Shown: piece after piece, positions 1 through 32,000 of the stretch | Position numbering within the stretch: position 1 is the first letter of the stretch | How the letters are laid out: each line of letters starts with the position of its first letter | NCBI GenBank assembly: GCA_019056805.1 | Contig: DXJG01000002.1 | Coordinates: 523,103-555,102, forward strand | DNA from: Candidatus Baldrarchaeota archaeon | GTDB lineage: Archaea; Asgardarchaeota; Baldrarchaeia; Baldrarchaeales; DXJG01 | Length of the DNA: 32,000 nucleotides | Reading direction: 5' to 3' | Translations under genes and position numbers: made by a program | Notes under the pieces: generated by a model | What the model saw: the letters and a program-made list of their open reading frames with translations, nothing else | The model's database searches: none | What the model was told of the DNA's origin: nothing

Positions 1-212
1 TCAAATTTTTCCCCATTTCCAAAATAATCCATTATTTTTTCATGTTTATACCCGCATGCAATAATAAAATTCCTGATTCCCTGAGATTTTAACCACTCTA
101 TTTGATATTCTAAAATAGGCTTTCTCAAGATTTCAACCATCGGTTTCGGTTTCCGGTTGGTTAGAGGCCTTAAACGGAGACCCAACCCCCCGGCCAATAT
201 AATCGCATACAT
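1..212 (-). CDS. Sugar-phosphate nucleotidyltransferase (NTP_transferase family), N-terminal part; runs off the left window edge
   Basis: Not in the ORF track. Manual translation from ATG at 212 gives MYAIILAGGLGLRLRPLTNRKPKPMVEILRKPILEYQIEWLKSQGIRNFIIACGYKHEKIMDYFGNGEKF, with the LAGGxGxRLxPLT..PKP signature. SD-like GAAGGGAG lies upstream. Confidence 0.93.
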   Translation of the reverse strand, partial: MYAIILAGGLGLRLRPLTNRKPKPMVEILRKPILEYQIEWLKSQGIRNFIIACGYKHEKIMDYFGNGEKF

Positions 213-346
213 AGAATCATACTCCCTTCAAATTTTAGTACACTATCAATTTAATTTTCAACTTAGTTAAATTTTACTCCTAAAAATATAAGCTGTTAAT
301 CAATGAGCCTCTGCTTTTCGAAGTATTCTCGTAATTTCTTTAGTTA

Positions 347-682
347 CTACTGAAGAATTCTAACAACATTTTTAAATAATTTAATAATTTCCTTACGAAT
401 TAAATACAGTTTTTCACGCAACCCTGAATCTTCCCTAGAAAAAACAACCACAGATTGAATACTATTTTTCTTAACTAACAATTCTTTCCCTCTAACACTT
501 ATCTTTACAGCGTCTTCACCGCTCTTTAACTTAACATTCAAATCAACTATTGTACCCACCACCGACGATAAAGGTTCTACTTCCCCATATATTATTCCAA
601 TTACCCTATTTTTGTTATGTGAAAGAACTTCATCAAAACTTTCCTCAAATCGAGTTCTAAAATAAACATTAAGCTCCAACAT
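347..682 (-). CDS. Hypothetical protein (~111 aa), probably the last gene of the pepP-cdr-chlI-vWA run
   Basis: ORF 347-706. ATG at 682 follows a GGGGTGA SD. Same strand as the vWA ORF and close behind its stop at 722. No family recognised. Confidence 0.6.
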   Translation of the reverse strand: MLELNVYFRTRFEESFDEVLSHNKNRVIGIIYGEVEPLSSVVGTIVDLNVKLKSGEDAVKISVRGKELLVKKNSIQSVVVFSREDSGLREKLYLIRKEIIKLFKNVVRILQ

Positions 683-721
683 CTTTCTCACCCCAAATAT
701 GCTCAAGTAAATTAATAACGG

Positions 722-2035
722 TCAAATTTTTCCAGTTTTGGCAACAGTTATACTTGTTATTGCTTTTTCAATAGCCTTAGTCATTCTCTCTGGTGATAAA
801 GTTGTTTTAAACAATCCAGTTTTAAAACCATAGTATCTTCCTCGAGTAACTTGCGCTATCCATATTAAGAGGTGTGTGGGAGATATTATGAGTTTTGCAT
901 CCCACTTATCAATATGAACCGGATTAACAACTATAACTGGGATATTTTTCCTTGCCAAAATTTGAGTTGCAGCTATTACATCAGCCTGCGCTGGTGCTGG
1001 AATTTTTTCTCTCAATGATATGTTTAACGGCTGCTTTAATGGTACATTTGCCAAACCATCACTAACTAATACAACTATTGGAATCGTATCAGGATTTCTT
1101 CTTAACTCCTGCGTTAATACCTGTGTAGCTTTTAACAATCCATCAGCTAGAGGTGTACTACCCCCAGCCCTTAACTTGATAATTTTCCTTGCAACTATGT
1201 TAATATTCGTAGTTGGATGAAACACAATTCTAGCTCGTTCCCCTTGTAGAACAATTAAACCTACTTTATCTCTATAACGATAGGCCTTCCTATGCAAAGA
1301 AAAAACAGCTTCAGCAATTGTTTGAAGATGATATACCATACTTTCACTTAAATCCAAAACCAGTAGTATCGTAATTGGAGTCTTATACATCCTAACATTT
1401 GTTCTTAAATCCTGAAGTTCGACCTGGATAGCTAGTTGTTCTGCTAACCGCATTTGACGTAGCGCCGCAACTCTTATCGTTGGTCCAAAAGCTATATCAA
1501 TTGTAGGGCTCTTAGGAATCTCATATCCTACAATTCGACCCTTATGAACAGATGTTACCGCCAAAGCCCTTTTACCAGAAAGATACCTCCTCTTCCTAGC
1601 TTTAACTTTTACATCAAAACCAAATTCAAACCTTTCTTTATGTGACTTAAGTTCTTTAAGCACAGTTTTACCGGGAGCAAAAGGCACTTTCCTAGAGACA
1701 TCTATTGCTGAAAAATCCATCGGAGCGATTTCTACCATAACTTTTGCTTCGTCCCTTTCTTTCTCTTGCCTCCCTCTCAGTATATAATCTTTGGATATTG
1801 TCCGTTTCCAAAGAGCCTTTAACTTTCTAGTAACCCTATTGAAACGACTTGCCTTCGTTTCCTTAAAAATGGAAAGATAAGTTCCTCTCCTAAAAATTTT
1901 CGGCAATTTTTCTTTTTCTACAGCCATCAAAGGAACCAGTGAAAAAATTCTTTGAAATGTAGGCTGCTTATCCGTTGAAATTCCTCGTCTACCTTCTACC
2001 TCAACAGTTGGAACTACTTTCTCCCTACCTTTCAC
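722..2035 (-). CDS. vWA-domain protein, similar to the C-terminal half of chelatase subunit ChlD/BchD
   Basis: MIDAS-type motif VLDLSESM, then GGSTPLADGL and IVVLVSDGLANV, as in ChlD vWA domains. The GTG start has no clear SD, and the frame is open upstream to 2092, overlapping the end of the ChlI-like ORF. Confidence 0.85.
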   Translation of the reverse strand: MKGREKVVPTVEVEGRRGISTDKQPTFQRIFSLVPLMAVEKEKLPKIFRRGTYLSIFKETKASRFNRVTRKLKALWKRTISKDYILRGRQEKERDEAKVMVEIAPMDFSAIDVSRKVPFAPGKTVLKELKSHKERFEFGFDVKVKARKRRYLSGKRALAVTSVHKGRIVGYEIPKSPTIDIAFGPTIRVAALRQMRLAEQLAIQVELQDLRTNVRMYKTPITILLVLDLSESMVYHLQTIAEAVFSLHRKAYRYRDKVGLIVLQGERARIVFHPTTNINIVARKIIKLRAGGSTPLADGLLKATQVLTQELRRNPDTIPIVVLVSDGLANVPLKQPLNISLREKIPAPAQADVIAATQILARKNIPVIVVNPVHIDKWDAKLIISPTHLLIWIAQVTRGRYYGFKTGLFKTTLSPERMTKAIEKAITSITVAKTGKI

Positions 2036-2063
2036 CTTAGCATCAGCTTTTCTTAAAACATAC

Positions 2064-3143
2064 TTACCTTCTCGCTGAACGAAAAAAGCCTTTCATCGAC
2101 CCCATTATTTTTTTGAAAACACTATCTATCTCTTCGGGAGTTGCCGGCTCTTCAAACCCTCCCCGTCTAGTTCTGTGACCCAAAGCAAGCTTTGCTGCAA
2201 TATTAATATCCTCTGGCTCAACCATAGTTCTGCCCTGAAAAGCCGCAAGAGCCCTTGCCGCTTGAACTATAATTATATCAGGTCTATGCCCGTCAACTTG
2301 AAGGATTAAACATAATTTCGCTACAGCCCTTAGAATAGGGTCAGGTACTTGTACACTTGGAAAGATTTCAATGGCTTTCATTATTCTTTCCCTAAGCTCC
2401 CTTTGCTGATCTTCATATCTATTTCTAAACCCTATCGGATCTTCTGAAAACTCCAAATTTCTCTTAATAACCTCAACTCTCAAATCTTCGTCTTGAATTC
2501 CTCGAATCGTAACTGATAAAGGCAAACGATCCAAAAGTTGTGGTCTTAATTCCCCTTCCTCCGGGTTCATGGTTCCCACAAGTATAAAACGAGAAGGATG
2601 GGCAATGGATATACCCTCTCGTTCAACAATATTCCATCCTGAAGCAGCTGCATCTAAAATATCATCCACAATATGATCAGGTAATAAATTAATTTCATCA
2701 ACATACAAAATATTTTGATTAGCCTCTGCAAGAATTCCAGGCTGTAAAGCTCTTACACCTTCTTTTAAAGCTTTTTCTATGTCCAACGACCCTATAACTC
2801 TATCCTCTGTAGCTCCAATAGGCAGTGTAACAACACGCATTTTTCTTCTTTCAACAGGTAGTTTCTCTCCTCTTTCAAATTTCTCTCTACAGACATCACA
2901 CATATTTGTAGGATCTTCCGGATTACAATTGAAAGGACAGTCCTTTACAACTTTTATTTCAGGTAATAAATCTGCCAAAGCTCTTACCACAGTACTTTTA
3001 CCCGATCCTTTTTCTCCCCTTACTAATAAACCTCCTATCTTGGGATTTATCGCATTTAAAATTAAAGCTAATTTCAAGAGATCTTGATCAACTATAGCTG
3101 TAAACGGGAAAACGATTCTTTCTTCTGATAAACTTCTTGACAT
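2064..3143 (-). CDS. Mg/Co-chelatase subunit I-like AAA+ ATPase (ChlI/BchI family)
   Basis: FPFTAIVDQ start, Walker [21 protein letters not shown], Walker [32 protein letters not shown]. The likely start is ATG 3143 (MSRSL), not 3230. Confidence 0.93.
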
Positions 3144-3253
3144 TTTAGACAGTAACCCCCAAATTATAGAAATGAAAAAGGAAATATAAAATATTCGAAA
3201 TCGGAAATAAGCAATCAAGACTTTCAACAATTTACGTGCAATAAATCTAAGAA

Positions 3254-4621
3254 TTACGTCTTCTTTTTCCTTTTTTCCAATTTCCTCATAACTGAATCAG
3301 CTGCTACGATTAGAGGATCCCACACAGGTGATATCGGTGGAGCATAAACAGTTTCCAAAGACAAAAACTCTTCAATTGTCAATTTTCTCAGTAATGCCAA
3401 AGATATAACATTTATTCTTATTGCAGCCCCTTCTTCACCAATTATTTGCGAACCAATGATACGGCCATCTTCAGAATTTACTAGAATTTTAACATAAAGA
3501 GTCTTACTACTAGGGAAATACTCCGGTTTTGTTCTTCCTCTTATAGTTCCAACAATTGCTTTTATATCTCTTTTCTCTGCTTGTTGGCTTGTTAAACCAA
3601 CTGACGCCACTTCATATCCAAAAAGCTTAGTAGTTCTTGTAAGAACGGTTCCATAATAAGTCATTTTTCCCCCAGCAGCATTTATACCAGCTACTTTTCC
3701 TTGTCTCACAGCAACTGTTCCCATCGCAGCTAAAATAGGTTCATTTGTTACAAGATATTTTGTTTCTACACAATCTCCTGCAGCAAAAACATCTTCCACA
3801 CTCGTCTCCATGTACTCGTTTGTTTTTATTCCTCCAGTCTTACCAAGTTCAACACCCATCTTTTGAGCAAAATCCGTATTAGGCTTAACTCCAGTGGAAA
3901 CAACAACAAAATCTCCTGGTATCTCTTCTCCTTCAACAACAACTCCCTTAGCATTTTCATTGCCCATGATTTCTTCTACACGTTTCCCAGTTAACACGGT
4001 AATTCCGTGTTCCTCCATCTTACTCTGCAGGATCCTTGCAAAATCAGCGTCAAGGATGGTGGGTAAAATCTGAGGGAGAAGTTCTACAACAGTAACTTTT
4101 AACTCTAAGTGACGCAGAGCTTCAGCAACTTCAAGCCCGATTAACCCAGCACCAACAATAACAGCACTTCTACTTTTCCTTGCGACATCGTTAATCCTTG
4201 TAGCATCATTTATAGTCTTAAGTGTGAAAACTCTTCCTTTATCAACGCCAGTTATGGGCGGAATCGAAGGAGAACTACCTGTCGCAACTATTAATTTATC
4301 ATAACTTTCCTTCTCCATCTTATCATGCTTTAAATTCTTTATTTCCAGAATTTTTTTATCAGGATCCCCATCTACTGCAACGCAGTTCAACTTCAACCGT
4401 ATTCTCAAAAATTTATCGTACCAAGAAGTAGGATGTTCTATGAGGCTTTTAGGGTTAGGAATTATTTGACTAATAACATAAGGTAAGCCGCATCTTGAAT
4501 ATTCTGGAAACTCTTCGCGATTTATCACTATGATTTCCGCTTTTCTATTTACCTTTCTAGCCCATAAAGCTGCTGAAACACCAGCAGCCCCTCCACCAAC
4601 AACCACAATTTTTTCAACCAA
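3254..4621 (-). CDS. CoA-disulfide reductase / NADH oxidase family flavoprotein
   Basis: FAD motif VGGGAAG, single redox Cys in SRCGLPY, NAD(P) motif [15 protein letters not shown], and C-terminal [13 protein letters not shown] start with an AGGAGAGG SD. Confidence 0.92.
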
Positions 4622-4660
4622 AATTTTCCTCTCCTAAGATTATTGAAATACATAAGACTA

Positions 4661-5815
4661 TTAAATACAAATTAGCCTATCAGGAGTTTTTGACAACACT
4701 TTATGACCTTTCTCTGTTACAAGCACGTCGTCCTCAATCCTCACTCCGCCTTTACCTTGAATATAGATTCCCGGCTCTATTGTTACAATCATCCCTGGCA
4801 ATAGTTTCATCTCCGCTTTTTTAGACTTACCCTTTTCACCTAGTAATGGTCCTATGTCGTGCACATCAATACCTATAGGATGACCTGTAGAATGTGGAAA
4901 GTCCTCTTCCTTAAAACCATGCTTCAAAATAATATCTCTAGCCACTTTATCTATTTTCCATGCTTCTACCCCAGGTTTAACAGATCTAATTGCAGCTCTC
5001 TGTGCTTCTAAAGCAACATTAAACATTCGTTGAAATAATTCTGGTGGATGCTCCCCTACATACACGGTCCAAGTTATATCACTAGTTCTCAATTTATACT
5101 CTGCTCCAAGATCGATAACTACTAAATCTCCTTCTTGAATCTTCCTTTCTCCAGTTTGGTGATGCGGATCTGCACTATTTGGGCCAGATGCCACAATTAT
5201 AGGAAAACTAGGAGTAGCACCTCTTTTCCTCATAAAGTATTCGGCTTCAGCAGCTACTTCCACTTCTGTAACCCCAGGCTTTATAGTTTCTATTGCTTTT
5301 TTCATAGCTTCAAGAGCTATTTTGACCGCTTTTTCATGTAATTTTACTTCTTCCATAGTTTTTATCATTCTTAAATTTTCTAAAAGTTTTTGAGCGGAAA
5401 CAAAAGTAGCATCTGGAAAAAGGTCTTTTAATGCGAGGTAATCTCCATGCGTTATCGTGTTAACAGCCTCTCCTCCTTCTGTATAAAGATTTTCCACATA
5501 GTTAAGGGCTATAACTGGTTTCTTAGAAATTTCATAAACCATATCTTTAAGTTTTTCAGTAAACTCCTCACTCTTCTTATATGCTACTACTTTCTCTATT
5601 TGTTTCGCTTTTTGAACCATGGGAGCCTCCATCAAAGTACATATGACAGTTGCCTCTCCTTCTTTAGGTATAATTATAGCGTGTCTACCATAACAACGAG
5701 TTCCTAAAAGAAAAGGGCTATGAATATCTTTTCCTTCCGCTGTTACAATTAACCATAAATCTATGTCGTGTTTTTTAAGATATTCCTGTGCTTTTATGAT
5801 TTTAGAGTTTGACAT
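4661..5815 (-). CDS. Xaa-Pro aminopeptidase / prolidase (M24B)
   Basis: Metal-ligand motifs IDLGA..SDIT, HSTGHPIGIDVHD, TIEPGIY and GVRIEDDVLV, plus a creatinase-like N-domain. Likely start is ATG 5815. Confidence 0.93.
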   Translation of the reverse strand: MSNSKIIKAQEYLKKHDIDLWLIVTAEGKDIHSPFLLGTRCYGRHAIIIPKEGEATVICTLMEAPMVQKAKQIEKVVAYKKSEEFTEKLKDMVYEISKKPVIALNYVENLYTEGGEAVNTITHGDYLALKDLFPDATFVSAQKLLENLRMIKTMEEVKLHEKAVKIALEAMKKAIETIKPGVTEVEVAAEAEYFMRKRGATPSFPIIVASGPNSADPHHQTGERKIQEGDLVVIDLGAEYKLRTSDITWTVYVGEHPPELFQRMFNVALEAQRAAIRSVKPGVEAWKIDKVARDIILKHGFKEEDFPHSTGHPIGIDVHDIGPLLGEKGKSKKAEMKLLPGMIVTIEPGIYIQGKGGVRIEDDVLVTEKGHKVLSKTPDRLICI

Positions 5816-5912
5816 ATTAGGTACACCACACATTTTTATACTGCTTTATCAAATATTGTGATTACATGCAGATTAATGCACACATATAATTAACTATTTT
5901 AAGGTGAACAAT

Positions 5913-6218
5913 ATGGCTAAGAAGATCACCCTAAGTGATAAAATGTTTAAAGAGTTAATTGATAGATTTAAAGAAAAGAAAGGATTTCTAGGCGTTATAT
6001 TATCCACAAACGACGGTCTACCGGTGAAATCCACCTTAGATACAGATATAACTGAAGAATTCACCGCCAGAATGGCATACCTTCTCGGTAAATTAGACAA
6101 ATTTGCAAAGAAACTTGATGGCACACAGGTTGTCGGATTAACCGTTGAAACAGAAAACACAGAAATTATTCTTATAAGAGAAGATACAACCTTTATGAGC
6201 GTTTTACTCGCAAAATAA
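5913..6218 (+). CDS. Roadblock/LC7 domain protein
   Basis: ~101 aa with GFLGVILSTNDGLPVKS followed by a helix and a beta-hairpin (LTVETENTEIILIRE), typical of roadblock/MglB. AGGTGA SD precedes ATG 5913. Confidence 0.85.
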   Translation: MAKKITLSDKMFKELIDRFKEKKGFLGVILSTNDGLPVKSTLDTDITEEFTARMAYLLGKLDKFAKKLDGTQVVGLTVETENTEIILIREDTTFMSVLLAK

Positions 6219-6400
6219 AAAACTTCACTCAAAACTAATTACAACCCAGTTATTCCATTTTATAAAACTAAATAATTTCATCATAGGAGTTTTTCTTAAC
6301 AAAAGTTTTCTTCAAATAAGTTTAAATAAATTTATAAAATGTTATATTCTCACCCTAGTTCTTAACATTCCATTTCACACCTTCACACGAGGGACGCTCG

Positions 6401-8254
6401 GTGAACAAGTTAAAAGACGATCTAAAAACCAAAAAAGTCGGGATAAAAAGACATCCAGAAATAGCATTGATAATTCTCATAGCTGTATTCCTATTAGGTT
6501 CCGCAACCGGCGTAGAAAGAACCATAATTTCCCTATACGCAGAAAACTACGTTACACTAAGCGTTCAATTAGGAGCTATAATATCAGCCTTTGGAGCTTT
6601 CAAAGCAGCCATGGACATGCCAAGCGGCATAATCAGCGACAAAATCGGAAGAAAAAGAGCATTTCTCATTGGTAGTGTAATATATATTTTTGGAGCTATT
6701 ATTCTCGCATATTCAAGATCTTATCTCGAAATTTTAATTGCAAACTGTTTAATTGGAGGAGGTACTGGAACATTTCTTGCAGCTGCAATGATTTCCTTAA
6801 GTGATGTGGGAGGTTACGAAGAAAGAGCTTTTTCTTTCGGATTAATGGAGTTTTCTGTATATGCAGGTTTAAGTGCAGGTGCATTAATAGCAGGATTATT
6901 AGCAGTAATTTACCAGTCGCTTAGAATACCGCTATTCTTCACCGTTGGAATGGCGCTTCTTGTCTTCGCAACGTCAGCCATCTTCATTAAAGAAACTAAA
7001 AAATTTGCTGAGGAAAGTTATGTTTCTAGGATAAAATTATCTCCTAAAAGAAGTTTATCAAAATTTGCTAAAAATCCCGGACTTCTAACTATCTATTTCA
7101 CTGCGCACGTAACAAAAATTGGAGACGGCCTAATATGGGCTTTTCTACCCATATACTTAGCTGAAATACTTCAATTTAATATAAGACAAGTTGGAATTAT
7201 TCAAGGTGTTTTTACAATTGTTTGGGCACTCTCAATGCCTCTAAGCGGTAAAATAAGTGACATTGTTGGCAGAAAAATTCCATGTATCACAGGTCTTCTA
7301 CTTAACGGAATATTCATATTTCTTCTCCTTTGGACTCAAAGTTTCCAAATGATACTCATCTTTGTAATCATGGCTGGAGTCGGTGTAGGTCTATATTACC
7401 CAGTTCTACCCGCTGTTTCAGCAGACGTTGTAAGACCAGAGTTAAAAGGATCAGCACTAGGATTATATAGAAGTCTTCGAGACGCAGGCTATTTCACAGG
7501 CCCAATTCTCCTAGGTCTTATCGTTGACATTTATAATATAGAATTAGCCTTTTCTATGGTTTTTTCCTTATTAATCATTTGTGCAGGAGCTGTATTAGTA
7601 GTTGTTAAAGAAACTAGACCCGGCTGGCCAGCTTTCGAATTCTCCATTAAACACGCCGAGATAATACGTGAAGCCGCAAGAAGAGTAGAATTAGCAGTAC
7701 GCGCTTTCACCGATGGAGACATAGAAACAACAAAACACCTCGTACAAGAAGCAAAAACACTTGAAAGAGAGGCAGACGAAGTCAAAAGAGAAATAATGCT
7801 TAGATTATCCATGGGAGTGTTAGAAGCCCCAGACAGACCTGACTTCCTAAGATTAACAGAACTTGTAGATGATGTTGCTGGATACGTTGTTGGTGCAGGC
7901 CGCAGACTTACTTTACTCGACCCTAAAGACTTCCCCGAAGATATTAAAGAATGTTTCGCCAGATTTTCCAAAGGGGTAACAAAAATCTCAGATCTAGTTA
8001 AACAAGCAATCGAAACCCTGAGAATTAATGTTGAGGAAACTCTTAAGATAGTAGAGGAAATCGAAAAACTAGAAACCGACATGGACGATTTATATCACGA
8101 AATTTCAAGCAAAATCATTAAAATAAGCAACAAAATCAGTACACCAACACTTCTAACCGTTAGAGACTTCATAAACCTAATAGAATTTGCGATAGACACA
8201 GCAGAGGACGCAGGAGACCAAATACGAATGATAGCAATAAAACACTACATCTAA
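6401..8254 (+). CDS. MFS transporter fused to a C-terminal DUF47 (TIGR00153, PhoU-like) domain
   Basis: MFS motif A twice (GIISDKIGRKR, GKISDIVGRKI) across ~400 hydrophobic residues. A soluble helical domain follows with LEREADEVKREI, PDRPDFLRLTELVDDVAG, LETDMDDLY and DTAEDAGD, typical of DUF47. The frame is uninterrupted. Confidence 0.88.
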   Translation: MNKLKDDLKTKKVGIKRHPEIALIILIAVFLLGSATGVERTIISLYAENYVTLSVQLGAIISAFGAFKAAMDMPSGIISDKIGRKRAFLIGSVIYIFGAIILAYSRSYLEILIANCLIGGGTGTFLAAAMISLSDVGGYEERAFSFGLMEFSVYAGLSAGALIAGLLAVIYQSLRIPLFFTVGMALLVFATSAIFIKETKKFAEESYVSRIKLSPKRSLSKFAKNPGLLTIYFTAHVTKIGDGLIWAFLPIYLAEILQFNIRQVGIIQGVFTIVWALSMPLSGKISDIVGRKIPCITGLLLNGIFIFLLLWTQSFQMILIFVIMAGVGVGLYYPVLPAVSADVVRPELKGSALGLYRSLRDAGYFTGPILLGLIVDIYNIELAFSMVFSLLIICAGAVLVVVKETRPGWPAFEFSIKHAEIIREAARRVELAVRAFTDGDIETTKHLVQEAKTLEREADEVKREIMLRLSMGVLEAPDRPDFLRLTELVDDVAGYVVGAGRRLTLLDPKDFPEDIKECFARFSKGVTKISDLVKQAIETLRINVEETLKIVEEIEKLETDMDDLYHEISSKIIKISNKISTPTLLTVRDFINLIEFAIDTAEDAGDQIRMIAIKHYI

Positions 8255-8389
8255 CATTAAAACAGATTGTTAAGGATGGTTTATTCCCATATTTTTAAAT
8301 ATTAACTTTATCGTATGGAATTTCATGTAAACGCATCTTCTTTTGATTCCTCCACTATTTCATTAAAAATATTTCTTCTTACATGTAAA

Positions 8390-9091
8390 TTAGTTATGTC
8401 TTTTAAATTCCAATCTTCTTTCCACAACCTTGGTTATCATTGTAGCAACTATTGTACCAAGTATCAGTCTTTCCCAAATCGCCATTAATGGAAAAGCTAT
8501 CATAAACACTTCTGTTGGAAGATTCATAATATACACAGCTATCATAAGCATTGCTGCTTGTTCACCCATTGTAGCATTAAAAGCGACCACAAAACGCTTT
8601 ATTTCACCCCACTTATTAACATTCATAAAAATTACAAGTACCACAAGAAGTCCAGCAACCAAATGAGGAACTATCCAGTAAGGAAATGCGATATGAATTC
8701 TTAAATAAAAATAGGCAATTATACCAAAGAAAATAAGCGGAACAAATGTAAAGACTTTTTTACCCTCAAATGTCGCCTTTACGAGTGATCCTATTATAAC
8801 ACCTGTAACAGGGAGAAAAATCCATAATAATCCAAACATAGCCTCCGTAGGCGTAAATCCAGCAAGAAAACCACCAATTAAAGCTATAAACAACGCCTCC
8901 TTAAAAGGAAAAAGAAGAGAAAACATAGCTGGACAAATAATATTAAGAGTTATAAAGCCAGGTCCTCCAATGAACTTACTAACGGGTATTAATGTGAAGA
9001 CAACATATAGAGATGAAAATATTCCTATTCTCGCTATTTTCAAGCTAAGAGGTGCTTTCTCTTCAAAAACTTCATCACGATGACTGCTCAT
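8390..9091 (-). CDS. Multi-pass membrane protein, possibly an ECF transporter S-component
   Basis: 233 aa with 6-7 hydrophobic segments. The N-terminal IARIGIFSSLYVVFTLIP resembles S-component starts. GGTGAG SD. No EcfA/EcfT genes nearby. Confidence 0.5.
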   Translation of the reverse strand: MSSHRDEVFEEKAPLSLKIARIGIFSSLYVVFTLIPVSKFIGGPGFITLNIICPAMFSLLFPFKEALFIALIGGFLAGFTPTEAMFGLLWIFLPVTGVIIGSLVKATFEGKKVFTFVPLIFFGIIAYFYLRIHIAFPYWIVPHLVAGLLVVLVIFMNVNKWGEIKRFVVAFNATMGEQAAMLMIAVYIMNLPTEVFMIAFPLMAIWERLILGTIVATMITKVVERRLEFKRHN

Positions 9092-9234
9092 GATCTCACC
9101 ACTCTAAATCATTATAAACACAAGTGGCCAAAGTAGAATTTCGTCAAAAATATATTGAAACTCTATATAAATTATCGTCTTAGAAAACAGTTAGTGTAAA
9201 TTAAAAATACTGGACAAAAATTAAAAATAAAAGG

Positions 9235-9912
9235 TTAACGGAATAGCTTTATAGTTTTCTTATCATGAACTATGTTGTCTATTGCCACTACGAAACCTAA
9301 AAGTAGTAATCTGTCTACATCGTCTTTGAAAACATGAACCGCATATTTATCGCTAAAGTCAAATACTCCACCTATAAACATGTCTCGAAGAGCATCTCCT
9401 TTACTAACTTCCGCCACTAACTTATTTTTTGCATCAAAGATTTTAAAGTTCCACCCGAACAAATTACCTTTTGCAGTTAAAAGCTTTTTACCCTTTTCAT
9501 CTTGAAGCCAGAGAGATGGACGGAAAAAACTTAAAATCTTTTTTGCAACTCTACCTACAAGCCTATCGTTTGCATCTTTAATATCGTAAGTTGGACGTAC
9601 CGCAACAATTTTCCTATGAACAGCACCAACTATCGTTTCATTATCTGCTTCCCTAAGCTCCACCAAAGCTCTCAAAGAAATTAATCTCCGGTGCATACGG
9701 CCGATGATATCTCCCTTTTCATCATAAATATCTCCGTAACCTAGATCCCAATACCTTTCTTTAATGAAATAATATTTCCTTGAAGGATCTAAAAGACCGC
9801 TTCGACCCGAAGATGGTATTGTTGCTTCAGTAGTTAGTTGTTGACCGCATTTTGTACAAAATTTCGCATCTGGGCTATCTATTTTCTCTCCACAATGCGG
9901 ACAGGAATCCAC
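9235..9912 (-). CDS. Zinc-ribbon plus LURP-one/Tubby-C (scramblase-like) domain protein
   Basis: N-terminal CPHCG..FCTKCG ribbon. Repeated units (YDIKDANDRLVGRV, FKIFDAKNKLVAEV) and a final DRLLLLGFVVAIDN helix are typical of LURP-one/Tub_2 barrels. Confidence 0.8.
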   Translation of the reverse strand: MDSCPHCGEKIDSPDAKFCTKCGQQLTTEATIPSSGRSGLLDPSRKYYFIKERYWDLGYGDIYDEKGDIIGRMHRRLISLRALVELREADNETIVGAVHRKIVAVRPTYDIKDANDRLVGRVAKKILSFFRPSLWLQDEKGKKLLTAKGNLFGWNFKIFDAKNKLVAEVSKGDALRDMFIGGVFDFSDKYAVHVFKDDVDRLLLLGFVVAIDNIVHDKKTIKLFR

Positions 9913-10081
9913 TCATATCCACTCCAAACATAAATTAATATTTTAGTTGATCTGCATGTTTATAAATGCATCGAAAATGTAGTAATACATACTAAAACAA
10001 AGTTATTTTCCAACAAAAACCTCTAAAAATACTAACGACTTATATACATGGTCATTCTAAATAAAATCGGAGGTTAAAAGC

Positions 10082-11260
10082 TTGAAAAGAGGAAGAACCC
10101 TCTTAATGATACCAGGACCAACAATGTGCGACTCAGAAGTCCTAAGATCATTATCTAAACCAACACTATCCCATGTAAGCTCAAAATTCATAGAAATATT
10201 CTCAGAAACACTCAAAGGACTAAAAAAGGTGTTTTTAACCGAAAAAGGAGAAATGTTCATCGTAGCCGGAAGTGGAACCCTAGCTATGGAAATGGCTATC
10301 GTAAATACGTGTGAAACAGGTGACAATGTGTTAATTCTTTCAAATGGGTATTTTGGGGAGAGATTCAAAGAAATATGTGAAAGATATCAGCTAAACGTAG
10401 ATTATATTGAAGTTAAACAATGGGGTGAAAATATTCACCCCGAAACTGTAAAAGAAAAACTTGAGAAAAAAGACTACAAAGCAGTGACCTTAACCCATGT
10501 AGATACAAGTACAAGTGTATCAGCTCCAGTAAAAGAAATAGGAGAAATAGTAAAAGATACAGATGCAATATTCATTGTCGACGGCGTATGTGCAACAGCA
10601 GGAGAAGAAGAAAGAATGGATGAATGGCACATAGATGTACTTTTCACAGCATCCCAAAAAGCTATAGGGGTTCCACCTGGACTAGCAATAATAGCCTTCT
10701 CTCAAAAAGCCCTAGAAATATACCAAAAAAGAAAGGAACCAGTAAAATCATATTTCATGGATATCGGATTGTGGAAGCCCATAATGGACGCTTACCTTGA
10801 AGGTCGACCAGCTTACTTCGCAACCCCACCAGTTAACATGATATATGCGCTACATGAAAGCGTAAAACAGATATTGAAAGAAGGAATGGAAGAAAGATTT
10901 AAAAGACATAAAATAATTGCCAAAGCCTTTAGAGAAGCATTAAAAACACTAGAACTAAAAATAGTTCCCGTAAGCGAAGAATATGCTGCAAGCACTGTAA
11001 CAGGAATATACTATCCCCAAGGCGTAACAGACGAGGAATTTAGAAAAAACATGGTAGAAAATGGAGTCATTGTTGCTGGAGGTCTTGGAAAACTTAAGGG
11101 AAAAATCTTTCGAGTAGGGCATATGGGAACAGTTCAACCCTCAGATATTTTAGCAACAATAGCAGCAATAGAGAATTCACTAATAAAATGTGGATACAAA
11201 GTTGAACCTGGATCAGGACTAGAAGCTGCACAAGAACTGTTCACAAAACATAGAATATAA
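10082..11260 (+). CDS. Class V PLP aminotransferase (alanine-glyoxylate / serine-pyruvate family)
   Basis: LMIPGPT, SGTLAME, NGYFGER, HVDTSTSV, VDGV, PLP lysine in TASQKA, and FRVGHMG. TTG start with a GGAGG SD. Confidence 0.93.
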   Translation: MKRGRTLLMIPGPTMCDSEVLRSLSKPTLSHVSSKFIEIFSETLKGLKKVFLTEKGEMFIVAGSGTLAMEMAIVNTCETGDNVLILSNGYFGERFKEICERYQLNVDYIEVKQWGENIHPETVKEKLEKKDYKAVTLTHVDTSTSVSAPVKEIGEIVKDTDAIFIVDGVCATAGEEERMDEWHIDVLFTASQKAIGVPPGLAIIAFSQKALEIYQKRKEPVKSYFMDIGLWKPIMDAYLEGRPAYFATPPVNMIYALHESVKQILKEGMEERFKRHKIIAKAFREALKTLELKIVPVSEEYAASTVTGIYYPQGVTDEEFRKNMVENGVIVAGGLGKLKGKIFRVGHMGTVQPSDILATIAAIENSLIKCGYKVEPGSGLEAAQELFTKHRI

Positions 11261-11268
11261 TAAATATT

Positions 11269-12424
11269 TTATTCTTTTCCTTCTGGCTCAGCGAAGGGAC
11301 GAAGTTCTGGAGGATACTTCTCAGTATATTCCTTAAGTTTCATTATTGCATCTGCAAAATCCTCAGCAGGAATTCCAGGAGACTGTATACCATATTTCTT
11401 AAACACTTCTTTAATCTTCTCTACAATGTCTTCATGATTAAGAGTCATACCCTTTAATGCTGTTTCTATCTTTGAGACACCGTCCTCAGGAACCATAAAG
11501 AAGTCTCCAGTAATCATAATATCCAAAAATTTTATCGCCTATAACCTCTGCTGTAACCTTAATAAGTTTCTTAGCCTTATGAACAACCTCGATAACCTTT
11601 ACACCGTCAGCAATCTTAACAGCTCTATCGATAGTCAACTCTCTGTGTGTTAATTCAGGCATATGAAGCCATTCATAAGACATATGTTTCGGTTTAACCT
11701 CGTTCTCAAAAATATGGAGTTCATCTTCACTAGGACTAGATGGAATAAGCTTGATTCCAAGAATTTTTTCATATCCTTCTACAAGAAGCTTCTTAATTTC
11801 ATCTACAGAAGGTATATAGCCTAATTCTCTTTTTAAAGAAGTAACCCATTCTCTCATACTTTTAGCCATTTTATCCCTAAATTTTTCATCAGGAATCTTC
11901 AATACACGAGCCATAAGATCATAATCCAAATCTAGAATAATATTACCGACAAGAATGATCGCTTTACCAATTCTACCCGCACCGTTACCAGAAATCTTTC
12001 TATTATTAACAACAACATCGTTTAAGGGTTTAAATTCAGCTTCAAGACCAAGTTTACGATAAACATAAACAGTAACCTGTAGCAATTTTTCAAAAAGCTC
12101 ATCAACCCTATGTGGAATGACCTTACTATCCTCGCTGGCAACAACCTGATAAAAAACTTGATCATTATTCAAATAAACGGTTCCACCGCCCTGAGACCTT
12201 CTAATAATAGGCAACCCCTGTTTCTTACAAAACTCAACGTCAACCTCCTTCTCCAAAATCTGGTGATACCCCAAACAGACATATGGACTCGCAGGTTGAA
12301 CCAAAATAATAGTGTTCGGAGATAAACCTCTATCAATAGCGAGAGCAACAGCCTCATAAAAACATTGAGCCACATAAGGTTCAGCCATACCTAAATCAAT
12401 CAAACGCCAATTCTCCACATACAT
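11269..12424 (-). pseudogene. lplA: Lipoate-protein ligase A with C-terminal (LplB-like) domain, interrupted by a one-base frameshift at 11525-11529; may be an assembly error
   Basis: RRSQGGGTVY and NDVVVNNRKISGNG in ORF 11486-12433. The C-domain sequence KLIKVTAEVIGDKI continues as LDIMITGDFFMVPEDG in ORF 11269-11526 if one T is removed from the T5 run. Confidence 0.8.
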
Positions 12425-12540
12425 CCCCCACAAGTAATCATCGATTACGTTCTGTTCAATATCGATTTAAAATTAATGCTATGCTTTATATTCCATAAGA
12501 AAAACATTGAAGATAAGACTGATTAGAGAGGAGGAAAATA

Positions 12541-13941
12541 TTGAACCTAGATGATCTCCAAAGCTTAATGAACCTCGTTTCCGTTAAAAATGTAAAATAT
12601 GCAGACATAAGATATGAACATGTCTTTACAACTTCTATATCGATAAAAAGAACCAGAAATAACAGAACAGAAGCCATAATAATCCCCTCAACAACAAAAG
12701 GGATAAGCACAAGAATCCTAGTCGAAAACTCTTGGGGATTCTCACACACCAGTTTAACAGATAAGAAAGACATAGAAAAATCAATACAAGAATCTATAAA
12801 AATAGCAAAAGCCACATCAAAATACAAAAAAGAAAAAATAGAGCTTTCAGATGCAAAAAGGGTGCAAGGAAAATATGCATTAAACGTTAAAAAAGAATTT
12901 AGTAATATTCCTATCAACGAGAAAATCGAATTACTTAGAAAAACGACAGAACTAGCTTTTGAAACCTCAAAAAATGTAATCAAAGTTGAAATAGACTATG
13001 AAGACAATGTTAAAAGAAAGCTTCTCGTTTCAACAGATGGCGTTAAAGCAGAAATGCAGAGATCAGAATACACCATAAGAATAAAAACAATTGCAAAAGA
13101 AGACGAAAAAATAACTGAAACAATTAAGAGAATCGGAGGAGTGGGAGGATGGGAAAAAATAACTTTCAAAGAACTAGAAGAAAAAACAATTGAAGGAGCA
13201 AAAGAAGCAGAAAATCTATTAAAAGCAAAAAAAAAACCACCATCGGGAAAAACAACCGTAATTCTAAGTCCACAAATAGCCGGAACACTAATACATGAAG
13301 CTTTAGGCCATGCAATGGAAGGAGACATAGTAGCAGCAGGATTCAGCATCCTAGCAAACAAAATAAACAGCAAAGTAGGTTCCGAACTAGTAACAATAGT
13401 CGACGACCCAACAATAGAAGCCTACGGCCTTTACTGGTTTGACGATGACGGTACACCAGCCCAAAAAACAATCCTCGTTGAAAAAGGAATACTAAAAACC
13501 TTCATGCACAATAGAGAAACAGCATGGAAACTTAAAGCCCAACCAACATCAAACTCCTACGCTGTCAGCTACGAATACCTCCCAATTGTAAGACAAACAA
13601 ACATAATGCTCATGCCAGGAGACTGGACCCTAGAAGAAATGATCGAAGACATAAAATCTGGCTTATTAATTGGCTCCAGTAGCGGAGGAACAGCCGCCAC
13701 AAGCATAGGAACATTTCAATTCGGCTTCCAATACGCCCACCTAATAAAAAACGGAGAAATAAAAGAAGTGACCAAAGGATCAAGCATCGCAGGATCAATG
13801 TTCGATGCGCTAAAAAACGTGGATGCACTAGGGAAAAAAGTTGAAATAATACCGGGAGCTTGCGGAAAAGATGGACAATACATGAATCAAGGTAGAATAA
13901 TGCCCTACGTAAGATTAAAAGAAATCTTAATAGGTGGTTAA
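12541..13941 (+). CDS. tldD: TldD family metalloprotease
   Basis: YADIRYE start, HEALGHAMEGD (HExxxH), DDDGTP, and C-terminal CGKDGQ. TTG start with a GAGGAGG SD. Confidence 0.92.
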   Translation: MNLDDLQSLMNLVSVKNVKYADIRYEHVFTTSISIKRTRNNRTEAIIIPSTTKGISTRILVENSWGFSHTSLTDKKDIEKSIQESIKIAKATSKYKKEKIELSDAKRVQGKYALNVKKEFSNIPINEKIELLRKTTELAFETSKNVIKVEIDYEDNVKRKLLVSTDGVKAEMQRSEYTIRIKTIAKEDEKITETIKRIGGVGGWEKITFKELEEKTIEGAKEAENLLKAKKKPPSGKTTVILSPQIAGTLIHEALGHAMEGDIVAAGFSILANKINSKVGSELVTIVDDPTIEAYGLYWFDDDGTPAQKTILVEKGILKTFMHNRETAWKLKAQPTSNSYAVSYEYLPIVRQTNIMLMPGDWTLEEMIEDIKSGLLIGSSSGGTAATSIGTFQFGFQYAHLIKNGEIKEVTKGSSIAGSMFDALKNVDALGKKVEIIPGACGKDGQYMNQGRIMPYVRLKEILIGG

Positions 13942-13942
13942 A

Positions 13943-15316
13943 ATGGAAAAAGAAGAACTTTCACAACAATGCTCAAAAATTTTGAACATTGCCGAAAAAC
14001 TGAACGTTACACAGTTTGAAGTGTATGGCATAAAAAAAGAAACTTTAAGCATAGAATTCGAAAAAGGAGAAGCAAAAATAGGCTATAAAGGCAGTATAAT
14101 AGGATTTGCTACAAGATGTATAATCGATGGAAAAATAGGATTCTCAACAACCAACGACATTGAAAAACTTGAAGAACTAGTAAAACTTAGTATAAGCTCC
14201 GCTAAAACCCAAACAGAAACCAAAAAAATTAAAGAATTTCCACAACCAGAAACACCAACCAAAGTTAACGGTATATATGATAAAAGACTCGTGGAGACGG
14301 ATTCTTCTGGTTTAACGGAATTACTTTCAGCAATAGTTCAAGAAGCATCAAATAACAAAAAAGTTGAAGCAGTAAGCGGGAGAATAGATGTTGAAATCGA
14401 AGAAAGAGTAGTAACAAACTTAAATAACCTTGAAGTAACTGATAAAGGCACCTTTTTAAGTGCTATGGTTTTTGTAAAGGTTAAAGAAAAAGATGATGTT
14501 GGAAGCGGCTATGAAATTCATGTATCAAGAAAACTTGATGTTAACCCTGATAAACTAGGATCCTCAGCTCTCAAAAATGCCTTACAAAACCTAGGGAAAG
14601 AAAAAATAGAATCAGGAATCTATACAGTCATATTTGAACCATCCGCTTTATCTTCTCTACTAGGATTTGTCCTTATACCCGCTTTCTACGCTGATAGCAT
14701 AGCAACAAGGGCGTCTTTCCTTTCAGAAAAACTTGGAAAACAAGTCTTTTCAGAAAAGATTAACATCATAGATGATGGCACACTTGAGGAAGGAGTATGC
14801 AGTTATAGTTTTGATGACGAAGGAATTCCAACAGAAAGAAAAACCCTGGTAGAAAAGGGAATATTAAAAAATTTACTCTATGACCATGCAACAGCCTTAT
14901 TAAATAATGTTGAAAGCACAGGAAACGCCATACGCTACGATTGGTGGTATGGAAGATCCTACAAATATCCACCAAAAATATCCGCTCTAAACTTCATAAT
15001 CGAAGGTCAAATAGAACCATTAGACCACATAATTCAAGACATCAGACATGGAGTATTAATTAGAGACATAGTTGGAGGACATAGCTCCAAAGTTGCAAGC
15101 GGAGAATTCTCCATAACAGTAACAAACGGATTACTAATAGAAAACGGAGAAATCAAAAAACCAATCACAAGAGCAATTATTTCAGGAACAATACAAGAAA
15201 CCCTAAACAAACTAGAGTGCCTAGCAGGAGACATAAAAACATATCCAATGTTTGGAACAGCGGCATGCCTCATGTCACCATGCCTAGTTTTCAAAGAAAC
15301 AAAAATAACCACATAA
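13943..15316 (+). CDS. pmbA: PmbA/TldE family protein
   Basis: Directly follows tldD. Has DDEGIPT..LVEKGIL, STGNA, SGEFS and ISGTI motifs and lacks HExxH. Likely ATG at 13943 after a GGTGG SD. Confidence 0.9.
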   Translation: MEKEELSQQCSKILNIAEKLNVTQFEVYGIKKETLSIEFEKGEAKIGYKGSIIGFATRCIIDGKIGFSTTNDIEKLEELVKLSISSAKTQTETKKIKEFPQPETPTKVNGIYDKRLVETDSSGLTELLSAIVQEASNNKKVEAVSGRIDVEIEERVVTNLNNLEVTDKGTFLSAMVFVKVKEKDDVGSGYEIHVSRKLDVNPDKLGSSALKNALQNLGKEKIESGIYTVIFEPSALSSLLGFVLIPAFYADSIATRASFLSEKLGKQVFSEKINIIDDGTLEEGVCSYSFDDEGIPTERKTLVEKGILKNLLYDHATALLNNVESTGNAIRYDWWYGRSYKYPPKISALNFIIEGQIEPLDHIIQDIRHGVLIRDIVGGHSSKVASGEFSITVTNGLLIENGEIKKPITRAIISGTIQETLNKLECLAGDIKTYPMFGTAACLMSPCLVFKETKITT

Positions 15317-15424
15317 ACAAACTATTAAAATACAATGAGAAATAGAAGAAAAAGAAACACTCAAAATTATTTTAGAATTAAAGAAACTACACTATTCACA
15401 TATCTCAAGACAGCTTCAAAGATG

Positions 15425-16105
15425 TTATTTGACTTTAGACCAATTTACTACAATTTCCACGGCTTCTCTCAAATCTTTTGCAACAGCATCTGGAATACTA
15501 CTATCTCTACTCTCCATTTTTCTATCTAATAAAATAGTACGCATACCAAGTTTTTTAGGAAGTAAAACATCAATCCGCAGATCATCTCCAATAACAACCG
15601 TCTCCTCTGGTTTAACATCTAAAACATCCAGAACTTTCCTATACATTTTAGGATTTGATTTATCACATCTAGCTTCATAACCAGTGCAAATAAAATCAAA
15701 ATATTTTTTAATCGGTTCTATTGCTTCTTCAAAAAAGAAATGAGGAGTTGTAGTAACAATGGCAGTTCGAAAACCGTAACTCTTCACCTTACTAACCGCT
15801 TCTCCAACTTCCGGGTACAACACATTTCTACTTTTTCTAGATAATTCTCTAAATTTCACAAATGTCTCTTCATCAACTTCGACTTCCAATCTCCAAAATA
15901 CACGTTTCAAAAAAGAATTCCAGTCTCCGTAACCATACTTCGGATAATCTACTATGGATACAAAGTACCATGCTGCCTTAAACTGTTGTGGAGAAATTTC
16001 GTAGCCACGATTAAAAAGATATTCAGAAGCCTCATCATCAGAAACTTCATTTATAACATGGACAAGTGTTCCGTATAGATCAAACAACACAGCCCTAATT
16101 CTCAT
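15425..16105 (-). CDS. HAD-superfamily hydrolase
   Basis: Motif I FDLYGTL, motif II IVTT, motif III/IV KSNPKMY and VIGDDLRID. Likely start is ATG 16105. Confidence 0.88.
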   Translation of the reverse strand: MRIRAVLFDLYGTLVHVINEVSDDEASEYLFNRGYEISPQQFKAAWYFVSIVDYPKYGYGDWNSFLKRVFWRLEVEVDEETFVKFRELSRKSRNVLYPEVGEAVSKVKSYGFRTAIVTTTPHFFFEEAIEPIKKYFDFICTGYEARCDKSNPKMYRKVLDVLDVKPEETVVIGDDLRIDVLLPKKLGMRTILLDRKMESRDSSIPDAVAKDLREAVEIVVNWSKVK

Positions 16106-16291
16106 AATTTCCCCTCGCATACCACACCAAAGTTTTCACTTAAATTTACACATGAACCACTTATAATTCCCGAACCCATAAAAATATAATCACGTAGCAT
16201 TTCATGAAATTTAATTAAAAGAGAAAAGTTTCATAGGTTTTGAATACCATAAATACATACTTCCATATTTTCACGAAGAAATACATGATAT

Positions 16292-17359
16292 ATGGAAACC
16301 ACGGTTAAGGAGGAGAAATATGTGACACAAGCCATTGTTAACCTTCTAAAAAAGTTATCAAATGCTTATGGTCCACCTGGATACGAGGAAGAGGTTCGTC
16401 AAATCATAATTAGTGAAATGGAGAAAATAGCTGATGAAGTTTATGTAGACAACCTTGGAAATGTCATAGCAGAACATAAAGGCAGTGACCCAAAGATTAT
16501 GATAGCAGCACATATGGATGAAGTTGCCCTTCTGATAACACACATAGATAAAAACGGATTCCTCAGATTTCATACATTAGGAGGCATAGATCCCCGAGTA
16601 CTCTATTCCCAAGAAGTAATGATAAAAACCGAAGAAGGAAACATATACGGCTATATAGGCGCGAAGCCTCCACATCTCCTTAAGCCAGAAGAATTAAAAA
16701 AGGCACCAAGTATTGAACAACTTTTCATAGATATAGGTGCATCATCCAAAGAAGAAGCTGAAAAACAGGGAATTTCAATAGGATCCACTGCAGTATTTTC
16801 TCCAAGATTCAAGGAACTAGGAAACAACAAAGTAATGGGGAAAGCTTTTGATGACCGTGCCGGATGTACCGCTCTAATAGAAATAATGAAAAACATTAAA
16901 GACACGTCTTGCACAGTATATGCGGTTGCAACAGTTCAAGAAGAAGTAGGATTGAGGGGAGCAAGAACAGCTACATGGCAAATAGAACCAGACATAGGAA
17001 TAGCAATAGAAGGAACCACAGCTTCAGATACTCCTGGAACCCCTGAACACTTAACATCCACAAAAATGGGGCAGGGTCCTGCAATAACAATAGCTGATAG
17101 AAGTGTAATAGCACACCCCAAAATTTTAAGAAAACTTATTGAAACAGCCAAAGAAATCAATATTCCATTTCAATTTAAACGAACAGTAAGTGGAGGAACA
17201 GACGCGGGAGTTATCCACCTCACAAAAAGAGGAATTCCATCAGGCGTTGTAAGCATCCCCTGTCGCTATATACATAGTCCACTATCACTACTTAACATTA
17301 ATGATCTCGAAAACACTATCAAACTAATAACAGCCTTCATACAAAAAGAAGAAAAATAA
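16292..17359 (+). CDS. M42 family aminopeptidase (TET/Frv-like)
   Basis: AAHMDEV, KAFDDRAG, QEEVGLRGA, IAIEGT, GGTDAG, RYIHSP. The true start may be GTG 16322, after GGAGGAG. Confidence 0.93.
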   Translation: METTVKEEKYVTQAIVNLLKKLSNAYGPPGYEEEVRQIIISEMEKIADEVYVDNLGNVIAEHKGSDPKIMIAAHMDEVALLITHIDKNGFLRFHTLGGIDPRVLYSQEVMIKTEEGNIYGYIGAKPPHLLKPEELKKAPSIEQLFIDIGASSKEEAEKQGISIGSTAVFSPRFKELGNNKVMGKAFDDRAGCTALIEIMKNIKDTSCTVYAVATVQEEVGLRGARTATWQIEPDIGIAIEGTTASDTPGTPEHLTSTKMGQGPAITIADRSVIAHPKILRKLIETAKEINIPFQFKRTVSGGTDAGVIHLTKRGIPSGVVSIPCRYIHSPLSLLNINDLENTIKLITAFIQKEEK

Positions 17360-17372
17360 ACAAAAACAATCT

Positions 17373-17384
17373 AACTCCTTTTTT
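17373..17384 (+). terminator. Putative archaeal oligo-T terminator after the M42 gene
   Basis: Pyrimidine run ending in T6 about 20 nt after the stop codon. Confidence 0.35.
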
Positions 17385-17898
17385 AGAGATTTAAAATCCA
17401 TTTTAAAAACTTATAGAAATAAAGCATCGTACATTTCTCTGAAACAGTATATTATAACGCTTGTATTTTTCGCTGAACTTGCTTATCTTTTTGTATATAT
17501 CGCAATCTTATTTATAGTGATCTCAAAATTTATATGTAGTAATTGCTATAATAACAATCAACACTGTCGATAGAAACAACTAACCTAACCGACGATTTTA
17601 GAGAAAAGAAACATGTACTATCCAATCGACAAAGAGGTAGATGAAGCAGCCTTAAAAATAAATAAAATATTACGTCTTATATAACTTTAAAGTTACTAGG
17701 TGATCACCTAAAATTGCAAACGAGCCCGTAGCAAACGAGAAAAACAGAAAGATTAACATAAAAAATAGTAAACTACCTGTAGAAGAAACACTATAACTCA
17801 AATACGCAGTTAAAGGTAAAAGGCCTAATGCACCATAATAACCTGAAAGATAATAATAGTCAAAGATCGTTAAGAAGTATAAAATAGAGGGGATATTA

Positions 17899-18882
17899 GT
17901 GGAAATTAAAGAACTGGTATATGAAGGAGTAAAACTAGTTTTTGATCCACCTAAATTAAAAACATCAATCGAAGAATTGTTGCTTCAAGTAGGGGGCATT
18001 CTTAGCGAAGCAGTGGTAGTTCTTAAGGGAGGAGATGGAGAAGCATACTACCCAAGTGTGGTTTCATTTCAAAGTGAAAAACTAAGAGAATTGGGACTAA
18101 AAATGGTAAATCTGCTAAAAGATGTAGATATAGAGGTGAAAGGACTCATATATGTTCATTATGATGAATATCTAGCGGAAGAATGTGGGACAGTTGAAAC
18201 AAGTGGCAAAAAGCCTGAAGGATTTATATGTCCTCTAAATGAAATGTACGAAGAACAATTCCTAAAAATACTTGAAGAAATATCACAAATAAACATTGAA
18301 AACCTAATTTTTGCATTAACTGGGTATGCAAGCGGTTCGTATTGTTTCTGTGAAAAATGCAAAGCAACATTCGCCATGGATAGAAGGATGCCCAAAGACT
18401 TTAATCTCACTACTTTACAAGGAGAAAAAGAACTATATAATGAGTGGATAGAATGGAGGAGTAACAACATTGAAATATTTCTCTCAAAAGCAGTTGAAAA
18501 AGCAAAAGAACTAAACATAAATCCCGTCTTTGCTATTGAATTTGATCCTATACTTCGCTTCGAAGAAGGTCTAAAGGAATCTTTGGGTATAGATGTAAAA
18601 AAGGTTGCGAATCTTTTCAACCATTTTATAATTATGGTAAATCCATGGGAAGTACTATTACCAAGGATGGGAAGCAAAGGTTTCAATGAATTAGTTCAAA
18701 GAATCAAAAAATTAAGACGTGAAGTGAACAAAAAACTTTCACTCATGTACTGGCCACCCAACGAAGAAGAACTAAAAACACTTGTACAGTTAAAAGAAGA
18801 AACAAACAGCGAGAATTTATATGTTTTCCTTCAATACCCAGAACAATTCAAAAATTGGAGAGAAATAAGAACTATAACATAA
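17899..18882 (+). CDS. Glycoside-hydrolase-like TIM-barrel protein (GHL10/DUF4015/GH42-like) with a Cys cluster
   Basis: VVVLKGGDGEAYYPS, ICPLNEMY..FLKILEEI, and YCFCEKC..F..(x)..EWIEWR resemble GHL10/GH42-type barrels. Function not assignable. Confidence 0.55.
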   Translation: MEIKELVYEGVKLVFDPPKLKTSIEELLLQVGGILSEAVVVLKGGDGEAYYPSVVSFQSEKLRELGLKMVNLLKDVDIEVKGLIYVHYDEYLAEECGTVETSGKKPEGFICPLNEMYEEQFLKILEEISQINIENLIFALTGYASGSYCFCEKCKATFAMDRRMPKDFNLTTLQGEKELYNEWIEWRSNNIEIFLSKAVEKAKELNINPVFAIEFDPILRFEEGLKESLGIDVKKVANLFNHFIIMVNPWEVLLPRMGSKGFNELVQRIKKLRREVNKKLSLMYWPPNEEELKTLVQLKEETNSENLYVFLQYPEQFKNWREIRTIT

Positions 18883-18904
18883 CAGCATAACAGTAATCCT
18901 CATT

Positions 18905-19078
18905 TTATTCCTCTATTATTTCATATTCTCTATCATATATTTCTTCTTCATATCCACATATGGGGCATTCGAAGAAGGGCATAACATCAATAATAGCATT
19001 TGTATCAGGGTTAACGCGTACTCTAATGTATATACGTAACTCTACAGTTTCACCACAACCGGGGCATACGATTTGCAC
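18905..19078 (-). CDS. Small CPxCG zinc-ribbon protein (57 aa), not in the ORF track
   Basis: Manual translation: MQIVCPGCGETVELRIYIRVRVNPDTNAIIDVMPFFECPICGYEEEIYDREYEIIEE. GTG start follows a GGGGGTG SD, and there are two CPxCG motifs. Confidence 0.82.
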   Translation of the reverse strand: MQIVCPGCGETVELRIYIRVRVNPDTNAIIDVMPFFECPICGYEEEIYDREYEIIEE

Positions 19079-19492
19079 AGCAACACCCCCATATTAACTG
19101 TGAAACTTTCACATTAAAACTCTTAATTAAAATTTTCTGGTGGTAATTCGGAGTTACAAAGAATAGATGATTCCAATAAGAACCGTCAAAATACTCGATT
19201 ACAAACAATAAGTGTTATTTATTGTTTAAATAAATTTTAAAAGCCTCAGAGGCCATTTCACCTTTCAAAAGGTTAAACTTTGAATGATAAGTTTACATAA
19301 AATAAATACTTTATCTAGATTAGAGCGAAAATACTCCTTTTCTCTTCATAGCTAATACGGTCTTCACCTTTTCAAGTACTTATGATATTAAGTTTAAGTG
19401 TGTTATATCATAGGTCACAGATATTTATAGTAGAGAATTATGATCGCAACTTTAAAATAGATAATGATATGCAAAGATTTCAGTGATTAACC

Positions 19493-19816
19493 ATGTCAAT
19501 TGAGAACATCGCAAAACAACTAGAAGCTGAAGTAGATAACCTAGTAATAATGGACGAATCAGGTAATATACTAACAAGTAAAGGATCTCTTACTCTCGAT
19601 CCCGATATAATATCAACGATCGAAAATAAAGAACCTTCAGTAACACTTCAGGGAACAAAATATATCACCCTAACCGTGGAAGAAGACAGATATATAGCTT
19701 TAAACATACCACAACAAGAATACTTCGCAGGAATTAAAGTAGAAGACAAATGGATTTTCTTCACCACAAAGGAGGATCCCAAAAACATAATAAACAAAAT
19801 ATGGAAATCCATCTAA
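19493..19816 (+). CDS. Profilin-like protein (Asgard-type)
   Basis: 107 aa: N-helix, LVIMDESGNILTSKG, then SVTLQGTKYITLTVEEDRYIALN, matching the profilin core I/L-x-G-x-K-Y strand-hairpin as I recall it for Asgard profilins, then a C-helix. Confidence 0.78.
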   Translation: MSIENIAKQLEAEVDNLVIMDESGNILTSKGSLTLDPDIISTIENKEPSVTLQGTKYITLTVEEDRYIALNIPQQEYFAGIKVEDKWIFFTTKEDPKNIINKIWKSI

Positions 19817-19829
19817 CCCTCTTTTTCTA
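19817..19829 (+). terminator. Putative oligo-T terminator after the profilin-like gene
   Basis: CCCTCTTTTTCT immediately after the stop codon. Confidence 0.35.
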
Positions 19830-20057
19830 TTAACTAAACAAAATAGCCCGACAAAACTTTAGATTGTACGAACCCCTAATTAACCTTCTTTTCACAGAAA
19901 CAAAAATCCCTTAGTTGTATTTTGTAAAAAGAAAGATATATAAAATATAAAAGCAACAAAAATAAAACCAAAAATCAAATTAGCAAAATAATAATCAGAT
20001 TCTTTTAGTGCAGTATCAAATCGGTCTGGAAGCTGATTGGTGGAGGGGATTATTTAC

Positions 20058-20786
20058 ATGTTGAATGAGAAGGTTAGAACTGGAATTAATGGTCTTGACG
20101 AGTTGCTCGGAGGTGGAATACCAAAGGGATCAACAGTTCTTATTACAGGGGAAGCAGGAACAGGGAAAACAACTCTAGCAGTGCAATATATAGTAAATGG
20201 AATAAAAATGTTCAATGAAAAAGGTCTCATAGTAGTAGCTGGAGAAGATGTCGAAACATTACAAAAATTTATGCTACAATTTGGATGGGATTTAAGACAA
20301 TTTGAAAAGGAAGGAAAACTCGTATTGATAGATTTGACAAGCGTAAAAATTGGGATACCAGCGGATGTGAGATTCACAGAGTTTCAGCTTACAACAACCG
20401 ACATAAAACAACTGATATCGACAATATATAGGGCAGTAAAGCAAAATAATATAAAAAGAGTAGTAATAGACTCTGTACCCAATTTAGTTACGGAAACAAG
20501 TAGTGTAGAAGATTTAAGAACTGCATTATTAATGCTATGTACCCTACTGGGAAGAATTGGCTGTACAACGTTGATAACAACGGAGATACCTGAGGGAGCA
20601 GAAAAATTAAGCACATATGGAATGGAGGAATTCGTAGCATCAGGAATAATAAAATTGATGTTTAAAAAAGAAGGAAATAGATGGATAAGAAAAATACAAG
20701 TAAGAAAAATGAGAGGAACAAAACACAAATTAGAGGAACATGTATTTGAAATAGGAAAAGAAGGAATAAAAATATCAAACAAGTAA
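20058..20786 (+). CDS. Single-domain KaiC/RAD55-like RecA-superfamily ATPase
   Basis: TGINGLDELLGGGIP, Walker A GEAGTGKT, Walker B VVIDS, LITTE, IQVRKMRGTKH. ATG 20058 follows a GGAGGGG SD. Confidence 0.92.
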   Translation: MLNEKVRTGINGLDELLGGGIPKGSTVLITGEAGTGKTTLAVQYIVNGIKMFNEKGLIVVAGEDVETLQKFMLQFGWDLRQFEKEGKLVLIDLTSVKIGIPADVRFTEFQLTTTDIKQLISTIYRAVKQNNIKRVVIDSVPNLVTETSSVEDLRTALLMLCTLLGRIGCTTLITTEIPEGAEKLSTYGMEEFVASGIIKLMFKKEGNRWIRKIQVRKMRGTKHKLEEHVFEIGKEGIKISNK

Positions 20787-20985
20787 CCTAAAATATTGAA
20801 CTTTATTTTTATCTATAAAATGAAATCTAAGATGCAAACTTCATAATAACGCATTAAAATTCTCTATTTTAGTTATAGGGGTAGAAGAAAAACGAAACAA
20901 AAATAGTAATATTTATAACTACAAATAAGAATATTCCTTCTAACAAGATTTATGGCTATTCCATGTAGAATTTAGGTGTTTAACT

Positions 20986-21711
20986 TTGGGAATATTTGAC
21001 GAGTTATATTTTTGGCTTGAAAGTCTCATATCTATCAATCCTTGGATATCTGCTACATTAATAGGATTTTTCAGTTCATTTGGAGTCTTCTTTTCCTTCG
21101 CACCCTCAATTGTACTATTCATAATTCTTTTTGCGCAGGGATACAACCCCTTATTCATTTCCATATGTGCAGGATTTGGATCTATGATGGGAGAATTGGC
21201 AAGCTACTACCTAGGCTACGTTGGTAAAAAAACCATAGATATTGCTTCAAACAAATTTTCCACAGACATAGAACTTTCACCGAAAATGAAAGACTTCTTC
21301 GCATGGCTAGATAAAGTACTTTACACCATGGGAGAAGAAACGGTCTTCATATTTTCATTAACTCCTCTACCAGATGATCTACTTCTCATCTATTTAGGAG
21401 CCAAAAAATACCCACTACAAAAAATAATTATACCATGCTGGATAGGGAAAACAGGACTTATAGGAATTTACTCCATATTAGGAACAATAGGAGCAAACAT
21501 ACTTCTAACAATGGGCGAAGGATTCCTCGTAACAGCCTCCATAATTATCTCCATAGTATCTCTAGGTATAACCTACCTCGTTCTTAAAAAAGATATTACA
21601 GGAAACCCAGAAAAACTTGTAAAAAAGGTAAAAAAACTAAGAATACTTGCAACAGCAATAATAATAGCAATAATACACCTCTTATTGGGCAAAGATAACT
21701 CAGGTGACTAA
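20986..21711 (+). CDS. DedA/VTT (SNARE-associated Golgi protein) family membrane protein
   Basis: GFGSMMGELASYYLG and FIFSLTPLPDDLLLIYLG motifs in a hydrophobic protein. TTG start after AGGTG. Confidence 0.82.
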   Translation: MGIFDELYFWLESLISINPWISATLIGFFSSFGVFFSFAPSIVLFIILFAQGYNPLFISICAGFGSMMGELASYYLGYVGKKTIDIASNKFSTDIELSPKMKDFFAWLDKVLYTMGEETVFIFSLTPLPDDLLLIYLGAKKYPLQKIIIPCWIGKTGLIGIYSILGTIGANILLTMGEGFLVTASIIISIVSLGITYLVLKKDITGNPEKLVKKVKKLRILATAIIIAIIHLLLGKDNSGD

Positions 21712-21713
21712 CA

Positions 21714-22559
21714 TTATCCAACACTTTTCATTTTCTTTTGTATAATTTTTCTAAAACCATACCATAAGCCGATAGCAGCAAAAAACATACCTACTAAACC
21801 AAATAGTAATCTTATAGTATTCACTAAGTCAAATACAAAGCCTAAAACTAAGATAAATACTGGTAATGAAAAAAGTATAAACCCTAAAGCGAAAAAGAAT
21901 ATGCCAAGTCGATAGAAATTATAACCGTAAAAAATTCCAGCAACAAAAAAGAAAACTCCGGAGAAAAACAAGAATAAAAGAAAATTAGCTACCAGTTTGG
22001 GGAGTTCAGAAACACCTAAAATACTCAAAAACCTCGTAATAACCTTAAACTCAGTCAAAGAACCAGATAAATTAACTAAAGTTCCTGCAATCATACCTAA
22101 AATAAAACCTAAAGGATCATTAACCAAAGCAAAAAACGCAAAAACACTAGCAAATAAAAGCAAAGCAAAATCGAATCCAATATATACAAGCCCACTAAAA
22201 CTAGATTTCAAAAGTGACAATTTAACAGCTGGACCAGAAGCAATCAAAGTCATAGTAAGATTAAACACACTCACCCCACTACCCAAAGAAACAAAAAAAC
22301 TAGCAATAAATCTCGGAGCCTTAACAAAATGTAAAAAACCACCAAAAATAACAGTAACACCGCCAAAAAACGCAAGCCAAACAACAATATTACCAATAAA
22401 CCTAGAAACTTCAAGAGGCAAAAGACCCGCCTCAGTAGCTTCAATAATCAATCTAAGTAATCCTCCAGCTCTACCACGAAACCCCCCAATAAGCATCAAA
22501 ATACCAGCAACCACAGCAAACAAACCTTGACGCAACCGAACCTTAGATTCATCATTCAA
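21714..22559 (-). CDS. Hypothetical multi-pass membrane protein, apparently two repeated halves
   Basis: About 8 hydrophobic segments. Likely TTG start at 22559 after a GGGGTG SD (ORF track start 22688). Confidence 0.6.
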   Translation of the reverse strand: MNDESKVRLRQGLFAVVAGILMLIGGFRGRAGGLLRLIIEATEAGLLPLEVSRFIGNIVVWLAFFGGVTVIFGGFLHFVKAPRFIASFFVSLGSGVSVFNLTMTLIASGPAVKLSLLKSSFSGLVYIGFDFALLLFASVFAFFALVNDPLGFILGMIAGTLVNLSGSLTEFKVITRFLSILGVSELPKLVANFLLFLFFSGVFFFVAGIFYGYNFYRLGIFFFALGFILFSLPVFILVLGFVFDLVNTIRLLFGLVGMFFAAIGLWYGFRKIIQKKMKSVG

Positions 22560-22730
22560 ATCAAGCACCCCGCACACTACATACTTTTTTAAAACCAATT
22601 TAATAAAACTTTTGAACAAACTAGCCAACAAACAAGAATTTACACAACACCAACATAAAAGTAAGCAACGAATTTTAACATGCAACACTCTATATCTAAT
22701 TGTAACAACTATTAGACAATGGTGGAGAAA

Positions 22731-23072
22731 ATGAAGATATTTAATTACCGTGAAGTTGAAGCTGAAAAGGTAACGGAAGAAGGCGCTAAAGGAACAACAG
22801 TTAGATGGCTTATCGATGAAAAAATCGGCGCAAAAAACTTCTTCATGAGACTATTCGAAATGGAACCAGGAGGCTATTCTCCACTACACACGCATCCATG
22901 GGAACATGAAGTATTCATTCTAGAAGGCGAAGGAACAGTTGTCAGCAAGGAAGGAGAACACAAAGTTGGCCCCGGGGATGTAATTTACATACCTCCAAAC
23001 GAAAAACATCAACTTAAAAACACAGGGAAAACAACATTCAAATTCCTATGCCTAATCCCCAGCACAAAATAG
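22731..23072 (+). CDS. Cupin domain protein
   Basis: PGGYSPLHTHPWEHEVFILEG and GDVIYIPPNEKHQL are cupin motifs 1 and 2. ATG 22731 after GGTGGAG. Confidence 0.92.
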   Translation: MKIFNYREVEAEKVTEEGAKGTTVRWLIDEKIGAKNFFMRLFEMEPGGYSPLHTHPWEHEVFILEGEGTVVSKEGEHKVGPGDVIYIPPNEKHQLKNTGKTTFKFLCLIPSTK

Positions 23073-23222
23073 CCTAAACAACACTACTCACCAACTTTTT
23101 CTACTCTTTATACTCTATCTTTTAACTCTTAAACAAAAGAAAATTATCCCCTACACATTCCTCTGCTTGTGATTTTTGTTGCAGTTTAAAAATGAGAATT
23201 AAAACATTTTAAGGGTATTAAA

Positions 23223-24407
23223 ATGAAACATAAAACATGCCAACTATGTCTTTTGGACGAAACTTATAGAGATTTTCCAATAGATATAGAAGGAGGACTC
23301 AAATATAAAATTGGAAGCATAAAAATAGAGGAATCAGGACTCTGCAACCTCTGTCACCAATATCAAAAAGAAAAAACAGAATTCCTACAACTCAGAGAAT
23401 CTGCAAGAAGAAACCTACAAAAAATATTCAAAAATATTAAAGGAGACGAATACGATGCGTTGGTTGCTTTAAGTGGAGGAAAAGACAGTACAGCAGCTTT
23501 AATTCTAGCAAAAGAAAAATATAACCTCAACGTTTTAGCCTTCACAATAGATCACGGATTTAAACATAAAGAATGCAAAGAAAACATCGAAAACATAGTA
23601 AACGAGCTTGGAGTAGAACACATAACCTTTAAAATCCCTAAAACACTTACACAAAAAGTTTTCTACTTCTCAATAAAAGTTGGAGACCCATGTGCTATAT
23701 GTCAAAGATTGATTAACCCACCAATAATGGCAAAAATACAGCTAAAACATAACATAAAAGTTAGAATTTTAGGCATGGACTTAGCACAAACCTACTACCA
23801 ATACTACAAACCCTTAAAATACTGGAAAAATCTACTAGGAATAGAAAACCCATTCATATATAGCATAAAACAAGCGGATCCAAAAATATATGAAAAACGA
23901 AGCAAACAATACATACAAGAACTACTAAACGATATAAAATCACAACACCAAGCAAAAATAAAACAAGAACTACAAAAAATAATGAAAGCAATTCAAAAAT
24001 ACTGGCTAAAAGAAAAAGAAATAGAAGAATTCACAAAAAACAACATAACAATACACCTAAAAGCAATAGAAATCTCAAACAGAAACATACAAGAAAAAAT
24101 ACTCAGAAAACACGGCTTTAAATTTCCTGAAATATCTGAAGCATCCGCAACAGACTGCAAGATATCAGCACTCGCTCACAACATTCACACAGAAAAACTA
24201 GAAAAAACATTATTGTCACAAGAAATCAGAGTAGGCCTAATAACAAAACAAAAAGCACTAGAAAAACTTCACAAAAAACCAAATATCCACGAACTCAAAC
24301 AAATATTAAAAGAACTAAACATAAAAAGAATAGAAAACATCAGAAAAAGCGAAAAATTCTACGAAATATACGACAAAAATATAATACAACAAATAAACTC
24401 CACATAA
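23223..24407 (+). CDS. PP-loop N-type ATP pyrophosphatase (N-acetyl sugar amidotransferase/WbuX-like)
   Basis: CQLCLL, CNLC, DALVALSGGKDS, LAFTIDHGF and CAICQ. The C-terminal half is Lys/Ile-rich and divergent. Confidence 0.72.
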   Translation: MKHKTCQLCLLDETYRDFPIDIEGGLKYKIGSIKIEESGLCNLCHQYQKEKTEFLQLRESARRNLQKIFKNIKGDEYDALVALSGGKDSTAALILAKEKYNLNVLAFTIDHGFKHKECKENIENIVNELGVEHITFKIPKTLTQKVFYFSIKVGDPCAICQRLINPPIMAKIQLKHNIKVRILGMDLAQTYYQYYKPLKYWKNLLGIENPFIYSIKQADPKIYEKRSKQYIQELLNDIKSQHQAKIKQELQKIMKAIQKYWLKEKEIEEFTKNNITIHLKAIEISNRNIQEKILRKHGFKFPEISEASATDCKISALAHNIHTEKLEKTLLSQEIRVGLITKQKALEKLHKKPNIHELKQILKELNIKRIENIRKSEKFYEIYDKNIIQQINST

Positions 24408-24511
24408 ATATCAACAATTTCCAAAACTCACCAAACACAAGATTATTCTCAATGGAACCACTAAACCTGAAAAATAAAATAGACAAGAGATATCAAATAA
24501 AAAGGATTTGC

Positions 24512-24808
24512 TTAAAATGGCCATGGCCATCTTTCCTGTCTAGAATATAACAAAGCCTTTCTCTTTTCCGCAATAGCCTCGCACTTAGAACATATTTTTA
24601 CACCAGGAGGTACAGGGGCTCCACAGTAAAGACAATATCCACTCTTCTTCTTAACAGCACGACTACTTCTTTCAGCAATCTCACATGAAATAATAACAGC
24701 GATTCCTAACACATCTATAAGCAAAAACCCTATGTAACCAATAGTAAACCACAAATAGAATCCCAAAAACATAGTTAAAATTCCAACAATTAGAAATTCT
24801 TTTTCCAA
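24512..24808 (-). CDS. Small membrane protein with a C-terminal zinc ribbon
   Basis: Two hydrophobic helices, then YCLYCG..ICSKC. TTG start with a GGAGG/GGTGG SD. Confidence 0.7.
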   Translation of the reverse strand: MEKEFLIVGILTMFLGFYLWFTIGYIGFLLIDVLGIAVIISCEIAERSSRAVKKKSGYCLYCGAPVPPGVKICSKCEAIAEKRKALLYSRQERWPWPF

Positions 24809-24951
24809 CTATCCCACCTACCTCCCAAGCAAATTATTTCCTTAATCTTCATAGCATGGCATGAGCCCAGAACAAATACTTTATTTAAACTTAAATAAAT
24901 GGGATCAGCCATTCTTCCAACTCTAATATAAAATTAATCGACAAAATATTA

Positions 24952-25758
24952 TTAACCTTTCGTTTCCTTTAGTTTTTCTCCAAGTTTCTTAAAAGCCTCT
25001 GGGAACACTGGTTGATACCGCATGTAAAACGGTGTTGGATACCGCATCACCTTTCTCTCAAATATACTTTTAACACCATTCATCACATCGCGAAGCATAT
25101 TTGCCGGAACAGCAACAATGACCTCATAATCCTCCGTAGCCGCAAAAATCTTATCTCCCTCATCAGGCAAAACAAAATTAAACTTCTGAGACAAATAAGT
25201 TTGAATCACACCATGAGCACAAGAAGCATGCCTACCAGTATACTGAACATCTATCGCTCCACCCACATTATACAAATACCCGTGAACAAGTATAAACGCC
25301 TGAGTAGGATTACCATAAACCAGCACAACATCAGGCTCAATTTTCGTCCTATTCAACGGAGAAGTAACAATACCCTGACATTCCCCAGTCTCAAGCTTAC
25401 AATTCTCAACAGTAAACTTAGCACCCTTTAAAGCGGCTTCACGATCCTTAAAGAAACCAGCCTCCAAAAGAAAATCAACCAAAATATCCTCGCTATCTAA
25501 GGAAGCCCAACCATACAAGAAACGAGCAAAATTACAAGCACATTCATCCTTAGAAACACCCATAGTCCACCCATATCTCCTAGACATACCAAAAGCCTGA
25601 CACAAATTTATCTTAAAACCAAACAGATCACGAGGACGCCTAACATTCCCAGGAAACTCTTCGTCACCCCTAATCAACTTAACAGCTACAGGATAAGTTT
25701 CAAGCCTCAAAACATCCATAAGATCAGAACCAATACCCCTCCACTCATCCAAACTCAT
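24952..25758 (-). CDS. DUF169 family protein
   Basis: YPVAVKL, LCQAFGMSRRYG, conserved Cys in ECAC and ASCAHG, PDVVLVYGNP. GGAGG SD. Confidence 0.8.
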   Translation of the reverse strand: MSLDEWRGIGSDLMDVLRLETYPVAVKLIRGDEEFPGNVRRPRDLFGFKINLCQAFGMSRRYGWTMGVSKDECACNFARFLYGWASLDSEDILVDFLLEAGFFKDREAALKGAKFTVENCKLETGECQGIVTSPLNRTKIEPDVVLVYGNPTQAFILVHGYLYNVGGAIDVQYTGRHASCAHGVIQTYLSQKFNFVLPDEGDKIFAATEDYEVIVAVPANMLRDVMNGVKSIFERKVMRYPTPFYMRYQPVFPEAFKKLGEKLKETKG

Positions 25759-25910
25759 TTACATCAACCTCCAAATAACAATATACACTTTTCAACCCAA
25801 CAACTGTAGTAAATTTAACTAACAACTAACATATTAAATCTTTCCAAAAATCCACAATTACCTAAATTTAATCAAAATAACATAAAAACCTTGCAAATAA
25901 ACCCTAACCC

Positions 25911-26957
25911 TCAACCTTCCCCAAGCCTGGGAGCTTTCCCTGCTCTTCTAACAACATAATTCGAAAATTTCACTGGAAAAGAAACACATCTATAAAACTT
26001 CCCCTTATATTCCACCCTACCAATAATCCCCCTCTTCTCAACAATCTTTGCTCCCTCTTCAACACTATTAACAACACCAAAAGGAACATTAGCAGCCTTC
26101 AACAATTCAAAAACCTCCCTCGTACTCATATCTTTCAACCTATCCTGAATAGCATTCCTAATCTCCTCATATCTCTCCATCCTCTCCCGATAACCCAAAT
26201 CACCAAAATCCAGCTCCAAAGCTTTACAAAGATTTCTCCAAAAGTGAGGTTCCCCCAAAATCCCCAAAGAAATGTAACTGTCCCTAGTTCTATAAATCCC
26301 ATAACCAGGATTTCTAATAAAATCTCGAACATCGCCAAGACCATTCAAAATATGAGCAGTATGAACAGGAATAGCAGCGAACGCAGAATCTAACATATTA
26401 ACATCAATATACGTACCTTCACCAGTTCTAAGCTTACGAACATAAGCAGCCAAAATAGAAATAGCCGCGTAAACAGCAGCAGCAAAATCAGAAAGCTGAA
26501 CATTAGGATCCTCAGGCCTACCAACCCTCAACCCCGTAACCCTACAAATCCCAGCAAAAGACAAAACATTAATATCATGAACAGGAATATCCCTAAACTC
26601 CGAATCCTGACCAAAACCAGAAACAGAACAATAAATAATAGAAGAATTCACCTTTCTAACACTATCATAATCAACACCAAGCTTCCTAGCAACACCAGGT
26701 CTAAACCCTTCAACAACAACATCAACCTCTTTAACAAGCTCCAAAAACCTCTCCTTACCCTTCTCTTTCTTCAAATCAATAACAACACTCTTCTTATTCC
26801 TATTAAACACAGCAAACAACACATCATAAAACCTCAACGGCTCACCAAAAGGAGGCTCAACCTTAATAACCTCAGCTCCAAGATCACTAAGAATCTGAGT
26901 ACAAAACGGACCAATATAAAACTGCGCTAACTCCAAAACCCTCATACCCTCAAGCAT
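25911..26957 (-). CDS. CoA-transferase family III (CaiB/BaiF)
   Basis: LEGMRVLEL..GPF..LSDLGAEVIKVEP, NRNKKSVVIDLK, VEGFRPGV, IIYCSVSGFGQ, catalytic Asp in LSDFAA, and APRLGE. Likely start is ATG 26957. Confidence 0.92.
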   Translation of the reverse strand: MLEGMRVLELAQFYIGPFCTQILSDLGAEVIKVEPPFGEPLRFYDVLFAVFNRNKKSVVIDLKKEKGKERFLELVKEVDVVVEGFRPGVARKLGVDYDSVRKVNSSIIYCSVSGFGQDSEFRDIPVHDINVLSFAGICRVTGLRVGRPEDPNVQLSDFAAAVYAAISILAAYVRKLRTGEGTYIDVNMLDSAFAAIPVHTAHILNGLGDVRDFIRNPGYGIYRTRDSYISLGILGEPHFWRNLCKALELDFGDLGYRERMERYEEIRNAIQDRLKDMSTREVFELLKAANVPFGVVNSVEEGAKIVEKRGIIGRVEYKGKFYRCVSFPVKFSNYVVRRAGKAPRLGEG

Positions 26958-27238
26958 AAAATAACTACGCACCCACCAACATTATAAAGATTTCTCACAC
27001 TCCCCCATCAAACTCGTCAACCAAACCCTCACCAAAACGAAAACACAACAAAGCAACCAATAAGAAAACACATATTCCCCAAAATTCCATCAACCCACCT
27101 CCGAAACCCAAAACCTAAACATAACTAAAACACTAAGCCCACCCACATATAACTTAAATAAAACTTCAATATATCTAAATGTAAAACTATAACAAACCTA
27201 AATTCAACTATCCAACCCTCTACAACTTGGTGGCACCG

Positions 27239-27859
27239 ATGGCAATAGACATCGAAAAAACCATAAAAGAAGCACTAAGAAACCTACCACCAGGCATAAA
27301 AGCAGCTGTAATCACTAGAGACGGTCAACCAATCTACACAGAAATCGAACCAAAAACCCTAAAACAAATATTAAAAATCTACAAAAAACACAGAAAAATA
27401 CAAGTAAACGACTACGAATCAGACCAACTAGACGAAAACAACCTCGTATTCTACGCACTATCCACAGACCGCATATTCATAGCCCTATCACCTCTATCAG
27501 TACCAGAAATAATAGTACACAGCAGAAAAACAATCCAACAACTACAACAAACCCTAAACAAACTACTAAAAAACTACCTCAACCAAATAAGCCAAGAAAT
27601 AAACGAAGAAACAAAACAAAAATACAACACAATATACACCATATCCCCAAAATACAAAAACATCGAAGAACTCCTCCCACTAGTTGCATGGATGGGAGAA
27701 ACAACAGCAACAATAGTAGCAAACCTAGACAAAAAACTACCAATATGGCAACTAACACTCCTCCTACAAAAAGCAGGCATAAACATAACCCCCGAACAAA
27801 CACGCCAAATCCTCGAACAACTACGAAAACACGGATACGTAACAACCATAACCAAATAA
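27239..27859 (+). CDS. Hypothetical protein: roadblock/longin-like N-terminal domain plus C-terminal winged helix
   Basis: N-terminal IKAAVITRDGQPIYTE resembles roadblock/longin starts. The C-terminal LPIWQLTLLL..ITPEQTRQILEQLRKHGYVT has a winged-helix pattern. ATG 27239 after GGTGG. Confidence 0.55.
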   Translation: MAIDIEKTIKEALRNLPPGIKAAVITRDGQPIYTEIEPKTLKQILKIYKKHRKIQVNDYESDQLDENNLVFYALSTDRIFIALSPLSVPEIIVHSRKTIQQLQQTLNKLLKNYLNQISQEINEETKQKYNTIYTISPKYKNIEELLPLVAWMGETTATIVANLDKKLPIWQLTLLLQKAGINITPEQTRQILEQLRKHGYVTTITK

Positions 27860-28394
27860 CACAAAACAAATCTACATCCAAAACCTCCAAATAGTCAAAC
27901 AAACCCATAAAAACTATATCGACACTTTTATCCCTCCCTTATAAGGACCTCTTTTTGCGAGTAGGTGTATTTTCGTTTTGTTCTTATTTTGATGATTTGT
28001 ATGAGTGCGTAAATATCTGTGGATGCTTTTTCGAAGATTTTTACGTGCCGACTAAAAACTTTTTTAAAACAGGCAAACAGGAAACGTCAGCAGGCAATTG
28101 ATGTAATAATGTTGGAAACAATAACAATGTACCGGTTTGAACGCATCTGCATCTTTGTGGCAGATTTATGTTTTTTATCGGATTAAACTAGTAGCCTTTT
28201 TACATTTATAATAGATATTATAGCAAAAATTAAGCAAAATATATACGTATATCCACAATACAGTTGAAACAACTCATCCTAGGACAATCCCTTCCTCATA
28301 TGGTAGCATAATTAATGTGTAAATGGTATAACTTCTCAATAATAATCCATTCAAAGTCTTATCGTTTATTAAAGAGAATTGAAAATCAGAAGGT

Positions 28395-29828
28395 CTATGA
28401 GAATTCCCCGAGTATTATGGATTGATCATCAGTTTTTTCAAATTTAAGCGACGTCATACAATGAAATCCCTTAAGATCTATAATATTTTTCCCTTCCTTT
28501 AAATGGTATTTCGTTATTAGAGGTTCTCCCGCTACAGGTAATTCAGTATTATATTCAAAAACTGTTAACTTATTACTTTTTGATGCTATGATTTTTAAAG
28601 AAGCATTTTTGTAACCAGCAAGTGGAAAACCTCCCCACACCTTATCTTTAACTATATTTCCGCGTAAAGTTAAATAGTATGCTGGTGGTCTTCTATCGAT
28701 TATATCATCGTTAAGAACCGTGATTTCTCTATATCCGCTATCCATCGCTATAGGTTTCGCAGTATTAGGGGTTGTATTGCTCGCAACCAAAATTTTTGAT
28801 CCAAACTTTTCAAGCGATGTTATTCTTGCCCCATAAACCCCCACTATCTTTACCATAGGCGGTGATACGAATACTAGAAGAGTGGGCATTACTACAGACC
28901 GCTTTAATCCTAACATATCTGGAAGAGAATTATATGCAGTAAGTAGTCCCCCTCTTACGGGAAGACAATTTGTTCTAAACGGTGAACATTGACTCAAAGG
29001 AAAATCGAAAAGCCTGATAAACGTCATCGCTGATTCTTTCTCCCGCTGTTCTAGGGGATTTCCCATAAATATTCCCCCTTTTACGAAGACAGCAATGTTC
29101 ATGGATGTAGTTCCTATGTTTCCAAGTATTCTTGGGTTTTCTATTCCTGCACCATCCCTAGATGCCTTTTCAGTTCTATCCAGATCTATTTTTAGTACTT
29201 TACCGGAGTTTAAGTCTACACATTGTAGCCCGTTGAAAAATAATCCGCCCTGATTAAAAATAGCATGATCTAAGAAAATTGTTCCCTTAATTGCCGCACT
29301 ATTCGTTAAAGATGACATTTTTCTGTTATCTAGGTCGTAAGAATATACGCCAAGATTTCTAAACCCATCACCTCTCGCAATGAGTAGTCGATGCTCCATC
29401 TCATCATATAAAATTTCTGACACTTCTCCAGCCCACGTAGTTTTTTGTCGAGCCCCTTCTTTCCAAAGCAACTCTACTTCATCATTAGAGATATCATAAG
29501 CATGTAAATGCGAATATTTTGTAATGAAAGAAAGTTCTCTACGCTCCCTGTTATAGGAGGCTGGTGCATGAACCCAACCACCAAAATATATCTTCTCATC
29601 TATAGCTGTCACAGCATTGTAAGTATCGCCGCCAGATCTTGGAGGACTGCCGACTAAAGAAAAATCATAAATTGTTTCACGACTCTCCGTTAGGAAATGT
29701 GCTTTTGCTTCAAACGCCAAGGTGAAATATAATGTTTTTCGATGATATTTGAGTCCAAAGATCCCTCCAGATCCCCATTCAGGTCCATATCCCGGAATAT
29801 ACCGATGCAGCTTATTTAGAATATTCAT
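28395..29828 (-). CDS. DUF2139 family archaeal protein (probable beta-propeller)
   Basis: Highly characteristic YGPEWGSGGIFGLKYH, YFTLAFEA, SGGDTYNAV and YFGGWVHAP. ATG 29828 after GTGGTGGAG. Confidence 0.8.
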   Translation of the reverse strand: MNILNKLHRYIPGYGPEWGSGGIFGLKYHRKTLYFTLAFEAKAHFLTESRETIYDFSLVGSPPRSGGDTYNAVTAIDEKIYFGGWVHAPASYNRERRELSFITKYSHLHAYDISNDEVELLWKEGARQKTTWAGEVSEILYDEMEHRLLIARGDGFRNLGVYSYDLDNRKMSSLTNSAAIKGTIFLDHAIFNQGGLFFNGLQCVDLNSGKVLKIDLDRTEKASRDGAGIENPRILGNIGTTSMNIAVFVKGGIFMGNPLEQREKESAMTFIRLFDFPLSQCSPFRTNCLPVRGGLLTAYNSLPDMLGLKRSVVMPTLLVFVSPPMVKIVGVYGARITSLEKFGSKILVASNTTPNTAKPIAMDSGYREITVLNDDIIDRRPPAYYLTLRGNIVKDKVWGGFPLAGYKNASLKIIASKSNKLTVFEYNTELPVAGEPLITKYHLKEGKNIIDLKGFHCMTSLKFEKTDDQSIILGEFS

Positions 29829-30054
29829 TAACTCCACCACAACTAATATTATTGCATTTCTACTATTTAGGTTAACATGGTTAGCTACAAATTAGATATC
29901 CGAATGAAATATTAATTGCTGTTTCGTTGCGAAAGAAGGAAGTGCAAGAATTTAAATTATTTAAGATACATGTAAAGAAGGTGTTAGAAGCGTAATATTC
30001 AGACTTTTATTTCAAAATAGCGATGAAATAACATTTTAGATTTGAGGGATTAAA

Positions 30055-30252
30055 ATGAAAGAAGAAAAAATACTTCAAGTCCTTAAAAAACACGGCCCCT
30101 TAACCAGCAGCCAAATCGCAAAGATAACCGGTTATCCAAGAACAACAGTATATGATAAACTCTCAAAACTTCAACTAAAAGGAAAAGTAAAAAAGAAACC
30201 AGAAAAAAGAAACAAAAAAGGCAGACCAAAAATATACTGGGAAATAACCTAA
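30055..30252 (+). CDS. Small winged-helix DNA-binding protein (TrmB/ArsR-like)
   Basis: ILQVLKKHGPLTSSQIAKITGYPRTTVYDKLSKLQLKGKV..GRPKIYW. GAGGG SD. Confidence 0.85.
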   Translation: MKEEKILQVLKKHGPLTSSQIAKITGYPRTTVYDKLSKLQLKGKVKKKPEKRNKKGRPKIYWEIT

Positions 30253-30415
30253 AACACGCTCTTCTCTCCAAATTTTAAAATACATTTGATATGGGTAGCA
30301 AGAATCATAAAATTAGGAGAAAGATGGAAAGGAATATTCCACCTAACTGTTTAACAATTTAATAGGTTGAATAGGTTCTAATAACTGGATTTAATATATT
30401 AGATGGGATATAAAC

Positions 30416-30657
30416 ATGGGAGAAATTGTTAAAATTAATAGTAAATGGCGTATTGTTATACCTAAAAAATTTAGAGATAATTTAAAACCAAATGATGAAT
30501 TCTTAGTTGAAAAATTGGTGATACTATTGTCTTAAGAAGGTTTAACAGAGAAGAATTAATTAAAGAATTTAATGAAATTAAACTTTACACCAGTGATAAA
30601 ATGAAGAATGCTAATGCTGAAAGAGGAAAGACACTACACGGCGATGTTAAAGAATGA
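30416..30657 (+). pseudogene. AbrB/MazE/SpoVT-type antitoxin (VapB-like), frameshifted
   Basis: MGEIVKINSKWRIVIPKKFRDNLKPNDEFLVEK. Adding one A at the A5 run (30510-30514) continues it as IGDTIVLRRFNREELIKEFNEIKL..GDVKE to a stop at 30657. Confidence 0.75.
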
Positions 30658-30725
30658 GTATCATCGATACAGACGTCCTCTCCTACAATCTTTTTGGAAA
30701 ATCATCTTTCAACATTCTATACTAA
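30654..30725 (+). pseudogene. PIN-domain (VapC-like) toxin remnant
   Basis: ATGA overlap with the AbrB-like stop. Reads MSIIDTDVLSYNLFGKSSFNILY*, with the PIN first-strand motif IIDTDV, then is truncated. Confidence 0.6.
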
Positions 30726-31531
30726 ACCTTTAATTTAGTGAAGGATCTAAGAGGTGAAAATATCTTTCAATTCCCTATTTGGGGTTTTCCGGTTTTGAAT
30801 CCATTGTTCTTCCTCGCTTTTTCCCTCTATTCTTACTCTTCACTTAAAGTTGGTAACTAAACCACTTCATGTGCGAGGAATCACATTACTGAGACATCAA
30901 ATCCGTAAAAACATTTTTAGTGTTATGTCATATCATTTGGTGATTTGGTAAATTTTTACACAGTATGCTTATGTCGGGGTAACAAGTATATAAAAGGTTT
31001 ATTTATCGCCAAAAATAGTTTTTCTGCATTTCATAGAGTTTGGTGTCAATTTAGAGGAAAAATATCAAATCAACCACATGATGTTTAACGCAATAGGTAT
31101 ATTTCTTGTTTCTTTTCATAAACAAGGTTAAGAACAGTTGGCAAGGGGGGCTATTACTTGTAATATTACTAAATTTTGAGCAGTAGCAGGCTAAGATTCT
31201 TTTCTATTTCTAAACGTCTTTTTGGACACTACCCATATATCAAGTAAATTAAGGTTTAAACGTGTTAAAAATTGATTTAATTGACTGAAATGTAGAATTT
31301 TAGGAAAATTAAGACTTCCCTATTTTGTTTTTATCTTGGCAATATACTTCCGAGTAGCATAATCTTTAAAATATAGCTATTTTGGATAAAAGTGTTATCA
31401 AGGTTTAGTTCACCGTTCTGTCACCGTAATTTCTTAAACTACTTATAAACTAAATATTAGATGACTAGAAACTTTTGAGACTTGCAGATTGTAGCTAGAT
31501 TTGTTTGTATAAACCTTTGCAATATTGTTGT

Positions 31532-31885
31532 TTATATTTCTATGTATTTATTTATGAATTTCTTGTACCAGTTTTCATGTTCTTCCGGTGTTACTATGTG
31601 TATTTCGAAGGGTGTACATTCTCCTATCTCTTTTGATATCTCCATTCTTAGCTTTAATCTTCTATTTGTCTCTTCAGCCAGTTTCGTTATGATTAGAATA
31701 TCTATATCGCTGTCTGGTTTCATTTCCTTTTTAACCACGCTTCCAAACAACATAACTCTGGCTGACATGTCATGTTTCTTTACCACATTTTTTATTTTCT
31801 CGGCGTAAGCCTTGGGGGTTTCATAGTATTTTTTCCATTCTTTTACGGTTTCAAGTTTAAGGTCTATAAGTGTTTTTCCAACCAT
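31532..31885 (-). CDS. Minimal nucleotidyltransferase (MNT antitoxin)
   Basis: VMLFGSVVKKEMKPDSDIDILII (GS..DxD) and FEIHIVT. Overlaps the end of the upstream HEPN gene. Confidence 0.9.
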   Translation of the reverse strand: MVGKTLIDLKLETVKEWKKYYETPKAYAEKIKNVVKKHDMSARVMLFGSVVKKEMKPDSDIDILIITKLAEETNRRLKLRMEISKEIGECTPFEIHIVTPEEHENWYKKFINKYIEI

Positions 31886-32000
31886 TCCAGCACCTCTAAA
31901 ATTTTCTCTGCGAATTTTAATACCCGCTCAGCTATATCTTTATCGTATTCCCTGGGCAAATATCTTGAAGATATGTATGCTTCCTCAAGAAGATACAGAG
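31864..32000 (-). CDS. HEPN domain protein, C-terminal part; runs off the right window edge
   Basis: Not in the ORF track. Manual translation: LYLLEEAYISSRYLPREYDKDIAERVLKFAEKILEVLEWLEKHL*, with the LExAYIxxRY HEPN motif. Confidence 0.85.
   Translation of the reverse strand, partial: LYLLEEAYISSRYLPREYDKDIAERVLKFAEKILEVLEWLEKHL

Follow-up and report, generated by a model that had tools for sequence, protein, structure and literature searches.

Frameshifted chlD genes (fs-chlD) are the closest described counterparts of the locus analyzed here, and they were already in the literature when the initial annotation invoked them as precedent (PMC3711429, PMC9227772). These genes consist of a ChlI-like AAA+ ORF and a vWA ORF that overlap where the two domains meet; normal decoding yields a small subunit, and a frameshift yields a medium, ChlD-like subunit. 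In-frame fused homologs are known, and the genes are also found in archaea and in genomes without the large subunits of chlorophyll or B12 chelatases. Antonov 2020 reportedly also deals with frameshifted chlD genes. The signals described and tested so far shift by -1 on A_AAA_AAR or poly-A runs, in many cases with a structure downstream (PMC3711429, PMC5009743, PMC9227772), and shifts of -1 are reported to be commoner than those of +1, of which cases are said to exist (PMC3711429, PMC9227772). The supplement of PMC9227772 gives no shift motifs, and no Asgard lineage is named in the accessible fs-chlD literature. The locus described below shares the gene organization of fs-chlD, its predicted pair of products, its in-frame fused homologs and its occurrence in an archaeal genome in which no large subunit was found; it differs in its proposed signal, a +1 site on UUU_UUU_CGN with no structure detected rather than a -1 site on an A-run.

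The core of this signal is known from eukaryotic viruses. UUU_CGN is a +1 site in influenza A PA-X, where it reads UCC_UUU_CGU (PMC3498833), and in plant amalgaviruses (PMC5052127), as the initial annotation had correctly stated. The Asgard sites and the viral sites have in common the core motif, the +1 direction and a proposed mechanism, namely re-pairing of P-site tRNA-Phe from UUU to UUC with a rare CGN codon in the A site and without need of a strong structure. The differences are that the viral sites are read by 80S ribosomes whereas a cellular gene and an archaeal ribosome are involved here, that a second UUU invariably precedes the site and that a 0-frame stop follows it within a few codons. 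A different kind of parallel is bacterial dnaX (tau/gamma), a single gene that supplies one complex with two proteins of identical AAA+ N-terminus in a fixed ratio; in dnaX, however, a -1 shift gives the short product, while here a +1 shift would give the long one. Among archaea, Saccharolobus solfataricus fucA1 is also a split cellular gene read via programmed frameshifting, but there a -1 shift on A_AAA_AAT leads to a single functional product (PMC1616953, PMC8211752). According to a 2021 review, fucA1 is the sole experimentally shown archaeal cellular case, and +1 shifting has been suggested only for the haloarchaeal virus HSTV-2 (PMC8211752).

The window is the whole stretch of 32,000 nucleotides, from an Asgard archaeon, that was analyzed. 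On its minus strand, a ChlI-like AAA+ module is followed by a vWA/MIDAS module in an overlapping frame, the same order as in fs-chlD genes (Table 1). ORF1 carries a Walker A motif, the Walker B sequence ILYVDE and a Cys4 insertion, has profile matches to AAA_lid_2 (1.4e-17), Mg_chelatase and TIGR02030 (434 bits), and ends in ATG AAA GGC TTT TTT CGT TCA GCG AGA AGG TAA (2096-2064). Its counterpart is likewise 359 aa long in the gene calls of two relatives (L037, L038). After the shift site, four codons remain in the 0 frame before TAA. The vWA frame (ORF2) lies +1 relative to ORF1; immediately upstream a TGA closes it, and from 2092 it stays open up to the stop at 724-722. It matches VWA_2, and the DxSxS MIDAS motif of its vWA domain sits at LDLSESM, with residues D247, S249 and S251 invariant in alignment A1. 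We reproduced every coordinate that the initial annotation had given for the end of ORF1, the site and the open +1 frame. A shift at TTT TTT CGT leads to a predicted product of 354 + 452 = 806 aa. The region directly upstream of ORF1, which by its sequence would be the promoter, holds the only initiation signal that could be seen for this gene with its two frames.

Table 1. Features of the two-frame chelatase-type locus (positions in the window).
Feature	Position	Strand	Remarks
ORF1 (0 frame), ChlI/BchI-like AAA+ ATPase, 359 aa	2064..3143	-	ATG 3143, TAA 2066-2064
Candidate shift site TTT TTT CGT (UUU_UUU_CGU)	2079..2087	-	T6CG invariant in +1 loci
Overlap that has to contain the frame change	2064..2092	-	First open +1 codon 2092 to 0-frame TAA 2066-2064
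+1 continuation, basic linker and vWA/MIDAS, 452 codons	722..2080	-	GTT 2080 to stop 724-722
Region upstream of ORF1	3144..3215	-	SD-like GGGGGT 10-15 nt before ATG; A/T-rich TATA-like stretches

The same picture would arise if a gene that is normally fused had recently gained one base, or if a homopolymer had been misread in sequencing. In the three species representatives of the same genus the gene is in frame, the window differs from them by one additional base shortly after CGT, and in a relative another copy (L011/L044) has an unrelated deletion of one base within the AAA domain. However, Logan contigs of runs X3, X4 and X5, which belong to three other studies, cover 2011-2412 with 0 mismatches and 0 gaps, and the T6 at 2082-2087 is genuine. 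Across 21 diverged loci, which stem from many samples and assemblers, the frame is also offset in the same way at the same 8 bases, and both frames are intact and constrained. Assembly or homopolymer error is ruled out by the contigs of these independent studies together with the recurrence of the site, and the notion of a broken gene or artefact, whose probability we consider negligible, is refuted in practice.

The three same-genus species representatives that we searched (G001, G002 and G003) all have one in-frame fused gene, a single ORF of 799-857 aa from stop to stop, which is colinear with the window product across the junction (FFRREGEKYVL compared with the +1 frame of the window). The same-genus loci L008, L009 and L010, and P0005/P0006 (797 aa), are colinear with the predicted trans-frame product. 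The in-frame genes of these representatives identify the fused protein as the functional unit. TIGR02442 (putative cobaltochelatase subunit) is a single fused NCBIfam model of 641 positions, which ORF1 matches at positions 1-320 with 492.6 bits and ORF2 at positions 392-614 with 149.1 bits, both under the curated cut-off of 779.45. Scores for TIGR02031 (BchD-ChlD) are 253 bits for ORF1 and 100 bits for ORF2, both under the cut-off of 499.55. The architecture is common to the locus and these models, and equivalog membership is absent. A search with PF02514 revealed no CobN/ChlH large subunit in the genome (G000, 91% complete); the controls gave hits in 5 of 14 genomes. With no such subunit found, the terms I-type and D-type stand for an architecture and not for a proven enzyme. 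Understood in this way, the suggestion that one locus may yield both an I-type and a D-type product is supported by the T6 run of the independent assemblies, the conserved site and the in-frame fused orthologs.

We identified 21 distinct loci with a vWA frame that is +1 to the AAA frame in ENA, Logan, JGI and GenBank assemblies, including 12 species representatives in five Asgard families; the hosts are Baldr-like, Njord, Asgardarchaeum and Promethearchaeota MAGs. TTT_TTT_CGN is present in the 0 frame of all 21, without any variation at its synonymous positions. T6CG forms 8 consecutive columns of 2.0 bits, while nearly all flanking columns are below 1.2 bits. The 0-frame stop comes 0-5 codons after the site in 20 of the 21 loci (31 codons in L069), and the +1 frame opens just 3-14 codons before the site at every locus. 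All +1 loci included in the tree (17 of 21) belong to one clade (support 97/96) with branches of up to about one change per site. The overlap thus holds a conserved, slip-prone sequence, whose motif is other than the A-run published for fs-chlD. The initial annotation had proposed orthologs as a test of the +1 offset and TTTTTTCG, and both are kept in 21 of 21 split orthologs from at least five Asgard families. In-frame relatives likewise keep FFR written TTT TTT CGT, and for this reason the conservation of the site could partly reflect recent descent or the FFR peptide rather than selection for slipping.

The +1 frame would also be reached by a -2 slip, in which tRNA-Phe would shift backward by two bases on U6 and one extra Phe would be incorporated (GFFFVQR versus GFFVQR). 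Full re-pairing two bases back is possible on U6, and experiment was needed to settle the question of -2 or +1 in influenza PA-X (PMC3498833). Two features speak for +1: at the corresponding position the in-frame relative L011 has FFVQ, which contains two Phe, and the invariant C after U6 is a requirement of +1 re-pairing on UUC. Shifts of -2 are rare and usually depend on trans-acting factors. We consider a -2 slip very unlikely at this site.

In gene calls every such locus appears as two separate genes. On a two-gene reading the vWA protein would start at GTG 2035, or by termination-reinitiation near the ORF1 stop, and TTTTTTCG would be kept only for the encoded residues, which both proteins need. 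Separate AAA+ and vWA subunits are indeed used by CobS/CobT-type chelatases (PMC9227772). A GTG stands right after the site in 6 of the 21 loci, where it is taken as the start by gene callers, and an ATG is found 6-16 codons later in others. Across the loci, however, the start is conserved neither in position nor in kind. The first ATG, GTG or TTG of the vWA frame is located anywhere from codon 1 to codon 78 past the site, none of them conserved, and the vWA-frame codon at the site varies between GTT, GTG, GTA, GCN, GAT and GAG. The first possible start in L067, L068, L061, L081 and L086 is 42-78 codons downstream, past conserved coding sequence. As the initial annotation had remarked, GTG 2035 has no clear SD: inspection of the sequence revealed no SD-like purine run there, unlike at the flanking starts, which have GGGGGT before ATG 3143 (ORF1) and GGGGTGA before ATG 681 (next ORF).

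Substitution patterns also argue against two separate genes. Over the 24 codons that follow the site, six close pairs differ by 25 synonymous and 17 non-synonymous changes in the +1 frame, compared with 5 and 37 in the 0 frame and 7 and 38 in the +2 frame over the same codons and pairs. By this measure purifying selection acts on the +1 frame, which opens only shortly before the site, beginning with the first codon past it. TTT TTT CGN is synonymously fixed in the 21 loci even though TTC makes up 33% of the Phe codons of the genome and AGR 76% of the Arg codons, and close orthologs are in-frame fusions. Taken together, these observations make two independently started genes an improbable arrangement.

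In-frame TTT TTT CGN occurs as a single case among the 957 long ORFs of the genome, which, together with the recurrence of its 8 bases in all 21 +1 loci, goes beyond chance. Arginine is encoded by CGT in 10% of cases (4.8 per 1000 codons), by all CGN codons in 24% and by AGA in 59%. Pairs of TTT and CGN are depleted, with 86 observed versus 136 expected (0.63), in contrast to NNT-CGN pairs (ratio 1.02). The genome yielded one gene each for tRNA-Phe(GAA) and tRNA-Arg(GCG); the rarity of the tRNA-Arg is deduced solely from codon usage because the aragorn inventory (18 tRNA genes) is incomplete. No downstream stimulatory structure was evident in the 60 nt past the site when 14 loci were compared with shuffled sequences (mean z -0.3, no shared fold). 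Nor did the loci share an invariant upstream block that could be a fixed SD-like stimulator; a purine-rich coding bias was the only feature seen there.

These data also bear on transcriptional slippage, in which RNA polymerase would skip one U of T6 and U5 mRNAs would encode the fusion, with the same products as a result. The site is a homopolymer run of invariably six T, and chlD-like genes of two Asgard families (f7, f21) have poly-A sites (A9-A11) at which slippage is a recognized alternative (PMC5009743). Yet the T6 run is never longer in the 21 loci, and the CG that follows it is equally invariant; slippage needs no CG, while a stall at a slow CGN codon in the A site does. The genome-wide depletion of UUU-CGN likewise points toward translation. 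The documented slippage runs that we know of are about nine bases or more, and six is short for productive slippage. We regard slippage by the polymerase as quite unlikely here.

A +1 ribosomal frameshift at UUU-UUU-CGN, giving a 359-aa and an 806-aa product, is in our view the probable explanation of this locus, as judged from comparative sequence data. The locus would be one recoded gene and not two, with ribosomes that initiate at ATG 3143 and make the ChlI-like AAA+ module. The majority would decode UUU UUU CGU and four further codons and terminate at UAA, releasing the 359-aa ATPase. A minority would stall while the second UUU (2084-2082) is paired with peptidyl-tRNA-Phe (anticodon GAA) and the rare CGU (2081-2079) occupies the A site. 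The tRNA-Phe could then move one base forward onto UUC (2083-2081), where it has a full Watson-Crick match, and decoding would resume at GUU in the +1 frame through the basic linker and the vWA/MIDAS domain to give the 806-aa ChlD-like protein. A single mRNA would in this way supply two subunits with the same AAA+ module, and the frequency of the slip would set their ratio, as has been proposed for fs-chlD. We infer that the slip is ribosomal rather than transcriptional, with an efficiency that could be low, and likewise that the two products assemble and act on a cellular substrate.

The U6-CGN signal with a +1 shift seems to be a new form of the published two-product trick for a chelatase-type gene. 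It extends fs-chlD in that two different slips, a -1 on A-runs and a +1 on U6-CGN, may lead one AAA+/vWA motor family to the same pair of subunits, and this two-subunit motor would occur in organisms without a known large chelatase subunit. Annotations divide the loci into two genes throughout, and the predicted 806-aa ChlD-like protein is therefore absent from Asgard proteomes. A +1 site that is kept letter for letter over several Asgard families may prove useful as a minimal test object of nine bases without structure, and could reveal how the eukaryote-like ribosomes of archaea deal with P-site slippage when the next codon is slow.

A more tentative possibility, which we consider less likely than not, is that UUU_UUU_CGN in the +1 loci is an ancestral Asgard cassette and the first conserved cellular +1 frameshift of archaea, perhaps used in both polarities. 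With the polarity reversed, ribosomes on derived in-frame TTT TTT CGN genes would slip into a +1 stop and produce a short ChlI-like protein. No stand-alone ChlI gene was seen in the genomes of in-frame genes that keep TTT TTT CGN. The +1 frame of these in-frame genes reaches a stop after 5-15 codons, an ordinary distance in A+T-rich DNA.

The ChlI-like ORF1 matched AAA_lid_2, Mg_chelatase and TIGR02030 (434 bits) in profile searches and is a ChlI/BchI-like AAA+ ATPase. ORF2, in the +1 frame, carries a vWA/MIDAS domain preceded by a basic linker, and one fused model, TIGR02442, spans both ORFs, with positions 1-320 matching ORF1 and positions 392-614 matching ORF2. Coordinates of the gene and its neighbours are listed in the table. 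ORF1 ends in ATG AAA GGC TTT TTT CGT TCA GCG AGA AGG TAA, where the initial annotation proposed a +1 frameshift at UUU_UUU_CGU yielding 359-aa and 806-aa products; on re-reading the sequence, its coordinates, both lengths and the junction peptide were all correct. A GTG at 2035 in the vWA frame indeed lacks a clear Shine-Dalgarno (SD) sequence, with no SD-like element there; adjoining ORFs have GGGGGT (before the ORF1 ATG) and GGGGTGA (before ATG 681 of the next ORF). The Cys4 insertion of ORF1, kept in all aligned relatives, may form a zinc or Fe-S knuckle.

Features of the two-frame gene and its surroundings (window positions)
Feature	Position	Strand	Length	Remarks
ORF1	ATG 3143 to TAA 2066-2064	minus	359 aa	
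Cys4 insertion	2780-2860	minus		CPFNC...CDVC; after Walker A, ORF1 residues about 95-120
Candidate shift site	2087-2079	minus		TTT TTT CGT
vWA-bearing frame, +1 to ORF1	open 2092 to stop 724-722	minus		TGA closes frame just upstream
Downstream ORF	347-681	minus	111 aa	directly downstream; strong SD GGGGTGA
CoA-disulfide-reductase-like flavoprotein	3254-4621	minus		between M24 peptidase and the putatively recoded gene
MFS transporter with C-terminal PhoU_div/PhoU domain	6401-8254	plus	617 aa	unusual fusion

In all three same-genus species representatives the orthologue is a single in-frame ORF (799-857 aa stop to stop), and alignment showed these proteins to be colinear with ORF1 plus ORF2, so the functional unit is the fused protein. 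Their junctions read FFRQGGGRYVL, FFRREGEKYVL and FFRREERTYVL, and the +1 reading of the window at the homologous junction is [11 protein letters not shown]. An assembly slip between T5 and T6 is excluded because Logan contigs from three other studies span 2011-2412 with zero letter differences and zero gaps, upholding the T6 run at 2082-2087.

Loci were drawn from the protein database with contig look-ups, GTDB genomes and JGI metagenomes, and the frame offset of each was taken between the AAA C-terminus and the vWA domain. Among the loci collected, the vWA frame was at +1 in 21 distinct loci. They include 12 species representatives, drawn from five families, together with MAGs under the labels Njordarchaeota, Asgardarchaeum abyssi and Promethearchaeota. 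The +1 offset and the motif proposed in the initial annotation were kept together throughout, TTT TTT CGN standing in the AAA frame in 21/21 with T, C or A as third base of CGN. A 0-frame stop follows 0-5 codons past the site in 20 of the 21 and after 31 codons in the remaining locus, L069. In a site-anchored alignment T6CG formed eight invariant columns of 2.0 bits each, with nearly all flanking columns below 1.2 bits. A broken gene or artefact is the least probable explanation of all, since the three independent studies are identical and the same arrangement recurs in 21 loci. In a maximum-likelihood tree of the AAA C-terminus plus vWA, all +1 loci included (17 of the 21) fell in one clade (support 97/96), which also contains several in-frame forms interspersed among the +1 loci. 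This topology suggests that the +1 arrangement is the ancestral state of the clade and that reversion to plain fusion happened at least three times.

Substitutions over the first 24 codons past the site in six close locus pairs comprised 25 synonymous and 17 non-synonymous changes in the +1 frame, versus 5 and 37 in the 0 frame and 7 and 38 in the +2 frame. Both overlap differences between the window and the related locus L037 are silent in +1 and residue-changing in frame 0. Separate initiation of the vWA protein is unlikely given this constraint on the +1 frame from the site on and the lack of a conserved start: none was found across the +1 loci, the first vWA-frame ATG, GTG or TTG lying anywhere from codon 1 to codon 78 past the site and the vWA-frame codon at the site being GTT, GTG, GTA, GCN, GAT or GAG.

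The window motif is the same UUU_CGN +1 site used in influenza PA-X and amalgaviruses, as the initial annotation noted for RNA viruses; there the tRNA-Phe in the P site shifts its pairing from UUU to UUC with a rare CGN codon in the A site (PMC3498833, PMC5052127). Several features of the window's genome (1.92 Mb, 91% complete, 35.5% G+C) fit such re-pairing. Arginine codons are 10% CGT, 24% CGN in total and 59% AGA, and one tRNA-Phe(GAA) and one tRNA-Arg(GCG) gene were detected. In-frame TTT TTT CGN occurs once in 957 long ORFs, at 2087. UUU-CGN codon pairs are depleted in these ORFs (86 observed versus 136 expected, 0.63), and NNT-CGN pairs overall, at 1.02 of expectation, are not; this depletion fits a generally shift-prone pair. 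No downstream RNA structure stood out on folding. Loss of one U in transcription is unlikely, since it would have to act on a short run and would not need the invariant CG. A -2 slip is very improbable, as the in-frame relative L011 has two Phe (FFVQ) at the junction. Conservation, constraint on the +1 frame and these genome features together make a +1 ribosomal frameshift the best explanation, and a probable one.

TTT TTT CGN is also kept at the homologous junction of the in-frame relatives L008/L041, L009/L042, L010/L043, L016, L017, L063, L064, L096, L098 and L099. A +1 slip there would reach a stop after 5-15 codons, distances that are ordinary in A+T-rich DNA. These relatives may use the site in reverse, slippage giving the short subunit. 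The three congeners showed no ChlI-size gene standing on its own, all their AAA matches lying in 657-881-aa frames. L011/L044 (Asgardarchaeum abyssi AB3033_2, contig C14) is in frame at its T6 junction (T TTT TTC GTT) and has lost one base within the AAA domain near L044:2317 (GAT AT-G AAA versus D-I-E-K in relatives); the loss points either to decay of a paralogue or to an error in assembly, and the same genome carries an intact +1-type copy, L034/L047.

Frameshifted chlD genes in prokaryotes, also invoked in the initial annotation, are documented: those found in 2013 as 'magnesium chelatase'/chlD genes use -1 shifts on A-runs, include Methanocaldococcus and Methanococcus, and were confirmed by reporters in E. 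coli (PMC3711429, PMC5009743). Among such genes +1 shifts are rarer than -1, and some carriers lack chlorophyll and B12 pathways (PMC9227772). A 2021 review gives fucA1 (-1) as the sole experimentally shown archaeal frameshift and mentions +1 in archaea only for a haloarchaeal virus (PMC8211752). The gene family and its two-subunit logic are thus already known, whereas the +1 direction, the U6-CGN signal in place of A-runs and the breadth among Asgard archaea are new relative to the literature examined. In two Asgard families, f7 (L019, L024, L025) and f21 (L090, L092, L093, L097), the vWA frame is offset by -1 and the junction carries A9-A11 runs. By sequence these loci belong to the published -1 type, which would place both slip types within one phylum.

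No CobN/ChlH homologue was found in the window's genome (91% complete), and both ORFs score below NCBIfam equivalog cut-offs, which argues that the products are ChlI-like and ChlD-like in architecture only. The genome holds a second, in-frame ChlI-vWA fusion (contig C15:26116-28359, L001/L035; 780-aa open frame) with about 40% identity in the vWA part and no T6CG site at its junction. No stand-alone ChlI-size gene besides ORF1 was found in this genome.

The 111-aa ORF had no Pfam match. The related loci L037 and L038 have a 111-aa gene at the same place, which suggests possible co-transcription of this ORF with the putatively recoded gene. The CoA-disulfide-reductase-like flavoprotein is missing from its position in both loci.

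What the first reader, a model, noticed from the sequence alone, without database searches (positions are those of the whole stretch)
19493..19816. Compact profilin-like actin regulator (eukaryotic signature protein)
Seen: a 107-aa ORF with the segment SVTLQGTKYITLTVEEDRYIALN and a profilin-like order of secondary structure. Known: Asgard profilins bind and regulate actin. From memory, Loki profilin has a closely similar SIQGIKY...EERKIGTN stretch. Inference: this marks the genome as Asgard. The protein is shorter than the profilins I recall (about 120-140 aa) and appears to have trimmed loops, so it may be a minimal variant.
Basis: partly seen in the sequence, partly recalled or inferred. Interest (0 to 1): 0.72.

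Follow-up and report, generated by a model that had tools for sequence, protein, structure and literature searches.

The report
Shortened second profilin of an Asgard archaeon
The 107-residue gene is a real, conserved and unusually short copy of the Asgard archaeal profilin (an actin-monomer-binding protein), sitting in a Baldrarchaeia genome that also has a normal 123-residue profilin and one actin; its fold is certain, but whether it still binds actin is untested.

Summary
Observation confirmed. Window 19493..19816 (+) encodes a 107-aa protein containing the quoted segment.

**Real gene:** six 107-aa homologues share 78-93% identity, dN/dS is 0.08-0.10, and it has a conserved TATA-like/SD-like leader and a T-tract.

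**Profilin homologue:**
- Best PDB sequence hit is 5ZZA_P, OdinProfilin/actin (E 2e-7).
- hhalign to canonical Asgard profilins gives 97.8% probability.
- Two AF2 models, one built without any canonical profilin in the alignment, match profilins first (VIA Z 15.3, 2.0 A, all 107 residues; roadblock Z 9.1 or less).
- An MSA-free ESM Atlas model agrees (TM 0.97).

**Organism:** Asgard. The nearest named relative is a Candidatus Baldrarchaeota MAG.

the genome also has a canonical 123-aa profilin and one actin, so this is a divergent second copy. It was found only in this genus among 400 Asgard genomes. It lacks about 16 residues at four sites, including the last 7 of the C-terminal helix. It has changed three of the four residues invariant in the 20 canonical Asgard profilins aligned (A to N16, W to L33, G to E76), while keeping the NKEPS..QG.KY / RYIA.N core.

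The scan had read this same stretch before in another window. Verdict: a new variant of a known kind, of moderate interest.

The parts
19493..19816 (+). Coding sequence of the 107-aa short profilin paralogue (P0001), stop codon included
   Evidence: ORF. 5ZZA_P E 2.1e-7. AF2 pLDDT 88.9 / pTM 0.81. VIA Z 15.3 to OdinProfilin. dN/dS 0.08-0.10.
19442..19461 (+). Conserved upstream block (GATCGCAAC-TTTAAAATA-GA) with a TATA-box-like TTTAAAATA about 40 nt before the ATG; probable archaeal promoter (inferred)
   Evidence: The same block is present upstream of the orthologues in L065 and L005, although the surrounding sequence diverges. No transcript data.
19483..19487 (+). GTGAT, a Shine-Dalgarno-like element 5 nt before the ATG (inferred)
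   Evidence: CAGTGATT(A/G)AC(C/T)ATG is conserved in all three genomes.
19820..19828 (+). T-rich tract (TCTTTTTCT) 4 nt after the stop codon; probable archaeal oligo-T terminator (inferred)
   Evidence: A T-tract is present at the same place in L065 and L005. No hairpin-type terminator was found.
19625..19705 (+). Codons 45-71: the conserved profilin core (NKEPSVTLQGTKY ... DRYIALN), which is both the best-conserved part of the short family and the part shared with canonical profilins
   Evidence: 23 of 28 positions are invariant across residues 45-72 within the short family. Y57 is invariant, and P48, A69 and N71 are at least 90% conserved across 26 profilin-family sequences.

Best explanation
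The ORF encodes a divergent, shortened paralogue of the Asgard archaeal profilin family, in a Baldrarchaeia genome that also encodes a canonical 123-aa profilin (207 kb away on the same contig) and a single eukaryote-like actin.

**Shown**
- It adopts the profilin fold: an N-terminal helix, a seven-stranded sheet with one short helix, and a C-terminal helix.
- It is under strong purifying selection.
- It appears to be its own transcription unit.

**Inferred mechanism**
- It still docks on monomeric actin through the central beta-sheet face. That face carries the retained NKEPS..QG.KY and RYIA.N motifs.
- It therefore modulates actin polymerisation, but with altered affinity or regulation.
- The reasons for expecting altered behaviour are the loss of the invariant Trp, the loss of the Gly-x-Gly hairpin, the deletion of the Gly before the short helix, and the loss of the distal 7 residues of the C-terminal helix.
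- In eukaryotic profilins that distal helix segment, together with N-terminal aromatic residues, forms the polyproline groove. The short form has none of these aromatic residues, so polyproline binding is not expected.
- It would thus be a sub-functionalised, minimal profilin working beside the canonical one.
For: **Family and fold**
- phmmer to 5ZZA_P, E 2.1e-7. Foldseek names that entry OdinProfilin/Rabbit Actin Complex.
- hhalign of the short against the canonical family: 97.8%, E 9e-13, 88 columns.
- AF2 with the joint alignment: pLDDT 88.9, pTM 0.81.
- Control AF2 with only the six short-family sequences: pLDDT 80.5, same topology.
- Foldseek: the top 26 and top 42 hits respectively are all profilins.
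- VIA wide: 5ZZA_P Z 15.3, rmsd 2.0 A, 107 of 107 residues aligned; ten more profilins at Z 9.2-12.7.
- The ESM Atlas model of the family's own cluster superposes at TM 0.97, 0.7 A.

**Real gene**
- All homologues are 107 aa.
- dN/dS 0.084-0.098.
- Conserved leader and T-tract.
- GC content matches the neighbours.

**Partner present**
- One actin scoring 459 bits to PF00022.

**Actin face**
- Residues 45-72 are the most constrained part within the short family and hold the family-wide conserved residues P48, Y57, A69 and N71.
- The equivalent stretch of heimProfilin shows actin-induced NMR shifts: V79, F84, R88, F95, V96 (PMC8410842).
- The mutationally tested F95 maps to the invariant aromatic Y67.
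Against: - No direct or predicted binding data exist.
- Of the four residues invariant in the 20 canonical Asgard profilins aligned, only Y57 is kept. A became N16, W became L33 and G became E76, each now fixed in the short family.
- Two of the three heimProfilin residues whose alanine mutants weakened inhibition of actin elongation (G63, G104; PMC8410842) correspond to a deletion and to E76. The reported effects were small.
- 26 of 67 class-conserved canonical columns are lost.
- The family stem is very long, 1.45 changes per site, which fits a change of function.
- phmmer aligns only residues 1-84 to 5ZZA_P.
- Pfam PF00235 gives no hit.
Confidence: 0.55

Rival explanations
1. Neofunctionalised profilin-fold protein. 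The copy kept the scaffold but no longer binds actin and serves another partner. Candidates are the KaiC-like ATPase encoded just downstream, a small GTPase (as roadblock/longin relatives do), or a lipid or peptide ligand.
For: - Three of four invariant canonical residues are replaced and then fixed.
- The Gly-x-Gly hairpin and the Gly before the short helix, both mapped to the heimProfilin actin face, are lost (PMC8410842).
- The stem branch is very long, yet dN/dS within the family is low. That pattern is typical of a shift to a new constrained function.
- A KaiC-like ATPase follows the gene in two of three genomes.
- A canonical profilin is already present to serve actin.
Against: - The strongest constraint within the short family lies on the same core motif that canonical profilins conserve.
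- The KaiC-like gene is absent next to the 93%-identical orthologue. It is separated by 220 bp and a T-tract.
- No alternative partner is indicated by any test.
Confidence: 0.3
2. It is a Roadblock/LC7/MglB-type (or longin/GAF-type) regulator of small GTPases, not a profilin. This is how JGI labels many relatives of the family.
For: - Several canonical relatives carry the JGI name 'predicted regulator of Ras-like GTPase activity (Roadblock/LC7/MglB family)'.
- Roadblock, MglB and LAMTOR chains appear in the structural lists at Z 7-9.1.
- The folds are known to be related.
Against: - Profilins score far higher: Z 15.3 against 9.1, and 107 against about 91 residues aligned. Foldseek TMq is 0.85 against 0.5 or less, with rmsd 2.1 against 7-9 A.
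- Sequence similarity is to solved profilins only.
- No Robl_LC7, longin or GAF Pfam hit appears even at E up to 10.
Confidence: 0.05
3. It is a decaying or spurious ORF: a truncated remnant of a duplicated profilin with no function.
For: - It is shorter than every intact relative.
- No RNA data are available.
- Another 107-aa relative (P0072) is indeed a frameshifted canonical gene.
Against: - The length is exactly conserved at 107 aa in six distinct sequences.
- dN/dS is about 0.09 with dS up to 1.1.
- The deletions are in frame and spread over four sites.
- The fold prediction is confident.
- Expression signals are conserved.
Confidence: 0.03

Closest known systems
Odinarchaeota profilin (PDB 5ZZA chain P, OdinProfilin/rabbit actin complex; Akil & Robinson 2018, cited in PMC8410842)
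   Same: - Best sequence match (E 2.1e-7) and best structural match (Z 15.3, rmsd 2.0 A).
- Same topology.
- Shared core motif EPS(I/V)..QG.KY...(E/N)EDR.IA.N.
- No N-terminal extension.
   Different: - 107 against 119 aa, about 27% identity.
- Lacks the NW tryptophan, the GxGH hairpin and the last residues of the C-terminal helix.
- Actin binding is shown for Odin profilin and untested here.
The same genome's canonical profilin (P0007, 123 aa, contig C9 about 315.8 kb)
   Same: - Homologous (hhalign 97.8%).
- Shares the D-P-K start of the C-terminal helix.
- The two forms co-occur in both genomes where either was found.
   Different: - P0007 matches all five solved Asgard profilins over its full length (5ZZA 8.7e-23) and approaches PF00235 (19 bits).
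- The short form is 27% identical and 16 aa shorter.
- The two do not group together on the tree, although a shared origin is not rejected (AU p 0.25).
Eukaryotic profilins (Pfam PF00235; e.g. yeast 1YPR, Acanthamoeba 1ACF)
   Same: Same fold (TMq 0.71-0.73, Z 12.6).
   Different: - 13-18% identity and no Pfam hit.
- 18-30 residues shorter.
- No aromatic residues in the N-terminal helix or at the position that PMC8410842 equates with human W32 (T28 here).
- The distal C-terminal helix is missing, so a polyproline groove is not expected (inference).
Multiple profilin paralogues in Asgard genomes (Loki profilin-1/-2; three in L. ossiferum; up to five per genome, PMC13716822)
   Same: A second profilin copy beside a canonical one. 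Duplications are documented in the family (PMC8410842).
   Different: The described paralogues are of normal or greater length (Loki loop, N-terminal or C-terminal extensions). No shortened form is described in the literature searched.

Membership tests
Asgard profilin family (as defined by solved 5ZZA, 5YED/5YEE, 5ZZB, 6YRR, 7PBH) | Significant sequence similarity to solved or canonical members | tested here: met
   5ZZA_P E 2.1e-7. hhalign to the canonical profile 97.8%, E 9e-13. The short-family profile hits profilin-sized frames in 136 of 400 Asgard genomes, counting G000 itself.
Asgard profilin family | Profilin fold (alpha-beta-beta-alpha-beta5-alpha) closer to profilins than to roadblock, longin or GAF | tested here: met
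   Two AF2 models. Top Foldseek hits are all profilins. VIA Z 15.3 against 9.1 or less for roadblock. ESM model TM 0.97. These are predicted structures, not solved ones.
Asgard profilin family | Residues invariant in canonical members (A before strand 1, W of the NW motif, Y of GxKY, second G of GxG) | tested here: not met
   Only Y57 is retained. N16, L33 and E76 replace A, W and G (alignment). This lowers the claim 'typical functional profilin', not the homology.
Asgard profilin family | Binds actin monomers and modulates polymerisation | not testable with these tools
No biochemical data exist. An actin gene is present in the genome.
Asgard profilin family | Phosphoinositide (PIP2) binding | not tested
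   Reported for Loki, Odin and Heimdall profilins (PMC8410842). No sequence signature was available to test.
Pfam PF00235 Profilin | Score above the gathering cut-off (25 bits) | tested here: not met
   No PF00235 hit even at E up to 10. The canonical paralogue also falls below the cut-off (19 bits), and only 6 of the 67 proteins recovered carry PF00235. The model is eukaryote-centred, so failure is weak evidence.
Eukaryote-type profilin | Polyproline-binding groove (aromatic residues in the N-terminal helix and strand 2, plus the distal C-terminal helix) | tested here: not met
   No aromatic residue in helix 3-11. The position aligned to heimProfilin W53, which PMC8410842 equates with human W32, is T28. 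The C-terminal helix is 7 residues shorter. This is sequence-level inference only.
Roadblock/LC7/MglB (PF03259) | Sequence or best structural match to roadblock proteins | tested here: inconclusive
   No Pfam hit. Roadblock chains reach Z 9.1 or less with about 91 residues aligned, well below profilins. The folds are related, so resemblance is expected.

The most novel reading that the evidence does not exclude
The short form is a profilin-derived protein that has left actin regulation. It would be a genus-specific, minimal profilin scaffold re-used for another partner, possibly together with the KaiC-like ATPase encoded downstream in two of three genomes. Alternatively it could act as a competitor that tunes the canonical profilin. 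Either way it would be a natural example of how the profilin/roadblock superfold is re-purposed within Asgard archaea.
Probability: 0.3. Interest if true: 0.6.

Novelty: new variant of a known kind. Interest (0 to 1): 0.4.

Why it matters
Asgard profilins are key evidence that a regulated actin cytoskeleton predates eukaryotes. This is the shortest intact profilin-family protein recovered in these searches (107 aa against 119-128 aa for most). It shows which parts of the scaffold can be lost: part of the N-terminal helix and loop, one strand segment and the distal C-terminal helix. It also shows which part cannot be lost: the central NKEPS..QG.KY / RYIA.N sheet.

Paired with a canonical copy and a single actin in a small genome, it offers a simple natural system for asking what a second profilin does. 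It is also a compact construct for structural work on the minimal actin-binding surface. If it no longer binds actin, it documents re-use of a eukaryotic signature protein within archaea.

It does not change the general picture, because profilin paralogy in Asgard archaea is already known.

Tried and rejected
1. **Co-folding** the short profilin with the genome's own actin. The tool did not fold the pair under its screening rule, because the actin looks eukaryote-like. The job was counted and I made no further attempt. This says nothing about binding.
2. **RNA evidence**. No RNA holder is listed and only DNA metagenome runs hold the stretch. I did not lay reads.
3. **First literature search**. 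It was badly posed: 'profilin' matched 'profiling'. I repeated it.
4. **Akil & Robinson 2018**. The paper is not held, so the 5ZZA contact list could not be read. Model coordinates are not exposed in the Python box, so I made no contact or surface analysis.
5. **Long hits of the representative search** (P0010-P0012). These are repeat-driven noise, such as a YadA adhesin.
6. **Other apparently short relatives.** The frames of 103 and 105 aa are cut by contig ends. P0072 (107 aa, Hermodarchaeia) is a canonical gene that goes out of frame. P0070 (112 aa) lacks its N-terminus.
7. **A third 'possible profilin-fold' ORF** flagged earlier on this contig (L069:1663-1980, minus strand). It shows no relation to the profilin profile (hhalign 0.3%) and no Pfam family. 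I did not fold it.
8. **Origin of the copy.** The tree does not resolve it. The weak sister group is P0009 plus an f3 profilin (87/74). A clade with the genome's own canonical profilin is not rejected (AU p 0.25).
9. **KaiC adjacency.** I first read the KaiC-like neighbour as not conserved, then corrected this: it is present in G000 and G006/L005 and absent in L065.
10. **Physico-chemical contrast.** Both paralogues are acidic (pI 4.5-5.8), so this was uninformative.

Full report
**1. The observation.**

Window 19493..19816 (+) is an ATG-to-TAA ORF of 107 codons. The stop-to-stop frame is only 109 codons, so the short length is not a start-codon artefact.

**2. It is a real, maintained gene.**

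- The word-index search found five distinct homologues, all exactly 107 aa, at 78-93% identity.
- The exhaustive representative search found one close 50%-identity cluster.
- The ESM Atlas holds a 183-member cluster with a 107-aa representative, assigned to Promethearchaeota, i.e. Asgard.
- Pairwise dN/dS among three genomes is 0.084-0.098, with dS from 0.33 to 1.19. The canonical paralogue gives 0.054.
- Upstream of the gene, three genomes share a block holding TTTAAAATA about 40 nt before the ATG and a GTGAT 5 nt before it. A T-tract follows the stop. I read these as an archaeal promoter, a ribosome-binding site and a terminator of a single-gene unit. That reading is inference, because no RNA run holds the locus.
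- GC and GC3 match the neighbouring genes. The flanks are ordinary chromosomal genes: an M42 peptidase, QueC and a cupin.

**3. What it is.**

*Sequence.*
- Pfam gives nothing meaningful: no PF00235 hit, and no roadblock, longin or GAF hit.
- Against all PDB sequences the best hit is 5ZZA chain P (E 2.1e-7, query residues 1-84). A weak hit to 7PBH 'Profilin' follows.
- Foldseek's description identifies 5ZZA as 'OdinProfilin/Rabbit Actin Complex'.
- A 1.4-Mb Asgard genome in the phylum scan encodes the same sequence as that chain (L014).
- Profile-profile comparison of the short family with canonical profilins gives 97.8% probability, E 9e-13, over 88 columns.

*Structure.*
- AlphaFold2 with a joint alignment gives pLDDT 88.9 and pTM 0.81, with topology H3-11, E16-21, E26-30, H39-44, five further strands, then H96-106.
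- That alignment contained canonical profilins, so I repeated the fold with the six short-family sequences alone. The result was pLDDT 80.5, pTM 0.76 and the same topology.
- Both models hit only profilins at the top of Foldseek/PDB: 26 and 42 consecutive profilin hits, with 5ZZA_P first at TMq 0.85 and 0.78.
- The Foldseek-independent VIA search gives 5ZZA_P Z 15.3, rmsd 2.0 A, with all 107 residues aligned. Ten further profilins follow at Z 9.2-12.7. Roadblock, MglB and LAMTOR begin at Z 9.1 with about 91 residues aligned.
- The MSA-free ESM model of the family's Atlas cluster superposes on my model at TM 0.97, 0.7 A.

**4. The organism.**

- The only related locus in the species-level genome collection is from 'Candidatus Baldrarchaeota archaeon isolate Yap30.bin4.67' (79% identity).
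- The window's genome is 1.92 Mb in 18 contigs and 91% complete.
- The short-family profile hits profilin-sized frames in 136 of 400 genomes of the same phylum, counting this genome itself.

The inference 'this genome is Asgard' holds.

**5.

The genome encodes a second profilin, P0007. It is 123 aa and lies on the same contig about 207 kb away.
- P0007 matches all five solved Asgard profilins over its full length: 5ZZA 8.7e-23, 7PBH 1.4e-15, then 5ZZB, 6YRR and 5YED.
- It nearly reaches PF00235 (19 bits against a cut-off of 25).

The genome also has one actin of 382 aa (PF00022 462 bits), about 70-80% identical to the main actins of other Asgard genomes.

So the 107-aa ORF is the divergent copy of two.
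- In the phylum scan the high-scoring form (about 220 bits) occurs only in this genome and one congener, G006.
- G006 also has both copies.
- Two other congeners (82-84% complete) and the one genome of the same order (96% complete) show neither copy with these profiles.

**6. Anatomy of the shortening.**

In the 26-sequence alignment the short family lacks residues at four sites:
- 3 residues (2 relative to the Odin-type sequences) between the N-terminal helix and strand 1.
- 1 residue, a Gly present in 80% of canonical sequences, before the short helix.
- 3 residues at the start of the last strand.
- 7 residues at the end of the C-terminal helix.

VIA likewise aligns the model's end to residue 114 of the 119 residues modelled for 5ZZA_P.

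Conservation counts:
- Of 67 columns conserved by residue class in the 20 canonical sequences, P0001 keeps 41, of which 25 are identical.
- Of the four columns strictly invariant in the canonical set, only Y57 is kept.
- The other three are now N16 (was A), L33 (was the W of the 'NW' motif) and E76 (was the second G of GxG). N16 and L33 are invariant within the short family, and E76 is present in 5 of 6.

Is it the shortest?
- Among related proteins in the 5.8-billion-sequence collection, lengths cluster at 119-128 aa.
- The other short entries are artefacts. Two frames are cut by contig ends, one is a frameshifted gene and one is an N-terminally truncated call.

The 'minimal variant' idea is thus supported, with one correction: helix and strand segments are trimmed, not just loops.

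**7. Does it still work on actin?**

This is the open point.

*For:*
- The most constrained stretch within the short family is residues 45-72, with 23 of 28 positions invariant. That stretch is also the family-wide conserved core: P48, Y57, A69 and N71.
- In heimProfilin the equivalent stretch shows actin-induced NMR shifts at V79, F84, R88, F95 and V96 (PMC8410842).
- I checked that the 6YRR numbering in the tool alignment agrees with the paper's residue list. Thirteen of the fourteen listed residues that fall in the aligned range match; N36 reads S36.
- With that register, the mutationally tested F95 maps to Y67, an invariant aromatic residue.

*Against:*
- The other two tested residues do not survive. 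G63 maps to the one-residue deletion and G104 maps to E76. The reported mutant effects were small relative to their spread (PMC8410842).
- The stem of the short family is very long at 1.45 changes per site. A long stem followed by strong constraint is the usual signature of a functional shift.

*The polyproline groove:*
- The distal part of the C-terminal helix, which is deleted here, forms the polyproline groove in eukaryotic profilins together with N-terminal aromatic residues (established knowledge).
- The short form has no aromatic residue in its N-terminal helix. It has T28 where heimProfilin has W53, which PMC8410842 equates with human W32.
- I therefore expect no polyproline binding.
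- Polyproline binding was also not detected for the Loki and Odin profilins (PMC8410842), so this does not argue against membership.

My estimate is about 0.5-0.55 that it still binds actin monomers through the sheet face, and about 0.3 that it has a different partner.

**8. Origin.**

- A maximum-likelihood tree of 30 sequences places the short family as a fully supported clade.
- That clade attaches weakly (87/74) to P0009 plus a profilin from another Asgard family, not to its own genome's canonical copy.
- The backbone is unresolved, and an AU test does not reject a clade of short plus own-canonical sequences (p 0.25).

Lineage-specific duplication with acceleration, an older paralogy, and transfer within Asgard all remain possible.

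**9. Neighbourhood.**

The gene order is: a 327-aa ORF with no Pfam family, a 57-aa zinc ribbon on the minus strand, the short profilin, a KaiC-like single-domain ATPase, then a VTT/DedA membrane protein.
- This order is shared by G000 and G006/L005.
- In the 93%-identical relative L065 the ATPase is missing, and a DUF2085 gene plus an 83-aa ORF lie upstream instead.

The ATPase link is therefore not obligatory, and I treat it only as a lead.

**10. Comparison with what is known, and novelty.**

- Asgard profilins, their structures and their action on actin are established (PMC8410842 and its reference 5).
- Duplications in the family are documented (PMC8410842).
- Up to five profilins per genome are reported, and in L. 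ossiferum only one of three profilins was significantly enriched in an actin co-IP (PMC13716822).
- I found no description of a shortened subfamily or of Baldrarchaeia profilins in the held literature.

I therefore class this as a new variant of a known kind. It is homologous to profilins and has the profilin fold. It departs from the canonical signature in length and in three invariant residues, and its function is untested. Interest is moderate (0.4).

Its follow-up was withheld and I did not use it.

Noticed in passing
window 20037-20786 (+): A single-domain KaiC-like ATPase (PF06745, 236 bits) lies directly downstream of the short profilin. The same adjacency, with a 72%-identical ATPase, is present in congener G006/L005. 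It is absent in the 93%-identical relative L065.
   Followed up: partly
window 17899-18882 (+) and 18905-19078 (-): A 327-aa ORF with no Pfam family and a 57-aa four-cysteine zinc-ribbon ORF are conserved upstream of the short profilin in all three genomes examined. Function unknown.
   Followed up: no
window 20986-21711 (+): A VTT/DedA-domain membrane protein (PF09335, 34.6 bits). It lies downstream of the locus and is directly adjacent to the short profilin in L065.
   Followed up: no
G005 (same order, 96% complete): This genome has two actin-family matches but no hit to either the short or the canonical profilin profile at E up to 0.01. It holds either a very divergent profilin or none.
   Followed up: no
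P0072 (Candidatus Hermodarchaeia, 107 aa): A canonical profilin gene that departs from the family sequence after 'NVRGQ' into an Arg/Cys-rich tail. This looks like a frameshift, from assembly error or a pseudogene, and mimics a short form.
   Followed up: partly
ESM Atlas cluster, 412 aa, PF01978 TrmB (row 3): An Asgard cluster of TrmB-N-terminal-domain proteins contains a module that superposes on the short profilin model at TM 0.81 by query. A profilin-like or roadblock-like domain may be fused to a transcription regulator.
   Followed up: no
one search hit list: Many canonical Asgard profilin-family proteins are labelled by JGI as 'predicted regulator of Ras-like GTPase activity (Roadblock/LC7/MglB family)', and only a few carry PF00235. 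Annotation of this family in public data is inconsistent.
   Followed up: no
L069:1663-1980 (-) = G000 contig C9 about 192.2 kb: A 106-aa ORF earlier flagged by the scan as 'possible profilin-fold' shows no relation to the profilin profile (hhalign 0.3%) and has no Pfam family. Its fold was not predicted here.
   Followed up: partly
Loci L022, L026, L030, L034 (family f20): Proteins of about 219-226 aa have an N-terminal profilin-like domain and a conserved C-terminal extension of about 90 aa. They are common in one large Asgard family, with frames of 210-255 aa.
   Followed up: no
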